Source: the human T2T-CHM13v2.0 reference genome, Homo sapiens. Taken from it: a DNA stretch of 64,000 bases. Shown one piece after another: positions 1-64,000 of this stretch. Under the pieces are notes generated by a model. It did no database searches, had not been told where the DNA came from, and saw only the letters and a list, made by a program, of their open reading frames with translations. The DNA lies in the NCBI RefSeq assembly GCF_009914755.1, contig NC_060929.1; one strand, given 5' to 3'. The position numbers and the translations under genes are program-made. How positions within the stretch are numbered: position 1 is the stretch's first letter; each line of letters opens with the position of its first letter.

Positions 1-90
1 GCAGTGAGCCAAGATCGTGCCACTGCACTCCAGCCTGGGCGACAGAGTGAGACTCTGTCTCAAAAAAAAAAGAAAGAAAGAAAAGAAAAC
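1..90 (+). mobile_element. Alu 3' end
   Basis: GCAGTGAGCCAAGATCG...poly-A. Confidence 0.9.
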
Positions 91-94
91 TCTA

Positions 95-2580
95 AGGCTG
101 AAGACAAAAGGAATCTGATGTAAACACTGTACTCTAGCTAGGCGGTAAAGATGTTTCTCACAGGGATTCAGGTTAGCAATTTTGAAACTACTTTATATAC
201 ACATTAGGGTTGAACAGATAAGTAAACAAATTATGAGTAATGAGAGCCAGGTTTCTCACTGTCCAAGAAAGAAGTTACAAATAAGCAAAGGAGGAAAGCT
301 ACAGTGAACCCTGTGGTGCTGAATCAGTATCGAAGACATAACCATGAGGTCATGTTCATGTTCTGTACACAGATAGATACATACAGAAATCATCACAGAT
401 ATGTGCATATAGAGGAGTCAATATACATGTTTCTACACCTCCCTCTGTCTGCAGAGAAGTTCTACAAACAGTCATACCCTAGTAGTAACAAGCACACACA
501 GTACCCAGATCTTGGTCTCTAATATCATTCTCCAATAAAAGGAACCAGGGCTTCTTGGAGAGATGAGAAATGAGAAATTCTAGGGCCAAGGCAGAAAAAA
601 CACAAGATGAGCCTGGAGTCTTACAGTGCCCGAAAGTAAGGAAGTGCTTTACAAAGGGGTTGGGGTCAGGGGCACTCGTCAAAGAAACATAAGAACCAAC
701 CTGAAAGGCTGGGTGTGGTGGTTCACGCCTGTAATCCCAGCAATTTGGGACACCAGGACGGGCAGATTACTTGAGGTCAGGAGTTCAACACCAGCCTGGC
801 TAACATGGTGAAACCCTGTCTCTATTAAAAATACAAAAATTAGCCAGGCATGTTGGATCAGGCCTGTAATCCCAGCTACTTGAGAAGCTGAGGCACAAAC
901 TGGGAGACGGAGGTTGCAGTGAGCAGAGATTGTGCCACTGCACTCCAGCCTGAAAACCAACCTGAAAGAGCTTAGAATGGCCAAAGCTGGAACAATTTAA
1001 GCAACAAAATAAATAATGTTGTGTGGTCTTATAACGCAAAGAATAAATTAAATATCCTTGAGTCTACAGTGATATAAATGATTGAATAAATAAATGGAGA
1101 GAAGAGATAAAACTTCCTTACAGAATTCCAAATAATATATGTAAATACTTTCCTCTTCCCGGGGGTGAAGCTAACTTCCCCTCCCCTTGATATGGGCTAG
1201 ACTTAAACAATAACTTTATAATGGAGAAATCTGGCAGATTTCCCTTCCCTCAACCAAGTGATCAAGGTTCATGTCACAGGAATACCTCATGCTGGCCCCA
1301 TGGGCCCCCGATGGGATGCCATGAACATGGCAATCCACCTCAGTGGTATTCTTTCCAAATGCTCCTCATGAGAAGTATTAGACTATCCCAAATTGTGAGA
1401 CATTCTATAAAATACCTGCTTAATATGTCTCAAAACTGTCAAGGCCATGCAAAGCAAGGGAAGACTGAGAAATGGTCATAGATTGGAAGAGACTAAGAAG
1501 ACAGCACAATCAAATGCAACGTGTGTCCTAGATGGACCGTGGAATAGGAAAAGGACATTAGAGAGAAGAAATGGGTGAAATCTAAGGTGTAATTTAGTTT
1601 TAAAAAAAAAAAGCATAATCACAAAGTCACTTACCACCAAATAAGATATAGCCTTGTTATTTTTTAGAATGGATTTATTTTTTTAACTGAGGTGAAATTC
1701 ACATAATCATTAACATAAAATTAACCATTTTAAAGTGAACAATTCAGTGGCATTAAGTACATTCATAATGTTATACAATCACCCCATTTTCAAAACACTG
1801 TCATCACCCCAAAAGGAACTCCTGTATCCTTTCCTCCCTAACCCCAGCTCCTGCAACCACCAGTCTGCTTTGTTTCTGTGGGATTTATCTATTCTGTATA
1901 TTTCACATAAGCAGAATCAACACCACTTGTGATTTCCTTGCCCTTTGTCTGGTTCCTTTCACTCAGCATGATGTGTTTGAGACTCATGCACGTTGGCGTG
2001 GATCATTCATTCCTTTTTATGACTGAATAATATTGCATGGTGTCTACACTACCATTTGCTCATCCATTCACTGATGAACATCTGGGCACTTTCCACCTTT
2101 TGGCTGTTGTGTACGGCGCTGCTGTGAACATGAGTCTACTTTTATTTGATTATCTGTTTTCAATTCTTTGGGGTATAAACCTGGGAGTGGAATTGCTGGG
2201 TCATATGGTAATTTCACATTTAATTTTTTGAGGATCCCACCAAACTCTTTTCCACAGTGGCTGAGTCATTTTACACTGCCACCAGCAACGTATGACAGTT
2301 CCAATTTCTCCACATTTTTGCCAAAAGATCCTGGTGGATGTGAAATGGTATATCATTGTGGGTTTGATTTACATTTCCCTAATGACAAATGATGTCGAGA
2401 TACTTTTCGTGTGTTTGTTGCTCATCTGTATATCCTGTTTGAAGAAATGTCTGTGCAAGTCCTTTGCCCATGTTAAAATTGGGTTGTGTGTAGTTTTGTT
2501 GTTGAACTGTAGGAGCTCTTTATAGAATCTGTATACTAGACCCTAATCAGATATAGGATTTGTGAATATTTTCTCACGTA
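95..2580. mobile_element. Old L1 (L1M) 3'-region fragments, interrupted by an Alu
   Basis: L1MC/MD-like 3' sequence (95-1640) and antisense L1 text such as GGAATTGCTGGGTCATATGGTAA and ATTTCCCTAATGAC (1690-2580). Confidence 0.65.
707..952 (+). mobile_element. AluS lacking its 3' end and poly-A tail, with TSD
   Basis: TSD AACCAACCTGAAA at 694-706 and 955-967. Confidence 0.85.
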
Positions 2581-2774
2581 AATTCTTGATCAGGATTCTA
2601 ACCACCTCCAACCAAGACGCAATATGAGCGTGTTAACATCATCTTGAACGTTGGTGGAAGTTTTCCAATGGTTTCGTGCTGGTCTTCACATTAGTCCTTA
2701 CTGAGATCTTGCTACATTAAAAGTGGGATATTGTTACTAATATATTTGATCTGATCCTCTTTAGTTAACAGTAA

Positions 2775-3330
2775 TTGTATTCATTTTCTATTGCTGTATA
2801 ACAAATGCCACAAAGTTAGCAGTTTAAATACACACTGACTATATCACAGTTTGTGTGGTCAGAGGCTGGGCATAACTGCAGTTGGTCTCTGCTCAGGTTC
2901 TCGAGGCTGAAATCAATGAGTCAGCTGGGGGTTTCTTCCTGGAGCTCTGAGTCTTCTCTCAAGTTCATGTGGTTCCTCCTGGTTTAGCAGGAAGGCCTCA
3001 TTCTCTTGCTGGCTGTTGGCTGGGTACTCTCAGTTCCCAGAGGCAGCTCACAGTTCCCCGCCACACAGCCCCTCCACACCCCTTCATGCTGCACATCCCT
3101 GACTTCAGGAGGGTCCTCATCCCTTCCAAGGGCTCACTTGGTTAAGTCAGGGCCACTGAATAATCTCCTTTTTCACTAACTCAAAGTCAAGTGATTCCTT
3201 CGTAACTCAATCATAGGAAGATAGCCCATCATACCCTCTCCATACTGGAGAGGAGGGAATTGTATAAAGCATGTTCCCTAGGGAGCAGGAATGTTGGAGA
3301 CCATCTTAGAACTCTGCCTGTCAGAGTATC
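2775..3330 (-). mobile_element. MLT1-family MaLR LTR
   Basis: TGTATTCATTTTCTATTGCTGTATAACAAA...CACAGTT...GGCTGAAATCAA...CCATCTTAGAACTCTGCCT. Confidence 0.7.
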
Positions 3331-3339
3331 ACAGTTCAT

Positions 3340-3655
<316 letters not shown>

Positions 3656-4159
3656 ATTTCTTACTTTTGACCAATGTACTGTGGTTATGTACATATGTAC
3701 ACTATGTACATATGTTTTTCTACATTAGTACATTAGCTTTTCTACAAACCTAAAATCATTCCCACATTTTAAAAAGACCAGATCATGAATTTACACTTAT
3801 AGGCAACATAGAGTGACAATGACTAGATTTGCCATTCTGCCTAAACAACATCAACAACAAAAGCCACAAATGTATTCCTGCATATAAAACAATAATTTTG
3901 AAGATGCTAGGGACAGGCAGGCAAGGACAGTGATCTTTGAGACAGGCAACAACTGCTCTAGCTTCCCACCTGGGGAGTGGCCAGGCTGAGCACATGGAGG
4001 GGGGACGCGGGTGGTGCCTGGCAGCCTCCCGAATTGAAGACATGGAGCTGAGAGCCAAGGGAGGCCGAGGCAGTCAGAGTGTGCGGAACAGAGGACTGGA
4101 GAGATGAAAGCCACCAAGATCTGCTGAGGATCCCCTTCGAGTAGGAGGCAGAGGGCCTA

Positions 4160-4687
<528 letters not shown>

Positions 4688-5029
4688 TTAACCCTAGGGC
4701 CTAGGTGAAACACTGCTCTAGTCCCACCTAATGGATCCCAACAAGACCCTAAAGGACCAAACTATTTCCAGCCCAGGAATATATATACAAATGCAAAAAT
4801 ATTCAGCATCTCATGAGGTAAAAGTCATCATGTCTGGCAGAAGATAAGAAGTTACCAGCAGGAAAATAGGCCCTATGATGAACAAAAAAATTAATTAATT
4901 GAAACTGGCCCACAACTGCCACAGAGGTTGGAATTAGCACACAAAGACATTAAAACAATTATTATAACCGTACTGCCTATGTGCAGAAAGCTCAGCAGAG
5001 ACAACAAAGTATTGAAAAGACCTAAACTG

Positions 5030-5368
<339 letters not shown>

Positions 5369-7112
5369 CTACCAGGTCTGAGATGAAAAATATGATGGAA
5401 GGGATTAATGGCAGATGAGACATTGCCAAAGAAAAGATTATAAACTAGAAGACAGCAATGGAAACTACCTAAAATGAACACACAGAGAATTATTTTTAAA
5501 AGGAAAAGACAAAGAAGACAGCTAGTGAACTGTGGGACTTCAAGTGGTCAAAATATGTGTAATTGGAGTCACCAAACGAGGAGTGAGAAAGAGCAAAATA
5601 GAAAAAAAAATTTTGAAGAATAGTCAAAAAGTGTTTTCAAATTTGGTGAAAATTATAAATCCACAGATCTAAGAATCACAATGAAACCCAAGCACACACA
5701 AAAAAAAATCAAGAAAACGACACCAAGATATATCATAATCAGATTGCTTAAAACCAGCAATAAAGAGAAAATCTTAAAAGCAGTCAGAGAAAAATGACAT
5801 ATACATGAGCAACTGGAATTGTCCTACACTGCTGGTGGGAATCTGAAATGATGCGATGGCCTTCAGCAACAGTTTCTTAAAAAGTTAATAATACACATAT
5901 CATATGCTCAGCCATTCCACTCCAAGGTATTTACATCCAAGAGAAATGAAAGAATAAATCCGTACAGGGACTGGCACGTGAATACCCATAGCAGCTTTAT
6001 TTACAATAGACAAAAACTGGAAACAATCCAAACTTCCATCAATAGCTGAATGGATAAACAAATTGTGGTATATCCATATAGTGAAGTAATACTCGGTAAT
6101 GAAAAAGAATGAATTAACTATTGTGCAAAAGCAGTTCTTTGTATAAGCACTACATAAACATACTAAAGTATCTCTCAATAACTACGCTGAGTGAAAGAAA
6201 CCAGACGAACAAAGAGTGTGTTATTCCACCCAGAGAAAAATCCTGGAAAATGAACAGAAATCAATAGTAACAAAATCAGTGGCACGTTGGTGGCAGGCAG
6301 GGAGGGATGGAAGGGAGGGAACTGAACGAGGCAGGAGGAAACTCTGGAGGGTGAGGGATGCATTCCCTATCTAGACTGTGGAGAGGGTTTCATAGTTGTG
6401 CACAGATGTCAAAATTTATTAAGTTGTGCATTTTTAATTTGTGGAGTTCACTGTATGTCAATTATACTTCAAAAAAAAAGGCAAACAACAAAAATCCCAG
6501 GCCGCGGCTTCTACAGACTTGGTGGGTGGTAGAGTGTGTGTCCTGGGTACAGAAGGCATCACACTGAGCCTCAGGTTCTGCCTGGGTTCGGTGACAGGTA
6601 AAGCACCCAGCAGAGTCATGGCAAAGGCCAATTGTGAGAGCGTCTGGCCCGGCCACCGCACTTGGCAGGAGCCACTTGGCTTTTCTCTAAGAATGTGGGT
6701 TTAATCAGTGACTCCCATTGGCACACTGAGTGACTCTCTTTCAAACCACGTCAGCAAACGCATTTCCTCAAGGGTCCCTGATAGGTCCTGAAATACATTA
6801 ACATGTTTTGAAAGGGTTGGTCTACAAACAAATGGGATTCCTCAGTAATCCTTCATTCACATTCACATTCATTATTTTTTAAAATTATTTTTGTAGAAAA
6901 TATTCACAGCAGTTTTATTAATAATAACCCAATACTGGAAACAACTCAAATGCTCATTAACAGGAGAATGAATAGTGATATAGTCATACAATGAAATACT
7001 ACTCTATAATACAAAGAGTTATTGATACGTGCAAATACATGAATAAATCTCAAAAGCACTATTTTAAGCAAAGGAACCACACATAAAAGAAGACATACCA
7101 TACCATAGGGTT

Positions 7113-7413
<301 letters not shown>

Positions 7414-9470
7414 TGAGGGTTCTATTTATATGAGGTTCTAGAACAGGCAAAACTGAGCTATTGGTGATAGAAAGCAAGATGGCGGTTACCTCTGGGTGGA
7501 GACAAGAAAGGGGCATAGGGAATTTTCTGAGATGTTAAAAATATTCTGTACTTATTGGAGATGCTGGTCATGGGCGCATATATTTGTCAACATCCATCTA
7601 ACTCTACACTTAAAATCTGTGATTTTGTGTGTAAATTATATCCTTTCTTTTTTAAGAGTTAGAACAAAAGAAAAAAAGTAAGTTGCAGGATGTGGAGGGA
7701 AATTCTCAGTGGAATCCCACAAGGAAACCGTGCCAGCCCCTCCATTTGTCCAAGCATTCTACTCGCCACGGGGTTGGATGCTACACAGACGCCAATGAAA
7801 AGGTTGCTCCCGGGAAATGTTTGGAAGCCGCTTAATGCTCCTTGCAGGGAGACATTCAGATAACATACATTGTTTCCCCAGAAATATACACACTGTGAGA
7901 GAGAAGCTTACTCCAAAAGGGTGGCTCAAAAATACAGCATTCTGTTTCTTGCGGCAACCGGTTTGCAGTGTCAAGAAACGTAAGACAATCTATGTTGTCT
8001 TTCCCACTTCATGAATGCTAAACGCTGAAGGTATTCAGCTTAGCATCTCCGAGCTGGAGAGAATGAGGACACCATCCACCTGACTTCTCTTCAAACCAGA
8101 GTCCCTTCTCCAGCACTCCTGCTCAATAGGAATCCAGGCACTTACCTGATTTGGCATGTGAGATCAGTACTTCCAGCCCATTCTTTTGGGACAACTCTTC
8201 ATTTGCTTTCAAGTTCTTAGCAGTCATTAACTAGCAATCTTCATCCTGGTATCTTTTATGTGTCAGTCGCTTTTTCCTTCAGAAGAAGGAAAGGACAGCT
8301 CCGCACAGCTCCCCACCTGTACTCTTAGGGTCAAGGGGAGCCAGGCTGTTCATTTGGTCCATCCTTTTTCAACACCACTTCTTGCCTTATGAGTGCTGCA
8401 GAAATATCCTCTAATGAAAAGAAAAGTGTCCTCCTTTAGAAACAGGAACCTCCAGGTCTTAACTACTATCCTGGGAATGAAGTCAGCCACAAAACTAAGG
8501 GATAATTGGGCAGTTAGGAAGCACCTCTTAACCTCAAAATAATACAACCCTTCCTAAGGCTGTCTTTCCACCACTACAGCTTCGCTCGTGTAGGGAATGA
8601 AGGAGTGGCCCCTCTTCAAAGACCCCCTTTGAAAATGCAGCATTTCCCAAGGAAAGCCACACATTCAGCTGCTTATTAACAGCAACATGTTTTTCGTGTT
8701 AATTTGCCGTTCACAACACACTCCTATGTGTTACCTCCTTAGGCCCTCACTAGGAGCTCCTGCAGAAGATCATGGATTATCATTATTTCCACCTATCTTT
8801 TTGGAAGATAAATCTCAAGCAGTTCCATGGCTCACCTAGACCACCTAGATGGGCAGTGGCAAAGCTGGAACTAAAAAGCAAGTCTTCCCACAGCAGGTCC
8901 TGTGCTCTTCCCATAGACAAGGCACCTGCCACCTGGTCCTCACTATTCAGGAGACTGATTGCTGTGAGAGCAGAAACAGAACGCAGGACAGTTCCTGGGA
9001 AAGGCAAGAAGAGTGCATGAGCCATTGTGTTGGGGGTGAGGAGAAGGGGCTCAGGACAGGAAGGAAGCGGGGACCAGGCCCACCTTCACTTGCTCCGAGT
9101 TTTGCCAGGCATATGTGTCCTCAGAGAAACTCACATACACCAGGTGTTCGGAATATGACCGTAGCCACAACTACTTCACAATCTTCCAAGCGAGCAAGTC
9201 AATCCATTGATTCCTCTAGTAGCGATGGATAAAAACCCAACTCAAATTGGCCTGGACAGTGATGTCGAGAGGGGCTCGGTCACGAAGCCGCAGTGCTTTT
9301 GGCAGTCCCTCAATACCCCTTCAGACTGTGTTTCTCCTTGCGCAGCAAGTCGATGCTGGGAGCTCCAACTTACAGCCGTTGGGGGTGATTTTGCGAAGGT
9401 AGTTTTTTCAAGCAAAGTTCAGTTCCCTAAAGCATACTGGCTGAAAAAGTCTTGCCCTGCTGCCCAATAG

Positions 9471-9785
<315 letters not shown>

Positions 9786-9845
9786 CTCATTATTTTTCAA
9801 AGACACACACGGCTTCTCAGAACCCGCCCTCCAGGGTTCACCATG

Positions 9846-10899
9846 CTGGGCTGGCGCAGAGACCCATCCAGGCGGTAGGAGCGGGGACAGGCGCGGGGTC
9901 GTGGAGGGCCCCGGGCTGTTCCTGATCCTCGAACTCTCTCCTCCCCACGGCCGCGGTCTCCTCCCCGGGCCCCGCGCGCCAGGCCCTGCGAAAAGCCCCA
10001 ACGGGTCCCCCGGCGACCGCCGCGCCGGCCTCTCGGTCCTGTCCTCCGAGGCGCCAGGCCTCCGCCTCCAGCGCGGGCCTCTCGGGCAGCGCCGCCCCTC
10101 CCCCTGCGCGCACGGGAGGCCGCCTGGGTTCGGCTTTGGACCAGGCGAGCAGCGCGGCGCTGGCCGCTCTGCCGGGTCAGCCCCGCGGAGACGTCTTCCC
10201 CGCTGCGCCCCGGCCCCAGCGCAGCGCCCGGGGAGCGGCCCCTCCTCGGGCAGCGGCCGGCGCCTGTGTCCCTAGCGCGGTACTGCTTCTGCCTGAGGAC
10301 TCCCCGCCGGGGTCCTCCCTGTCGCCGTCTGCGCCTCCGCGCCCTGTGGGCCGAGGCCCCGGCGCTCCTCGCTCAGCCCAACTCCCAAGGCCCAGCGGGT
10401 CCCTGCTCTGCCGTCCGGGGATCCCGCGGGTGGTCCGGAGCCCGGGGCGCGGCGCGCCGTTCATTCCCGCGTCCTGGCGGGGCCTGCTTCTTCCCGAGCC
10501 CTCTCCCTGCGGCTGGTGGTCCCAGCGTGCTGGCCGCGTCTCCCCTCTTCTCGGGACACCAGCCCTGTTGGATCAGGGCCCCCCCACAACGACCTGTGCC
10601 ACCTCATCCGCCTCTTTAAAGACCCCATCCCCAAGGGCGGCCGCATCCGGAGGCCCAGGGGTGAGGACTTCGCCACGGGAAGGAGGCACACGATTCAGCC
10701 CATGACACCGCCACCTCGGCGTGGTGCTGTAGGGGGAAGCTCAGGCACTCACCGAGGACAGGACCCGGGGAATCCGCTGGGGCTTTCAGCAGGGCCTGGC
10801 GCGCGGGGCCTGGGGAGGAGACCTGGGGAACAGCCCAGGGCCCTCCCAGAACCCGCGCCTGCCCCCCGCTGCCTGGATGGGGTCTCTGTACCAGCCCAG
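9846..10899. repeat. Long imperfect inverted repeat (arms ~9846-10075 and ~10723-10899)
   Basis: 9955-9989 vs the reverse complement of 10789-10823 is 34/35 identical; 9883-9922 vs 10827-10866 is 35/40; GGTCCTGTCCTC 10035-10046 pairs with 10754-10765. Confidence 0.9.
10400..10707 (-). mobile_element. MaLR MLT1(A/B-like) LTR relic, unusually GC-rich
   Basis: GGACACCAG...TTGGATCAGGGCCC...CTCTTTAAAGACCC...AGGACTTC...ATTCAGCCCATGACA matches the MLT1 LTR terminus pattern. Confidence 0.65.
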
Positions 10900-11271
10900 A
10901 CCAGAGCGAGTGTCAAGGGGGCTCCTCTGGCCGCGCTGCGCCCCCGCGGGGCAGCCCCAGAAGGGCCATTGCTCAGTCCTCACCAAGACCAGCGAGGCGG
11001 ATTCGGCCAGCCCCTTTCCAGAAGAGGAAGCCGAGGTTCGGAAAGGTCAACCAACTTGTCCCAGGACGCTGGCCGGTTCAGAGGCAGCTCTGGACTCAGA
11101 CCCAGGCTTCCCAATTCTAAAGCCCACTGCATGAGCCGTCAGGGCCCAGCTACAGGGTCTTTCGGGGACACTTGGACGGGATAACTTCCACAGTGAGGCG
11201 ATAAGGTCAGGCTGGTCCCATCTGGGGACCTTATAAAGTCTCTCACTGTCTAAGTGAGATGCCTGTACAGT

Positions 11272-11593
11272 GCCCACACAGCATGCACACACGTGCATGC
11301 ACACACCCACATGCACACACACACTCATGCACACACACATGCATGCACACGCCCACATGCACACATTCATGCACACACACACATGCATGCACACACATGC
11401 ACACACAGGCATACTTACGTGCATATGCATACATGAAACACGTGCACACATACACCCATGTACACACACATATGCACACATGCATACTCCTGGCACACAC
11501 GTGCACACACACCCATGTACACACACATGCATGCATTCTCCTGGCACACACATACACACTTCCACCCTCACACTAGCTCACGCTCACACACAC
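11272..11593. repeat. Degenerate (CA)n/(CATG)n microsatellite
   Basis: About 320 nt of cacacatgca-type alternating purine-pyrimidine sequence. Confidence 0.92.
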
Positions 11594-12701
11594 TCGAGTC
11601 CCCTTGACATCATGGGAATCTTCCCTTCCTGACTGCACCACAAGCCTGGTCTGAAAGGAGGCTGCAGGAGGTAATATAACCGCCCAAGCCCCACGCAAAA
11701 AGGCGCAGTTAAAGCACAGTCAAATCAATGAGCAGATCCGGCATTTTTTGTGTGATGTTCCTCCCGGGAGGCCCAAAGTTGAGTAGATTTTATTTAAACT
11801 GTCTTTTCAAATACATTCTAATTGCTTTATGCCTTGTTTCACAGCTCAGAGTTGGAAACAAATTCCATTTTAGAAGTTGCCATTACCCATTTGCAAGCAC
11901 CGCCTTCCCCCACCCACCCCTGCCCCCCAAAAATTCCGTGGCTACATCAGGAGAATAGATTTTCTCATTTCCCAGTGTGAAGCGAAGCAGATGTGTGTGA
12001 AGCCTCTAGCTCACCAGGTTAACCACGAGCATTTCGCCGTGTTGCCGCCATACCGCATGATTATAAAAGCAGACTTTTTTTTTTTGAGACAGAGGACTCT
12101 CTTAATTAAAGCAAATTGATTAGGTATTTGTGTGCCCTTTCACAATGACAAATCCATACAATTATTTTCATGAATAATTTTATTTTTATTTTGGTCATGA
12201 CTTTTTAAAATTAATGGAAAGTCTCAGTCTGCTCAAATGATAAACCAAAAAATGGGGTCATGAAGCAAATTCAGTCTTTGCATTTCTTCAACAACCAACT
12301 CACATTTCTCTGCTCCTTGACTCAGAGGCTGGACATGTGCTAACAGCTTTTTTGCTTCTGTATATCCTTAATAGGATGGCAGAATCCCGGTGTTAAAAGA
12401 ATCTTAAAGTCAGCCGTGTCACCATGGGACCTCGATTAGCAAACAGATGTAGACATTCCTTCCAAATTCAGTCAAAGAAAAAACTCTAATACCAGCAGCC
12501 ATGTTCAGGGTGTGCACGACATGCTGAGCGCTTGGGATACATCCCCTTGTTTAATTCTCACAGAAACTTTGTGAGACAAGTACTATAATCCCTGTTTAAC
12601 AGATGGGCAAACTGAGGTTTGGAAAAACACTCATTTACCGGAGGTCACACAGCTGGAAAATAGCAGTGCTGGGATGTGAACCTGGGTGTCCTCAAGGCTG
12701 A

Positions 12702-13002
<301 letters not shown>

Positions 13003-13295
13003 AGGCTGAAGTCTTCCCTGCCACTCCACGCATCCATCACTTACAGATGTCTACAAGGATGTCCACACTCGCAGAAAAAGCTGCTGCTCAAAGCCAAATC
13101 ATTGTTTCCACCAGGTCTGCCATGAGGCTGTGGAAAGGGCTAGGGATTAGGAGTGAGGTTACTGGGTCACCTAGGTTCAGGTGCCCATTGCCACCAGGGG
13201 CCAATCGCTGCCCCTCTCTGGGAGGCTGGATCCCATCTTACCCACGATAGAGCAGCTGTAGAGAGAGGAGGCTGTTGAGAAACTAGAGGACATGA

Positions 13296-13603
<308 letters not shown>

Positions 13604-13986
13604 CTAGAGGACATGTGAATCCTCTGCCCAGGACACACATGGGACGCACACAGTTGTTTCTCCTATAGCCTCTAGAAGTACGCCGACACGTGACTTTCAG
13701 AGGACATCTGCAAGCTTTTTTTTTTTTCCCCAATGGTTCGTGCTTAGTCCTGAAATATGTTTCTGGACATGATGAAGGGATGTTCTCTGCGTGCCTATGT
13801 CAACAGTTAAAGATTAATCCTGATTCAACACATGATGAAAACTGCATAAGGGAGAAAGCTGGAGGTGGTGTGTGGCCTCTGGAGAATCTTCCCAAACTGA
13901 ATTACATTCGTTCACATAACGACAAATCACAGTGAGGACCAAGCACGGTGCCTGGCACCACTAAATGCTGCTCAAGAAAGGTTTCT

Positions 13987-14270
13987 GGCCGGGTGTGGTT
14001 GGCTCATGCCTGTAATCTCAACACTTTGGAAGGCCAAGGTGGGAGGGCTGCTTGAGTCCAGCAGTGAAAGACCAGCCTGGTCAACACAGCAAGACAATAA
14101 CTTTACAAATTAGCCAGCTGTGGTGGTGCTCACCTGTAGTCCCAGATACTCGGGAGGCTGAGGCGGAAGGATCACCTGAGTCCAGGAGCGGAGGCTGCAG
14201 TGAGCTGTCATCACACCACTGCACACCTGCCTGGGTGACAGAGCGAGACTCTATCTCAAAAAGAAATAAA
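13987..14270 (+). mobile_element. AluJ-like
   Basis: Diverged dimer. Confidence 0.8.
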
Positions 14271-14454
14271 GTTTCCACACCAAACTGATACAGGGGTTTC
14301 ATTCTGAAATGAAACTTTCAAACTTAAAGGCTTTCTTTGTTATCAATTGCTTTTTGCTTTCGACAACAATGATAAATCCAACTGAAATTAAAAATTCAAC
14401 TAAAAGATATATTGAATCCACGTTGCCCATTATAAAACTTGAAGCACAATTTCA

Positions 14455-14919
<465 letters not shown>

Positions 14920-15312
14920 TCAAAACCACTGACTGTACCATTATCTGCACTAACAAAAATAGGGGGAGGGTGTATGCCACGTTGATAGTAGGATGCAGAT
15001 TTTCTTGATGGGATATGCAAGATTTTCTTGATGGGATATACGGTACAGTCATCACACATGACCCTAAAGATGAGGCATCACCTGGAAAAATGTGTCTGAT
15101 GTACAGTTTAAAAGCAAGGTAAAAATGGTATGCATTCTGTGGTTAAAATTAGGTAAGCAAATATCTGTCTACATGATGGATGAGAAAGGATTGCGCAGAA
15201 AGTTAAACAGCCCTTGGTTTAGGATGGTAAGATTATAGGGTAACATTCATCATGCTAAATCAAGACATAGCTTGGTTATTTAAAAAAGAAAAAAGTGCGG
15301 GGCAGGGGGAAC

Positions 15313-15455
15313 AGGTGCAGTAGCTTAGATCTGTAATCCCAGCATTTTGGGAGGCTGAGGCAGGAAGACTGTTTGAGGCCAGGAGTTCAAGACTGCAGTG
15401 AGCTATGATCACACGACTGCACTCCAGCCTGGGAGACAGGACGAGACTCTATCTC

Positions 15456-15485
<30 letters not shown>
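15313..15485 (+). mobile_element. Alu monomer (FLAM/FRAM-like) with long poly-A
   Basis: Single monomer ending in ~29 A. Confidence 0.75.
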
Positions 15486-15486
<1 letters not shown>

Positions 15487-17124
15487 AAGGGAGAGAAGGA
15501 TGGGCAAGCCATTATGCCATTTCCCGACCTGAGAGTCTAGGTAAAGGAGGCAGCCACAGCTCAGCGGCAGCAGGAGCTGGAGCGCTAATGGGCACGTCAA
15601 GGGGCAAGAATGCGATGTGCAGCTGCCTGGAGGAGGGCACTGTGAAGGATCTCCACCTCCCCAACACCCGCCACTGCCCCAGGGAGGGACTCAGAATTAT
15701 TTCGAGAGAAGGGAGCAACGTAGAAATCTGTGGGGCAGAGAGGGCTCCTCTGAAGGTGCAGGATCACATCCACACTTCGCGAGGTCCTGAAAGCAGAGGA
15801 CAGCGGGGCACAGGGCTCACAGCGCACCCCTGGCTGCGCCAGCCCCACCTCACAGCCAGAACTGAGGCTCAGAGAGGCCCCCAGGCTCCTCATCTAGAGC
15901 CTTCCCCTCCAGCCCTCAGCATTTTCCTCTTCCAGACTCCGCCCTCCAAAAGCACCAAGCAAGGCGTGACTACCCCCAGGCTACATGCACCTCACCATTC
16001 CAGGTCCCGAGGACTTGGGGTACTCCCCAGACTCCCCAACCAGGCCAGAGACATCCTCTGAGAACACTCCCCGTGAGAACATTCCCCAGGAAGCTGATGA
16101 AAGTGGGCAGAGAAACAGGGACCTGGGAGTAGGTGGCCTGACCTGGGCACACCCGCACTGTCCCAGACTGAGTGCCAAACCCACACACAGGGTTCGCAGA
16201 CATTCGTCCCTTTCACTCCCTTCTTCCCAGGCAGGCTGCAAACCTAAGGGAGCTCAGGCCTGGCCCTGCGTGCTCTTCCGCCTCTGTGACATTTCTCCCC
16301 CTGTAAAACAATGTCAGTAACCTCTGTCTGTACATCTCATGAGGCTGTTGTGGGCAACTTTTAGGATTTGAAGTAACTTGTAAAGCTGACATTTTGTAAG
16401 CACAGTATATACAGAGAAACACAGATTTCGACACTGCTACCGATAAACCCAAATTTATCAATGTACATAAACCCCTAGAGAACAAGCACCCACTGGCCTC
16501 CCCACTGGATCAAAAATCCTTTCATTGAGTTTCATGCCACTGAGGTGGAATTTCTCTAGAACACAGCTCCAGCTTAGAGCCCAAGCTTCTCACCCTATTC
16601 CTTGGATGGTCACCTACTGGTTTTGCCGGCCTCATGTCCTCTCCCTTTTCTTCCAATAACACCACTCCAAATTGTCCTTTGGGATCAGCTTTCACTTCTT
16701 GGTCCCTAGAGCTCCAGTGGGGTTGATCGTGCACACACATGAACACACACACACAGACGCAGCTGAGCCTCGCCCATCGAGAGGCTGCCCTGCGGGTCTC
16801 AGTGACCAGGACGGGTAATCCGTATTGTTAGATGCAGGCTGTCTGTACTGATAAATGCAGGCAATCCACACTGGTCCATCAGAGGGAATTAGGGAATTTC
16901 TGCTGGGACTGTTGGAAAACAGAAACTAACACTAAGGATGTGAATCTGGAGTTGCTGGAAGCTTCCCTGGCACTTTATGGGGAGAGTGAGGGCATCCTTG
17001 AGAAATATGGAGCCAAGAGGAAGAAACAAAATCCAGGCACCTTGAGCCGGGCCTACACAGACACTAGCCTGGACTTCTCCGTTACTCAAGCTAATTAATA
17101 ACCCCCTGCTTTCTCCCCGATTTT

Positions 17125-17760
<636 letters not shown>

Positions 17761-18519
17761 AATTCTTTGAAATTAAGCTGCACCATCTTGGAGTCATGTC
17801 ACATTGCTATTTGAGGGTAAAAGGATCCAAAGGCATCTAGAAAGGTTGAAGCTAATGGGTTGCTGCTCGGTGAGGGAAGGAGGGACAGCCTGCTCTGGAG
17901 ACCATGACTGTAACTGCACCTGCTCTGGAAGGGGATTTGGAGGCCACAGTCAGATATGGCTGCTAAGAAAGCCAAGGAGCTGGGGGAAAGGCAGGATAGT
18001 AGGGGGTAACAGAGCTTCCCAGACACACCGAGTGGGTGCAGGTGCACTGTATGTGGTCTCTGGTAGACTGACTATCTTGGTCCTTCGGGGCTGGGGAGTG
18101 GCTGGTCACCTCCAGCCTAGTGTCCTCTTCCCTTCCTGCAGTGAGGGAAGTGCTACCATTCTTTGCATGTGCTATGATATGGGAAAGCTGGCAAGCAATG
18201 TCCTAGAGTGCCACCCTTAGTCACTCACTTCGGGGGCAGAACAGCATCTGCTCAAGGGTTAAAGGCCAAAGACTGCAACCAACGGGACTGTGCCAGAGAC
18301 AATCCCAAACCCATCAACCTTCCCTTCAGCTGTGGCCGGCAGCACAGCTGGACAGCAGAGCCCCAGGGGAGGCAGAAATTTTGTGGTTGAAGAATGTTCC
18401 CAAAATGTGGTCCTTGGGAAACACCAAAGCGGAAGGAAGGCCCAGTTATGAGAACTTAGGCGGGCCAGTGGATGACTGAACCCCCGCTCTGCCCCACCCT
18501 CCTCTGGGGTGACAGCAGA

Positions 18520-19720
18520 AACATTCCATGGCCCCAGCAGACACTGGGGTAACACTCCACGGCTGACCCTGGGGTAACACTTGTGGCCCCGGCTGACGCT
18601 CAGGTAACACTCTATGGCCCCAGCTGACTCTAGGGTAACACTCCGCGGCCCTGACTGATGTGGGGGTAACACTCCACAGCCCTGGTTGACACTGGGGTAA
18701 CACTCCACGTCCCTGGTTGATGCTGGGGGTAACACTCCACAGCCCTGGATGACGCTGGAGTAACACTCCACAGCCCTGGTTGATGCTGGGGGTAACACTC
18801 CACGTCCCTGGTTGATGCTGGGGGTAACACTCCACAGCCCTGGATGGCGCTGGGGTAATGCCCTACAGCCCTGGTTGATGCTGGGGGTAACACTCCACAG
18901 CCCTGGATGGCGCTGGGGTAATGCCCTACAGCCCTGGTTGATGCTGGGGGTAACACTCCACGTCCCTGGATGGCGCTGGGGTAACACTCCACAGCCCTGG
19001 ATGGCGCTGGGGTAACACTCCACAGCCCTGGTTGGCGCTGGGGTAATGCCCTACAGCCCTGGATGGCGCTGGGGTAATGCCCTACAGCCCTGGATGGCGC
19101 TGGGGTAACGCCCTACAGCCCTGGATGGCGCTGGGGTAACACTCCACAGCCCTGGATGGCGCTGGGGTAACACTCCACAGCCCTGGATGGCGCTGGGGTA
19201 ACACTCCACAGCCCTGGATGGCGCTGGGGTAACACTCCACAGCCCTGGATGGCGCTGGGGTAATGCCCTACAGCCCTGGATGGCGCTGGGGTAATGCCCT
19301 ACAGCCCTGGATGGCGCTGGGGTAACACTCCACAGCCCTGGATGGCGCTGGGGTAATGCCCTACAGCCCTGGATGGCGCTGGGGTAATGCCCTACAGCCC
19401 TGGATGGCGCTGGGGTAACGCCCTACAGCCCTGGATGGCGCTGGGGTAACGCCCTACAGCCCTGGATGGCGCTGGGGTAACACTCCACAGCCCTGGATGG
19501 CGCTGGGGTAACACTCCACAGCCCTGGATGGCGCTGGGGTAACGCCCTACAGCCCTGGATGGCGCTGGGGTAACGCCCTACAGCCCTGGATGGCGCTGGG
19601 GTAACGCCCTACAGCCCTGGATGGCGCTGGGGTAACGCCCTACAGCCCTGGATGGCGCTGGGGTAATGCCCTACAGCCCTGGATGGCGCTGGGGTAACGC
19701 CCTACAGCCCTGGCTGACCC
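18520..19720. repeat. GC-rich minisatellite/VNTR, 31-32 bp unit, about 38 copies
   Basis: Unit GCCCTGGATGGCGCTGGGGTAAC(ACTCC/GCCCT)ACA; 31-nt period (e.g. 19141 and 19172). Confidence 0.97.
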
Positions 19721-22700
19721 TGTTGGTTGCTCCCCAGTAGCCATGCCCAGTCTTCCTTCCTACCAAAGCCTCGATTCTGTTCCAGCGGCAACACGCCCAG
19801 CCTCAGGGGATGAGTCAAGATTGGCCAAAGCCTCCTATGGCGATCGCATTACCCTTGCCAGTGAAGGGGATGGCGACCCTGTGACCTAGCTCTGGCTAGT
19901 GGCTGTAAGTCTGCCGAAAGGTGGGAAAGTTTTCCCCTGAATTGAAATTAAAGAGACAACCTCTCAAGAAGACCGCTCTCTTCCCTGCCCCCTTCCCTTC
20001 TACCCAGGCTACTCTTGGGTGAAGACATAGGTTCACAGCTGCAGCAGCCACCTTGTGACCATGAGGAAAGGACAAGAGAACGGCAGAGACTGAGTGGTAC
20101 TCAGGTGTGGCCAAGTCGCTGACAGACCCAGGATGCGCTGACCGTCTTCCAAGCTTCTCCTGTAGTGTGTGCTAAGAAAGGACACTCAGATATTCTGTTA
20201 CTTCCCATCAAAAGCATATTTACCATCCTGTACTTTTCCTGTCTGTTATCATATTTGCATACATGGGAGCTGTGACCACACTATCAGAGGAGAGGCAGTG
20301 GAAGAGGTTGGATGACAGAGCTGGTAAATGGTGGGACCAGGCCTCAAACTCTCTTCTGCTGATAGGAAACCTCAGGCATGGTCTGCTCTGCTCTGCCTCT
20401 GGTATAAATTCATTCAGCTTACAGATTCCCCAACCTCAGGGGCCATGCCTCAAATTTTCAAAGCCGATGTGGAAAAGTCCAATCCAAAATGACAAAATAT
20501 GTCTGTGAAAGGAACGCCCCAATCCTTGGCTCATTCTAAACATGCTACTATTATTATAAAGCTCTCCCAAACTGTTGCAAGGAAAAAAAAAAAAAGGACA
20601 AGAAAAGAGTGGAGAGAGAAAGTGAACATGCCAAGAAGTCATTGAAAGGAAACTTTTTTTTGTTGTTTTGGGAGCCAGGAAATGTCAAGGGAACAAATGT
20701 AGCTATGATTTACACTGCATCTCCAGTTGTGCCATGGAATTCAAAAATAGGCATCTTAATTAAAACTGACAGCAGAGAGCAGCCCTGACAAGTAGACAAA
20801 CCACCAAAGAGGCTGAAAAATCTCCATTTGACTCTGGGTTGACAGTATTTAACCAATATACAGAGTTGATAAGAGAAAAGGAAAATGCGTAAACTTTACT
20901 CGAGTCTCTGGGCTTTTCTTGTTTTCAAACTGATTGGTCTGGACAATGGAAGGCCAACAGCCAACAATAAATCCATTGTAAGCTGGCATGGTCTCCTCTG
21001 AATACAACTAAATATTTCTTTAATCCTTGCATTACATTTTTTACTGTATTATGAAAGCCATGTATTCTAAAGTTTTAAGCTTTTATAACATTGTAACTAT
21101 AGGTATAAGATGGGGGGATTGATTACTTAGGCAACCTATTTAAAGCACTTTAAGAGGAAAATATTAGATTTTTTTGCATGAATATTTTCACATCATAGTG
21201 AAGATACGATCGTTCATGGCTCTTACTCAGAAATCTTGTTTATCTCTTCCTTTGTGTGCCATGGGAAGGGTCTTTAATGATCATGAGTTGACATGAATAT
21301 TCCTTTCTTGTAGCTTCTGTATCTTCATTATCGGGCACATCAGCCGGTCCCAGAAAAAGTTATTTCACAGTTCTGTTCCCAAGGGAACAAAGAGAGTGGG
21401 TCCCATATTCACAGTGGCTTTTGTTGGCTTCTTTCCCCCTGACATTAAAGCCATGTATGGTTGGCAAGGATGTCTTTTCTTTAATGTGGACATGGTTTCT
21501 GCCTCTGGTTCTCTGGAAACAAGTTTGCTGTAGGACAAGCTGCCCGCACACTCACATACACGGAAAAGAGGCTTCACTGAGAACAAATCAGAACTGAAAA
21601 ACAGCTTCAAGTACAAATGTTCTTTTCTTCCGAGATTTTGAGTTCAATATTTATTTGGCTTTCATATCTAATGGCTTGAAAAAGTATCTATACATCTAAT
21701 TAGAGTTAATTACTCACTCCCTGTATGTGCCTCCCACAGTGCTCTCCTCCCAGCCAAGGAACTCATTGTTACCGGCCAGGCTGTGTACATTTCCCATCCA
21801 GTGACATTTACAAGAAGAATAGCTCCTAGCAGAAACAGGCTGGTACCCTAAGAGAGAGAAGCTGTCTCACAGGGGCCACCCAAACAACCAGAAGTTCAGC
21901 CCCAACTGCATTCATACTGCACCATCTCTGACTCTCCACTGGCGGGAAAACCCAGCCAGCTTACACTCCACGCACAGCATGCGCCTCAGATACCCAGCTG
22001 GGATTAGCGAGCAGGACCACGTGTGAATGGCACGGCAAATTCTCCAGAATACAGGGTTCCCTGGATTCTAAATTTTTCTCTTGCCTTTCTAATCAAGAAC
22101 AGAGAGAGAGAGAGAACACACACCCTGTCCAATAACTCATTGTTCAAGCACTGTAGTTCACCCAGGTAAAATTCAGTGCAGCCGGGAGGGGGGAAGCCTG
22201 GGAGAGCAACTGCAGTCTCTCCCGCTGAAGTTCAGGACTCAAAAATCAACACTTCCCAGCAGTGGCTGCCTGCCCAGGATGCCCCTCCCTCCTAAAATAG
22301 ACACAATTTGTAGTTCCTTGTAAAATGGTTGTATCAGGACTTCTGATTTACTCAATCAGGGCTTGCGGTTTATTTTTAGCAAATAAGAGAGGCCTCCTAT
22401 GAGAAAGAGCAGCCACACTTATAGCACTAACAGGTAGAAACTTTACTGGCCCTCTATAAATCAATTCAACACCCTGGTCTCCAGGCATTTGCCAAAAGCT
22501 AATGGGCGGCAATTATGAAACCATCGCCAGGAGTTTCCAGCAGGGCTGAGAGAGAGTTTTAAGTCTGCAGGCCCTTTCAAGGGTAAAATAGGAAATCATT
22601 TCATGAAGCAGCAATTTTACCCAGAACCCAGCTAGAAGAGATGTGATCCTAGCTTAAATTAAAGTGACTAAGAAACAGGTGGGGTGAACAAGGAGGTGTG

Positions 22701-23329
22701 GTACGCAGTCATCTTCTCCCACTTTCCTTTGGAATCCAAAGGAACTCAACATTGGAAACACAGCTGGATACGTTAATAAAGATCCCAGCTGGGCAGTCTA
22801 GGGAACTGGGGGTGTACAGGCCAGTGCTCCCTCTCCTCCACCTTGAAACCCTGCCTGTTTTCACACAGCAATTGAGGATGCCCCCTTGGACAGCGACCTT
22901 GGGGTCTGGAGCAGCCATCTATCCCAGGAGAAGGAGGAAGGCTCGGCAGGGGAGGCTCTGGCCAGCCCACCAGGGCCTGTCCAGTTTCGTGGGGAGGGGA
23001 ACTGCCGCACATGCCGCACACAAAAGGCGGAGGCTTTGACCAACATGCTGGGTGAGGGCTTTGAGGACCCAAAGGTGGCTCTTTCTTTGAAGACACACAG
23101 CAGCAATCTTAACCCTTAGAAGTGTCACAGAGCCTCATATGAGCTTTCAAGTAAGCTGTGGAAGTCGCGATTCCCAGGTAAGGGACGGAAAACTCCGGAT
23201 GTCCTGCGAGCCCACACCCCAGATGGCACCGCCTGAAACCAGAATCCAGGTCCTCCACCCCCGATTGTTTCTCCTTCCTCTCATCTTACCAAGTCATGTG
23301 GGCGCCCCCACCCCCATCCCCGAGGCCTC

Positions 23330-24930
23330 AGTGCGACGGTGACCGCTCAGTCTTGGGGCCTGAGCTGCTGGAGACACACTGGAGCACAGCGGGGCCCAGC
23401 CCTCGGGCCTGTCTGAGGCTTTCCTCCGCCGTGACCACCGCCTCTCCAGGTGTACCAGCGTTGGTTAGGAACAGTAGGTGCTACTGGTCACAGTCACCAG
23501 ATACTTCCCACGAGCCTCATCTTTATCCCCGACTCTGGCCGCCGGCGGGAAGCGGCGTGTCCGAGCGCACACCCCGTGGAGACTGACCCTAGGTCTGTTA
23601 CTCCAAAGTCCCTGGTCTCTCCTTCCCCTTTCTCGCGGCCGCCTGCCTGGCACGGGACCCTGAGGCCGGAGCGGAGACCGCAAAACCCCTTGGGGCCGGC
23701 ACCCCCTGCCTCCGCCTTGGCGCAGACGTGCCCATCTCTGGGACGGCCCCGAGCGCACGCAGCCGGCGGGCGACCCTCCTCCCAGAGACCTGCACGCTGC
23801 CCCCGGCTCCCAGCGTACCGCCACCCTCAACCCGACACACCCAAGTCCGCCCCAGCCACGCGCCAAGACGCTCACCTCCCGCAGCAGGCGCTCCAGGTGC
23901 GGCTCGGCCCAGGCGTCCAGGGCGCCTGGCGGCCCCGCGCGCCGCAGCAGCTCCCGCTCCTCCTCGAGCGCCGCCACCCGGCCCTGCAGCGCGGCCGCCT
24001 GGACACCCAGCAGCAGGCAGGCAGCCGCCGAGCCCACGGAGAGCAGCAGGCACAGCGCGCTCACCGCCCGGGACCCGGCCGTCGTCGCCGAGCGCCCTCC
24101 GCCGCCGCCGCCCGCCGCATTGCCCTTCCCCGCGTCGCCGCCGCCACCGGCGCGCTCGCCTGGGCCCATGGCGCGTTCGTCGCGCGTGGACTCTCCGAGG
24201 GGGCGGTGCTGCTGGGGCAGAGGCTGGGTGCGAGAGGAGCAGGCGGGACAGCCCGAGGCACGAGGTCCGCCGGGCGCGGGGGTTAGCCTCCGGGTAGCAG
24301 CGGATCGCCGCGCACGCCCCCTTCGCCGCAGCCAGCTCCTCCACAGCGGCCACTTTGGGCAGTTTCCTCTATGCAAATAGACCCTGCCAGAAAAGGAGCA
24401 GGGACCCACCCAGGGGAGGAGCGGCCGGGCTGGCCCCGCGCGGCGAGGGGGCGGGGGCGAGGAAGGAGCGAGCTCCTCGGAGCCACCCGTCGGCGCCGGG
24501 CTGATCCCACGCGCAGCGCGCACCTCTGCCCTCACCTAGCCCGGGCGCCGGCACCCGCCCCCGCACGCACCTCTGAGGCTTCCCCAGCCCAAGCCCGCAC
24601 TGTGGACCCCAGAGGTCGGAGGGGAGCCCGGCGACACCGCGCCCCTTCTGCAGCCCACCCCTGGCTGGAGCACCCACCACTCGTGCCTTAGCACATTCCT
24701 CTAAACTTGTGAATTACCTTTCTGACACTTGTAAAAGTTCAAAACTTCAAATCCTGCAAAAAACTGAGTGGGTCTGTCCTCGGTGGTGGATTAGCGCCGC
24801 TTCGTGGCGGAAAGCGACCTCTGCGCACTCACATTTAGAGAGGCAGGGTCGAGATTGCGCCAAACAGAAATACGCCCCTTAGAATCTTCTCACGAGTTCT
24901 TAGCTGCCGGACTTCGGTGCGGGAAACAAA
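23330..24930. promoter_or_regulatory. COL23A1 CpG-island promoter and 5'UTR
   Basis: Very CpG-rich around exon 1; GC boxes; perfect octamer ATGCAAAT at 24371-24378. Confidence 0.85.
23876..24169 (-). CDS. COL23A1: COL23A1 exon 1 coding part (294 nt, 98 aa): cytoplasmic tail, transmembrane helix and start of the coiled coil of collagen XXIII
   Basis: Strong Kozak GCGCCATGG; MGPGERAGGGGDAGKGNAAGGGGGGRSATTAGSRAVSALCLLLSVGSAAACLLLGVQAAALQGRVAALEEERELLRR...RLLRE; donor GAG|GTGAGC. Confidence 0.95.
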
Positions 24931-25489
24931 AATGGTAAGACTGTTTCTGGCCTGGAGAGGGCTTTTGAGAAAACTGAGACTATAACGAATGGGAAAGATT
25001 CAGAAAATGAACTTCAAGTCTTGTTCAACTGATGACTTAATTCTGTATTAGACGCACAACTTGGCCAAAAATTATGATCTAGTATGCACCACACTTAACC
25101 TGTACTGCGATTCTGCTGCAAATTTAAATCACAGGGCTGAGGCAAGAAGGCTGTGGCGTACAGCCTGGGTCCAGAGAACAGAATGAGTGGCACTAACAAG
25201 TCTTGGCAGGAAAGGGAAGAACTGCTGGAAGTCAGGCTGGGTTCAGATTCCTACCAGGCATATTCATGTCCTAAATGGGTCCCAAGTAACTCTTTCGCTA
25301 ACTCCTGTAATACCTAAATGAAACAACAAACCAGCAGTTCAGATCTTTGTGATTTGAGTAACCCCCCAACCATTTTTTTTTAAGAAAAATAACGTTATAT
25401 CCATCTTCCCTCTCACTCTGGATATCTTCTGGTTGTCTCATTTCTGTGGATACTCACCTTTTAGAACTGTTGAGTGCCTCTGGCTAACA

Positions 25490-27360
25490 TGTTCCATCTC
25501 CTTCCCTTAATTCAGAGGGGAACCCCTGAGATGGCCGGGGGTTATGGTTGATAGACTTGGCTCTGTGCTAAAGTCTGGTGTATGCCCAATAGAATGAAAA
25601 GTTGGCCTCATTCTGAAAAGAGGCCAACACCCTCTTACAAGTCAGCACTACATTTCTTACAGGCACATAAACTGCACACCACCTACCTATGTTAATGTTA
25701 CTGCATGTATTGTTTGCCATGTTCCTGAAGCTTCTGTGTATTGAAAAAGCCAAGCTCACTGGCCCCTGGGCCTCTGCCCTTGCCTACCACCTCACTACCT
25801 GCATTCCTGCTCTCAGATCGTTAAACGGCAAGCCCCTCCTCATCCTCCAGGTCAAGGTCCTCAACCTCACTGCTTCTAAAAGATCTTCCCAGACTGCCCA
25901 ATTTAAGGTGGCCCACAAGATTAATCAGGGAATTGGGGCGGCTGAATTAAGATGGAAATACTGTCTGCAACTCATTCTAAAAGGCGAAAAAGAAAATGAC
26001 TTACTTGTGTCCATTAGGGTCCTGGAAGAATAGATGGCATCCTCAGAGAGGGTGACTCAAGACAGCCTGAATGTAGAGCCACTTCACAAAGTGGAGATCA
26101 GAGGGGCCAGCAGGGGAGGCCGAAGCAGCACTCTGCGGGTATTGACAGTGGGAGGCCATTACCATCCCTAACTGGGAACCCTGGGGAACTTGGAGCTATA
26201 GAAGAGGGCTGCTCCACAGCACCTGTGGCCCTTGGTTAAGGGGAACAGCCTCTGCAAAGCCATGGCTTGAAAGGGAGGGAGCTCACAGAATAAATACTCA
26301 ACTGCTCTCTCCTGCTCTCTGATCTACTGGGGCCTTCCAATGACCAAACCTCCAGGGCAGGGGCCAGCCTCCTAGAGGGCAGAGAGCAGAGGCAGAAGGA
26401 AGAAGGGCAGATCTTGAGGGGGAATAAAAGAATATCCACTAACCTATCGTGTGTAGCATCACCTAACAGGTAGACAGCACTTACACCAATCCCGCTACTG
26501 CTGCCTATGAATGGCTAACCTGTCAGCAATAGACTAAACAAGGTACTCCTCAGGCAGACTAACTGGCCACGTGGTGGCAAAACAGCTACTTTGGATTCCC
26601 TCCTTCCTGCAAGGACCAATGGTTTGCCCCTCACAGGGACAGCACCAGGTGTGGGCTTGTCTTTCCTGCCTGCAGAGCCTCAGCCAGCATTGCTATCCTT
26701 ACAGAATGCCCAACCCACAGGTACAGGATCTCACACACCACCACACCCAACCAGGGCACCCATTTTACAGTAAAGGTCTGGGGCTGAACCCATGGACCAA
26801 GGAATCCACTGGTTGTGTTGCATCCTGCACTGGTCAGGAGCAACCAGCCTCACAGAATACTGGAACTGCCTTCTGAAGGCACAGATGAAGCACCAGCTCA
26901 GGGGCCACTCCCTGAAGGATTTAGTGCCATCTCTCAGGATGTAGTGTGTGTGTTAAATCAGGAACCTCTATATGATGCTGTGCTCCCAGTAAGAATACGT
27001 GAGTCCATGAACCCACGGGTAGAAGCACTAGCCATCCCTCCCCATGACCCCATGGGGGATGTTATGCTTCCTGTTAGAGAGTTGGAGGTCCTAGTTCTCA
27101 AAGGGGTTACATTCTTGCCAGGGGACACAGTAGGGGTTCCATTAAACTATAAGCTATTGCTGCCACCCAGGGCACTTTGAACTCTGTATATAGGGACCTG
27201 AAATCAAGACAGCACCATTTGGCAGAGGCAATTGACCCTAATGAGGAGGAAGAGGTAGGGCTGCTTTCATACAGGGTGCAGGAAAGAATAGGCCAGGCAC
27301 CTCATGGTACGCCTTTGCCCAATTGCAACTGGAACAAAAATGTGTAGCAACCCTGACCTG
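25490..27360 (+). mobile_element. ERV-L class internal relic (integrase and dUTPase remnants), interrupted by other repeats
   Basis: ORF 26815-27180 ends EVLVLKGVTFLPGDTVGVPLNYKLLLPP, resembling ERV-L dUTPase; upstream integrase-like degenerate sequence. Confidence 0.7.
26007..26440 (-). mobile_element. Old ERVL-type LTR relic (subfamily uncertain)
   Basis: TGTGTCCATTAGGGTCC...AGATGGCA...CTCA pattern typical of LTR33/LTR40-like ends. Confidence 0.4.
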
Positions 27361-27769
27361 ATGATCTACAAACGCTCAGACTCTTGGAGATAAAGGGAGC
27401 ATATCAAACTATTTTATAAAATAGGGATTATTTGGGTCAGATAGGATGGACAACCACTGAAGAAGGAATGTTAATAATGAAAAGGTTCAAATATGTTCAA
27501 ACTGCTGTTCAAGAAGGCATGGATATGTAATCCAGTTTATAAAAATTTTCAGCAGAAAATTGTTTAAATTAAGCCACAAGGTTTAAAGGGATAGCAAAGG
27601 GTGTTGTGTTTTTTTTATATAAGGTAATGTTATTTAAAAAAATTTTTTTAAGAAGGCAATGTTAAAAAAGGCACCAGGTTTTGATTCAATGCCCAGATTC
27701 TAGTTCTGGCTTCACTAATATCTCACAGTATAAACTGAAACAAGCTATAGACCCTCACTTTTTATTTAT

Positions 27770-27915
27770 TTATTTATTTATTATTATTATTTTTTTTAGA
27801 GGTGGGGGTCTCGCTATATTGCCCAGGCTGCTCTTGAACTCCTGGGGTCGAGCAATCCTTCTGCCTCGGCCTCCCAAATGCTGGGATTACAGGGGTGAGC
27901 CACCATGCCTGGCCA
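27770..27915 (-). mobile_element. FLAM/Alu left monomer
   Basis: Antisense monomer. Confidence 0.8.
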
Positions 27916-27939
27916 CCTTTTTGTTTTTAAAACAGAGAT

Positions 27940-30075
27940 GTTGACATGGACCAGATTTACTATCTGACTATTTAAAACAACTAAAAAGCCAAAAAAAAAA
28001 AACTGTATAAAAACAGCAGTTTTCGAGACACCAGACATCAGGCATTAAAGGCCAGTGATCCTTTGGAGACAGGAAACAAAGTGAACCCAAGGACTGCCCT
28101 GGGTTCCTACTCTGGAGAGATTTTCCAGGACACAGTGCAGGTAGAGCCAGCTGAAGGTGAAGAGAGAAAGCTGAGTCCAGGGAGGCCAAAGCAGTTAGAA
28201 TTTACAGAGGAGAGGACAGGAGAGGGAAGAGCTGCACAGAGAATTAGAGATCTGCAGCTGGTCCCCCTGAAGCCTTCACCTGAGGACTCACCAGCATCCA
28301 TGTGTGGGGAAACTACCAGAGGCCAGGACGGAATAACCCAAAAGGATTAGACTCTACAAACCCCACAGCTCACACAAAGCCAGGCATAGTTCTTCCTACC
28401 AACCAGTGTGGAAAATCTGGTAACTCAGAGAACGCTGGGTAGAGTACTCAAAAGGTTTTTGCCTCGGTAGTGGGGAAAATACTAGCCCTAGACTAATTGC
28501 TGCCCTGGTCCTGTCTAACAAAGCTTAAAACCCAAACCTGAAGAGATCAAACTAATTCAAATACTTAATCATGTCCCACAATAAAGCACACAGAATTTTA
28601 CCCAATAAGGTAAAACAAAAGGTAAAATTACCAGGCATGCAAAGCAGCAAGAAAATATGACCCATAATAGAAGAAAATGCAATCAATCAAAACCAACCCA
28701 GAAATAACAGAGATAACAGAATTAGTAGTAAGCAAAGCTATTAAAAGCTGTAACTGTATTCCATATGTTCAAGGAACTAAAGGGAAGATTTAACATGTTA
28801 AGTAGAGGTATGAAAGATATCTTTTAAAAAGACTTAAAATTCTAGAAATTAAAACGATAATGTTTGAGGTGAAAAATACATTGGATCACATTAAAGGCAA
28901 ATTAGACACTTGGGGCAAAAGATCAATGAACTTAAAAATATATCAATATAAGCAAAATGAAACAGTGAGAAAAAGACAAAAAAATGAAGAGCGTCAGTGA
29001 TCTGTGCAATCACTTCAAGTGGCTTAATGTATGTATAACTGGAGTCCCTGGGGAAGAGGGCAGAAAAAAATGTTTGAATAATGGCTGAAAAACTTTTCCA
29101 AATTTGATAAGAACTATAAACCCACACACATATCCAATAATTTCAAGAAACCCATGCACAAGAAACATGAAGACAACTGCACAAGCCACATTATAATCAA
29201 AATGCTTGAAATGAGCAAAAGAAAACAATGTAACCAGAAAAAGAGACACAAATACAGTAACAAGGATAACAGCAGATTTCTTTGTTGGAAACAATGCAAC
29301 CCAGAAGATAGGTAAGCAACATCTTTTGTCAACCTAGAATTTTATACCCAGCAAAATTACCTTTCAAAAAACAAAGGCTAAAGAGAGACTTCTAGACATA
29401 CAAAAGCTGAAAAAATTCATCCACCATCAGACCCACAATTTTAAAAATGTTAATGGAAGTAATTCAGGCAGAAGGAAAACCATGCCAGATGGAAATATGA
29501 ACTTACACAAGGACTGAAGAGCATAGAAAATACTAACTCTGTGGGTAAATATAGGCTTCTTTTCTTATTATTTAAATCTCTTTTAAAGATAATCAATGGT
29601 TTAAAGCTATATATATACACACACACATATACACATGCATATATACATATATACGTATGTATACACATATACGTATATAGATATGTATGTATATATAGTG
29701 GGTTTTTAACATGGACGGTTTTTAACAAGGATGTATACTATAAACTCTAACGCAACTGCTAAACACACACAATAGTTATAGCTAATAAGCCAGCAAAGGA
29801 GATAAAGTGGAGTTACAGAAAAATAATCCAAAATAAGGCAGAGAAAGAGGAAAATAGTAATAAAGAACAAATGGAACAGAAAATATCAAGATGGCAGATC
29901 TAAACCAAACCACATCAACAACTACACTAAATGTAAGTGGTCCAAACATAACTAAAAGGCAAAGATTGTTAGATAGGATAAAAAAGCAATATCCAACTGT
30001 ATACTGCCTATAAGAAACATTTTAAAGACACAAAAAATTAAAAGTACACACATAGAAAAAGGTATTGTGCTAACA
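27940..30075 (+). mobile_element. Old L1M 5'/ORF1 relic
   Basis: A-rich strand with AACTGGAGTCCC, TCAACCTAGAATTTTATACCCAGCAAAATTACCTTTCAAAA and CACTAAATGTAAGTGGTC motifs. Confidence 0.7.
29608..29697. repeat. (TA)n/(CATA)n low-complexity microsatellite
   Basis: tatatatacacacacatatatacacatg... Confidence 0.85.
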
Positions 30076-30797
30076 TTAAAATCGAGATAATCTCTATTTG
30101 CACTCACTCATTTATATAATTCCTATAGGGTGAAAAGCAAAATAACAGGAAAATTATTTGTAGGCTATAGAATACTGTATAAACCTAGGGGGAATAGATC
30201 AAGAAACGGTGAAAATAATAGCTTCTATTCACTAGCACTTTATGTAAATGATTTCAATTAATCCTCACAACCCTCAGGAAGTTGTTAGTACACCACTTCA
30301 AAGAAGAGGAGACTAGAGAGATTATGTAACTTGTCCACATAATACAGGTGACAACAGAGTCTGAATCCAACGAACTCTGCTGGTAAGCAGACCATATTGT
30401 TCTCATGTAGTTGTTGTGAGGACACTCTAAATATTTAAATGTTTCTAGAGTAATCTGAAAAGTATAAATAGTGAGGTCTTTTAAAAGTAAACTTCCCTAT
30501 CAACGAGATACTCTAAATATCATAAAGGCTTGCTTTGGTCATTCTCAAAACCGTACTTCCTCATGTTGTCTTTAGCTAGGGGTAAACCAAGAAGCTTTTG
30601 AAGACACTTGATTTTTTCTGCTTTAAAAACTGTTTATAATGGAAAAATTTTTAAGTCACCTGAGTGGCTGGGGCAGGGGGATCTTCCAAAAATCTATTAA
30701 ACTTTACTTCATTTTGTTACACTGACTGCTGGCCTATGACATTCCAGCCTCAAAGGGTATTTAATTCAGGTGTTCTTTATTAAATCTATGCCTCAGT

Positions 30798-31098
<301 letters not shown>

Positions 31099-31364
31099 TC
31101 CTCAGTCTTTTAATTAGATATGATTTCTCCCCAGAATTGTAACTGTTAAAACCAAAAAAGGAGTGAATGTTAAAAAAAAAAAAAAATCTGAATAGTGAAC
31201 ATACTTGATTGTTAAATACAAATTTCTTTGAAAGTTCTACTCCTTCCAATTTCAGTGAAATGCTGCAATAAAAACTGGGTTGTTAATGGATCAAAAACAG
31301 AATTCTTGACAGTAATTTCTGGTGCCATCAAGAACAATTAACATTACTTGAAAAACAAGAAGTT

Positions 31365-31672
<308 letters not shown>

Positions 31673-32144
31673 TTGGGTTTAAAACATTTATAGAAAAAAT
31701 AACTGCTATTTCCTAGTGGAACTACCAAATGCCAGGTAATCTGCTAGATGATTTTAATCACGCTGTAACATGGATATTACTTCTAAGTAACCCCAAGTAA
31801 CAAAGTAAAATTACTTTACTTGGTTGAGTGTCAGAGAGGATCTGGGACTAAGGTTCTAACCATGGTGCAAAAAATCCAAGTCCTTTCAATACACTAAGCT
31901 GCTACCTCAAGGAAGTAGATGATAAATAAGAAATGAAAGGCAGAAAGAGCTAAAACCTTTATATTACAGCTTCAACCTAGAGGCTTAATCCCAGGTACAA
32001 CTTTTTAAGAAAATGATACGTCACAGGTGCTGCGTACTTCTCATTTCATCACCTCAAGAAGTACACCATCAGGTTATCAATCTTAGGCTGTGACTGATCA
32101 CTGAGTTCAGGCATTGCCAGCCCAATCCTCCTGATAAAGTCCCC

Positions 32145-32488
32145 TGATAAGGTTTGGCTCCCGGTCCCCACCCAAATCTCATCTCGAAATATACTTCCAT
32201 GTGTCAAGGGAGAGAGGTGATTGGATCATGGGGGTAGTTTCCCCCACGCTGTTCTCATGATAGTGAGTTTTCACAAGACGTGATGGTTTTACAAGGGGCT
32301 CCTTCCCCTTCACTTCTCTTTCTCCTGCCGCCATGTAAGATGTGCCTGCTTCCCCTTCTGCCATGATTGTTAAGTTTCCTGAGGCCTCCCCAGTCATGCA
32401 AAACTGTGAGTCAATTAAACCTCCTTCCTTTATAAATTACGAGGTCTCGAGTAGTATCTTTATAGCAGTGTAAAAATGGACTAATACA
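32145..32488 (+). mobile_element. THE1 (MaLR) solo LTR
   Basis: TGATAAGGTTTGGCT...CCCACCCAAATCTCATCT...ATTAAACC...GGACTAATACA; TSD-like TCCCC/TCCTC. Confidence 0.9.
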
Positions 32489-33415
32489 TCCTCCAATTTT
32501 CACCCAATGATTCCGCATCTGATGATGATTAGGTGCCTGGATCCATTATTTTATTAAAAGTTGCAATATTGTCTAACATCCCTACTGTATTTATTAGAAT
32601 AAATTCCACTTAAAAATATCATTTTATAGTCAATTTGTCTGAATCGGGACCAGAGCCCACACATGCTACTATGTCTCAGGGCTCTTAATCATTGTATGTA
32701 TATTCTCCACTTCCAACCTCATTCTACTTTTTTGGTAATAAAACTGGGTCATTTGTCTTAAAGCATTTCCCATATTCAACATTTCATCATAGTGACATTC
32801 ATTCTTCTAGTCCCCTATCTTGACTGGATCCTGATTCAAACCAATCAACTATAAATGGCATTTTCTTCAGACATTCATGAAACTTTAAATATGGACTGAA
32901 TATCAGACAAATAATTATTTTGTTAGATATGATAGTGACATTATGAGAAAAAACTTATCTGTTAAAAATATTTTAGGAATGAAATACCATATTATGATAC
33001 CATATTGTTACTATTTCATAATTAAAATAAAAATAATTTATCAAATTATTTTAATTAAAATGATTAAAACTCATAATAAAAAAATGAGTGACATAATATG
33101 GTATCTGGCATTTGTATTTAAATACAACAGGGAAATTAAGTTGGGGGAAAGGAACAAAATTTGCAAAATGTTTTTAATTTTTGAAGCTGGGCTTTATGTA
33201 TATAGAAATTCATTATTCTGTTTGACTTTTGCATTCTATTTTTTAAAAATTAATCCCTAATATAGAACTGGCCAACTCTCTCAAATGACTTAAACAGAGT
33301 ATATTCATATTAGGGGAATTTACTCTTTTAACTATATTCCAAAAGGCTGGATTGACAATTATAAAACTAACCTGACTTTTGAACGTTACATTCCCTTTAC
33401 TTGAAAAACGTAACA

Positions 33416-33575
33416 GGCCATGCACAGTGGCTCATGCCTGTAATCCCAGCAACTTTGGGAGGCTAAGGTGAAAGGATTACTTGGGCCCAGGAGTCTGAAG
33501 CTGCAGTGAGCGATGATCGCACCAATGCAATCCAGCCTGGGTGACAAACCAAGACCCCATCTCTATAAAGAAACA
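33416..33575 (+). mobile_element. Alu monomer
   Basis: Diverged single monomer. Confidence 0.75.
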
Positions 33576-34054
33576 AAATGAACTCCAACAAAACCAATCA
33601 ACCAACCACATTCAAAAAACTATATTAAGACCTTTTAGGGATTTGGGTGGAGAGATCAAATTCTTAAAAACAGTGATCAAATGATTAAAAAAAAAAAACC
33701 TTTAAGAATTAGAATTGTTTGCAAATATGAACTCTACTAAGACTACAACTGTCGGCTATTATTGATAATGAATTCTTCTGACTACAATATTTGAAAATGT
33801 AGCTTTTGTTAATCAAGTACTAGATGTGTAAAGTATTTCACTTGCACCAAATTTTGTGGGAATCAGGATTTTGAAACTGGAAGACAGTTAAAAACCCACG
33901 TCTCCTACTTCCAAAGTGTTTCTTCATTCCAGGATGTCAAAGTTAAGACTTAAATATTGGTATCTGCCTATCATTTAAAATAGAAGTTTTCAAATGGCCA
34001 TGCAATGTTTAACTGAGTAAAGAAAATTTTGAATAAATGAAATACAAGTAATAA

Positions 34055-34375
<321 letters not shown>

Positions 34376-35778
34376 CCAAAAACCTGGGTTTTATTATTCC
34401 ATTTCACTCGGAGTCATTTCAGAGTAGAGCTGTGAATAAGAAGTCAAACTGATCATTCTGACTCAATGTATTATTACAGGAAAGCACAATGGTAGAATCT
34501 GGCAAACCTGAATTTAAGTCACAATTACTGGGAGATTTGGCCAAGTCACTTCCAATTTCTCTAGTATACAGCCCTTCTAGAGTACTCAGAGGAGTAGTTT
34601 TCAATTTTATGAAGTATAAAATTGTTAGTAGTTTGTCCCCTTGCTGTCAGCAGGAGTCAATTGAATTCAACTACTCTGAAAATTTTCATGAATGCATGGA
34701 TGAAAAAAAACCTCAAGAAAATGAGCAGCAGCAGCAAGCTGGAAATAATCTACTTAGCTGCACTTTACAAATGCCTCCTAAAAAAATCAAGCTTGACTTC
34801 AATGGAATTTCTAGAAACAATTCAATGGAATTTCTAGAAATAGTAATTCTATGAGGTATCAAATTATTAAGAAAAATACCTAAATTACAAAGGATTCATG
34901 TGCATTGGCCATTCTAAATCTTTTTCCCTTTTAGTGTTGAAGCTCAAGGCACTGTCAAAAAAAAAAAAAAAACAAAAAACCTTGGAACTTGACAAAATGA
35001 GTTCAGAAATACAAGGAAAAAAGGCAATTAAGAGTAGGAACTTGAAAGCTCAAAGAAGAGGGGAAGGAAGGTTGACAAAAGACACTCAATGATCCCAGAG
35101 GTACCGCCCTAACCTCTAAGCATTGCATCTATCCTAATTTTTTAAAGTTTCGTTTTAATTCCCGAAATTCCATGAATTAGGCCTAGAAATTAGCAAATAC
35201 CCTTTGTGAAGAACGTAAATTTTCAGAAGAGACAGGGGGTTAGCAATCAATAACTTCTTAGTAAGAAATAATGTGAATATTTTTCTTTCCTCCTATATCC
35301 TGAGATCAGCTACTCTGAGTTTTTCATAGAAAGTAAACACTAATTTGGGAACTTGAAGCACTTATTGGGGGAAAGGACAGGAGGCTTGGGTAGTACAATG
35401 GCAGTGGAAAAATAAAATGAAGGGGAAAATAAAGGATAGCAAACACCTTAATCTGTAGGGCTACACTGGTAAACTCAGGAAAAACCTTGTTTTTAAACAT
35501 CAAATGCTTCTTTAAAAAAATTATCACATACAGTTCAACTATTCTGAAATAAAGTCACTGTATTTGGACTATATCAGAGGCCTAAACATAATGTATGCAG
35601 TCATTCTACAATAAACTTTTTGTTTCAGCTTTCTTAAACTCCTAGTCTACTTTAGGAACACAGCCTTACTGTATTGACAAATGTTGCCCCTAAGTAACAT
35701 AGAAAACCAAGCTTGGTTTCATTATTTGTCCTACAAGAAAATCCCATGCATTTTATGTTTAAAATACATAAACAGATT

Positions 35779-36075
35779 AGCCAGGCACAGTGGCTCATGC
35801 CTTTAATCCCAGCACTTTGGGAGGCCGAGGCAGGAAGATCACTTGAGGTCAGGAGTTTGAGACCAGCCTCGACAACATGGTGAAACCCTGCCTCTGCTAA
35901 AAATACAAAAATTAGCAGGACCTGGTGGCACATGCCTGTAATCCCAGCCACTCGGGAAACTGAGTCAAGAGAATCGCTTGAACCCAGGAGGAAGAAGGTT
36001 GCTGTGAGCCGAGATCACGCCACTGCACTCCAACTTGGGCAACAGAGCAAGACTCAGTCTAAAAAAAAAACAAAA
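35779..36075 (+). mobile_element. AluS
   Basis: Full dimer. Confidence 0.9.
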
Positions 36076-36216
36076 CCTAAACAGATAAAACTCCAATATT
36101 TGTGTAATGCACTTATGAAACAGGGATACTTTTAACAAAAATTCACCTGTATCTGGAAATAAGCACTTAGGAATTCTACAACAAAAAATATTCCTACCTG
36201 GCTGACTGAACCATAG

Positions 36217-36596
<380 letters not shown>

Positions 36597-36959
36597 TGAA
36601 AACAAGGACAGTAAAAGAACAACAACAACAAACGCTGAAGTCAAAAAGTTTATGTAACCAATCAATTAAATTCTGGAAATTTCAGCAGCACTTTCTTCCC
36701 AAACTGCTTTCCAATCAAATCCTCTTTCTCCCGTAAGAATTATCACAGACATAAATTGCCTAATTAATAAACTTAATTCTTATAGGTTTACGTATTTATG
36801 TCATTTGATAAACAGATGCTGGCCAATGTTAAGACTCCTAAGGACTTGGTATTAAAAACTGAAACCTCTCATCAGAATTTCTATTTTTATATCTGTGACT
36901 CACCAAACATACTTGGAAATGTCCATTTTCCAAGCTGACTTTCCAGTTAGATTTTAATC

Positions 36960-37588
36960 TTAAATAAAGTGTGTATGTGGTTTTATTAAACAAACTGTCA
37001 CAATGGACAAACTGCATGCCTTTCCATGAATGTCTGGTTATCACCCTGACATCACCCAATGAAAAAGAATACAACACTTAAAATTTAATAGAATTCTAAC
37101 AGTAAACATTTTCTGAGTTTTGGTTTCTAGTACCTGCTTATCTAGAGTTAATAATAATCACCCGTTCAACAATTACAGAAGAAAAACTTTTAAAGTTAAG
37201 TTCTAAATTTGAAGTATATAAAGAATATTCCTTTAAGAATATAAAGTAGTCAAGATTTCCTTTTACTCAAAAAAAATCACTTCAGAGGTGACCTCCATGT
37301 ACAAAAGGCAAGATCAATCACATTTATCACTGGACACAAAGGATATTTCAAAGGTATTTAAAAATGGTAATTTCAAAAAGAAAAATTAATTTTAATTTTT
37401 CTAATGCATTATCAAGACCATACTTGCTTAACAAGTTAATTATGCTATTGATACAAAACATACAATATTTACACTTAACTGTACAAAATAATTTAATGTT
37501 TACAAAAATATTAGAATGTTTAGTTGACTGACACAGTCTTAAGTAATCTCTTCTAGAGAAGTATATAGTAAGACCACTGATTCCCATT
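36960..37588 (-). other. CLK4: CLK4 3'UTR (minimum extent; may extend further)
   Basis: AU-rich, repeat-free sequence after the stop codon. Confidence 0.65.
36982..36987 (-). terminator. Candidate polyadenylation signal AATAAA for CLK4
   Basis: TTTATT on the + strand about 600 nt after the stop. Confidence 0.5.
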
Positions 37589-37729
37589 TCATTTCTTTTT
37601 TAATAAGTCAAAGAAAGGATGCTGCAATGCTTCATCCAAGGTAATTCTTTGAGTTGGATCATATTCTAACATTCTTCGAACCAGGTCAAACAGTTTCTCA
37701 TGTTCTTCATCATGACAAAGCATAAATTC
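37589..37729 (-). CDS. CLK4: CLK4 exon 13 coding part (141 nt including TGA)
   Basis: CAG|GAATTT; [46 protein letters not shown]; all coding exons sum to 1446 nt = 481 aa + stop. Confidence 0.97.
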
Positions 37730-37815
37730 CTGGGGGAGAAATGTTTTTGTTTTAAAAAAAATTATTAATAGTGCAAACACGTGGTTTATTTAACCTTTAA
37801 TCTTTTTTCTTTTAC

Positions 37816-37906
37816 CTTCAACGGTTTGCAGCGTCTCCTAACATATCTACCAGCAGAACTGTGTTCATCCCAATCTAGCTGGTTATGGTGAAAATACTTG
37901 CGTTTT
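37816..37906 (-). CDS. CLK4: CLK4 exon 12 (91 nt)
   Basis: [30 protein letters not shown]; donor AAG|GTAAAA. Confidence 0.95.
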
Positions 37907-38468
37907 CTACAGAAAAAAAAAAAAAGTCTGGATTAGTAAAATAACAAGAGTCGTATCTTTACCCTGCACCCATGAGGGGAGACATGGAAAGCAGCTCTCT
38001 CTAAGTGTATAGACTTATATAATATAGATGCATACAATTTTTAAAAACCTCAGCAACAATTATATATCGGACACCTCATATCCTCCACCCTGTGAGGTTT
38101 TAGTCTCTCAACTAAGTTGTTCCTATCACATATGGAACAATGTCAGCTTAAAACTAGGGGCCCCCTGGATCCAGTCCTAAAATTCTGTTTTCACTAGATC
38201 TAGAATGGGGCTGGAAATCTTTAAAGAACTCCCTCGGTGGCTTCTGCGATGAAGCTGTGTTTGGAAATACCACCTTGTCTAAGAATATACAGCTGGTTAA
38301 GGACAGAATAAATTTCACACTTAGAGTGATATGATTCCAAAACACAAGCTTTTCCATATTCTATGTATTATTTTTACATCGCCTTAAGAAAACACTTATG
38401 CAAACGTAAACTTGAGTTAAAAAAAAAAAAAAACAAAAAAAACCCAAAAGCCATTTTGTTTACTAGAT

Positions 38469-38768
38469 CAGTGGTCCTCAACCCTTTTGGAACCAGGGAC
38501 CGGTTTCATGGAAGCAGATCCGGGGAGGAGGGATGATGGTTTGGAATCAAACTTCCACCTCAGATCATCAGGCATTAGATTCTCATAAGGAACCTTCATG
38601 CAACGTAGATCCCTCACGTGCGCAGTTCACAATAGGGTTCACATTCCTATGAGAATCTAATGCCACTGCTGATCTGACAGGAGGTGCAGCTCAGGCAGCA
38701 ATAATGCTCACTCACCCGCCACTCACCTCCTGTTGTACAGCCCAGTTCCGAGGGGTTAGGGACCCCTG
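38469..38768 (+). mobile_element. MER1B-like hAT/Charlie DNA transposon
   Basis: CAG...CTG termini, internal GGCATTAGATTCTCATAAGG and its inverse, 8-bp TSD TACTAGAT/CACTAGAT. Confidence 0.85.
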
Positions 38769-38818
38769 CACTAGATCACAAGGTAAATATTTTTTATTAT
38801 ATTAGTTTTTAAAAACAT

Positions 38819-39115
<297 letters not shown>

Positions 39116-39275
39116 GGAGTAAGATGAAGTTAGAAGTTACCTCCAGTACAGAAAAAAAAAAAAAAGTCAAAATCTATAGTCCTTGGAATCAGTATTACAA
39201 CAACGTTGGGTTTTCTGTAGTTTGAATATATGCTATTGCACATATCCAACAAAAGTCTTGAATCTTAAAACATAC

Positions 39276-39355
39276 CTTGTTTTCTGAATCATGTGTTGTG
39301 GTATGGGTCCTAATATTCGTTCCATCATTGCCAGGTGCTCTTTACTATCATGAGT
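39276..39355 (-). CDS. CLK4: CLK4 exon 11 (80 nt), LAMMER signature
   Basis: [26 protein letters not shown]; donor AAG|GTATGT. Confidence 0.97.
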
Positions 39356-39821
39356 CTAAAACATGTAAGAAAAAGAAATTTAGTACTCTCCATTTCCCTA
39401 CAAACACATTAACTTGTTTAATCTAAAATTTTAGTTTCCTTCTTTATTTGCACTTCTTACACTGTTTAAAGAATAACTGGGCAAGGTTACCAGAAAAACT
39501 GTCTCCTCATTTAATCAGCTGCTTAACCAAAATTAACATCCAGTACCCAATGAATAGTTCACTTGTTAACACTTACTACTCCCAGGCAACAGACATACAT
39601 ACAGTCCCAATAATTCTCTAAACAATTCTGAGCTAGGTATGTGGGAACATGAATTTCAAAAAGGTTAAGATACTACCTCAAAGTCATATAGCTCATATAT
39701 GAGGAAAGTTAAGCTATCAACCCATGTCAAAGCACATATCCTTAAATTAGTAACGGAGGCTTGGCTGAAGTAGAATACAGAAAACGGTCAAACTTACAGC
39801 TGGAATGGTATGCTTCTAGAG

Positions 39822-39970
39822 CAGAGGTTGGCAAACTTCTGTAAAGGGCCAGATAGTAAATATTTTAGGCTTGGCTCGTCATGAGTGGTCCCTATTGCAT
39901 ACTCTTCTTCTTTTTGTAAAAACAGGCACCAGGCAGGATTTCACCATGGGCCAAAGTTTGCTAACCCTTG
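39822..39970 (+). mobile_element. MER58-like hAT DNA transposon
   Basis: CAGAGGTTGGCAAAC...GTAAAGGGCCAGATAGTAAATATTTTAGGC...GTTTGCTAACCCTTG; TSD TTCTAGAG/TTCTGGAG. Confidence 0.8.
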
Positions 39971-40646
39971 TTCTGGAGAGCAGAGGCTGTATGCAACACT
40001 TTTAAAAGAAATCTATCAACTACTGTGCCTTGCATATTGCTTCCAAATCGTTGTGATACATGACAGGAATAAGTAATACTAGCTTCACATTTTAAAGAAA
40101 TTCCTTAGTTTAAGAGTATTTTGCAGGGTGGAGTTAAAATATAAACCACCTCTCAAATAATATATACTTCATTTAAAACTCAAAGTGATTTATAATCACA
40201 AAATCACCGGAAGCATCCATTTCATATTAGTCAGACTGATGAAAGCATTCACTTTGCTTAACTTTTTCTTGACCCTACAGCTCACCACTGCAAAACCAGA
40301 CAATACCTCCCAGAACTGATTAATAACCATGATTCTAAGACATCAAACTTATCTATAAACTCAGAGTACTTTTCAACAGGATCTCTACAGATTAGACAGA
40401 AACAGAAATCTGGCGAGGTGCCCCACGAACAGGGAATTCATCATTGTGCAACAGCTGCCTAAGTGACTCTTAGCCCATCATAGCTGCATGCCCCCTGCAC
40501 TGCTCTAACTTCAAATCAACCTCAACAGTACTAGCTGGGATCTCCAGCCCCTCTTCCCCAAACAAAACAACACAACACCTCGATCATACCATGACCCTAT
40601 TTAAAGTTCTTCAATGGTTGCATCACCTAAAGCTTTCAAGAATTTA

Positions 40647-40976
<330 letters not shown>

Positions 40977-41480
40977 TTAAGGACAGAGTGGAAAAGAAAG
41001 TAGAGTTTCCTACTTTTTGTTTTACCAATTAAGGACTTTTTATTTTTAAAAGCAAACTACCAACAACTATGACTATCATTACATAAAAGAGACATTAAAA
41101 AAAAAAAAAGCAGGAGGGATAATCTCTAAATAAGGGTCAGAATGGCAAACCTAGACAACCATTTTCATTTTGGACCAGTCTACTTTTGGAATCCACTGAC
41201 TTCTAGGATCAAACCAATACCTTGCGAAGTCTTTTATGAATTGATCCTTGCCTATTGTTATAATTTTCCCATTTATACAAGACACTCTGACAACGCTATT
41301 CTTCCCTGAGTAGAATATGTTCCTTTACTCCTCTGTGCATTTACAGATACTATTTCTTCTTCCTTATATGCCCATTGCACTCCAGTTTTCTAACTCCTCC
41401 TCCTCTTCCTATGTTCTCAGTGACGCCTTCTCTAAAGTAATTATTAACCTTTCCTGGGTTCTCCCTACCTACACTTTGTC

Positions 41481-41782
41481 TTTTTTTTTTTTTTTTTTTT
41501 TTGCAACAGAGTCTCACCCTGTTGTCCAGGCTGGAGTGCAGTGGCATGATCTCGCTCACTGCAAGCTCCGCCTCCCAGGTTCACGCCATTCTCCTGCCTC
41601 AGCCTCCCGAGTAGCTGGGACTACAGGCGCCCGCCACCACGCCCAGCTAATTTTTTATACTTTTAGTAGAGACAGGGTTTCACCATGTTAGCCAGGATGG
41701 TCTCGATCTCCTGACCTCATGATCCACCCACCTCAGCCTCCCAAAGTGCTGGGATTACAGGTGTGAGCTACCCCGCCTGGCC
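41481..41782 (-). mobile_element. AluY
   Basis: CAAGCTCCGCCTCCC, TTCACGCCATTCT; TSD CTCCCTACCTACACTTT. Confidence 0.92.
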
Positions 41783-42348
41783 CTCCCTACCTACACTTTC
41801 TACGTTGTTCCATCACAGCAAATGCTACACTATACTGCGATAACTTTCCAATGTCTTTTGCATGACTTGAGAAAGATGTTGTCTCTTCACCTTTATGTAC
41901 TTATACTTAGAAATGCCTAAGACATTATAGATGCTTAATACTTAAGAGTAAAATACAATCCCTTGTTGTTCCTGAATTCTTTTATAAAAAGGAATAAGTG
42001 ACTCGTTCATGGCCATATTGATAGTCAACATAACTATAACTGAAAACTGGCCACATTAACACTACTGCAAATTTATGAAGAAGCTCTACAATTTAAAAAA
42101 GGAGACAGTATGAACCATATATGAACCATGTGTTACAAACACTAATCACATGCAAAATTAACTATGATCACTCACTCATAGTAATATTTCATTCAACTGT
42201 GGTTTTAAAGAATGACCATTTTGCCTAAGTTTTAATCTCAAGAATAATGATGTATGGCAATTTTCCAATATGGAAGTCAAAACTTTAGCATACCTTTAAC
42301 GTTTACAATTTGTTATGAATTATTAAATGGAATTTACTAGCCACGTAC

Positions 42349-42431
42349 CTGAAAGACTGTGAAACCAAGGTAATATTCAATAAGAATGCAACCTATGCTC
42401 CAAACATCACAAGGCTGAGACCAACCTAAAG
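42349..42431 (-). CDS. CLK4: CLK4 exon 10 (83 nt)
   Basis: [27 protein letters not shown]; donor CAG|GTACGT. Confidence 0.96.
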
Positions 42432-43373
42432 CTATTTTAAAACAAATAGAAACATTTTACTATGCAAAAACTTTTAATTGACAGTACATTAAATCCTTCC
42501 CTATATGAGTGCTCCCTTTACAGAACCCATTTGGGAGAATAAGACACCAAATTCAGGGTTTATAGTTCTAGTTTTACAGCAAATGCTATTCAACACACTC
42601 CATAGTCCATATGCTCACATCAAGACACAGTATTCTAACTAGGGAGGGGTGCATGTTATGTAAAATAAAAGGGGGCTACCATTTTCCAAGTATACAACCA
42701 ATTCGTGCAAATATTCCATAGTCTCTGAACTGTTTATATAATGGGAGAGCACTGCTGTTAAAACCATTATTATGCTCAGTTCATGGTTAGTCCAAGAATT
42801 TTTATATTTTATTAGCACAAATACAGGTTTATAATTATCCTCAGAATGAAATTACTAATGCCTTATCAATTATCATCAGCTTGATGCATGAGTTTACTTC
42901 TTCCGTTAAGAGAAATATTACCGTTTTGCACAAATTGTATAAAAGGTATAATGGGAATTTTAAGCAGTTTCACCTATAAGCAGAAATTACAGACACATTG
43001 GAGCTCAGAGAGGGATCTATACATAAACATCGGCGCTGTCTATACATGATTTTATATACTTTCTCCTTCAGAATTCTCAATGACAGTATTATTCAGATCA
43101 GAATAAAACATCTAGCCTTCTTAAATCTATACTGACTGGGAAGGAGAAAGAACCAACCACATAGATATTTTAATATTTCAAAGATCAAATATTTAGTTAA
43201 AAAATGTATAAATAAAATCTACATTCAAAGACATTTCAATTACTTTCATTATCACTGAAGTTAAAGATAAAAGAAGAAATATATTCAAGTCAATATATAA
43301 TGACTTAAGTCATTTTTGTTAACCATCCGCTCCAGTGTCTGTCATTTGAACAAATGGATAATAATAGAGCATG

Positions 43374-45071
<1,698 letters not shown>

Positions 45072-45329
45072 CTATATTTTACTCAATCTAGGATAGCACA
45101 CTGTACGATGCACCACTGTTTGATATACCAATAACAAAGAAAAAATGCCAAATATTTGGGGAAAAATCTGATTCTTAAAATGAGGAATCTATTGCCTTCT
45201 AATCTCTGAAAATACCTCTCTGTCCACTATCTCTTCCCATATTGCTTTCTTTTACCATTACACAGTAGCTCCTTTCAATTTGTACTACGCAGAAACCCTA
45301 TTATTACGCATTTAAAAGACAAGCTCTAG

Positions 45330-45540
45330 AGTTGTGCTTGTTCAATATGGTAACCACTAGCCACATGTGGCTGTTTAAATCTGAAATAAAATTAATGTAA
45401 ATTCAAAACTCAGTTCTCCTCAGTCACACTGGCCCCACTACAAGGTAGTCAGTCACGCACAGTGACTAGTGGCTACCATATGGGACAGTGCAGAAATGGA
45501 ACATTTCCGTCATCAAGGGAAGTTCTGTGGGCAAGAGCTG
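45330..45540. mobile_element. MER3-like DNA transposon
   Basis: CAATATGGTAACCACTAGCCACATGTGGCT...GACTAGTGGCTACCATAT. Confidence 0.75.
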
Positions 45541-46388
45541 CACAGGATTCTTGATTTCCTCACTCCTTTACTACTCTACTCTAGGTAAGTATCAAGAGTT
45601 TGCTTTTACACTCCTATTCTGAACTACCAAGTCCCGTTGGACACACAAAAAAAGTAAAAAGTATTAAAATACGATTCCACAAAAATGCTTTACAATCTAA
45701 CCTCAGTTGGACCTAACTTTAGGCTAAGTAATCAGCTTATTACATTCAACTCTCTTGATATGCCTGATCTGAATGTTTCCCAATGTCTCCAAGCTCCCAA
45801 GCCAATCTCTGACTTCCCTGATTTATTAACACACCTGATCTATAACTTTTAATGTTGAGGCATAACACTCCCTTAATAAGTCCCTTCTTATTTGAAAACT
45901 CTGCACCTTAACTCATTTTCTTTCCCAGACTTTCTCACATCAAGGGTTATCACAGGAGCTCTCTTAGAGAAGCCTCTTTCTTCTCTTGACCTTTATCCAT
46001 CCTATATTCTAGACATCTGCCAACCAGTTTCCTCAGTATTTTTACCAGCCATGTGCTTTTGTGATGGCATGAAAATAGGTACTCATATAACTTCAAAATC
46101 ACATTTCTTTGATGCATTTAGCTAGCTAACACAGCCTGTTCTCTTATGATCATTTAAGATTTACTTGTTCAAAAATAACCACCACCTGGAATATCTTTCC
46201 CAGACAGTATCACATGTTTACCACTCAGGAAAAGTATTTATAGCAATGTCCACACATTTTTTATGAAAATAGAAAACGTTTTCTGAATCCTGCTGAGAAG
46301 ATCATACTTCCCCACCCCACCAGTAAAGCTGTAAAGAACAAAAATCTCTTCTTCAATTATAATATTAGAAAGCCTGGTGTCTACTGAC

Positions 46389-46518
46389 CCAAAATGACCT
46401 CGGGAGCTCTGTAGTGCCGGGTAGACACCAAAGTACTGTGATGTTCATCATCATACGTTGCACTTCCAAAGTCAACAACTTTGATATCTGTGTTTTTCAG
46501 TGTGCGTTCATCACGTTT
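46389..46518 (-). CDS. CLK4: CLK4 exon 9 (130 nt), DFG and activation segment
   Basis: [43 protein letters not shown]; donor TGG|GTCAGT. Confidence 0.96.
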
Positions 46519-46768
46519 CTAGAGAGACACAGTTGAGTAAACATGAAACTCAATAGATACATTTTATAGCGCTACTCAAAAGGCCAGCACATGAATTATC
46601 TTCTTGATTGTCAAAGTAAGCTCATGAGAAAGGCAAAGAAGGATTACTTCTTTTTGGTTAAACAACAGGATATAATAAGGCTCAGAAGTGAAATTCCTCA
46701 TCCAAAGATCATCAAGTTAAATTAATTTTAAAGACAACCACCCAAATTAAAACAAGTCTTTAACTTAC

Positions 46769-46863
46769 CATTTTAGAATTATATTTGACTACATAGTCAG
46801 ACTTCACAAACAAAATATTTTCAGGCTTCAGATCTGTATGGGTTAATTTATTATGATGTAAAA
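46769..46863 (-). CDS. CLK4: CLK4 exon 8 (95 nt), catalytic loop
   Basis: [19 protein letters not shown]; donor ATG|GTAAGT. Confidence 0.96.
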
Positions 46864-47113
46864 CTACAAGAGAACAAAAGCACATTATTAGTTTCACTTA
46901 CAAACTTAATTTGTACTAGGAGGGAAAGGAGGACTGGCAAAGGATATAGTGGTCAAGAGACGATTCATCTTTACTTGTAAAATGTCTGTTTTTTTAGTGA
47001 CAACATTTGGATATATAGCTTGTATAATAAAAACAAGTTTTCTGGTGCTTAAAGATTTATCTTAATTGTTAAGGAGGTACAAACATAAAAAATATTTAAA
47101 AATAAAGATTTAT

Positions 47114-47430
47114 TGCTGTGCACAGTGGCTCACGCCTATAACCCCAGCACTTTGGGAGGCCGAGGGGGGCAATCACAAGGTCAGGAGATCGAGACCATCC
47201 TGGCTAACACTGTGAAATCCCATCTCTACTAAAAATACAAAAAATTAGCTGGGCATGGTGGTGGGCGCCTGTAGTCCCAGCTACTCGGGAGGCTGAGGCA
47301 GGAAAATGGCGTGAACCCGGGAGGCTGAGCTTGCTGGGACCCGAGAGCGCCACTGCACTCCAGCCTGGGTGACAGAGCGAGACTCCGTCTCAAAATAAAT
47401 AAATAAATAAATAAATAAAAATAAAGATTT
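47114..47430 (+). mobile_element. AluY
   Basis: GATCGAGACCATCCTGGCTAACAC; TSD AAAAATAAAGATTTAT; ends ~15 nt from the exon 7 donor. Confidence 0.9.
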
Positions 47431-47445
47431 ATCAAGTGTACTTAC

Positions 47446-47612
47446 AATTTATTGACTGGCAGATCTGATACGCCATCTGCCTGATGTGGTCAATTTGAAA
47501 TGGCAGAAAGCTGTTTTCTTTAATGAAATCGTAAGTACTAAGTCCCAGTAGTTCAAACACAATACAAACATGACCATGATGATCAAACCATTCTAGCATC
47601 TGGACACATCGG
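47446..47612 (-). CDS. CLK4: CLK4 exon 7 (167 nt), hinge region
   Basis: TAG|CCGATG...ATT|GTAAGT; RCVQMLEWFDHHGHVCIVFELLGLSTYDFIKEN. Confidence 0.96.
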
Positions 47613-47699
47613 CTAAAACAGAGCAAAATAATAATTCAGTTTATGGAAACCTGAATATTTCATGTAATATGATGGCTCCTAGGTGAAAGTTATACTTAC

Positions 47700-47816
47700 A
47701 AGACACTATTGGGATCAGTACTATTTAAGTGCTCTAATACTTGGATTTCTGAACGAGCTGCTTCACGGTAACGGCCTACATTTTTTACGATTTTCACTGC
47801 TACATGCATGCCATCC
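47700..47816 (-). CDS. CLK4: CLK4 exon 6 (117 nt), VAVK lysine and alphaC helix
   Basis: AAG|GGATGG...CTT|GTAAGT; DGMHVAVKIVKNVGRYREAARSEIQVLEHL. Confidence 0.96.
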
Positions 47817-49014
47817 CTTAAAAATAAAATTAAGATAAAAATGATAAATGTACAAGAGTGAGCTGAAGCCATGTTATGCTCTAAAGCATAATCTTAATTA
47901 CCAATTCCTCTATGCCATTTAAAATAATCTTTCAGAACATATTATAGCAGATTCCATATAACATCTTCTTAAAACATTTTGATAAAATACTTTATATGAA
48001 GTGATAATTCCCTTAATACTTATGAGTTTTAACGTTTGCTCCTAGAATTTTAAATTTAATTACATTTTATACAACAACAGTTTTAAAAGATATATACAAA
48101 TGTAAACCAAAAATAGGATATGCTACTGTTGAAAGCATTCATTCATTTACCAGGCTAGGCCTACTCTGTGCCAGGCAATGCACAGATATTAGTGATTAAA
48201 AGACGGGGTGTGTCCCTACGTACTTCAAAGTCTAATGGAAAAGACAGACACAGAAACAACTTAGACTTCTTCACAGAAGAGGTGACACAGAACTGAGTCC
48301 TGAAAGATAGCTGGGAGTTTGTCAGATTGGGAAGGAAACATCCAGGTAAAGGAGACCCCAACTCTAAGTAATGAAGCCCAGAAAAACCTTAGCAGATGCA
48401 CTGATGCCAGTATACAGAAACAGCTACAGGGGAGGGCAGTGGGCTTTAGACTGCGGCATCTGTAAGAATGCTTCCTAAAAAGTATAGAGCCATAAATGTT
48501 GCAAATCTTCAATTTATTTTTGTCTTCCTTTTTAAACCTAATCTACCTACAGATGAGCCAGCATTCAAGCCTTCTTTTTCACTATGACCCTTCCACTTTA
48601 CAAAACCATACCCATCTCTTACTAGTGTAACAGGATGTATGCCCTAGGCTATAAAAACATTTGGGGCAAACAAACACGTATTCTAATGGCTGGATACAAA
48701 ACCTTTTTCCACATCCAGTGGTTTCCAGTTCATTGCTTTCAACAAGGCCCCAACGAATGTGAACTGATAAGTCACTAAAAAAATTTTTTAATGCTTGGCA
48801 TATACCTCAAGACTTAAAAGAACTCTAATAAGATTACTGTGACAAAGCTTCTACTCCTATCTATTTAATTATATGACCAAAAATTTTTCTCAGTGCTTGT
48901 ATCCACGAAAATGAAAAAAGAAAACATACAATGCTAGACAGTCAGATATTTATCTATGGCTATATGTACTCATTTTTTTAGAGGCCTCAACTGCCCCAAT
49001 AAAGGAAACATTCC

Positions 49015-49170
49015 AGGCCAGATGTGGTACAGGTGTGTGCCACACGTGACTACAGGCTCACACCTGTAATCCCAGCACTATGGGAGGCTGAGGCAGAAGG
49101 ATCACTTGAGGCCAGGAGTTCCACACCAGCCAGAGCAACACAGTGAGACTCCATCTCATTAAAAAAAAAT
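49015..49170 (+). mobile_element. FLAM-like Alu monomer
   Basis: CTCACACCTGTAATCCCAGCAC...GAGACTCCATCTC. Confidence 0.75.
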
Positions 49171-50042
49171 TTTTTTTAAGATACATTTCATTAAATACAC
49201 CAAGACTTAGACTTTCAAGAAATTCTAAAAGGACATTAATGGGATGACTGGTGAAATCTGAATAAAGTCTGCAGATTAGTTGGCAAAATTTGAAAACAAA
49301 TGTATGTATAATGATAAAGCAAATCTTATAAAATGTAAACATTTGGAAAATAGGTTAACATTTGGAATATATGGGAATTCTTTGAACTATTTTATCAATT
49401 TTTCTGTAAGTCTGAAAATATTTCAAAATACTTTAAAGTTCAATTTACATTCACATATTTGTTGCAGAAAAGCAAAATGTGGGGATAATTTAGGATAGTA
49501 TTTATGGAAAGTGAAATGACAATAAATTCAATAATAAAACATTTCTAAGTATTCAAGAAGAGTTTGTTTATGGATGATGGTAGGTATCAAGCTGCTATGG
49601 TATTTAGATTCCCTGAAATGCATTTAGAGAGAGGTAAGTTTTATTTTTTAATATTAATATTTACAACAGGTTGGAAATTACATCCTTCCCAAATAATTTA
49701 TGATAAAAAATTTTGTCATTTTAGAAATGTGAAGTTTCGCAAAAGTTCTAAGAGCTTCTCTTACAAAAGTTTTCAAGCCACAAAATAGAGGTCCTAGAGG
49801 AAAACGGTAAAATGAGGCAGAAAGGGTCAAATCACAAACTTTATTCTCTAGGCCCTAGATAATAAAATGTCTTTATAGTTTAGGAAGCTAACTCTTAACA
49901 TTTAAGATTAGACATGCTTTATTGCCTCTGTAATCCGAAATTGCCAAATCTTATATACAGGGTCAAGGGCCTCAGTTCTGGAGTTCTGGGAAATTCCTTC
50001 ACTTGAACATCCACTTTAATTTCAATGATTTCCCCCTGTTGA

Positions 50043-50370
<328 letters not shown>

Positions 50371-50486
50371 GTCAGCATTCTTAAGATCCACATTCACGGT
50401 AAATAAATCATACAAAGTTCAAGAAACTTTGGTGAGTAATTTACCCCCCAAAACACGTGGCTACCATTTAAAATATATTCCATCTT

Positions 50487-50821
<335 letters not shown>

Positions 50822-50854
50822 TCAGAATGTTTGAAAAGGAAAAAACAAACTTAC

Positions 50855-50921
50855 ATGCCATGATCAATGCACTCTACAACTTTGCCAAAGGCTCCTTCAC
50901 CCAAAGTGTCCACGATTTCAT
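50855..50921 (-). CDS. CLK4: CLK4 exon 5 (67 nt), glycine-rich loop
   Basis: TAG|ATGAAATC...CAT|GTAAGT; YEIVDTLGEGAFGKVVECIDHG. Confidence 0.96.
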
Positions 50922-51316
50922 CTAGAGTGAGGAGGGAAAAAGAGGTGTAAGTACCTGAGTACAAACTGTCTAGTTCTTCAAACAATGAATGCTTAAGTGT
51001 GGAATATTTTCAAATGATCTCTAACAAAGCATAACTAAGGTTTCAGCACTCAAATTATTTTAGTTTCAGCTGCTACAAAAACAATTAGATAGAGCTATCT
51101 TTCTTGCTCTAATCTCAAATTCCACTGATTATTTTGGAACTTTAGAATAGAAATATTTAAATTCTACAGAAAAGAAGAAATATAAAAGAACAAACAAACC
51201 CACAAAAAGCAAAATAAAAAAGCAATGAAGAGTTCTTTAGCCCCCCGCTGACAAACTATTCTTAAAAAGATTATTCTTTCTGCAAAGTTTAAAAAGTGTT
51301 GAAAAATATTCTATAC

Positions 51317-51407
51317 ATCTTGCTCTTAGAACGTCTCCACTTTGACAGATCAGGTGACCCTCCTCATCATCCTCTATACTCCTGGATCTTTTCCTTCGGT
51401 GGCTCTT
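51317..51407 (-). CDS. CLK4: CLK4 exon 4 (91 nt), alternatively skipped exon
   Basis: CAG|AAGAGC...AGAT|GTATAG; KSHRRKRSRSIEDDEEGHLICQSGDVLRAR; weak donor; length not divisible by 3. Confidence 0.96.
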
Positions 51408-52528
51408 CTGGAACGGCAAGTGGGCAGCACCAAGATCGTCCAGCCAATCAATATATCAGAGTGAATTCAGGGCAGAATACGCAATTCATTCAGCGGGGAG
51501 ATATTCAGGCATTCAGATAAGCACCAGGCCACGAACAGTTGGCAGGAGCAATTTCAAATTCAGTCCCCAGAAATTCACAGGGCACAGTTTATGTTACAGA
51601 AGAAAAACATGGCAAGGAACAGATTTTCAGATAAGATACTTAAAGTGGCAATAGAAAAAAACAACACAATTGTCTCTTTAAAATACTGATTTAATTGAAG
51701 TCTGAAATTTAAAGAATGCAATGTCATGATTTACTTATCTCTTGCTATAAACAGCATATGCTGTGAATTGAGATGTCTAGTTTTTCAGAAAAATGTTTTA
51801 AAATGTCAAGACTATTTGAAATTATTCTAATTTAGCAATATTTTAAAATATACATGATTAAAATAAAAGGGGAAAATAAAGGCTAGTTAATTTCAATGTT
51901 CAATCTAATAAAAACTAGTTTTACTGAAGAAAACTTGGGGAGAAACTAATTCAAAGTTCACTGTTCAAGCAGGTGAAGATGTCTGAGTGTTAAAAAAAAA
52001 AAGGGGGGGGCAGACTTTTTGGATGTTTCCCATTCAGCACCCATTTTCACAACTTCAAAAGAATTCATTGCAGACAATGATGCACTGGACTATGGAACTA
52101 TGCTCTATGCAGGTTAGTAACATTCAGGTGTCCACCAGTGCAATATTTCACATTTATTTTCAAGTACCAGATAAAGGGTTTCTAAGAAAAAAAAAATGCT
52201 TAAGATGAAAGAAAAGATATGGGTGCATGATTTTTTCATAAGAATATGTTACAAATAAAAAAATAGTTTTATTATTAAAATCAATAAACTCATTATCTGG
52301 TCTGCAGAATATGAGGAAATGTGGGCAAATGAGGGCTAGCTAATAAATATACAGATCAGCTACAAGAATTTGGAGGTTTCCTTTAAGGATTTAAGTAATA
52401 TAAATACAATTATAATATATCCAAATAGTATTTTATATATATATATATAAAAAATTAGAAACTTATCAGCTCGTTAAGAGTACACACAAATAAAACTCCA
52501 CTCAAATTGAAAACAAAACCAATCATAC

Positions 52529-52751
52529 CGAACGTGACTGATGACTTGAACAGTGTCTATTGCGCTTCCTTTTAGGACTGCTTCTCCTGCTGCGGACTGA
52601 AGATTTACTGCAGTGGATTCGATACCCGCTTTCAATGTCTCTGTGATAATGTCTAGGAACATATCCTTCACAGTAGTCATTCCTGTATTCGTCAACGTAT
52701 CTCCGGTCCCGATAATCTCGCTCATTCAAGGACCTTGCTTCTAAATAATGA
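52529..52751 (-). CDS. CLK4: CLK4 exon 3 (223 nt), RS-rich region
   Basis: CAG|TCATTAT...TCG|GTATGA; HYLEARSLNERDYRDRRY...RSRRSSPKRKRNRH; overlaps ORF 52523-52729. Confidence 0.96.
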
Positions 52752-53795
52752 CTGCAAACACATTAAAAGATTTCAAATTATTCTCTTCATTCTGCAATAA
52801 TGTGGTTCAAACAAAACATTTTCTCAGAAATTCTTAAACAGCTAACTCAATATAAGAAAAAAATTCAAACAGATGAATTAGCATTTATATTTATCTCATA
52901 AAGCTTAAGAAATAATTTTACTTTAACAAACAAGCAAATGGGCCCATTATAGAGTTTGCTGTCAAGCACTTCACACCAAGGAATAAAGCTTGAGTCAAAT
53001 CATTAATTCATGTCTAGTGTTTACTTGATTAAGTGTTCCTTTACCTTCTGCACCTGTATCTAAGCTGTCTTAGTCTCTCACAGAGGTACAATCAGAGGCA
53101 GGCAAAAAGGATTCCTTTCTCTTGTAATGTAAGAGCATTTTAGATATCCCTGGCACAGAGAGAATTCCTTCATGAAAGGTATATTAGAGCTATAAGGAGC
53201 CTTAAATGTATTCCAGCCCTTTCATTTTACCGACGACTACATTAAGATCCCTAGAAGAAAAATGATTTACCAAGGTTGTATAACAACATTAGTGACAAAA
53301 ACTAAAATATTTTCAAACCACTATTATACAGGCCAATTTTATTACACACAGCATCTATCATGTCTCCTCTACTCTTTGCATTTCTAGCCTTGTTATTCCT
53401 GTTTGAGAAATAGAAAACATAGCTTTTGAGGACTGCCTCATGTGCCAAAGGCATCTAAAATATATCCCCCTAAAATAAGAAAGGGATCCTGTAGTTTAGC
53501 ATTACAATAGTTCCACCACCCTACTTCCCTTTGCATTTCTAATTTCCTGTCATTCCTGTTTGAGAAATACCTAAGAAACAACAGAAAACACCATCATCTA
53601 GTGCCATCGTGCTTTAATCTAGAGATCCCTTTGAAAATCTGCTGAAAGCCATGGACTCTCTTTCCTAAGAAACACATAAACAAAACTTGGCAAGGAATTT
53701 CAAAGGTCATGGGCCTCAGGATGTCAATGGATCCCAGTTAAGTGGCCTTGATCTGATGGAAAGAAAAGGACATAGATTCAATTGGCCCAGTTTCC

Positions 53796-53966
53796 CGTCC
53801 CCCTCTCTACCTGGGATGAGTGTCCTCTTCAACAGAGTGCGAAGCTTCAAGAGGGATGCACATGGAGCACTGAGGGAGAGAGGGGACACCTGCCCAGTCA
53901 GACACATCGGCTAAAATAAGCCTAACAAGCAATGGAGTGACGGATGTTGACTAGATTGCCCTCACC
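53796..53966 (-). pseudogene. 7SK snRNA pseudogene, 5' ~170 nt, in CLK4 intron 2
   Basis: Reverse complement GTGAGGGCAATCT...ACATCCGTCACTCCATTG...GGTGTCCCCTCTCTCCCTCAGTGCTCCATGTGCATCCCTCTTGAAGCTTCGCACTCTGTTGAAGAGGAC matches the 7SK 5' half. Confidence 0.9.
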
Positions 53967-56900
53967 AACCCCTTTCCTTTCCCCAGAATATGCTGTCATT
54001 CTTTTTCCCAGGGGGCTGGTTTAGGCAGAAATAGAAGCATCTTTACAACTACTACCCAATAGGGCTAGCATCAAATCCAGGCTGGGGAGATACAGAAACC
54101 CGGTTCTCTTTCCCTAGCATCAGCTTTAAGTTGTATTTATTGGAGAAACAACTCAGGATATTTGGGTAAGACTGTGGGTAGTCTAGGTTAGAGATCTGAT
54201 CAGTTGGCTTGGAACTGTCAGGGAGAGATCACCAATACAATAAGCTAGACGTGACCATACTCTTAAGGGCATCCTTCCCATAAAAGTCCAAAATCCTTCT
54301 ATTAGAAAAAACTAGCACTAACAATCTTTAGCTGGAATACTGCATGGAATTAGAGCTGCTAAGCCATAAACAACGTATAGAGTAACAAAACATGGAGTGA
54401 ACACCATGAGGACAAACTAAAAGGATGAGAGTCTCTTCAATAGATAATGGCCAATGACCAAGGCTGAGAGATTATATAAACAAAGTCTACAGAATTACAC
54501 AGGCTATGGACAGGGTAGACAGGATGAACAGACTGATTTAATTTTTTAAAATATCCACTGAATGCCCAGTGAATATTTCACTATAGCCTTTCAAATAGCC
54601 AAGACGGATGAGGGTAAGGGCATTCGTTTTTATATCCACACAGGTCCTGTGGGAGATAAAAAAAAAATTATATAAGGCAAAGTCCCTGCCAACAAATAAT
54701 GAACAATTTGAGATTACTCACATAAAAATGAAACAAAATCCAACAATGTAGGAAATTCTAAAAGGTTACAACACATGAGTGCTTAGAGTCAGAGATGGGG
54801 GAAAAAATCTGTTTAAAATGGTCAGAGAATAATTACAAAAAAGATGGAAATAGAGTTGCATCTTAAAGGGAAGCCAGGATTTGGAAAAAGTAGAATACAG
54901 AAGAAATTCCGGGGGAGAAGAATGGCATATTACCATCTTAAATTCATATGGCACTTTTAGCCACAATGGCTTAGAGATGGAATTGTCTATGCATTACTCA
55001 GGAAAAAGACAATCCCAGCAAGAGCAATTTTCACATAGGGGAATGTAGACAAATAAGTAAGCTGAGAATAGCATCATTAAAAACCCTGCGTGCTAGGCTA
55101 AAGAGTATTATTTCTCAAAGGACGGTCTATTTATCAACAGTATCAAATATGGAGTTCTTATTAAAAATGGTAACCCTGGGCCTTAGGTCATACTCACTGA
55201 CTGTAAATCTGGTCAGCATACCTCCAAGGTGATTCTTATTCACACTAAAGTTGGAGAATCACTGGTTTAAGACTTGATACTTTATGTTACAGGCTTCTGA
55301 CCACAATATATAAAGGTAGGGTTTACAGCCACATCAGTCTTTCTAATGCAGAATGGATTAACTAAGCCTGTAGAAAGGGAGACCAATTCACAGGCTACCT
55401 CCAAAAGACAAATCATAAAGAAAAGACACTATGCAATATATATATGACAAATGGTTAAAATATTGTAATAAAAAGCTCTTCTAAATCAATAAAAATACTT
55501 TAATAAATAGGCTAAGAATAAAAAGATGTTCAAATGATCAATAAATATATGACAGCGGACAAATTCGTTAGAAATTTAAAAATTCAGTTTAATCAAAACA
55601 TTATTCTTGGCCTTTCAAAACAGCCAAGATTGGTGAGAGCATGAAGGAGCACGTTGTATAATTTGGCAAACTCTCTAGAAAAAGAAATATGAACCTGTAG
55701 CAAGAAATAAGAGTTCACATGCTTTAACTTAAAAATGCTTCTTCCTGGAGTGTATTTTCAGGAAATAATCAGTGGCAAAGATTTAGAAACAAAGATTTTT
55801 TTTTTAATTATAATTTTACAGCTAAATAATGGGGACTAATTTCCTACAGAGATTACCATCTTTATACTTTTCTGCATTTTTCAGTTTTTTGTTATTTTAT
55901 AAAAACACTCAAAGTTTTTGACCTTCAAAAATTAGAATATTCTGGATCATGGTAAACGCTGACCACCAAACACATCTGGTACAAATATCAAAGCAGGCAC
56001 TGGCCTGGTGGTTAACTGGACTCAGTATCATGTTTACGTAGTTAACTATGAGCACAAATGAACTGTTCATCACTCATATCACTTCCTTTCTATATATACA
56101 ACGTATAATTATCCTATGAATAACCAGTACTATGACGTTAAGCCTTAGGGTTTTTTGTATTTATTAATAGTGGGGTACAGATGGTTTTTTTTAGTGTACT
56201 GTACATTAATTATTAATTATCTCTGGTCTCTGAAATCCTGTCATAAACCTTCCCCCTTCCCCTTATATAACAATGCGTATGAAGCATGATTTGTCTGCAC
56301 TGACTACAAATAAGCTGTTTGGCAGAACAAGTCTGTTAACGTGGAGAAGGAAAGAAATTACATACTGTTTTTTAAAGTAACCCCAGCTGGCTAATTTAGA
56401 AAGCAATCTGGTAAACAGTCCCAATGGAACATCTGCACAAAACGAGAAAACAGAACCAACAAAACAAACGAAAAAGGGAAATTAATGAAAGAGTGAAAAC
56501 TTACCTAGCCTTTCTTTAATCATTTAGAACTTTAAGATTCCTTTAATTCTATATAAATATATTACCTCCAAATTGTACACTGGTAAGAATACAATAAAAC
56601 AGCACACATGCTGTTGCAAGTTTTTATTGAGGCCATTTCCCAAATTACTAGCTACTACCTATGCAAAAGAATAGTTCTTAAATAAAGCCAGCTTCTAAAA
56701 ATCCCAAACATATCCCTTGGCCTCATCTACAAATATAACCTGTACGACATGGTATAAGTGACTAATAATACATGCTGCTTTTCTCTGTTGGAATAACTCC
56801 TCCCCTATAAAACCCTACCTTATTTCTGAAACAATGAGCACTACAACATACCCATCTCCCTCCTACATACAAGTTAAAGGTACTCATTGGGCATTCTATC

Positions 56901-57228
56901 ACTATTACTTAACTTTTTGTGTGTCATCTCCCTAATCACGTTACTGGCAGTTGGGACTCACCATGTTATTTAATACATTTCACATTCACTTACTGATCAA
57001 CTGTCTCCTACCACTCCCAGGCAGACAGACATACATAAGGATAAGAACTTTGTTTTATTTACAGCTGTAGCCTCAGCGCCTATCTAAAATAAGTACTCAA
57101 ATATTTTCTAAACGAATATTTGTTGACTGAATTATAAAACAATTTGACAGATGAAAGCTATATAAGCAAATGACAAATCATTTAAAACTATTAGAGCTAA
57201 AATGCTAGTAGTTCAAGAGTTAATTTAC

Positions 57229-57389
57229 CAATCAGATTCTTTAAACTGGTGATGTGGTTTACAATGCCTGTTCTCTTGTGTGCTACTATGAGATCTCCTC
57301 TTCCGCTTGTGACTTCCACGATAGCTTTCATGTCCCCAGCTTTCTCTGCTATCCCAATCAGGACAGTGAGTTCTTTTGGAATGCCGCAT
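57229..57389 (-). CDS. CLK4: CLK4 exon 2 (161 nt), start codon; MRHSKRTHCPDWDSRESWGHESY...
   Basis: Acceptor CAG|ATG at 57389, donor TTG|GTAAAT; RS-rich CLK N-terminus. Confidence 0.96.
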
Positions 57390-58173
57390 CTGTTGATAGA
57401 AATGAAAAGGGAATTGTGGAGGTTACAGATGTGTGATAGGTAAATTATTATATATTAATATTATTTAAGTTATCAAAACCCAACACACAGGGTCTTACAG
57501 GCTCCAAAATCTTTTTAGGTGGTAATGCTTCCCAAGGCACTGGTATGTCAGATGACTGCTAAGAGGCATAGAGATCTAGTATTAAATTGTGGGTAATACT
57601 GATACCTTAAGACATTTTTTTTTTTTGAATTCTGATTACAGCCAGGACAAATTCTCAGCTTGGTGCTTGTCTTCAACTAACACTTGCTAACTGCCTTTTT
57701 AAAAATTAAAAAAAAGCCGGGGGGGCCAAATAAAAAGGTTCAGGCCTAGTGTTTCCAGCAGACAAGAGTATTTAGCTAAAAATTAGTAACGTTTTTATTT
57801 ATCTTATTTTGTTACTTTCTACTTATTAGTGATTTTCCAATTAAGTTATTGACATATTTTCTTTTAAAAATGTTAACATTAAAATGTGAGCTGATTTAAG
57901 GAGAAATAATATCAGTGTCATGCAGCTTTGGCAAAGTACTGTAATACAAATAACTGAAGTGCAAGACAAAAACACTTAGGGATACTAAATATGGGAGGTG
58001 ACTTTGTTTTAATGGTAAAGAGCTATTCAATGATGAAGCTTCTTCTTCTCAAATTCTCCATAGTTCTTTTCTCTAAATCTCAGAATGACTCTAAGCTTTG
58101 AGAATATTAGTTCTGTGTGGATAGAACACAATATTCAACAGAGAAACTGAAGAGATATAAAAAGGTGATTTTA

Positions 58174-58280
58174 GGCCGGGTACGGTGGCTCATGCCTGTA
58201 ATCCCAGAATTTTGGGAGGCCAAGCCCAGGAGTCTGAGACCAGCCTGCGCTACACATAGTGAAACTGTCTCTACAAAAAA
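58174..58280 (+). mobile_element. Alu left-monomer fragment
   Basis: GGCCGGGTACGGTGGCTCATGCCTGTAATCCCAG. Confidence 0.75.
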
Positions 58281-59169
58281 AATTTTTTTAAATGTTTATG
58301 TGATTTTATGAACTCATTTTCTCTATCCAACAAGTTCATTTTCTTATCCAGCAGTTATTCTTAACCTTAAAATCTATTTGTAGTAAATCTGGAGTAACTC
58401 TGAAAAAGAACTCAACCTACAAGGATGCACACTGAAGCATGGTCACAGTGAAAGCAAACGATAACGGTGACAGCTGACTTTATTTACAAACTCCAGTGCA
58501 TAACCTGGGTTCCTTCCAGGCTCAGCATCTGCGCTCAAACAATATAACCCCTATCTGTCTCTCCCCATCTTAATTATTTTCCAAAACAGTTAAGTTTTAA
58601 CAGTCAGGTCCAAATTCTCCTAAACAGGGTGAGTTTAAATGGTAAAAAGAGAAGAATTTCACAATTCAGCAAGGAGCTGAAAAAAGCTAAAATGGAGTAA
58701 AACCCACTCAGTTAACCTCATTCAGCTTGCCCAAATGACTAATAAGCAAACAAATGCAAGCAGAAATTTAAATGATTTTAAATGGATTAAAGGTTTTGGA
58801 GTGAGGCAGCTTCAATTCTTCTGGGAGGTATTCCACAAGAAAGTATGTGTCACGCCATCAGAGTCTGATTGCCACCAGATAGTCAGATATTTTAATTCAC
58901 TCTCTTGCTGATTCTAATTCTATACCCATCAAGCATCCTTCTAAGGTGGCTCTCAGCTCACTTTACAGAGGAAGAGAAGGCACTGATCAGGCCAAACAGC
59001 AATTCTAAAACTCTTGTTAGCGTCTCAATGGAAGTGAGCATTCATTCCGGTTTGATACAAATGGAGTCACTTCCATATGGGAACGTGACATGAATAACAG
59101 CACACATTTACTTGAGGCAAAAGGCCAAAACACAAACTTTCTTCATTAGAGCTATCAAGAAAAATTTAT

Positions 59170-59420
59170 GGCTGGACGCAGTGGCGCCTCATCCCTTGAG
59201 CCCAGGAATTCGAGACTGGCCTGGGCAACACGGCGAAACCCTGCCTTTACAAAAAATACAAAAAATTAGCCGCACATGGTGACTCGAGCCTGTAGTCCCA
59301 CCTACTGGGACAATCACTGGAGCCCAAGGAAGTCAAGGCTGCAGTGAGCCATGATCACGCCATTGCATACCAGTATGGGCGACAGTGAGACCCTGTCTCA
59401 AAAAAAAAAAAAAAAAGAAA
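59170..59420 (+). mobile_element. AluJ-like with internal deletions
   Basis: Diverged dimer with poly-A. Confidence 0.8.
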
Positions 59421-60379
59421 ATGTGTATTTCAAGTGCAGTTCTTCTGAAGCGTTCCGTCAAATACCAAAGTTGTATTTTAACCACATCAGGAACTCAGCT
59501 TGGTTAAGCATTTTTAAATCATAGCAAGCAAAATCACATCTGATGACCGAGCGTTATTATTATGACTCTCCATTACTATGAAGTTTTTTTCAAGACTTAT
59601 GTATCTTCTTCAGTTTTGTTTTTTCCTCTTCTACTGTAAGTCTGCTTACAACCAGCTAACCTCCAGCAAAACAGAACTCTCAAATTATCAGTTAATATGC
59701 AAACATTAAAATAAGAACGAGCTCCGTTGTGAGAGTCCAAAATTCTTCTCAAGTTCACTACTTCAAATGTAATTCAGCTGTTAGTCCCAGCCTCTGACCT
59801 CCCCCACTCACCCTGCAATGTTCAAAAATATTTTATCTGGAGGCACAAAGATCACCCGACCCACGTTCTACGTGGTAAGGTTCCTTCGCATACATAAAAA
59901 AGAAAAGCTATCTAGAATCATGACACTGCCTCTAATAAAGCATCCCACATGCTAGAGTAGGTATCTTTCAAAAAATAATGACACAATGGATCTCATATGT
60001 AGATCCATCGCCACTGCCCTTAAGATCCTGTAGTTCTTGACAACTTTACGCTACGTACATGGCTTAAAAACATCGAAACAGGTTATAAGTTTAGGATTGG
60101 ATGGCTCCAAGAGGACTGCATTTAATGGGTTACAAGCCTGTAGGGGTGTGTAAAAAGCACAATCGCACAGGACAGCTATGAGGCAAGACAAAGTGGCTGG
60201 CGAGTTCAGTTTGCGGGGCGGTTTCCTAAGGATCGGATAAGCCTATCTGGACTATTTAGGCAACCAGGGATAATAAGATGCAAAACCACCAGAAACGCAG
60301 GTTCGCTGCAACAATGTTGTGTTCAGCATAGCACAGAGGACTAGCCTCCGCAAATTTCCACCTCTCACAAGCAGCTACT

Positions 60380-61420
60380 GCCCTCAACCACCTGGATTTG
60401 CACGGACGCCCGGTCCCCACCTCCCGGCTCCTGGGCACCCGGCCAGTGCCTTTGGCGCACTCAAGACAGGGGCAAATGCTTGACTCTGGAAAACCCCCGA
60501 AACGCTACAAACGGCCCAGGCCAGGAATCCAGGGGAAGACTTGATCTCCGACAACACGAATGCCAGAGACGGCTCTCGAAGGGTCTCCCGACAGGTCCTA
60601 GCGCCCGCCGGCTGGAAGAGGTCCCGACAGGGTTAACCAACAGCCGCGCTCGCCAGGCAGCAGGGGACCGCGAGCCCACGGCCGGCCTCCGGAGCCGCGA
60701 CGCGAGCGGCCAGGGCCCTCAGAGAAGGGTCAGCGGCAGAACCGCGACGCCCGAGCAACTTTCGGTGCTGCCGGCGTGCACCAGCCGAGCAGCGCCTCGC
60801 AGAACTCCCAACTCAGCTCCAGAAGCCCAGGCCCCTAACGCGGTCGTTTCTCCGACACCTGGCTCGGAGACCTAAAGACCGACAGCCGCCTGTCCCAGCA
60901 CACACCATCTGCAACCCTACCTCCGCAAAAGCAAATGGCCCTTCGGCCGAGAAATGTCGCCAAACTGCCGTCTTCCCTCCTCGGCCGCTGCGACAAACAC
61001 CCCACAAAATGGCGGCAGCGCCGTCGCCCTAGAATCCCCCGAGTCGCCTCTAGCACCACCTACGCCGCGCGAACGCGCCTGCGTGACAGAACCTTGCGCG
61101 CTCCCGCCGCTCCACCTAAGGGCGGGGCTCCACGTGACGTAAGAGCGGGGCCCGAGCCTCCACACTGCGGCTGCGCGGCCCAAGCATTTCCACCCCCCGC
61201 CCCCCCGCCCACCCGGTCCCGGGGCCTCTAGGCCGGGAGGGTGTTTACGTTCTCTACGGGCTCGGGTGGAACCGGGAAGGAACGCCCGTGTCCCGCCCTC
61301 AGTGTGTACCGCGTGTCTGCCCCCTCCCCCGGGACCTCAACTCCCGCAGCCGGCACCCGACAACGGCCCCAAAACCGCCCAGGGCGGGCCTTGGCTGGTC
61401 CCTGGGCTGTTCCCTGGACT
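60380..61420. promoter_or_regulatory. CLK4 CpG-island promoter
   Basis: CpG-dense; GC box GGGCGGGG 61120-61127; overlapping E-box/CRE-like CACGTGACGTAA 61131-61142; YY1 motif CAAAATGGCGGC 61005-61016. Confidence 0.85.
60921..61060 (-). other. CLK4: CLK4 exon 1 (non-coding 5'UTR); TSS approximate
   Basis: Inside the CpG island; ends at donor GCGGAG|GTAGGG (60921/60920); no ATG; YY1 motif in the sense orientation. The 5' boundary is not resolvable from sequence. Confidence 0.7.
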
Positions 61421-63152
61421 GGGTGCTTGTCCTGCCCACTTGGCGCTTCCAGTCTAAGGTGGATTCGGACAAAGAGGCTGTCTCAGAAAACAAGCTCAAG
61501 GGGTGCTAATCTTTTCAAGGCACGTGCTCCTATTCAGAACAAAACAAAAACCCGGAGGTTTCAATGGAGACTCCTGACAAGGTTTTCCTGTTAGGATCCC
61601 TACCTCCTGAGCAGTTAAGGTCGCTGGAAGTTTCCCTAACGAAGTTTTCCCCATTTTTTTTTGTCCCTGCGGGCTGATTTTATTCAAGGCTGAAAAATGT
61701 CTCTGAGCTAGTGATAGTCCGTTATGGGGCTTGCTTACCTCAAATAAGGTATTCTGCAGTTCTGAGGACCCTCAGGCAGTTCCCCCGTGTAAGTATGTAA
61801 CATGAGAAATATTAGGGTCAAAGTCGGAGCCCTGTGGGGAACACTCAAGGGCCAGAGGGAAAGGGGCCTGAGAAGGAATGATCAGCAGAGGAGGAGAACC
61901 AAGAGTAGGGTGTCAAAGCAAGGAAGGGCGTAAGTGAGGGAAAGGGTTTAGGTGAGACTGAAGATCGTGGGGGGGGACGGCGGGCGGGGTGGGGGTTGGC
62001 TTCTGTATTCTGACGGGGATTCGCTGGATAAAAGGGAAAGCTAGAAATCAAATTTGGGAGGGTAGGGTTGAACTCTTGCGGGTATTAGCCCAGTAGCATG
62101 TGGGAGACCTGTTATCCTGTTAGGTGAAAGGAGGGAACGGAAATACCTTTAGTGATCTAACATGATAGAAACTTGTGCCATCTGGTTTGGGTAAGTAGGG
62201 TAAATTTAGATAAATCTCGGAGATTGTACAGCATTTCAAAAAGTAAGTTGAATTTTCATGGAGATTGCACTCCAAGAAGCGAAGTTGAAAAGAAACTTGG
62301 AAAACTGGAAGGGTAAACTCTTTATGCTACAGAATGAAACAAATGATATTATTTTCATCTAGAATAGCCACCATTTTTGCATCTACAAATTTAAATCTTA
62401 CTCATCCTTGAAAGGCCATTTCTTTAAGATGCTGTCTCTGACATGAGTTCCCACCCATTTCCCGGCTCCTGACTACTCCAGTTAGATGTGAAGTCCTCAA
62501 ATAGTGGAGTATTTGGAGCCACCTGGTATGCTAACAGATTTTGCCCAAAGAGTGAAATGTATTGGTTCTACAATTGATTACACATCCCGTCTCAAGGGAA
62601 TCTATTAGATAGAATGTTGAGCTGACTGGTCTGGGCGATAATACAAGGTAGAGTGGGGCTCAAATTGCAGCATATGAGAATGTAAATTCAAGCTGGCACC
62701 AAAGAATGTTCTCCTGTTTCATGGAGTAGGAGAGATCCTGCCTCCTGGGGTTATAAGAAAGTGTGGTCAGGACAGCCCACAATTCTGCTCAAAAAAGCAA
62801 CACTATGTTAAAAAGCAGCCACTTGAAATGCCACCTACAGAGGCCTTTATATTATAGACGTCACACACACTGTTACCCAATAGTAGAGTCTGCTTTGTAA
62901 TTACATTCATCTCGCTTTAGTGTTTTAATTTGTATGCCACCAAAAGGTCTAATGTTTAAAAGTGTGTAGTGATCAGAAGGAAGCTGAGAATGACTAGCAC
63001 CTCTATGCTATGTGATGCAGCACTATGGTGCCCCTAGTCACTCTCTGTGGCTTTGTGCTGAGTTTGGAGACAAGGACCTGATTTATATTGTCTTTGGTAT
63101 CTCAGGCCTAGAACCCAGTAAATATTTGTAGGTTGTTTACATAAGCTGCTTT

Positions 63153-63350
63153 GGGCCATTTTGCTCAGTTGGTTTAAGGTCAAAGTGAGTAAGTTAAAGG
63201 TAGACATTTCATCCCAGCATCACTGCACCAGTTAGCTTACCACCCTTTCGTGGCAGCCTCAACCCTTCCTATTAAGTCAGTTACCTGGCAAGACTTAATG
63301 AAAAGGTTTATCTAAATTTCTGAGAATCTACTACCAATACCAGAAACACT
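63153..63350 (+). mobile_element. Ancient tRNA-derived SINE relic (MamSINE1-like)
   Basis: A-box-like GCTCAGTTGGT, then CCAGTTAGCTT and a 3' CTACTACCAATACCAGAAA tail resembling MamSINE1. Confidence 0.4.
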
Positions 63351-63438
63351 GCCTAATCCAGTGGTTTCATCTCTACACAAGAACAGTATGTCCAAAAAAA
63401 CCTTTGAGTTAACTGATGTGTCCAAGCAGCTAGTCAAA

Positions 63439-64000
<562 letters not shown>

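What the first reader, a model, noticed from the sequence alone, without database searches (positions are those of the whole stretch)
9846..10899. Intronic CpG island framed by a long non-Alu inverted repeat
Seen: arms ~9846-10075 and ~10723-10899 are reverse complements, with blocks of 34/35 and 35/40 identity and two indels of ~20-30 nt, separated by ~650 nt. I could not match the arms to a common repeat family. Inference: a local inverted duplication, possibly kept similar by arm-to-arm gene conversion. It could form a very stable hairpin in COL23A1 pre-mRNA or give a symmetric, bidirectional regulatory element. It may also mediate inversion polymorphism of the spacer.
Basis: partly seen in the sequence, partly recalled or inferred. 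Interest (0 to 1): 0.7.

Follow-up and report, generated by a model that had tools for sequence, protein, structure and literature searches.

The report
Inverted duplicate around GC-enriched dead LTR
In the first intron of a human collagen gene, a unique 200-base stretch is present twice in opposite orientation around a dead retroelement end whose DNA is far richer in G and C than its relatives, likely the scar of an old recombination hotspot rather than a conserved hairpin, and part of it is already a published ovarian-cancer methylation marker.

Summary
The inverted repeat is real. The arms (9846-10074, 10724-10899) match at 148 of 169 aligned columns, have four gaps, and are found nowhere else in the genome.

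It is strongly shifted from A/T to G/C: 66% GC against 41-55% in 13 other copies, with about 29 W>S for 4 S>W changes. So this part of the CpG island was built from formerly AT-neutral DNA, most likely by GC-biased gene conversion at an unmethylated ancestral hotspot.

The arms differ by 8% outside CpGs, about as much as close Alu pairs, while copies of the LTR differ by 27-37%. One primate-era duplication explains this without arm-to-arm conversion.

A hairpin is predicted, but it is weaker than that of an ordinary inverted Alu pair 2 kb away. Published ovarian-cancer ctDNA marker #141 maps to 10644-10779. Orthologs could not be examined. Verdict: real, mechanistically ordinary, a neat example.

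The parts
9846..10074 (+). Left arm of the inverted repeat; CpG-rich; carries all four extra segments (9874-9879, 9920-9941, 9948-9954, 10013-10034)
   Evidence: single-copy apart from its partner
10724..10899 (-). Right arm; CpG-depleted and shorter; has a canonical-looking splice donor on the minus strand at about 10752 that the left arm lacks
10075..10319 (.). Unique core of the CpG island, GC about 0.78; no homolog found
10320..10707 (-). Solo LTR of a dispersed family (MLT1-like MaLR; name and sense strand recalled), strongly shifted to GC. Right end at 10707 is firm; left end is 10320 or 10345 (TSD 3/5 either way); similarity fades left of about 10420
10644..10779 (.). Amplicon of ovarian-cancer ctDNA methylation marker #141 (hg19 chr5:178004395-178004530; 136 bp; 7 CpGs between the primers). 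Spans the LTR end and the inner right arm
   Evidence: PMC5740748 supplement file 3 row; primers mapped; CpGs counted
9800..11050 (.). Intronic CpG island in COL23A1 intron 1
9497..9786 (-). Alu next to the island. Most CpGs of 23 window Alus (17) and the only one with more W>S than S>W changes (7:3)
6881..9483 (-). Retrocopy-like insert of chr10 sequence (poly(A) remnant, AATAAA, target-site duplication). Holds most of the RefSeq alternative COL23A1 exon 8146-9556

Best explanation
This is a single-copy local inverted duplication around an old solo LTR that has been heavily rewritten from A/T to G/C, inside an intronic CpG island; it is likely the neutral scar of a germline-unmethylated site that once served as a recombination hotspot and likely has no function as a hairpin. 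Steps: (1) Shown: a dispersed-family LTR occupies over half the spacer and carries a large excess of W>S changes and extra divergence. (2) Inferred: GC-biased gene conversion at an unmethylated, PRDM9-independent type of hotspot caused this, mostly before the arms split, since both arms are 72-77% GC yet only 8% apart outside CpGs. (3) Inferred: one repair or template-switch event in primates copied about 200 nt in inverted orientation. The right arm is more likely the copy or the faster-decaying arm (all gaps are missing sequence on its side; 13 of 17 W/S mismatches have W on its side). (4) Inferred: the island works as a minor alternative promoter on the COL23A1 strand, feeding the RefSeq exon 8146-9556. 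(5) Published: fully methylated molecules of 10644-10779 mark ovarian cancer against blood cells.
For: 14 dispersed hits at 68-85% to 10531-10708. Across 78 pairs of other copies the window copy shows mean W>S 28.6 vs S>W 4.1; the 13 others show 3.7-20.2 vs 5.2-13.3; GC 0.66 vs 0.41-0.55; CpG 12 vs 0-3. Five disjoint pairs give 34:5, 35:5, 37:5, 22:5 and 27:2. The bias holds outside CpG-prone columns (7.7:1.3) and for transversions (7.3:1.9), so it is more than CpG protection. Identity to the family falls from 0.67 to 0.34 towards the island core, while other copies stay at 0.53-0.76 with each other. The adjacent Alu shows 7:3 against 104:204 pooled, p=0.036. Arms are 8.4% apart outside CpGs, against Alu pairs 11.7% (median) and LTR copies 27% and 37%. 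PMC11161765 links gBGC to hypomethylated regions in many mammals (passages and section 8). bioRxiv 2020.06.23.168138 reports local inverted insertions of 16-709 bp at hotspots in Atm-null mice (passages). The RefSeq exon has a donor at 8146 but no AG acceptor at 9557, so it is a first exon.
Against: No orthologs, recombination map, sperm methylome or CAGE data could be examined, so dating, cause and promoter activity are inferences. Two other copies also lean W>S (L014 20.2:5.5, L012 14.0:5.2), and L014 equals or exceeds the window copy outside CpG-prone columns (8.9:1.7), so regional GC bias contributes. The retrocopy flank also leans to GC (93:47) with no gradient towards the island. The five pair tests share the window copy and are not independent. 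PMC11161765 finds a recombination deficit at such sites in the human branch, so the activity must be older. The mouse inverted insertions came with deletions and ATM loss, not as simple duplications. No PRDM9-A 13-mer is present, and RefSeq lists no functional element here. Selection for a GC-rich promoter could give the same bias. The LTR family name comes from memory.
Confidence: 0.6

Rival explanations
1. The arms are old (as old as the LTR or older) and were kept similar by repeated arm-to-arm gene conversion or template switching, which could itself be GC-biased and may have flipped the spacer at times.
For: Both arms are equally GC-rich while only 12% apart overall. Inner blocks are twice as diverged as outer ones (20% vs 10%). 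GC-biased arm conversion is described for large sex-chromosome palindromes (search listing only).
Against: The patchiness is not significant (p=0.11). Four gaps of 6-22 nt and a longest perfect run of 22 nt make current conversion unlikely. CpG loss is one-sided: 7 CpGs shared, 9 in the left arm only, 1 in the right arm only.
Confidence: 0.2
2. The repeat is kept by selection as an RNA hairpin in COL23A1 pre-mRNA or as a symmetric, bidirectional regulatory element, and GC enrichment reflects selection.
For: Arm pairing is predicted in the MFE and centroid structures; z -9.5 and -10.5; arm duplex about -330 kcal/mol; a 35-bp helix on the + strand. A RefSeq first exon starts 290 nt from the left arm.
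Against: An ordinary inverted Alu pair 2 kb away folds more strongly (z -31 and -17; duplex about -430). The longest helix on the COL23A1 strand is only 22 bp. G-U-tolerated mismatches show no strand bias (p=0.39). The arms are asymmetric in CpG content and splice donor.
Confidence: 0.12
3. The arms are long terminal inverted repeats of a rare or decayed DNA transposon that carried the LTR, masked from search by GC shift.
For: The layout of inverted ends around captured sequence resembles non-autonomous DNA transposons (recalled). The GC shift lowers search sensitivity.
Against: No third copy in three genome searches. No target-site duplication is visible at the outer ends (sequence). The arms look far younger than the LTR.
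Confidence: 0.05

Closest known systems
CpG islands shaped by GC-biased gene conversion at PRDM9-independent hotspots (PMC11161765, passages and section 8 read; PMC11323403, abstract read)
   Same: A narrow (~1.2 kb) GC peak, strong W>S excess including non-CpG sites, and CpG retention nearby.
   Different: Those papers describe genome-wide averages, mostly at gene starts. Here one dated neutral element (an LTR) records the shift in an intronic island, and an inverted duplicate sits on it. No recombination data were seen for this site.
MLT1-type MaLR solo LTRs (name recalled)
   Same: Dispersed 350-390 nt element, CA end, shared 3' 180-nt block at about 70% identity with 14 copies.
   Different: GC 0.66-0.80 instead of about 0.45; the poly(A)-signal region is erased; the left end is barely recognisable.
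Local inverted insertions at meiotic hotspots (bioRxiv 10.1101/2020.06.23.168138, passages read) and template-switch duplications
   Same: A 200-nt local segment in inverted orientation; 2 of 4 gaps are flanked by 3-nt microhomology.
   Different: The mouse events accompany deletions in Atm-null males. The junction history here cannot be reconstructed without orthologs.
X/Y palindromes with arm-to-arm conversion (search listing only)
   Same: Inverted arms around a spacer; GC-rich.
   Different: Those arms are kilobases long and over 99% identical. These are 0.2 kb and 88% identical with large gaps.
Ovarian-cancer ctDNA marker #141 'COL23A1' (PMC5740748; passages and supplement row read)
   Same: The same DNA: 10644-10779.
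   Different: The passages seen treat it only as a methylation marker and do not mention the LTR or the inverted repeat.

Membership tests
CpG island | Over 500 bp, GC above 0.55, CpG o/e above 0.65 | tested here: met
   1251 bp, GC 0.73, o/e 0.75
CpG island | Unmethylated in normal or germline cells | not testable with these tools
   Indirect only: the fully methylated pattern discriminates cancer from blood; the adjacent Alu keeps CpGs
MaLR (MLT1-like) solo LTR | Dispersed copies sharing one 350-400 nt element | tested here: met
   14 dispersed hits; copies align to each other over about 350-390 nt
MaLR (MLT1-like) solo LTR | TG...CA ends with a 5-bp target-site duplication | tested here: inconclusive
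   CA end at 10707; two TG candidates (10320, 10345), each with a 3/5 TSD match
MaLR (MLT1-like) solo LTR | Match to a curated consensus that names the subfamily | not testable with these tools
   No repeat library is available; the name is recalled
gBGC tract / fossil hotspot | W>S excess over S>W, also outside CpG sites, with raised divergence | tested here: met
gBGC tract / fossil hotspot | Bias peaked over 1-2 kb and falling off in the flanks | tested here: inconclusive
   A gradient runs along the LTR, but the flank also leans to GC without a gradient
gBGC tract / fossil hotspot | Recombination or DSB activity here in some lineage; no selective constraint | not testable with these tools
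   No maps or orthologs
Palindrome under arm-to-arm conversion | Near-identical arms | tested here: not met
   148/169 columns, four gaps, longest perfect run 22 nt
Palindrome under arm-to-arm conversion | Arms cluster by species | not testable with these tools
   No primate genomes are held
DNA transposon with terminal inverted repeats | Other copies of the ends in the genome | tested here: not met
DNA transposon with terminal inverted repeats | Target-site duplication at the outer ends | tested here: not met
   None seen by eye in the sequence
Known structured RNA family | Rfam match | tested here: not met
   Between 9846 and 10899 only one chance-level partial hit, E 0.33
L1-type retrocopy (6881-9483) | Poly(A) remnant, upstream AATAAA, target-site duplication, one source locus | tested here: met
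   The 10-nt TSD core occurs only at 6866 and 9485 in 64 kb; one paralog on C10. The 5' 105 nt are unplaced

The most novel reading that the evidence does not exclude
A fossil PRDM9-independent hotspot in one kilobase: repeated meiotic breaks turned a dead LTR into part of a new CpG island, the same breaks made the inverted duplicate, and the island then became a primate-specific alternative COL23A1 promoter that exonised a neighbouring retrocopy and is now methylated in cancer.
Probability: 0.25. Interest if true: 0.6.

Novelty: new member of a known kind. Interest (0 to 1): 0.33.

Why it matters
An LTR inside a CpG island is an internal clock. It shows directly how far neutral DNA was pushed towards GC at this site (implied equilibrium GC 0.76-0.93), which can be set against the published idea that biased gene conversion builds CpG islands. 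It also shows that a clinical methylation marker sits on repeat-derived DNA and one arm of an inverted repeat. The inverted repeat alone is a modest structural curiosity. No paper holding both COL23A1 and MLT1 was found, and none of the 15 listed (of 519) for the COL23A1 / inverted repeat / intron 1 search contained COL23A1. Most subscription papers are not searched.

Tried and rejected
1. Left arm as the GC-shifted continuation of the chr10 paralog. An anchored alignment beat 500 of 500 shuffles and ranked in the top 0.14-4% of about 4,960 chr10 windows. The target-site duplication shows the insert ends at about 9483, so I treat the match as chance.
2. Inner arms as an L2 tail: no signal (221 of 300 and 167 of 300 shuffles scored as high).
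3. Left-arm-only segments as colinear Alu pieces: p about 0.003-0.004, post hoc. This is the same size as the signal rejected in item 1, so it is unresolved and not used.
4. Arm continuing across the LTR insertion site: score 218 against 214 for the control. Rejected.
5. 10900-10958 as a direct copy of 10140-10184: p=0.04, post hoc. Not used.
6. Collagen-like exon in the right arm: Gly-Pro-rich readings are expected from GC-rich DNA (judged by eye, not translated with a tool).
7. Imprinting: no ZFP57 motif; none of the 25 listed papers (of 3,624) contained COL23A1.
8. Rfam: nothing.
9. 10070-10420, 10900-11280 and 9340-9490 have no second copy.
10. The bacterial promoter scan is irrelevant.
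11. The Alu test used a mis-summed total (110) and was redone with 104.
12. The TSD table had the LTR end one base off; one search has the corrected end.
Rows dropped: L010 (96% X/Y paralog of L005) from all LTR counts; L015 and L016 also from the gradient; the pair tests used 10 of 13 copies. Earlier scan findings were not available.

Full report
Observation. The inverted repeat is real. Strict alignment of 9846-10013 to the reverse complement of 10765-10899 scores 134, against a maximum of 33 in 200 dinucleotide shuffles. Looser scoring extends it to 10074/10724: 148 of 169 columns are identical, the quoted 34/35 and 35/40 blocks are exact, and the longest perfect run is 22 nt. There are four larger gaps (6, 22, 7 and 22 nt), all extra sequence in the left arm; two are flanked by 3-nt microhomology. 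Each arm finds only its partner in the genome, and a shared 35-nt degenerate motif with 3 mismatches hits only these two places. The island 9800-11050 has GC 0.73 and CpG o/e 0.75.

The spacer. A search with the whole island gave 17 matches: 3 to itself and 14 dispersed copies at 68-85% over window 10531-10708. These copies align with each other over about 350-390 nt and end in CA at the column of 10707. I recognise the family as an MLT1-type MaLR LTR from memory; no tool named it. Its left end is 10320 or 10345. I used 13 of the 14 copies (L010, an X/Y paralog of L005, was dropped). At columns where two other copies agree, the window copy shows on average 28.6 W>S and 4.1 S>W changes; the others show 3.7-20.2 and 5.2-13.3. 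GC is 0.66 against 0.41-0.55 and CpG count 12 against 0-3. The bias persists outside CpG-prone columns (7.7:1.3) and among transversions (7.3:1.9). Five disjoint pairs give 34:5, 35:5, 37:5, 22:5 and 27:2, with implied equilibrium GC 0.76-0.93; these tests share the window copy. Identity to the family falls from 0.67 at the right end to 0.34 towards the island core, while 11 other copies stay at 0.53-0.76 with each other; part of that fall may be alignment failure. Against this reading: L014 and L012 also lean W>S, and L014 matches the window copy outside CpG-prone columns. The controls were picked by similarity to a GC-rich query, which makes the contrast conservative.

Timing. The arms differ at 11 of 131 non-CpG columns (8.4%). 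Alu pairs in this window differ by 11.7% (median of 253; 10th percentile 8.5%). LTR copies differ by 27% among themselves and 37% from the window copy. So the arms last shared a sequence long after the LTR inserted, roughly in the age range of these Alus (anthropoid primates; age recalled), and after most of the GC shift. Of 17 W/S mismatches, 13 have S on the left (p=0.049); 7 CpGs are shared, 9 are left-only and 1 is right-only. The Alu beside the island has the most CpGs of 23 window Alus and is the only one with more W>S than S>W changes (7:3 against 104:204, p=0.036), a weak sign that low methylation and GC bias lasted into primates.

Mechanism. PMC11161765 (passages and section 8) reports gBGC at hypomethylated PRDM9-independent hotspots in 33 of 52 mammals, with a deficit in humans, and proposes this as the source of CpG-island GC. 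PMC11323403 (abstract) says GC peaks are now decaying in apes. That fits an older shift here. bioRxiv 2020.06.23.168138 (passages) shows local inverted insertions of 16-709 bp at hotspots in Atm-null mice, a precedent for the arms, though those came with deletions. That breaks caused both the GC shift and the duplication is inference.

Hairpin. The arms pair in the predicted structure, with z -9.5 on the COL23A1 strand and -10.5 on the other (12 shuffles each). The inverted Alu pair at 12706-13594 gives -31 and -17 and a stronger duplex. The longest helix is 22 bp on the COL23A1 strand and 35 bp on the other. Wobble-tolerated mismatches show no strand preference (8 vs 4, p=0.39). Nothing marks the hairpin as selected.

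Function and prior knowledge. The primers of ovarian-cancer marker #141 (PMC5740748, supplement row) map to 10644-10670 and 10755-10779: 136 bp with 7 CpGs between them, as the paper states. The fully methylated pattern marks cancer against blood cells. The RefSeq exon 8146-9556 has a perfect donor at 8146 and no acceptor at 9557, so it is a first exon starting 290 nt from the left arm. The island is therefore a plausible minor promoter; this was not tested.

Neighbouring retrocopy. That exon lies mostly in a segment with one paralog on C10, aligned from 6891 to about 9378 at 15% substitution in the part measured. It has a poly(A) remnant, AATAAA about 20 nt upstream, and a target-site duplication whose 10-nt core occurs only at 6866 and 9485. 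The donor is not a GT in the chr10 source. The insert ends before the arms, which is why I rejected an apparent match of the left arm to chr10 and give no weight to an Alu-piece resemblance of similar strength.

Verdict. A real, unique inverted duplication in a CpG island partly built from a GC-shifted LTR. The kinds of process are known and part of the DNA is a known biomarker; this combination was not found in print. Conversion, inversion and regulatory symmetry remain untested and are not needed to explain the sequence. Interest 0.33.

Noticed in passing
window 6881-9483; G000:C10:121337345-121340905: Retrocopy-like insert of a non-coding chr10 transcript (poly(A), AATAAA, 15-nt TSD). It supplies most of the RefSeq alternative COL23A1 first exon; the donor at 8146 is not GT in the source. 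The Alu at 9497 later inserted into the right TSD. The 5' 105 nt are unplaced.
   Followed up: partly
G000:C10:121338540-121339850: A 1.3-kb L1-like insertion with an internal inversion and a short TSD in the chr10 source, absent from the window copy (family recalled).
   Followed up: no
window 9826-10034: The segments present only in the left arm, plus its outer flank, resemble colinear antisense Alu left-monomer pieces (p about 0.004, post hoc). May be chance.
   Followed up: partly
window 10900-10958: Weak direct similarity to 10140-10184 starting exactly at the outer end of the right arm (p=0.04).
   Followed up: partly
window 10854-10867, minus strand: G-quadruplex-type motif in the right arm; another near 10403.
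   Followed up: no
window 12706-13594: Ordinary inverted Alu pair about 290 nt apart, with a stronger predicted duplex than the finding.
   Followed up: partly
window 11275-11559: Degenerate CA/CATG tandem array right of the island.
   Followed up: no
L014 (G000:C2:2575653-2575703): Another copy of the same LTR family, near the chr2 telomere, with a strong W>S lean (20.2:5.5).
   Followed up: no

What the first reader, a model, noticed from the sequence alone, without database searches (positions are those of the whole stretch)
10400..10707. An old MLT1 LTR apparently rewritten toward G/C to become part of a CpG island
Seen: GGACACCAGCCCTGTTGGATCAGGGCCCCCCCACAACGACC...CTCTTTAAAGACCCCATCCCCAAGGGCGGCCGCATCCGGAGGCCCAGGGGTGAGGACTTCGCCAC...CACGATTCAGCCCATGACA. 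From memory, the MLT1A/B consensus reads roughly GGACACCAGTCATATTGGATTAGGGCCCACCCTAATGACC...CCAAATACAGTCACATTCTGAGGTACTGGGGGTTAGGACTTCAACAT...CACAATTCAGCCCATAACA. Nearly every difference is A/T to G/C, the reverse of normal repeat decay. The MLT1 at 2775-3330 shows no such shift. Inference: a fossil hotspot of GC-biased gene conversion in distal 5q created a new CpG island from transposon DNA.
Basis: inference. Interest (0 to 1): 0.72.

Follow-up and report, generated by a model that had tools for sequence, protein, structure and literature searches.

The report
GC-rewritten old LTR on CpG island
An ancient retrotransposon LTR inside an intronic CpG island of COL23A1 has had nearly half of its A/T positions replaced by G/C, a clean but ordinary example of the known GC-enriching process that helps to build CpG islands.

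Summary
Window 10471-10707 (possibly from about 10345) is a copy of an abundant ~330-400-bp LTR-type repeat. The name MLT1 is recalled, because no Dfam was available. It lies on the right shoulder of a true CpG island at 9600-11100 (GC 0.71, CpG o/e 0.75) in COL23A1 intron 1.

Differences were polarised against pairs of genome-wide copies, without building a consensus.
- **This copy:** about 45 weak-to-strong against 7 strong-to-weak changes.
- **24 control copies:** on average 9.8 against 9.5.
- **Spectrum:** the changes are both transitions and transversions, mostly outside CpGs, and show no strand asymmetry.
- **Locality:** a family member 134 kb away, an old LTR 7.5 kb away and five pseudoautosomal copies show no shift or a much weaker one.

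GC-biased gene conversion, or a CpG-island-linked fixation bias, together with CpG protection is the best reading. It remains inferred, since no recombination, methylation or cross-species data were available.

"Island created from transposon DNA" is overstated. Only 237 of about 1500 bp are demonstrably LTR, and they sit on the shoulder (CpG o/e 0.57).

The concept is already in print (Polak & Arndt 2009; Cohen et al. 2011).

Also noticed: a 175-225-bp inverted repeat brackets the island core and the LTR.

The parts
10471..10707 (+). Solidly recognisable part of the LTR copy. It comprises a mid part and the ~180-bp 3' module shared across the family, with an internal deletion of about 45 nt near 10535-10540. 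GC is 0.675, with 15 CpG and CpG o/e 0.57.
   Evidence: About 118.5 of about 183 polarised sites are unchanged, with 45.4 W>S against 6.8 S>W.
10345..10470 (+). Possible 5' part of the same LTR, rewritten almost beyond recognition (GC 0.778, CpG o/e 0.90). The expected 5' end lies about 116 nt before 10471, and a TG start is present at 10345.
   Evidence: anchored global alignment gives z 4.5-6.0 with 0 of 60 shuffles reaching it, but six control pieces of the island range from z -3.5 to +3.1. One search shows a signal only with a W>S-tolerant matrix. One search (strict local scoring) found nothing. This part is suggestive only.
9600..11100 (.). CpG island in COL23A1 intron 1: GC 0.707, CpG o/e 0.75, 139 CpG. 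The core at 9900-10450 has o/e 0.8-0.97.
9497..9772 (-). Alu at the left edge of the island. It has the most CpGs (16) and the highest GC (0.58) of the 23 full-length Alus in the window.
9846..10072 (+). Left arm of an inverted repeat that brackets the island core and the LTR (27 CpG, o/e 0.83).
10726..10899 (-). Right arm of the inverted repeat. It begins 19 bp after the LTR 3' end (9 CpG, o/e 0.40).
   Evidence: In total 150 of 170 aligned positions are identical.

Best explanation
**Shown.** Window 10471-10707, perhaps from about 10345, is an ancient solo LTR of a very abundant LTR-retrotransposon family. It is MaLR/MLT1-like by recollection. It lies on the + strand, antisense to COL23A1, within the right shoulder of a 1.5-kb intronic CpG island.
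- Since insertion about 46% of its ancestral A/T positions have become G/C.
- Its other substitution classes ran at about the usual rate for the family.
- The shift involves transitions and transversions, mostly lies outside CpG dinucleotides, has no clear strand asymmetry, and is confined to the island rather than to the region.

**Inferred.** A local, long-lasting or recurrent bias in the fixation of G/C alleles drove the sequence toward an equilibrium GC of about 0.85. This was GC-biased gene conversion during repair of meiotic breaks at or next to the island. Germline hypomethylation of the island then protected many of the CpGs created in this way. The LTR was therefore absorbed into the island. 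It did not seed it.
For: **Homology and multi-copy status:**

**Spectrum**
- (3' module, 30 copies): candidate 33.8 W>S, 4.0 S>W, 2.3 WW and 1.5 SS. Controls average 7.5 and 6.7, with a maximum W>S of 14.2. Implied equilibrium GC is 0.86.
- (10471-10707, 24 full-length copies): 45.4 against 6.8, versus control means of 9.8 and 9.5 (maximum W>S 16.6). W>S per ancestral W site is 0.56, 0.42 and 0.42 from the island side outward.
- 31 transitions and 11 transversions among the 42 W>S changes. Only 12 of the 42 lie in a CpG.
- changes to C number 24 and to G 18 (p=0.44).

**Locality**
- the family copy 134 kb away has 10.3 W>S against 11.2 S>W.
- the old LTR 7.5 kb away is within its family's range.
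- across 62 rows (61 distinct copies) W>S rises with flanking GC (r=0.48). The candidate lies 5.4 residual sd above the prediction.

**The same kind of shift occurs elsewhere.** Two copies in GC-rich distal 2p and distal 21q have 23.2 against 4.1 and 20.3 against 5.9. Their CpG o/e is only 0.2-0.3. The candidate's 0.57-0.90 therefore needs CpG protection as well.

**Literature (passages read)**
- PMC2817419 reports a gBGC signature within CpG islands, correlated with recombination rate, and proposes that recombination created the islands.
- PMC11170920 proposes gBGC as a source of orphan CpG islands.
- PMC8286816 summarises Cohen et al. 2011, including a class of 'biased gene conversion islands'.
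Against: - **Strong-to-weak changes are only mildly reduced.** The rate is 0.08 per S site against 0.11 in controls. Constant strong gBGC would suppress them far more, so an episodic process must be assumed.
- **Pseudoautosomal copies are shifted less.** Five PAR1 copies show only 12-15 W>S. Recombination rate alone therefore does not predict the size of the shift.
- **No hotspot motif nearby.** No PRDM9-type 13-mer occurs within 9000-12000; the nearest is at 13338. The motif is recalled, and its absence is weak evidence.
- **Other causes fit equally well.** Coincidence with a CpG island is also expected under selection for island or promoter properties, or under a repair or mutation bias in open chromatin. 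[quoted passage not shown]
- **Missing data.** No recombination map, allele-frequency, methylation or cross-species data were available here.
Confidence: 0.55

Rival explanations
1. Mutation or repair bias rather than fixation bias. The island is unmethylated open chromatin and may be a promoter or replication origin. Repair there, for example base-excision or mismatch repair favouring G:C, or transcription-associated mutagenesis, produces an excess of A/T to G/C mutations without any meiotic recombination.
For: - The shift coincides with the island and grows toward its core: 0.56 against 0.42 W>S per W site.
- PAR1 copies with very high recombination are shifted less.
- Strong-to-weak changes are not strongly suppressed. 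That fits a raised W>S input better than a fixation bias acting on both directions.
- An alternative COL23A1 exon at 8146-9556 abuts the island (hub annotation; donor GTAAGT seen).
Against: - There is no clear strand asymmetry: 24 changes to C and 18 to G, p=0.44. Transcription-coupled processes are strand-asymmetric (recalled).
- I know of no established mutational process that raises both W>S transitions and W>S transversions several-fold.
- Published work attributes the W>S excess within islands mainly to gBGC (PMC2817419, passages read).
Confidence: 0.2
2. Selection. The LTR was co-opted into an alternative promoter or regulatory island of COL23A1. G/C and CpG gains were favoured because they create GC-rich factor sites, exclude nucleosomes or keep the DNA unmethylated.
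For: - The island is strong, with core o/e 0.8-0.97.
- It lies directly upstream, on the minus strand, of an annotated alternative exon (hub annotation).
- CpG o/e in the LTR part (0.57-0.90) is higher than in other GC-shifted copies (0.2-0.3).
Against: - About 42 of 93 ancestral A/T positions changed. That is far too many and too evenly spread for site-by-site selection.
- 30 of the 42 changes create no CpG.
- The review PMC8286816 (passage read) reports little evidence for purifying selection on CpG density in the work of Cohen et al.
- RefSeq lists no functional element at 9600-11100 (hub annotation).
Confidence: 0.15
3. Artefact. A GC-rich sequence aligned by chance, or to the wrong subfamily, against AT-richer repeats would show apparent weak-to-strong 'changes'.
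For: - Any spurious alignment of 67% GC DNA to 42% GC DNA gives mostly W>S mismatches.
- The 5' part (10345-10470) is indeed at that limit.
Against: - For 10471-10707 the homology is far beyond shuffled controls: z=10-13, with 0 of 200 shuffles reaching it.
- The 3' module aligns almost without gaps between conserved blocks and ends exactly at the family's 3' end.
- About 65% of polarised sites are unchanged.
- A search with the candidate itself found no GC-rich subfamily, only ordinary copies.
Confidence: 0.03

Closest known systems
GC-biased gene conversion tracts and 'biased gene conversion islands' (Polak & Arndt 2009, PMC2817419; Cohen, Kenigsberg & Tanay 2011, seen only as cited and summarised in PMC8286816 and PMC4417305; phastBias tracts as used in PMC11170920)
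   Same: - There is a dense local cluster of weak-to-strong substitutions that raises GC and creates CpGs.
- The location is distal on the chromosome, 2.92 Mb from the end.
- It coincides with a non-canonical (intronic) CpG island.
   Different: - As summarised in PMC8286816, the BGC class of islands is highly methylated with rapid deamination. Here the core has CpG o/e 0.8-0.97, which looks like a canonical unmethylated island.
- No lineage-specific dating, recombination data or methylation data were available.
- The size of the shift exceeds that of five PAR1 copies.
Ordinary decayed solo LTR copies of the same family (61 distinct copies examined)
   Same: It has the same architecture, the same 3' end and a comparable number of changes other than W>S.
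   Different: It has about 4.5 times more W>S changes and GC 0.67 against 0.38-0.55.
Transposon-derived CpG islands (for example Alu-derived or retrotransposon-borne islands; PMC3217256 seen in a search listing only; PMC11170920 discussion)
   Same: Transposon sequence forms part of a CpG island.
   Different: In those cases the element brings its own CpG-rich sequence. Here an element whose relatives have GC of about 0.42 and very few CpGs became GC- and CpG-rich by substitution after insertion.

Membership tests
MaLR/MLT1-type solo LTR (name recalled) | Significant similarity to many dispersed genomic copies over LTR length | tested here: met
   - 12 other hits, and 4534 and 6258 first-look candidates with two copies as queries.
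- z=10-13 against dinucleotide shuffles for 10471-10551.
- near gap-free alignment of 10552-10707.
MaLR/MLT1-type solo LTR (name recalled) | Best match to a curated MLT1 subfamily model (Dfam/Repbase) | not testable with these tools
   No Dfam or Repbase library was available. I built no profile or consensus of the family.
MaLR/MLT1-type solo LTR (name recalled) | LTR termini TG...CA | tested here: inconclusive
   - The 3' CA at 10706-10707 aligns with the copies' 3' ends.
- The family's 5' end starts with TG.
- A TG at 10345 lies at the expected distance, but homology there is only suggestive.
MaLR/MLT1-type solo LTR (name recalled) | Short target-site duplication flanking the element | tested here: inconclusive
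   The 5' end is not fixed. The flanks are so GC-rich that short matches carry no weight (inspection).
CpG island (length of at least 200 bp, GC at least 0.5, CpG o/e at least 0.6; criteria recalled) | Composition criteria | tested here: met
   - 9600-11100 has GC 0.707 and o/e 0.75.
- the solid LTR part alone (10471-10707) has GC 0.675 and o/e 0.57, just under the threshold.
- 10345-10707 has o/e 0.73.
CpG island (functional sense) | Unmethylated in the germline, with promoter-type chromatin | not testable with these tools
   No methylation or chromatin data were available. The only support is indirect.
- Core o/e is 0.8-0.97.
- The Alu at the edge keeps 16 CpG, against 3-13 in 22 other window Alus.
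gBGC tract | Clustered excess of weak-to-strong over strong-to-weak substitutions | tested here: met
   42 against 5, or 45.4 against 6.8. Controls are about 1:1.
gBGC tract | Association with present or past recombination, and W>S alleles skewed to high frequency | not testable with these tools
   No recombination maps or polymorphism data were available. No PRDM9-type 13-mer lies in 9000-12000; this is a recalled motif and is not a defining feature.
gBGC tract | Lineage-specific timing on a species tree | not testable with these tools
   Only the human genome is held.

The most novel reading that the evidence does not exclude
The whole LTR of about 363 bp, including 10345-10470 (now GC 0.78, CpG o/e 0.90), was ordinary AT-rich, CpG-poor transposon DNA. 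Substitution alone turned it into part of the unmethylated core of a CpG island.

The driver would not be a PRDM9 hotspot. It would be the 175-225-bp inverted repeat (9846-10072 / 10726-10899) that brackets exactly this interval. That repeat is a hairpin- or cruciform-prone structure which could attract recurrent breaks and repair. It would make a fixed, long-lived site of GC-biased conversion, stronger than anything seen in the five pseudoautosomal copies examined.
Probability: 0.08. Interest if true: 0.6.

Novelty: new member of a known kind. Interest (0 to 1): 0.3.

Why it matters
An old repeat provides an internal record of how a CpG island gains its composition, because its starting sequence can be inferred from thousands of relatives. 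This copy shows that about 46% of A/T sites can be converted to G/C within about 240 bp. A relative 134 kb away and another LTR 7.5 kb away stay balanced. The copy also shows that GC gain (W>S drive) and CpG retention are separable layers. It is a good teaching case and a possible test locus for the published idea that GC-biased conversion builds non-promoter CpG islands. It does not add a new principle.

Tried and rejected
- **Strict local alignment.** With +2/-3 scoring, 10293-10552 against the 5' parts of 24 copies scored no better than reversed or shuffled controls. Softer scoring then recovered 10471-10551.
- **LTR 5' part.** 10250-10390 showed no similarity. The anchored global test for 10345-10470 gave z 4.5-6.0, but control pieces of the island reached z 3.1. 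I do not claim that part.
- **Rest of the island.** Own-genome searches with 9772-10554 and 10708-11240 found no other genomic copies, so no repeat origin is shown for the rest of the island.
- **PRDM9-type 13-mer.** None lies within 9000-12000.
- **Rfam.** No family matches in 9000-12000.
- **Cohen et al. 2011.** The paper is not held.
- **Paper search.** Four combined terms returned nothing.
- **COL23A1 island.** No paper on this island was identified among the 10 listed, and none was opened.
- **Soft-masking.** It is absent from the window file, so NCBI's repeat call for 10471-10707 could not be read.
- **Wrong subfamily or GC-rich source copy.** Rejected, because the candidate used as a query finds only ordinary copies.
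- **Profile or consensus of the family.** Not built. The 5' extent therefore rests on pairwise and multiple alignments only.

Full report
**1. What is there**

The window is chr5:179118001-179182000 of the T2T human assembly (hub note; confirmed). The quoted strings are present: the first starts at 10554 and the last ends at 10707.

The surroundings form a true CpG island.
- 9600-11100 has GC 0.707, CpG observed/expected 0.75 and 139 CpGs.
- 200-nt tiles between 9900 and 10450 reach GC 0.78-0.79 and o/e 0.82-0.97.
- The island lies in intron 1 of COL23A1 (minus strand), 2.92 Mb from the end of the chromosome.
- It sits directly upstream, in the minus-strand sense, of an exon of other COL23A1 transcripts at 8146-9556 (hub annotation).
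- That exon is followed by a GTAAGT donor and is preceded by TTGCAG inside an Alu. It may therefore be a first exon or a spliced exon; I could not tell which.

**2. Is it a repeat copy?**

Yes.
- An own-genome search with 10540-10710 gave 12 matches besides itself, at 68-85% identity.
- Those places are related to each other over up to about 330 bp, for example 333 bp at 81.7%.
- Two of them used as queries gave 4534 and 6258 first-look candidates. Only 40 were scored each time, so these are lower bounds.
- All copies end where the candidate ends, at 10707.
- The family's 5' end begins with TG and the 3' end is CA, as in LTRs.
No Dfam or Repbase library was available, so the name and subfamily are untested.

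**3. Extent**

- The 3' module (10552-10707) aligns almost without gaps between conserved blocks.
- Strict local scoring found nothing further 5'.
- Scoring suited to about 65% identity shows clear homology of 10471-10551 with the corresponding part of 24 full-length copies: z=12.7, with 0 of 200 dinucleotide shuffles reaching the real score. There is an internal deletion of about 45 nt.
- For 10380-10470 a signal appears only with a matrix that forgives weak-to-strong changes (z=4.0, 0 of 200). Standard scoring gives z=-1.9.
- The family's 5' end lies about 116 nt before the point matching 10471. That predicts a start near 10345-10355, and a TG is present at 10345.
- An anchored global test of 10345-10470 gives z 4.5-6.0 (0 of 60 shuffles). 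Six control pieces of the same island give z from -3.5 to +3.1.
- I therefore treat 10471-10707 as established and 10345-10470 as possible.

**4. The substitution spectrum**

The element is retrovirus-like, so I built no consensus. Changes were polarised by triplets: a site counts when two other copies agree with each other, and the focal copy is then scored as same or changed, averaged over all pairs.

| Region and reference set | Focal copy | W>S | S>W | W<>W | S<>S |
|---|---|---|---|---|---|
| 3' module, 30 genome-wide copies | candidate | 33.8 | 4.0 | 2.3 | 1.5 |
| 3' module, 30 genome-wide copies | controls, mean | 7.5 | 6.7 | 1.2 | 0.8 |
| 10471-10707, 24 full-length copies | candidate | 45.4 | 6.8 | 3.2 | 8.9 |
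| 10471-10707, 24 full-length copies | controls, mean | 9.8 | 9.5 | not reported | not reported |

- In the 3' module about 131 sites were polarised. The highest W>S among the 30 controls was 14.2, and the candidate's implied equilibrium GC is 0.86.
- Over 10471-10707 the highest control W>S was 16.6.
- W>S per ancestral W site is 0.56 in the third nearest the island core and 0.42 in each of the other two thirds. The controls show about 0.10.
- Column by column, at the 162 columns where at least 20 of 30 copies share a base, the candidate differs at 52: 42 W>S, 5 S>W, 3 W<>W and 2 S<>S. The binomial test of 42 of 47 gives p=1.2e-8.
- The 42 W>S changes are T>C 18, A>G 13, A>C 6 and T>G 5.
- Only 12 of the 42 W>S changes lie in a CpG of the candidate.
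- Changes to C (24) and to G (18) do not differ (p=0.44).
- The changes other than W>S are about as many as in the controls. This is a directional excess and does not reflect a generally fast clock.

One caution applies. The control copies are the best-scoring hits of their searches and are therefore less diverged than the family average.

**5. How local and how unusual**

Thirty-four further copies were put to the same test. Two were dropped because they lacked a match reaching the 3' part (L020, L012), which leaves 32.

| Copies | W>S | S>W |
|---|---|---|
| Five pseudoautosomal (PAR1) copies | 11.9-14.8 | 5.3-11.0 |
| Same-family copy 134 kb proximal on 5q | 10.3 | 11.2 |
| Distal 2p copy | 23.2 | 4.1 |
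| Distal 21q copy | 20.3 | 5.9 |

- The distal 2p and 21q copies were found with the GC-rich candidate as query. Similar but weaker shifts therefore exist elsewhere.
- Over all 62 rows (61 distinct copies, since L030 and L072 are the same place), W>S rises with flanking GC (r=0.48). The candidate lies 5.4 residual standard deviations above the prediction of 14.5.
- The old LTR at 2775-3330, tested on its first 160 bp against 10 relatives, has 8.8 against 5.2. This is inside the relatives' range of 5.5-12.6 and 4.1-10.9.

**6. Two layers: GC gain and CpG retention**

- The two other GC-shifted copies have CpG o/e of only 0.21-0.32 around them.
- The candidate has o/e 0.57 (10471-10707) and 0.90 (10345-10470).
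- The Alu at the opposite edge of the island (9497-9772, minus strand) keeps 16 CpGs, the most among 23 full-length Alus in the window (the others have 3-13). It is the only one with W>S (8.8) above S>W (7.1).
- This fits germline protection of CpGs in the island on top of a general W>S drive.
- The Alu's small W>S excess suggests that most of the rewriting is older than the Alu or is confined in space. This is inference only, because the Alu lies about 700 bp away.

**7. Mechanism**

The best reading is a local fixation bias toward G/C, namely GC-biased gene conversion, acting at or beside the island, combined with hypomethylation.

This matches published genome-wide results.
- Polak & Arndt 2009 (PMC2817419, passages read) found a gBGC signature within CpG islands, stronger in non-TSS islands and correlated with recombination rate. 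They proposed that islands first emerge by BGC.
- The review PMC8286816 (passage read) summarises the island classes of Cohen et al. 2011, including 'biased gene conversion islands'.
- PMC11170920 (discussion read) proposes gBGC as a source of orphan islands.

Against a simple version of this reading:
- S>W changes are only mildly reduced (0.08 against 0.11 per S site).
- PAR1 copies are shifted less.
- No PRDM9-type 13-mer lies within 9000-12000.

Rival causes are a repair or mutation bias in open, unmethylated chromatin and selection for island properties. Neither can be excluded here. An alignment artefact is excluded for 10471-10707.

**8.

- The demonstrable LTR part is 237 of about 1500 bp and lies on the shoulder of the island.
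- Apart from the Alu, the rest of the island has no other copies in the genome.
- The data show an LTR absorbed into an island. They do not show an island created from an LTR.
- If 10345-10470 is confirmed as LTR, part of the dense core would indeed be rewritten transposon DNA.

**9. Seen in passing**

An inverted repeat brackets the core and the LTR.
- The left arm is 9846-10072 and the right arm 10726-10899.
- 150 of 170 aligned positions are identical. The score is 147, against a maximum of 41 in 300 shuffles.
- The arms pair in a single-strand fold.
- The right arm starts 19 bp after the LTR's end.
- The arms differ in CpG content: 27 CpG (o/e 0.83) on the left against 9 (o/e 0.40) on the right.
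- At 12 of their 20 mismatches the left arm has G/C where the right has A/T, and 7 of those 12 lie in a left-arm CpG. The reverse holds at 4.
- The two paralogous arms therefore mark the edge of the CpG-protected domain, which falls about where the LTR lies.
- Both arms are GC-rich at their shared positions, so this DNA was already GC-rich when the duplication happened.

**10. Verdict**

This is a clear, extreme instance of a known process.

Noticed in passing
window 9846-10072 and 10726-10899: An inverted repeat brackets the CpG-island core and the LTR. In total 150 of 170 aligned positions are identical, with several indels, and the spacer is 653 nt. There are no other copies in the genome. 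The right arm starts 19 bp after the LTR 3' end. The left arm keeps 27 CpG and the right arm only 9.
   Followed up: partly
window 9497-9772 (minus strand): An Alu lies at the left edge of the island. It has 16 CpG and GC 0.58, the highest of 23 full-length Alus in the window. It is the only one with more weak-to-strong than strong-to-weak changes. The annotated alternative COL23A1 exon (8146-9556) begins inside it, just after a TTGCAG.
   Followed up: partly
window 11240-11420: A CA/TG-rich simple repeat with a 14-nt periodicity (six overlapping 57-nt units) lies just beyond the right end of the island.
   Followed up: no
loci L022/L023 and neighbours (G000 C23:1.219-1.221 Mb, C24:1.233-1.241 Mb): In the pseudoautosomal region the 5' ~150 nt of this LTR family occurs in long tandem arrays, with dozens of hits at 85-87% identity and a spacing of about 230 nt.
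   Followed up: no
L011 (G000 C2:2.5757 Mb) and L009 (G000 C21:40.059 Mb): Two other copies of the family in GC-rich distal regions are also shifted weak-to-strong (23.2 against 4.1 and 20.3 against 5.9). They have low CpG o/e (0.2-0.3), so they gained GC without forming an island.
   Followed up: partly
window 18400-19800: A second GC-rich block has GC 0.63 but CpG o/e only 0.35. It has GC-rich composition without island-level CpG retention and would be a useful contrast to 9600-11100.
   Followed up: no

What the first reader, a model, noticed from the sequence alone, without database searches (positions are those of the whole stretch)
51241..51500. Complementary GC-rich boxes in introns 3 and 4 could loop out CLK4's regulated exon 4
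Seen: in the pre-mRNA (minus strand), intron 3 carries 5'-CUCCCCGCUGA-3' (51500-51490) about 85 nt before the exon 4 acceptor. Intron 4 carries 5'-UCAGCGGGGGG-3' (51251-51241) about 65 nt after the weak donor AGAU|GUAUAG. They form an 11-bp helix (8 G-C, 2 A-U, 1 G.U), and the intron 4 box is a lone GC-rich patch in very AU-rich sequence. Established: CLK1/CLK4 exon 4 skipping and intron 3/4 retention autoregulate kinase output and respond to stress, temperature and CLK inhibition. Seen: skipping here gives exon3-MKSWTLWVKEPLAKL* (143 aa, no kinase domain). Inference: a long-range RNA duplex acts as a cis switch for skipping or detention, and could add an RNA-level temperature or helicase input.
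Basis: partly seen in the sequence, partly recalled or inferred. Interest (0 to 1): 0.85.

Follow-up and report, generated by a model that had tools for sequence, protein, structure and literature searches.

The report
Complementary boxes flanking CLK4 exon 4
Two short GC-rich stretches on either side of the regulated exon 4 of the human kinase gene CLK4 can pair far better than chance, and the sister gene CLK1 has a weaker equivalent, so this is a testable but unproven candidate RNA loop that may help decide whether the exon is used.

Summary
Box 1 (51500-51490, minus strand) and box 2 (51251-51241) form an 11-bp helix of -21.3 kcal/mol. It encloses exon 4 and both its splice sites in a 238-nt loop.

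The helix is unusual. It is each box's best partner in the opposite intron. Exon 4 is the outlier among the 11 internal CLK4 exons. No other real genomic 390-nt stretch (0 of 372) pairs as well with box 1.

Box 1 lies in the ~380-nt block that is ~93% identical to the paralog CLK1. Box 2 lies just outside the block and is absent at the aligned CLK1 position. CLK1 intron 4 nevertheless has a different G-run, 62 nt further on, that gives that gene's best intron 3/intron 4 helix with the same box 1 (13 bp, 5 G.U, -17.8).

Against: G-runs are ordinary splicing enhancers, the predicted helix probability depends on folding context, no melting appears between 30 and 45 C, CLK2 and CLK3 lack it, and orthologs and duplex-capture data could not be examined.

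Verdict: a plausible facultative exon loop-out helix of a known kind (confidence 0.4). The thermometer idea is unsupported.

The parts
51490..51500 (-). Box 1, CUCCCCGCUGA. A C-rich element in intron 3, 82 nt upstream of the exon-4 acceptor.
   Evidence: Identical in CLK1. Its 3' half overlaps the 4th of five CUGAAU copies.
51241..51251 (-). Box 2, UCAGCGGGGGG. It holds the only G-run of intron 4 and starts at intron position 66.
   Evidence: Single copy in the genome. It lies in an alignment bin only 36% identical to CLK1.
51317..51407 (-). Exon 4 (91 nt), enclosed by the helix together with both its splice sites. The donor AGAU|GUAUAG is weak.
   Evidence: Hub annotation. 93.4% identical to CLK1 exon 4.
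51270..51650 (-). Block shared with CLK1: ~243 nt of intron 3, exon 4 and ~47 nt of intron 4. Most 25-column bins are 0.88-1.0 identical; two dip to 0.76-0.80.
   Evidence: 92% over 329 nt. The block is more conserved than coding exons 3, 5 and 6 (70%, 87%, 76%). It was described as highly conserved in PMC3187705 and PMC11346455 (passages).
51408..51638 (-). AG-dinucleotide exclusion zone of 231 nt upstream of exon 4. Box 1 lies inside it.
   Evidence: 231 nt here and 235 nt in CLK1, against 21-104 nt for the other 11 CLK4 introns. The CLK1 value of 235 nt and distant branch points at -224/-229 were mapped experimentally in PMC2991248 (Table 1).
51627..51632 (-). Positions of the two branch adenosines inferred for CLK4 (-220 and -225). 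They lie upstream of box 1, that is, outside the loop.
   Evidence: The 9-mers mapped as CLK1 branch sites (PMC2991248) are present unchanged in CLK4. Their use in CLK4 is inferred.
51564..51568 (-). Conserved GGGGA. This is the local alternative partner of box 1's UCCCC (51499-51495) in the consensus fold of the block.
   Evidence: RNAalifold on CLK4+CLK1 (columns 101-105 with 170-174). The pairs are invariant, so there is no covariation evidence.
52003..52010 (-). C8 run in intron 3. It is the second-best partner of box 2 (-18.7 kcal/mol), 593 nt upstream of the exon.

Best explanation
Box 1 and box 2 form a facultative long-range intronic helix. When it forms, it closes exon 4, its distant-branch-point 3' splice site and its weak 5' splice site into a 238-nt loop.

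The same helix buries intron 4's only G-run, which is a likely hnRNP H/F-type enhancer for the weak donor. It also buries a C-rich/CUGAAU element of the conserved intron-3 block. The expected net effect is weaker definition of exon 4, that is, more skipping or detention of introns 3 and 4.

CLK1 keeps a weaker, wobble-rich version that uses a G-run at another position. This suggests the pairing, not the box-2 sequence, is what is kept.

Shown: the complementarity, its rarity, its reciprocity and its recurrence in the paralog.
Inferred: that it forms in vivo, the direction of its effect, and the masking of protein sites.

It does not behave as a thermometer in the model.
For: 1. The 11-bp helix of -21.3 kcal/mol is the best of 225 perfect helices of 8 bp or more between intron 3 and intron 4; the next is -12.4.
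2. It is reciprocal. Box 1 is box 2's best site in intron 3 (-24.0, next -18.7). Box 2 is box 1's best site in intron 4 (-23.0, next -13.6).
3. It is rare: 3/300 and 1/300 shuffles, 0/1000, 0/372 real genomic stretches, and 7/609 AT-rich pseudo-exons. Exon 4 is the outlier among the 11 internal CLK4 exons (-21.3, next -15.1).
4. Even given a G-run, the flanks fit unusually well. Box 2 ranks 1 of 110 G-runs. With the G-run kept and its flanks redrawn, 8/5000 reach it.
5. Test in the paralog. Box 1 is identical in CLK1, and CLK1's best intron 3/intron 4 helix is again with box 1: UCUCCCCGCUGAA with UUUGGUGGGGGGG, 13 bp, -17.8. Chance figures for it are 12/300 and 20/300, 1/1000 and 175/5000, and 6/372 real stretches reaching or tying it, none of 158 with GC<0.40. 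In register, the CLK1 partner differs from box 2 at three inner positions, all G-C to G.U or U-A to U.G changes (read).
6. In local folding windows the CLK4 helix has mean probability 0.95, 0.79, 0.69, 0.22 and 0.41 for windows of 300, 350, 400, 500 and 600 nt.
7. Exons looped out by conserved complementary regions have lower inclusion (PMC8052449).
Against: 1. Box 2 is outside the CLK1/CLK4 conserved block. The aligned CLK1 site has only UCAGGGA (-9.3), and the two G-run neighbourhoods do not align.
2. Box 1 is no more conserved than the ~240 nt around it. It also overlaps a 5-fold repeated CUGAAU motif, so its conservation needs no helix.
3. G-runs downstream of weak donors are ordinary enhancers (recalled knowledge), which could explain box 2 on its own.
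4. Helix probability collapses in some contexts: 0.31 in 451 nt and 0.02 or less in 751 and 1607 nt. For CLK1 it is 0.27 or less, then about 0.
5. Box 1 has a conserved local partner.
6. The conserved region of mouse Clk1 alone, placed in a beta-globin minigene, reproduced retention and the TG003 response (PMC3187705). Whether that fragment holds the G-run is in Fig. S3, which I could not see.
7. CLK1 branch points were mapped in a construct without intron 4 (PMC2991248).
8. CLK2 and CLK3 exon 4 have no unusual flanking helix (60/200 and 39/200 shuffles).
9. Such complementary pairs are very common, about 75 per gene in the PCCR catalogue.
10. No CLK1 or CLK4 entry appears in the 3 held supplementary files of that paper, which are not the full catalogue.
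Confidence: 0.4

Rival explanations
1. The complementarity is incidental. Box 1 is conserved as part of the distant-branch-point/AG-free block, as spacer, polypyrimidine-like tracts or protein sites. Box 2 is a neutral or lineage-specific GC patch. A C-run and a G-run in AU-rich introns simply make the best available helix, and it has no effect on splicing.
For: - Box 2 is not in the paralog-conserved block.
- The whole block, not box 1 specifically, is conserved.
- About 8% of random pseudo-exon positions in the window have a flanking helix this strong (117/1500).
- The catalogue of conserved complementary pairs holds about 75 per gene.
- Global folds mostly do not contain it.
Against: - In AT-rich context it is rare: 7/609 and 0/158.
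- It is the reciprocal best partner.
- The pre-specified test in CLK1 was positive at 0.1-7%, depending on the null model.
Confidence: 0.3
2. Box 2 acts as a single-stranded G-run intronic splicing enhancer (hnRNP H/F type) that supports the weak exon-4 donor. Its fit to box 1 is a by-product and pairing plays no role.
For: - Both paralogs combine the same weak donor AGAU|GUAUAG with one long G-run in the first 140 nt of intron 4: G6 at +70 to +75 in CLK4 and G7 at about +134 to +140 in CLK1.
- Smaller G-triplets sit at the other paralog's position.
- G-run enhancers are established (recalled).
- G-rich elements read by hnRNPH1 control another temperature-sensitive exon, in RBM3 (bioRxiv 10.64898/2025.12.18.694734, passages).
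Against: - Given a G-run, the flanking fit to box 1 is still unusual: 8/5000 in CLK4 and 175/5000 in CLK1, and ranks 1 and tied 3-6 of 110.
- The CLK1 run lies further from the donor than I recall as typical for such enhancers.
- No binding data were available.
Confidence: 0.2

Closest known systems
Exon loop-outs by pairs of conserved complementary regions (PCCRs; Kalmykova et al. 2021, PMC8052449), including cases such as GPR126 named there
   Same: Two intronic arms of at least 10 nt with hybridisation energy of -15 kcal/mol or below surround a cassette exon. This helix would fall in their energy group II (-20 to -25). Looped-out exons have lower inclusion.
   Different: PCCRs require both arms to lie in conserved intronic regions. 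Here only box 1 is shown to be conserved, and only between paralogs. There is no covariation test and no RIC-seq or PARIS support. I could not check whether the pair is already in the full catalogue; only 3 supplementary files were held, and they contain no CLK1 or CLK4 entry.
BRD2/BRD3: paralogs that independently evolved RNA structures controlling unproductive splicing (PMC10789245; title and start of abstract seen in the listing only)
   Same: Paralogous genes each carry a complementary pair around an autoregulatory splicing event, without the arms being homologous.
   Different: That case has experimental support according to its abstract. Here the CLK1 helix is weak (5 G.U pairs, predicted probability 0.27 or less) and untested.
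Human exons with long AG exclusion zones and distant branch points (Corvelo et al. 2010, PMC2991248; Gooding et al. 2006, seen in reference lists only)
   Same: CLK4 exon 4 has a 231-nt AG-free zone, and it has the same 9-mers that were mapped as branch sites at -224 and -229 in CLK1.
   Different: That class describes the 3' splice-site architecture, not a helix across the exon. The helix lies between the branch points and the 3' splice site on one side and beyond the donor on the other.
Structure-gated G-rich elements read by hnRNPH1 in the temperature-sensitive RBM3 poison exon (bioRxiv 10.64898/2025.12.18.694734, passages)
   Same: Accessibility of a G-rich splicing element is set by RNA structure, in a gene of the temperature-responsive splicing network.
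   Different: There the structure is a G-quadruplex inside the exon. Here it is a Watson-Crick helix with a distant C-rich arm, and the model shows no temperature dependence.

Membership tests
Exon loop-out long-range RNA structure (PCCR-type) | Complementary arms of at least 10 nt with hybridisation energy of -15 kcal/mol or below | tested here: met
   11 bp, -21.3 kcal/mol. CLK1: 13 bp, -17.8.
Exon loop-out long-range RNA structure (PCCR-type) | The arms lie in the two introns flanking one exon | tested here: met
   Box 1 is 82 nt upstream and box 2 is 65 nt downstream of exon 4.
Exon loop-out long-range RNA structure (PCCR-type) | Both arms evolutionarily conserved | tested here: inconclusive
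   Box 1 is identical in CLK1. Box 2 is not conserved at the aligned CLK1 site, but a different G-run serves there. No ortholog genomes were available.
Exon loop-out long-range RNA structure (PCCR-type) | Compensatory (double-sided) substitutions | tested here: inconclusive
   Box 1 is invariant between the paralogs. The two partners differ by three one-sided, wobble-compatible changes in register. Two sequences give no statistical power.
Exon loop-out long-range RNA structure (PCCR-type) | Duplex seen in proximity-ligation or probing data; effect shown by single and compensatory mutants | not testable with these tools
   No such data were on hand.
RNA thermometer | The structure opens over the physiological temperature range | tested here: not met
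   Helix probability goes from 0.91 to 0.88 (341 nt) or from 0.11 to 0.64 (451 nt) between 30 and 45 C. The duplex goes from -22.7 to -20.7 kcal/mol between 32 and 39 C. This is a model only.
G-run intronic splicing enhancer (hnRNP H/F type) | A run of at least 3 G within about 100 nt downstream of a weak 5' splice site | tested here: met
   G6 lies at intron positions 71-76 after AGAU|GUAUAG. The definition itself is recalled.
G-run intronic splicing enhancer (hnRNP H/F type) | Bound by hnRNP H/F, with loss of the run weakening donor use | not testable with these tools
   No CLIP or mutational data were available.
Long-AGEZ / distant-branch-point exon class | Long AG-free zone upstream of the 3' splice site, with a branch point at its 5' end | tested here: met
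   The AGEZ is 231 nt. The CLK1 branch-site 9-mers are identical in CLK4 at -220 and -225. Branch-point mapping exists for CLK1 only (PMC2991248).

The most novel reading that the evidence does not exclude
Box 1's C-run is the hinge of a two-state RNA switch inside the conserved, AG-free stretch between the distant branch points and the exon-4 acceptor.

In one state it pairs locally with the conserved GGGGA (51568-51564). This is part of a fold that compacts the ~220 nt between branch point and AG and allows exon-4 splicing.

In the other state it pairs with the intron-4 G-run. That locks the exon and both splice sites in a loop and hides the G-run enhancer, giving detained introns or exon skipping.

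SR-protein phosphorylation state, hnRNP H/F or a helicase would set the balance. Each paralog would have renewed its own distal arm.
Probability: 0.1. Interest if true: 0.8.

Novelty: new member of a known kind. Interest (0 to 1): 0.45.

Why it matters
Skipping of CLK1/CLK4 exon 4 and detention of introns 3 and 4 set the output of the kinases that drive stress- and temperature-dependent SR-protein phosphorylation.

The flanking introns are known to be extremely conserved (PMC3187705, PMC11346455). The cis code inside them is only partly mapped: an exonic TRA2-beta enhancer, SRSF3 repression through intron 3, and distant branch points (PMC11571805, PMC2991248).

A defined 11-bp helix gives a cheap, decisive experiment (single and compensatory mutants, or a blocking oligo). 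It could explain why sequences well away from the splice sites matter.

If it proves to be chance, the useful residue is the anatomy: box 1 sits inside a 231-nt AG-free zone with five CUGAAU repeats.

Tried and rejected
1. RNA thermometer: no melting in the model.

2. A pairing suggested by RNAalifold between the intron-3 pyrimidine tract (about 51615-51595) and the purine-rich exon-4 enhancer. The intron-3 x exon-4 duplex energy of -47.1 was reached by 478/500 shuffles of the intron flank and 463/500 shuffles of the exon. This test allows very large loops and is crude.

3. Box 2 as part of a repeat family: the 191-nt stretch around it matches only itself in the genome.

4. A family-wide feature: CLK3 and CLK2 exon-4 flanks show nothing unusual (39/200 and 60/200).

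5. A known RNA family: Rfam gave only two sub-threshold snoRNA-like hits inside exon 4 (19.3 and 14.8 bits against gathering scores of 42 and 41).

6. Homology of the two G-run boxes: only T-rich low-complexity matches were found, and none joins the boxes.

7. Prior description. Six full-text searches listed no paper whose title or listed abstract start describes intron 3/intron 4 base pairing in CLK1 or CLK4. The passages I read in five listed papers mention none either. The main texts of the two RIC-seq papers hold no mention of CLK1 or CLK4 (occurrence counts).

8. The PCCR paper's 3 held supplementary files contain no CLK1 or CLK4 entry.

They may hold RIC-seq-supported pairs that bear on this finding.

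10. Fig. S3 of PMC3187705 (alignment and minigene limits) is a PDF that I could not see.

Full report
**What is there**

On the minus (CLK4 sense) strand, intron 3 (1121 nt) carries CUCCCCGCUGA at 51500-51490. This is 82 nt before the exon-4 acceptor. Intron 4 (395 nt) carries UCAGCGGGGGG at 51251-51241, starting 65 nt after the donor AGAU|GUAUAG.

The two boxes pair over 11 bp (8 G-C, 2 A-U, 1 G.U). The energy is -21.3 kcal/mol, or -24.9 with a short extension across a mismatch. The enclosed loop is 238 nt and holds the acceptor, exon 4 and the donor.

Both introns are AU-rich (GC 0.32 and 0.30). Box 2 is the only GC-rich patch in the first ~360 nt of intron 4.

**Is it more than chance?**

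- Among 225 perfect helices of 8 bp or more between the two introns, this one is the best by 9 kcal/mol.
- The best helix in dinucleotide shuffles reached it in 3 of 300 runs (both introns shuffled) and 1 of 300 (intron 4 only).
- The box-1 region against shuffled intron 4 reached it in 0 of 1000 runs.
- Shuffles destroy G-runs, so I also used real sequence. Of 374 non-overlapping 390-nt stretches of the window and the CLK1 locus (both strands), two reached -21.3. Both are box 1's own antisense strand, so 0 of the other 372 reached it.
- Of 1500 random pseudo-exon positions, 117 had a flanking helix this strong. Among the 609 with GC<0.40, 7 did.
- Of the 11 internal CLK4 exons, exon 4 is the outlier (-21.3; next -15.1).
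- Conditional on having a G-run, box 2 ranks 1 of 110 runs of 5 or more G for pairing with box 1. With the G6 kept and its flanks redrawn from real intron-4 words, 8 of 5000 reach it.
- The pairing is reciprocal best. Box 2's next partner is a C8 run at 52010-52003 (-18.7).

**The paralog as a test**

The window's own genome holds one other copy of this region, on contig 2. It is 92% identical over 329 nt, and exon matches identify it as CLK1.

The shared block runs from about 51650 to 51270. Most 25-column bins are 0.88-1.0 identical, and two dip to 0.76-0.80. This is higher than for coding exons 3, 5 and 6 (70%, 87%, 76%).

Box 1 is identical in CLK1. Box 2 falls in the first bin of random-level identity (0.36). 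The aligned CLK1 site has only UCAGGGA.

I then asked the pre-set question of whether CLK1's intron 4 offers box 1 a partner. It does. UUUGGUGGGGGGG at intron position 128 pairs with UCUCCCCGCUGAA over 13 bp (5 of them G.U) at -17.8. This is again the best helix between that gene's introns 3 and 4, and it stands 12 kcal/mol above the next site for box 1.

Chance figures for the CLK1 helix:
- 12/300 and 20/300 shuffles;
- 1/1000;
- 6 of 372 real stretches reach or tie it, none of 158 with GC<0.40;
- with the G-run kept and flanks redrawn, 175/5000;
- tied rank 3-6 of 110 G-runs.

In register, the CLK1 arm differs from box 2 at three inner positions, all wobble-compatible. The neighbourhoods of the two G-runs do not align. 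The arms are therefore either independent or displaced beyond recognition.

CLK2 and CLK3 exon 4 share the weak GUACA-type donor but have no unusual flanking helix.

**Thermodynamic context**

In sliding local windows the CLK4 helix has mean probability 0.95, 0.79, 0.69, 0.22 and 0.41 for windows of 300 to 600 nt. The CLK1 helix has 0.20, 0.26, 0.12 and 0.08.

In fixed larger contexts the CLK4 helix falls to 0.02 or less. There, box 2 pairs locally with a U-rich tract through G.U pairs.

A consensus fold of the shared block pairs box 1's UCCCC with a conserved GGGGA at 51568-51564. These pairs are invariant, so this is a possibility, not evidence.

Between 30 and 45 C the helix probability is flat or rises. 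The literature direction is the reverse: heat promotes exon-4 inclusion and intron removal, and cold promotes retention (PMC11346455, passages). The thermometer idea is thus unsupported, though that review explicitly calls RNA thermosensors in mammalian splicing an open possibility.

**Surroundings**

The conserved intron-3 stretch coincides with an AG-free zone of 231 nt (235 nt in CLK1). The other 11 CLK4 introns have 21-104 nt.

This feature is in print for CLK1. Corvelo et al. 2010 report a 235-nt AGEZ and map branch points at -224 and -229; CLK3 has a 207-nt zone and a branch point at -196 (PMC2991248, Table 1). The same 9-mers sit at -220 and -225 in CLK4.

Box 1 therefore lies between the distant branch points and the acceptor. 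The helix encloses the acceptor but not the branch points.

The zone also holds five CUGAAU copies, all identical in CLK1. The window-wide count is 56 per 128 kb of both strands. The fourth copy overlaps box 1's GCUGA, so box 1's conservation does not need the helix.

**Known regulation**

- A fragment of mouse Clk1 comprising the conserved region was enough for retention and the TG003 response in a beta-globin minigene (PMC3187705). Its limits are in a figure I could not see.
- Exon 4 holds a TRA2-beta enhancer, and SRSF3 represses through intron 3 (PMC11571805).
- About twenty dCas13 guides around CLK1 exon 4 were tested. The passages I read report effects only for the exon and for the 3' splice-site/branch region.

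**Comparison and verdict**

The pair has the form of an exon loop-out by complementary intronic regions. This is a well-described kind, with 916,360 conserved pairs catalogued (about 75 per gene) and lower inclusion of looped-out exons (PMC8052449). By energy it would be group II there.

Conservation of the distal arm, covariation and duplex-capture support are untested. I could not see the full catalogue.

I rate the options as follows:
- a facultative helix that weakens exon-4 definition and masks the G-run: 0.4;
- incidental complementarity: 0.3;
- a G-run enhancer with no structural role: 0.2.

No paper describing this pairing surfaced in six full-text searches.

Noticed in passing
window 51408-51638 (-): The 231-nt AG-dinucleotide exclusion zone upstream of CLK4 exon 4 matches the CLK1/CLK4 conserved block almost exactly. 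The other 11 CLK4 introns have 21-104 nt. This feature is already published for CLK1 (235 nt, branch points at -224/-229; PMC2991248). The same branch-site 9-mers sit at -220 and -225 in CLK4 (51627, 51632).
   Followed up: yes
window 51563, 51516, 51508, 51493, 51470 (-; starts of 6-mers): There are five copies of CUGAAU within 100 nt of the conserved intron-3 block, all identical in CLK1. The whole window holds 56 copies on both strands. The binding factor or role is unknown. The fourth copy overlaps box 1.
   Followed up: partly
window 51270-51650 (-) versus L003 (CLK1): The intronic flanks of exon 4 are more alike between CLK4 and CLK1 (~93%) than coding exons 3, 5 and 6 (70%, 87%, 76%). 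The high conservation itself is in print (PMC3187705, PMC11346455).
   Followed up: yes
L007 (contig 15, CLK3) and L008 (contig 1, CLK2), exon-4 borders: All four CLK paralogs end exon 4 with ...AU|GUA(U/C)A, a weak donor lacking G at -1 and +5. CLK3 has a G6 run 9 nt upstream of its exon-4 acceptor. CLK2's upstream flank is very C-rich.
   Followed up: partly
L009 (contig 7:23725424-23725510, -): An exon-4-like peptide match lies inside a 515-aa open frame without introns. It is probably a processed CLK2-like copy; this naming is from recall and was not examined.
   Followed up: no
window 51236-51253 (-): If intron 4 is retained, the reading frame runs on through box 2 and stops at the UAA directly after it (...SLSAGG*, stop at codon 185). 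This is probably coincidence.
   Followed up: no

What the first reader, a model, noticed from the sequence alone, without database searches (positions are those of the whole stretch)
51410..51638. 229-nt AG-exclusion zone upstream of CLK4 exon 4 suggests a distant branch point
Seen: on the minus strand there is no AG dinucleotide between the exon 4 acceptor (51409-51408) and 51640-51639. The proximal pyrimidine tract is poor (GGUGCUGCCCACUUGCCGUUCCAG). A better tract (UCUGUUCCUUGCCAUGUUUUUCUUCUG, ~51624-51598) lies at the far end of the zone, just after CUUAUCUGAAAA. Established: long AG-exclusion zones mark exons that use distant branch points and carry regulatory elements between branch point and acceptor. 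Inference: the branch point is ~200 nt upstream, so the complementary box of the previous finding sits inside the AG-scanning path.
Basis: partly seen in the sequence, partly recalled or inferred. Interest (0 to 1): 0.75.

Follow-up and report, generated by a model that had tools for sequence, protein, structure and literature searches.

The report
Distant branch point before CLK4 exon 4
The long stretch without any AG in front of CLK4's regulated exon 4 is real and marks a splicing branch point about 220 bases upstream of the exon, but the same arrangement was mapped by experiment in the sister genes CLK1 and CLK3 in 2010, so it is correct and already known.

Summary
Observation confirmed. 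On the minus strand no AG lies between 51640-51639 and the exon 4 acceptor (51409-51408). That is 229 nt, the longest AG-free run in the window, and AG is the only one of 16 dinucleotides missing; 0 of 20,000 shuffles lack AG. The other 11 CLK4 acceptors have zones of 19-102 nt.

Interpretation supported. Published lariat catalogues place CLK4 intron 3 branch points only at the far end of the zone: A51632 (-225), A51627 (-220) and U51604-51607 (about -197). None is proximal in the stored parts of those tables. The U-rich tract 51623-51597 follows directly.

All four human CLK paralogs have such a zone before the homologous exon: CLK4 229, CLK1 233, CLK3 205, CLK2 282 nt.

It is not new. Corvelo et al. 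2010 mapped CLK1 exon 4 branch points at -229 and -224, in the same 9-mers that CLK4 carries, and CLK3 at -196. Gooding et al. 2006 list CLK2. Ninomiya et al. 2011 showed that the conserved block is the cis-element for CLK-dependent intron retention. Only the naming of CLK4 is new.

What the conserved, apparently unstructured 190-nt spacer does is still open.

The parts
51410..51638 (-). AG exclusion zone, 229 nt, between the upstream AG and the exon 4 acceptor
   Evidence: 0 of 20,000 shuffles lack AG; outlier among the 12 CLK4 acceptors
51639..51640 (-). First upstream AG, the 5' boundary of the zone, 7 nt upstream of the main branch adenosine. It is kept at the same place in CLK1.
51632..51632 (-). 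Main distal branch adenosine in aucuuAucu, -225 from the first exon base. It is homologous to the experimentally mapped CLK1 -229.
   Evidence: Pineda & Bradley BED chr5:178044660, score 20, calibrated; Corvelo 2010 Table 1
51627..51627 (-). Second distal branch adenosine in aucugAaaa, -220. It is homologous to CLK1 -224.
   Evidence: Pineda & Bradley chr5:178044655, score 4; Corvelo 2010
51604..51607 (-). Low-evidence branch calls on U residues inside the U run, about -196 to -199
   Evidence: Taggart 2017 Table S1: 2 rows with 1 unique read each and no mismatch; Pineda & Bradley chr5:178044633, score 8 = U51605
51597..51623 (-). Distal pyrimidine tract UCUGUUCCUUGCCAUGUUUUUCUUCUG, directly downstream of the branch adenosines
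   Evidence: 22 of 27 pyrimidines, 15 U. The 30 nt after A51632 and A51627 have the highest pyrimidine and U content of all candidate adenosines.
51432..51596 (-). Conserved spacer between the distal tract and the proximal 3' splice site region. It holds five of the zone's six CUGAA copies (51563-51559, 51516-51512, 51508-51504, 51493-51489, 51470-51466; the sixth, 51630-51626, contains branch adenosine A51627), the GUGCCCUGUGAA..CUGGGGACUG box (51585-51561) and the GAUUGGCUGGA box (51449-51439).
   Evidence: both boxes are recognisable in CLK3, and the first also in CLK2
51408..51431 (-). Weak proximal pyrimidine tract plus the acceptor AG (51409-51408)
   Evidence: 15 of 24 pyrimidines, 6 U; annotation supplied with the finding
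51317..51407 (-). CLK4 exon 4, the regulated 91-nt cassette, purine- and AG-rich
   Evidence: Annotation; translation; 15 AGs; 6 of 91 differences from CLK1
51268..51683 (-). Block about 91% identical to human CLK1: exon 4, about 50 nt of intron 4 and about 275 nt of intron 3
   Evidence: It corresponds to the conserved cis-region that Ninomiya 2011 described for Clk1/Clk4.

Best explanation
CLK4 exon 4 is a distant-branch-point exon. U2 snRNP pairs with a branch site at the far end of the zone, mainly A51632 in CUUAUC and also A51627 in CUGAAA. U2AF2 most likely binds the U-rich tract that follows immediately (51623-51597). After lariat formation, the first AG downstream of the branch, 220-225 nt away, is used as the acceptor. 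Any AG arising in between would become a competing acceptor, so AG is kept out by purifying selection.

The roughly 190 nt between the tract and the acceptor are as conserved as the exon itself. They form part of the block that Ninomiya et al. showed is sufficient for CLK-activity-dependent retention and release of introns 3 and 4.

Shown: the zone and its statistics; branch positions in lariat catalogues for CLK4; biochemical mapping in CLK1 and CLK3.

Inferred: U2AF2 binding at the distal tract, AG scanning as the reason for the exclusion, and any role of the long branch-to-acceptor distance in slowing or regulating splicing.
For: 1. The zone is real and far beyond chance, and it is unique among the 12 CLK4 acceptors.

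2. All five CLK4 intron 3 branch calls found lie at the far end of the zone. Three are in the stored part of the Pineda & Bradley table and two in Taggart Table S1. No row lies at hg19 1780444xx or 1780445xx, which covers the proximal and middle zone. The coordinate offset was calibrated on 7 CLK4 branch points: 6 of 7 fall on A with one offset, against 1 or 2 of 7 with the neighbouring offsets.

3. CLK1, which is 12 substitutions plus 4 gap columns away in the zone, was mapped by primer extension at -229 and -224 (Corvelo 2010, Table 1 and Fig. S10 legend). The same -229 adenosine (hg19 chr2:201725162) has score 102 in Pineda & Bradley and is listed as A in Mercer 2015. Neither table has a proximal row.

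4. The three lineages CLK1/4, CLK3 and CLK2 all keep a zone of more than 200 nt before the homologous exon. In each, AG is the only missing dinucleotide. Shuffles lacking AG were 0, 0, 1 and 8 of 20,000. CLK3's branch point was mapped at -196, which is 11 nt from the 5' end of its zone.

5. The branch site plus its downstream UGU(U/C)CC(C)UU(G/C)C motif aligns across all four paralogs.
Against: No CLK4-specific biochemical mapping exists in what I read. The CLK4 lariat evidence is modest: scores of 20, 4 and 8 in a column whose legend I did not read, plus 2 single-unique-read calls on U without mismatches.

Both large tables were cut when stored, so a proximal CLK4 branch point could sit in the unseen rows. 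The Pineda & Bradley BED gives no 3' splice site, so I assigned its rows to the exon 4 acceptor from their position. Proximal candidates do exist: UUGAU (A51448, -41) and CUGAU (A51456, -49) both match yUnAy fully. Shkreta et al. 2024 found that dCasRx guides on what they call the '3'ss/branchsite region' of CLK1 exon 4 promote skipping, although blocking the acceptor region would do that with any branch point.

The CLK1 mapping was done in vitro in a heterologous construct. The CLK1-CLK4 comparison alone says nothing about AG avoidance: the probability that none of the 12 substitutions creates an AG is 0.18.
Confidence: 0.9

Rival explanations
1. The zone is a by-product of extreme conservation of an intronic regulatory element. 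Splicing mainly uses a conventional proximal branch point at -41 or -49, and the distal lariat reads are minor or aberrant events.
For: The zone lies inside a block about 91% identical between CLK1 and CLK4. Full yUnAy matches exist at -41 and -49. The lariat tables I could read are truncated. Guides on the acceptor-proximal region of CLK1 promote skipping.
Against: CLK3 and CLK2 have diverged in sequence yet also keep zones of 205 and 282 nt. The -49 CUGAU is lost in CLK1, where it reads CUCGGGU. Primer extension on CLK1 found only -229 and -224. Three lariat catalogues show no proximal branch point for CLK1 or CLK4 in what was searchable. AGs are present in the equally conserved flanks outside the branch-to-acceptor interval.
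Confidence: 0.06
2. The AG-free run is a chance or compositional effect with no link to splicing.
For: Gooding et al. 2006 estimate that only one half to one fifth of zones of 100 nt or more reflect distant branch points.
Against: 0 of 20,000 composition-matched shuffles lack AG, with 9.0 expected. AG is the only missing dinucleotide. It is the longest run in the window. The zone ends exactly at an acceptor, recurs in four paralogs, and has mapped branch points at its 5' end.
Confidence: 0.01
3. The zone is shaped mainly by an RNA structure that brings the distal branch site and tract next to the acceptor. AG absence would be secondary to base-pairing constraints.
For: An inverted repeat pairs UCUUCUG (51603-51597) with CAGAAGA at the acceptor (I1: 22 nt, 73% complementary). 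Another pairs AUCUGUUCCUU (51624-51614) with exon AAGGAAAAGAU (I4: 11 nt, 91% complementary). The first helix appears in both the MFE and the centroid fold of the zone.
Against: The zone folds less stably than most shuffles: z = +1.18, with 181 of 200 shuffles folding at least as well. With exon 4 added, z = +2.12 and 99 of 100. In the CLK4/CLK1 consensus fold, 0 of 61 predicted pairs show a compensatory change. The U-to-C change in CLK1 (UCUCCUG) breaks the 7-bp helix without compensation.
Confidence: 0.03

Closest known systems
CLK1 exon 4 and CLK3 exon 4 distant branch points (Corvelo et al. 2010, PLoS Comput Biol, PMC2991248; read: passages, Table 1, supplement figure legends)
   Same: The exon is homologous, and the zone is of similar length (235 and 207 nt by their count). 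CLK4 carries both CLK1 branch 9-mers, atcttAtct and atctgAaaa, unchanged. In all of them the branch points sit at the 5' end of the zone and are followed by a pyrimidine tract interrupted by purines.
   Different: CLK4 itself is not named in that paper or its supplement: 0 occurrences. The CLK4 distances are -225 and -220 because the zone is 4 nt shorter. The CLK4 evidence comes from RNA-seq lariat reads, not primer extension.
CLK2 exon 4 in the list of zones of 150 nt or more (Gooding et al. 2006, Genome Biol, PMC1431707, supplementary file 2)
   Same: The exon is homologous. The zone is 288 nt in their record and 282 nt in this genome. Their top-scoring predicted branch point (-150) is the sequence that aligns with the mapped CLK3 and CLK1 sites; it is aucugAcgu at -146 here.
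   Different: It is a prediction only. The CLK2 zone extends a further 136 nt or so upstream of that site and is C-rich.
PTBP1 exon 11 and MBNL1 exon 5: autoregulated cassette exons with distant branch points
   Same: These too are regulated cassette exons in splicing-regulator genes, with a distant branch point: PTB -351 in a 380-381-nt zone, MBNL1 -141. Regulatory sequence lies between branch point and acceptor. In MBNL1 an ultraconserved element spans the exon and flanking intron.
   Different: There the regulator binds its own pre-mRNA directly, through PTB sites or YGCY motifs. CLK4 is a kinase and must act through SR proteins such as SRSF3, SRSF4, SRSF10 and TRA2B. The outcome includes nuclear detention of introns 3 and 4, not only exon skipping.
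Clk1/Clk4 intron 3/4 retention element and detained introns (Ninomiya et al. 2011, PMC3187705; Boutz et al. 2015, PMC4281565; passages read)
   Same: [quoted passage not shown] That block is sufficient in a beta-globin minigene for intron retention and TG003-triggered splicing. The homologous introns of all four Clk genes were classed as detained introns.
   Different: Neither paper connects the element with a distant branch point. In Boutz 2015 the word 'branch' occurs 0 times. In Ninomiya 2011 'branchpoint' occurs only in a reference title.

Membership tests
Distant-branch-point exons with an extended AG exclusion zone (Gooding et al. 2006 class) | AG exclusion zone of at least 100-150 nt ending at the 3' splice site | tested here: met
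   229 nt. In Gooding's set, 165 of 67,334 exons had a zone of 150 nt or more.
Distant-branch-point exons with an extended AG exclusion zone (Gooding et al. 2006 class) | [quoted passage not shown] | tested here: met
   Read from published lariat tables and mapped onto the window: A51632, A51627 and U51604-51607. The identical CLK1 sites were mapped by primer extension. There is no CLK4-specific biochemical mapping.
Distant-branch-point exons with an extended AG exclusion zone (Gooding et al. 2006 class) | Pyrimidine tract directly downstream of the distant branch point | tested here: met
   51623-51597 has 22 of 27 pyrimidines and 15 U. It gives the best downstream pyrimidine and U content among all candidate adenosines.
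Distant-branch-point exons with an extended AG exclusion zone (Gooding et al. 2006 class) | No used, or only weakly used, proximal branch point | tested here: inconclusive
   No proximal row was found for CLK4 or CLK1 in the Taggart, Pineda & Bradley or Mercer tables as far as they could be searched. Two of those tables were cut when stored, and yUnAy candidates exist at -41 and -49.
Distant-branch-point exons with an extended AG exclusion zone (Gooding et al. 2006 class) | The zone is conserved in related sequences | tested here: met
   4 of 4 human CLK paralogs: 229, 233, 205 and 282 nt. Orthologs in other vertebrates could not be tested, because no such genomes were on hand.
Distant-branch-point exons with an extended AG exclusion zone (Gooding et al. 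2006 class) | An AG introduced into the zone is used as acceptor or disrupts expression | not testable with these tools
   This needs a minigene experiment. It was shown for alpha-tropomyosin exon 3 by Gooding et al..
Distant-branch-point exons with an extended AG exclusion zone (Gooding et al. 2006 class) | The exon is alternatively spliced or regulated | not testable with these tools
   From the literature only. [quoted passage not shown]
CLK1/CLK4 exon 4 intron-retention cis-element (Ninomiya et al. 2011) | [quoted passage not shown] | tested here: met
   90.8% identity over 423 aligned columns, window 51268-51683. The zone has 12 substitutions plus 4 gap columns in 229 nt; the exon has 6 differences in 91.
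CLK1/CLK4 exon 4 intron-retention cis-element (Ninomiya et al. 2011) | Sufficient for CLK-inhibitor-responsive intron retention in a heterologous minigene | not testable with these tools
   Shown for mouse Clk1 only. I could not see Fig. S3, so the exact borders of their element relative to the zone are not known to me.

The most novel reading that the evidence does not exclude
The distant branch point plus the AG-free, apparently unstructured, conserved spacer may be one ancient module. All four CLK paralogs would have inherited it from before their duplication, and it would be the actual device that makes introns 3 and 4 'detained'.

In this reading a spliceosome assembles on the distal branch site and tract. 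It cannot complete splicing across about 200 nt of protein-coated spacer until SR proteins are dephosphorylated, so the branch-to-acceptor distance acts as a kinetic gate read by CLK activity. The candidate protein-binding elements are the G-tract box at 51570-51561, the GAUUGG box at 51449-51439, and the CUGAA repeats specific to CLK1/4.

The papers I read on CLK intron detention do not mention the branch point, and the papers that mapped it do not mention detention.
Probability: 0.3. Interest if true: 0.55.

Novelty: already known. Interest (0 to 1): 0.2.

Why it matters
CLK4 and CLK1 set SR-protein phosphorylation, and they autoregulate through exon 4 skipping and retention of the flanking introns. 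Knowing that the branch point lies 220-225 nt upstream has practical consequences.

- Any variant that creates an AG anywhere in 51638-51410 is a candidate splice-disrupting mutation.
- Antisense or dCas13 reagents meant to block 'the branch site' must target 51637-51597, not the last 50 nt of the intron.
- The conserved spacer is the obvious place to look for the sensor of CLK activity.

The architecture itself is already published for the paralogs, so the gain here is confirmation for CLK4 and the family-wide view.

Tried and rejected
1. RNA structure as the reason for the zone: rejected. The zone alone gives z = +1.18 and the zone plus exon 4 gives z = +2.12. In the CLK4/CLK1 consensus fold, 0 of 61 predicted pairs carry compensatory changes. 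For that call my coordinates covered only the 3' part of the zone (about 150 nt) plus exon 4, not the whole zone.

2. Decoy branch sites in the spacer: not supported. The zone has 5 yUnAy matches against 5.7 expected in shuffles, for both CLK4 and CLK1.

3. Known RNA family: none. The only matches are two sub-threshold snoRNA hits inside exon 4, at 19.3 and 14.8 bits against gathering scores of 42 and 41.

4. AG avoidance tested on CLK1-CLK4 differences: uninformative, P = 0.18.

5. My first assumption for CLK1 coordinates, that hg19 201724490 was the CUUAUC adenosine, put the other branch points at nonsense positions, and a blind offset scan was ambiguous. The mapping was resolved by exon spacing and then agreed with Mercer's 'A' label and Corvelo's -229.

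6. Alternative acceptor at the upstream AG 51640-51639, which has a good pyrimidine tract before it: no evidence. Only one CLK4 transcript is annotated, and I had no RNA-seq data.

8. Searches for a published CLK4 branch point returned no paper whose title, abstract or read passages describe one. The listed reviews were not opened.

Full report
**Observation.** On the minus strand the sequence has AG at 51640-51639 and not again until the exon 4 acceptor at 51409-51408, which leaves 229 nt without AG. AG is the only one of the 16 dinucleotides that is absent. GA (14), AA (16) and GG (8) are all present, so the zone is not merely purine-poor.

It is the longest AG-free run on either strand of the window. 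The next longest, 193, 172 and 166 nt, lie elsewhere and were not examined. The zone's own composition predicts 9.0 AGs, and 0 of 20,000 mononucleotide shuffles had none.

As an internal control, the zones before the other 11 CLK4 acceptors are 19-102 nt. AG density flips at the boundaries:
- 15 AGs in the 91-nt exon;
- 3 in the 45 conserved nt just upstream of the zone (counting the boundary AG);
- 3 in the 49 conserved nt of intron 4.

The proximal one has 15 of 24 pyrimidines (6 U). The distal one, at 51623-51597, has 22 of 27 (15 U).

**Relatives.** A search of the window's own genome found the paralog CLK1 on contig 2. It is 90.8% identical over 423 aligned columns, corresponding to window 51268-51683: exon 4, about 50 nt of intron 4 and about 275 nt of intron 3. 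Within the zone there are 12 substitutions and 4 gap columns, against 6 differences in the 91-nt exon. The intron is therefore at least as constrained as the coding exon.

A search with the exon 4 peptide found the homologous exons of CLK3 and CLK2 and a processed copy on contig 7. The zones before the homologous exon are:

| Gene | Zone (nt) | Shuffles lacking AG, of 20,000 |
|---|---|---|
| CLK4 | 229 | 0 |
| CLK1 | 233 | 0 |
| CLK3 | 205 | 1 |
| CLK2 | 282 | 8 |

In each gene AG is the only missing dinucleotide. The CLK3 acceptor was inferred from reading phase and homology, and it agrees with the 207-nt zone that Corvelo et al. give. Because CLK2 and CLK3 have largely diverged from CLK1/4 in this intron, the recurrence argues for selection on AG absence itself and not only on the sequence.

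**Where the branch point is.** Three published lariat catalogues were searched through their supplementary tables. I first placed the hg19 coordinates from recalled gene ends, then fixed them on sequence. Taggart's printed motif TGTTT(T*)T fixes one position. For the Pineda & Bradley table, one offset puts 6 of 7 CLK4 branch points on adenosines in sensible motifs, against 1 or 2 of 7 for the neighbouring offsets.

- **Pineda & Bradley 2018.** Three rows fall in CLK4 intron 3: A51632 in CUUAUC (score 20), A51627 in CUGAAA (score 4) and U51605 (score 8). No row has a coordinate starting 1780444 or 1780445, which would cover the proximal and middle zone. The BED names no 3' splice site, so I assigned these rows to the exon 4 acceptor from their position.
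- **Taggart et al. 2017.** Two 'distal' calls are listed for this acceptor, U51604 and U51607. Each has one unique read and no mismatch, so they are weak.
- **Mercer et al. 2015.** There is nothing for CLK4.

For CLK1, Pineda & Bradley list hg19 chr2:201725162 (score 102) and 201725167 (score 17), and Mercer lists 201725162 as an A. Neither table has a row in the proximal or middle zone. By exon spacing, 201725162 is the CUUAUC adenosine at -229.

Caveats: the Taggart and Pineda & Bradley tables were cut when stored, one file of each of the Pineda & Bradley and Mercer sets could not be searched, and I did not read the legend of the score column.

**Prior art.** Corvelo et al. [quoted passage not shown] They mapped branch points by in vitro splicing and primer extension:
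- CLK1: -224 (atctgAaaa) and -229 (atcttAtct);
- CLK3: -196 (tcttgAcgt).

[quoted passage not shown] CLK4 carries both CLK1 9-mers unchanged, at -225 and -220, and these are exactly the two adenosines in the Pineda & Bradley table.

Gooding et al. 2006 list 'clk2 kinase' with a zone of 288 nt among their 165 exons with zones of 150 nt or more. The sequence shown is the one before CLK2 exon 4. Their highest-scoring predicted site (-150) aligns with the mapped CLK3 and CLK1 sites; here it is aucugAcgu at -146.

CLK4 is not named in Corvelo's text or supplement, nor in Gooding's list. My searches found no paper describing a CLK4 branch point (listings and selected passages only).

**What the region does.** Ninomiya et al. 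2011 report that exon 4 and the proximal parts of the adjacent introns are homologous between Clk1 and Clk4 and conserved between mouse and human. Inserted into a beta-globin intron, this region reproduces intron retention and its release by the CLK inhibitor TG003. They also report that intron 3 is removed before intron 4, and they hypothesise that a spliceosome is already assembled on the retained introns.

Boutz et al. 2015 class the homologous introns of all four Clk genes as detained introns. Shkreta et al. [quoted passage not shown]

None of these passages mentions the distant branch point. Closely analogous, well-studied cases are PTBP1 exon 11 and MBNL1 exon 5: autoregulated cassette exons with distant branch points and regulatory sequence between branch point and acceptor.

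**The spacer.**
- The four-paralog alignment shows shared islands: the branch site with its downstream UGU(U/C)CC(C)UU(G/C)C motif, a GUGCC..UGAA..CUGGG(G/A) box (51585-51561), and GAUUGG(CU/UC)GGA (51449-51439, shared with CLK3).
- CUGAA occurs 6 times in CLK4 and in CLK1, against 0.14 expected; 0 of 2,000 shuffles reach 6. It does not occur in the CLK2 or CLK3 zones.
- YGCY is enriched in CLK4 (11 against 4.1 expected; 2 of 2,000 shuffles) and less so in CLK1 (9; 27 of 2,000). It is not enriched in CLK2 or CLK3.
- Branch-like yUnAy motifs are not enriched (5 against 5.7 expected), so a decoy-branch idea has no support.
- The region folds less stably than shuffled versions (z = +1.18 and +2.12). 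No compensatory pair was seen. The one long-range helix, distal tract against acceptor, is broken in CLK1. No Rfam family matches.

**Verdict.** The novelty is 'already known'. What stays open is whether the long, conserved, apparently unstructured branch-to-acceptor spacer is the mechanism of CLK-dependent intron detention. The minigene deletion in the next steps would test that directly.

Noticed in passing
window 57392-57493 (- strand): The second-longest AG exclusion zone among the CLK4 acceptors, 102 nt, lies before exon 2 (acceptor 57391-57390). It is also among the longer AG-free runs of the whole window. No branch-point data were looked up for it.
   Followed up: no
window 51310-51316 (- strand); L004, L005, L006: The 5' splice site after exon 4 is non-consensus, GAU|GUAUAG. 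The unusual GUA(U/C)A start is kept in all four paralogs: CLK1 GUAUAG, CLK3 GUACAG, CLK2 GUACAA. A weak donor next to the distant-branch acceptor may belong to the same regulatory design.
   Followed up: partly
window 51466-51630 (- strand): There are six copies of CUGAA, mostly CUGAAU, in the zone, against 0.14 expected. They are conserved in CLK1 and absent from CLK2 and CLK3. YGCY motifs are also enriched, 11 against 4.1 expected. The binding factor is unknown.
   Followed up: partly
window 51290-51645 (- strand): The zone plus exon 4 is predicted to be unusually unstructured: its MFE is weaker than that of 99 of 100 dinucleotide shuffles, z = +2.12. This could reflect selection for accessibility or merely the segregation of pyrimidine-rich and purine-rich halves.
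   Followed up: partly
L007 (G000:C7:23723924-23727010): An intronless copy of the CLK2 exon 4 region lies within a 515-residue open frame on contig 7, presumably a processed CLK2 pseudogene or retrocopy.
   Followed up: no
window 54673 (- strand): The Pineda & Bradley table has a single-score branch call deep in CLK4 intron 2 (hg19 chr5:178047701, GCCUUAU). It is far from any annotated acceptor and about 700 nt from the RN7SKP70 pseudogene.
   Followed up: no
window 27507-27699 and 28566-28737 (- strand); 11409-11574 (+ strand): Other long AG-free runs (193, 172 and 166 nt) lie in the intergenic part of the window. They are probably low-complexity or repeat sequence but were not inspected.
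   Followed up: no

What the first reader, a model, noticed from the sequence alone, without database searches (positions are those of the whole stretch)
56366..56579. Hidden exon / 72-nt mini-intron / exon cassette in CLK4 intron 2; both exons would be poison exons
Seen (minus strand): acceptor GCUGUUUUAUUGUAUUCUUACCAG| at 56579 and a consensus donor UAG|GUAAGU at 56505. A 72-nt, almost purely U/C/G intron follows, ending UUUUGUGCAG| at 56432, then a donor ACA|GUAUGU at 56366. After exon 2 (which ends in TG), exon A (75 nt) reads C-V-Q-F-G-G-N-I-F-I-stop. Exon B (67 nt) starts with A, so the exon2/B junction itself creates TGA. Established: SR proteins and their kinases are often autoregulated by NMD-coupled poison exons. 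Inference: a second unproductive-splicing switch in CLK4 besides exon 4.
Basis: partly seen in the sequence, partly recalled or inferred. Interest (0 to 1): 0.7.

Follow-up and report, generated by a model that had tools for sequence, protein, structure and literature searches.

The report
Conserved poison exon in CLK4 intron
The second intron of the human splicing-kinase gene CLK4 holds a 67-base optional exon, already catalogued and nearly unchanged across mammals, that puts a stop signal into the message and so likely marks it for destruction; the neighbouring 75-base exon is unconfirmed and the two are predicted not to be spliced together.

Summary
Exon B (56432-56366) is real but not hidden: its coordinates match a row in a GENCODE v28/RefSeq event table. 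Seven of 20 candidate proteins join exon 2 straight to B, and B's 22-residue reading is 21-22/22 identical in them. The junction forms TGA 1210 nt before the last junction, so B is likely a poison exon. Exon A has the gene's best-scoring donor but a weak acceptor, and no annotation, protein or homologue support was found. The 72-nt 'mini-intron' is probably not spliced: it has no A between nt 24 and 70, so B's branch point would lie 11-23 nt from A's donor, under the ~50-nt limit. A and B would then exclude each other, or A's donor damps B. Unproductive splicing in intron 2 is already annotated (59-nt and 836-nt exons; the latter falls under CLK inhibitor). One twist: B opens a 484-codon kinase frame from a second ATG, but B's length seems to vary between species, which argues against coding.

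The parts
56366..56432 (-). Exon B, 67 nt cassette; junction with exon 2 forms TGA; hg38 chr5:178622393-178622459
   Evidence: table row; 7 proteins with exon 2 joined to B
56433..56504 (-). 72-nt U-rich gap: long pyrimidine tract of B's acceptor; only adenosines at nt 3, 4, 11, 19, 22, 23, 71; likely not excised as an intron
   Evidence: distance limit from PMC7969005
56482..56494 (-). Predicted branch-point cluster for B (A at -62, -54, -51, -50)
   Evidence: inferred, not mapped
56499..56507 (-). Near-consensus donor TAG|GTAAGT (9 of 11 matches to the U1 target), abutting B's predicted branch points
56505..56579 (-). Candidate exon A, 75 nt; stops both exon-2 frames; use unconfirmed, 5' edge uncertain
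   Evidence: no support
57229..57389 (-). CLK4 exon 2: start ATG at 57389, second ATG in the +1 frame at 57331; ends in TG
53811..53869 (-). Exon D, 59 nt, annotated NMD exon in the same intron, inside a sense 7SK retrocopy
53811..54646 (-). Exon C-D, 836 nt, annotated NMD exon in the same intron; responds to CLK inhibitor T3
52529..52751 (-). CLK4 exon 3, downstream partner
   Evidence: annotation given with the finding

Best explanation
Exon B is an annotated, mammal-conserved 67-nt cassette in CLK4 intron 2 whose joining to exon 2 forms a stop codon, so its inclusion likely sends the mRNA to nonsense-mediated decay and lowers CLK4, while the strong donor 72 nt upstream likely competes with B's branch point and is predicted not to be spliced to B. 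Shown: the sites, the junction TGA, 11 junctions downstream of it, the annotation row, the conservation of B's reading. Inferred: B is recognised through a long U-rich tract with distant branch points and a weak donor, which makes it easy to regulate; U1 bound at 56505 would leave no room for U2 11-23 nt away, so a transcript would use A or B but not both, or the site would simply damp B. Inferred and untested for B: control by CLK activity. My odds by step: B is a real exon 0.95; its main outcome is decay 0.75; A is spliced in at a detectable level 0.4; A is joined to B across the 72 nt 0.1.
For:: row chr5:178622393-178622459 equals window 56366-56432 (offset fixed on exon 4); by the paper's method it is an annotated skipped exon; 7 hits among 20 candidates (two bats, mouse, hamster, lemur, rabbit, one unnamed record); all 7 join exon 2 directly to B; B reads 22/22 identical in 5 and 21/22 in 2, while the same frame of coding exon 2 is only 20-29/34 identical; stop 1210 nt before the last junction (50-nt rule as stated). 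The frames after B imply lengths of 68 nt in rabbit and 66 nt in the unnamed record, which breaks a coding link to exon 3 but keeps the junction stop; no A from nt 24 to 70 of the gap, whereas the gene's 86- and 87-nt introns have many As at nt 50-70; PMC7969005 gives a ~50-nt steric limit; another intron-2 NMD exon is in the cluster that falls under CLK inhibitor.
Against: No read counts and no NMD-inhibition data for B were seen. The table labels B 'ES_NMD', not 'EI_NMD': its inclusion junctions are not exclusive to transcripts labelled NMD. Exon 2-B-exon 3 holds an open 484-codon kinase frame, annotated as a protein in bat and lemur. No row with A or B coordinates in the 33 supplementary files of the CLK-inhibitor study, which did hold exon 4 and C-D. 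Conservation is read from proteins chosen for likeness to B, so it is biased upward, and no other mammal's DNA was seen. The length differences rest on two protein records and could be errors in an A run. Branch points are not mapped, and non-A branching exists (recalled).
Confidence: 0.65

Rival explanations
1. B is the functional exon and A is a chance pseudo-exon; the GTAAGT at 56504 does nothing. This differs from the best reading only in the role of A's donor.
For: No annotation, protein or homologue support for A; weak acceptor with better ones upstream; A-strength donors with an acceptor in range also occur at 2 other places in CLK4 introns, 2 in 23.8 kb of COL23A1 intron and 3 antisense; AGGTAAGT not enriched in the window.
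Against: The donor outscores all 12 real donors of the gene and sits within 100 nt of B's acceptor, about a 0.3% event after the fact. The negative searches are weak for a non-coding exon.
Confidence: 0.4
2. B is a coding switch: inclusion ends the normal frame but lets ribosomes that skip the first ATG start at 57331 and make a 484-residue kinase with a new N-terminus.
For: The frame is open through the kinase domain; bat and lemur records carry it (P0007, cluster of 132 members; P0008, 5 members); the second Met is present in all 12 proteins compared.
Against: The +1 frame of exon 2 is open trivially, because the normal frame has no Leu, Ile or Val codon, and its reading drifts (20-29/34). 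B's length seems to shift frame in 2 of 7 records. The first ATG has a purine at -3, and the stop in the main frame would still trigger decay. The records are gene models, not detected proteins.
Confidence: 0.12
3. A and B act mainly as decoy exons that engage the ends of the 4.5-kb intron 2 and hold it unspliced in the nucleus, with little exon inclusion.
For: The decoy model applies to introns over 1 kb in splicing-factor genes (abstract starts of PMC6097662 and PMC7373989); a strong donor that cannot be joined forward fits a decoy.
Against: The detained CLK4 introns described are those flanking exon 4 ('intron 2' does not occur in PMC3187705); B is seen spliced on both sides in 6 of 7 protein records.
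Confidence: 0.13
4. One reading: A and B are included together by removal of a 72-nt intron.
For: Strong donor and strong acceptor face each other across 72 nt; an ATG near the end of A would be in frame with B and exon 3 (456 codons).
Against: Adenosines only 11-23 nt from the donor against a ~50-nt limit; 0 of 7 B-containing proteins begin in A, though 90% clustering can hide members.
Confidence: 0.1

Closest known systems
Conserved poison exons of SR-protein genes (Srsf3, Srsf5; PMC4281565, passages)
   Same: Cassette in a splicing-regulator gene, stop codon on inclusion, high conservation.
   Different: The host is the kinase; the stop is made by the junction itself; decay and feedback are not shown for B.
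CLK1/CLK4 exon 4 switch with detained introns 3 and 4 (PMC3187705, PMC4281565; passages)
   Same: Same gene, same outcome (unproductive mRNA).
   Different: Exon 4 is unproductive when skipped and is shared with CLK1; B is unproductive when included and has no counterpart in the 235-nt CLK1 intron 2.
Annotated CLK4 intron-2 NMD exons: 59-nt D and 836-nt C-D (PMC7347940 supplement; mouse 'clk4 truncated isoform')
   Same: Same intron, stop on inclusion, conserved; B appears with D in mouse, bat, hamster and rabbit records.
   Different: D derives from a 7SK copy; B is single-copy in the genome search; inhibitor response seen only for C-D.
Mutually exclusive exons enforced by distant branch points (OGDH 4a/4b; PMC7969005, passages)
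   Same: Branch adenosines under 50 nt from the upstream donor, followed by a long U-rich tract.
   Different: Those are coding alternatives; A and B both stop the frame, differ in length modulo 3, and A's use is unproven.

Membership tests
Poison exon (AS-NMD cassette): exon B | Optional exon with GT-AG sites, spliced in real transcripts | tested here: met
   annotation-derived row; 7 protein records with the exon 2-B join; no reads seen
Poison exon (AS-NMD cassette): exon B | Stop codon more than 50 nt before the last junction | tested here: met
   1210 nt, 11 junctions downstream
Poison exon (AS-NMD cassette): exon B | High conservation | tested here: met
   by protein proxy only: 21-22/22 against 20-29/34 for the same frame of exon 2; set chosen by likeness
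Poison exon (AS-NMD cassette): exon B | Isoform stabilised when NMD is blocked | not testable with these tools
   supplements searched held no CLK4 splice rows
Poison exon (AS-NMD cassette): exon B | Inclusion controlled by the gene's own product | tested here: inconclusive
   no B row in the CLK-inhibitor tables; B may be absent from that event set
Poison exon (AS-NMD cassette): exon A | Premature stop on inclusion | tested here: met
Poison exon (AS-NMD cassette): exon A | Spliced in real transcripts, and conserved | tested here: inconclusive
   no support; all weak tests for a non-coding exon
Sterically enforced mutually exclusive exons | Branch point under ~50 nt from the upstream donor | tested here: met
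   by sequence only: all candidate As at nt 11-23; not mapped
Sterically enforced mutually exclusive exons | Both exons used, never together | not testable with these tools
   needs junction or long reads
Short spliceosomal intron (72 nt) | A branch adenosine far enough from the donor and near the acceptor | tested here: not met
   no A from nt 24 to 70

The most novel reading that the evidence does not exclude
CLK4 intron 2 is a multi-way switch: a strong donor sitting on B's branch points makes A and B mutually exclusive, A silences the gene outright, and B both ends the normal frame and licenses a 484-residue active kinase with a swapped N-terminus from a second, out-of-frame ATG in exon 2, a splice-controlled change of start codon in a splicing kinase.
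Probability: 0.1. Interest if true: 0.65.

Novelty: already known. Interest (0 to 1): 0.3.

Why it matters
CLK1/4 set SR-protein phosphorylation and are drug targets. The papers read here treat exon 4 as the switch. A conserved, CLK4-only set of stop-codon exons in intron 2 could explain separate control of CLK4 and CLK1 and offers antisense handles to raise CLK4. The class is well known and B is already annotated, so the gain is detail: how B is controlled, whether the upstream donor gates it, and whether the +1-frame kinase is ever made.

Tried and rejected
Paralogue homology: CLK1 intron 2 is 235 nt and shows no match to A, B or D (173, 63 and 26 of 200 shuffles score as well; the U-rich gap 6 of 200, taken as composition), while intron 3 matches strongly (0 of 200). 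Retrocopies holding A or B: only the locus itself. RNA structure: no fold beyond shuffles (z 1.22, -0.53, 0.52); the only Rfam hit in intron 2 is 7SK. Recursive-splicing site at AG|GTAAGT: rejected, the bases upstream are purine-rich. Conservation of A through proteins: the search of representatives gave 2 hits, one 100% identical over 41 residues and one unrelated repeat protein; exon 2 searches gave 3 and 8 proteins, none continuing into A. Stray mammalian DNA in genome and viral contigs: none. Supplements without any CLK4 splice row, hence uninformative: PMC8091538 (2 files), PMC11632617 (1 file), PMC8233366 (6 files). PMC8395096, PMC7352608, PMC3967051, PMC10886777 and bioRxiv 2025.03.21.642423 (passages) say nothing on intron 2 exons. 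One search opened an unrelated paper. The ultraconserved poison-exon screen of Thomas et al. 2020, which I recall naming a CLK4 exon, was not held, so it may already cover B or D.

Full report
Observation. The four sites, the lengths (75, 72, 67 nt) and both stops are as described. Motif strength alone proves little: with a rough matrix from recalled frequencies, B has a strong acceptor (7.3) and weak donor (-0.2), A a weak acceptor (1.0) and the best donor in the gene (6.8; annotated donors -3.5 to 6.3), and pairs of such strength occur in control sequence. AGGTAAGT is not enriched in the window (4 against 1.97).

Exon B is real and already catalogued. The NMD event table of Lim et al. 2020 (PMC7347940; supplementary file 5 rows and methods passages seen) has 8 CLK4 rows. 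Exon 4 fixes hg38 = window + 178566027, and the row 178622393-178622459 is then exactly 56366-56432. Events there come from GENCODE v28/RefSeq annotation; the label ES_NMD means that a junction skipping B is found only in NMD-labelled transcripts, so the row shows annotation of B, not decay of the B isoform. The same table lists a 59-nt exon (D, 53811-53869) and an 836-nt exon (C-D, 53811-54646) as NMD on inclusion. A (178622532-178622606) is not among the 8 rows.

Exon B is conserved. A protein search with the open frame across B gave 7 hits among 20 candidates: Phyllostomus, Desmodus, mouse (F2Z3V2), hamster, mouse lemur, rabbit and one unnamed record. All 7 run from exon 2 directly into B. 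B's 22 residues are identical in 5 and differ at one place in 2, whereas the same frame of coding exon 2 is 20-29 of 34 identical. The set is chosen by likeness and consists of gene models, so this is a proxy; no other mammal's DNA could be read. CLK1 has a 235-nt intron 2 with no counterpart, so the element is CLK4-specific.

What inclusion does. Exon 2 + B forms TGA, 1210 nt and 11 junctions before the end, the standard decay signal. But B also shifts the frame by one, so a second ATG in exon 2 (57331) opens 484 codons through the kinase domain, annotated as a protein in bat and lemur. I judge this mostly incidental: the +1 frame cannot hold a stop because the normal frame of exon 2 has no Leu, Ile or Val; its reading drifts between species; and the frames after B imply 68 nt in rabbit and 66 nt in the unnamed record against 67 in human (inferred from proteins, possibly errors in an A run). 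The junction stop survives such changes, a coding link does not.

The mini-intron. The gap has adenosines only at nt 3, 4, 11, 19, 22, 23 and 71; its 47-nt A-free run is the third longest on the minus strand of the window. A branch at A would be 11-23 nt from A's donor. PMC7969005 (passages) gives about 50 nt as the steric limit for joint U1 and U2 binding and shows OGDH exons made mutually exclusive by branch points at 25-41 nt. The gene's own 86- and 87-nt introns have many As at nt 50-70. So the gap is best read as B's long pyrimidine tract with distant branch points, and A's donor as a competitor: A or B, not both, or a U1 site that damps B. This is inference; no branch point is mapped. 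No stable fold was found.

Exon A. It would stop both frames, but nothing outside the sequence supports it: not the table, the three protein searches, the representative search, or the CLK-inhibitor supplements. These are weak tests for a non-coding exon. For it: a near-perfect donor right beside a conserved element (about 0.3% by chance, after the fact). I put use of A at 0.4.

Regulation. In Funnell et al. 2017 (PMC5431906; passages and 33 supplementary files searched, which may be cut) the 836-nt intron-2 exon is in cluster 1, whose inclusion falls with the CLK inhibitor T3; that fits feedback in intron 2, though the cluster is dominated by skipped-exon events of many genes. No row carried A or B coordinates. 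PMC4281565 and PMC3187705 (passages) deal with exon 4 and its flanking introns. PMC3967051 (passage) notes Rbfox2 binding at a Clk4 NMD event without saying which.

Novelty. Poison exons in splicing regulators are a known class, B is annotated, and a truncated mouse Clk4 protein from exon D is a named record. Verdict: B already known as an exon and probably a poison exon; A unproven; the mini-intron probably wrong; interest 0.3.

Noticed in passing
window 53811-53869 (-), within RN7SKP70 53782-53971: The annotated 59-nt NMD exon D lies wholly inside a sense 7SK retrocopy (Rfam 75 bits; about model positions 103-161); its acceptor AG stands where the 7SK consensus has AC. Its reading is 84-100% identical in mouse, bat, rabbit, hamster and horse records: likely an old exapted 7SK copy turned conserved poison exon. 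Not searched in the literature; perhaps more interesting than the finding itself.
   Followed up: partly
window 53863 (-), exon D: D carries its own ATG in frame with exon 3 (445-codon kinase ORF), so D, like B, offers an alternative start while stopping the main frame.
   Followed up: partly
window about 55720-55805 (-): Mouse, hamster and bat records have a further exon between B and D; the human counterpart is recognisable but diverged and seems to lack the GT donor.
   Followed up: partly
window 54646 (-): Strong acceptor C (9.7), used in an orangutan record (P0001) and in the annotated 836-nt exon; a horse record implies another acceptor near 53917.
   Followed up: partly
window 60921-61025 and 57229-57389 (-): Exon 1 is open in both frame 0 and +1 with no ATG, continuous with exon 2, so upstream non-AUG starts are possible.
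   Followed up: no
window 56611, 56775, 55722 (-): Three GCATG (Rbfox-like core, label recalled) in intron 2, one 30 nt before A's acceptor; no TGCATG.
   Followed up: no
window 38716 and 38727 (-): Two strong donor-like sites with acceptors in range in CLK4 intron 11, beside a masked repeat.
   Followed up: no
P0016: A library protein 100% identical to an intron-2 frame over 41 residues, with TAG read as Gln upstream and unrelated sequence after: looks like a chimeric contaminant.
   Followed up: no
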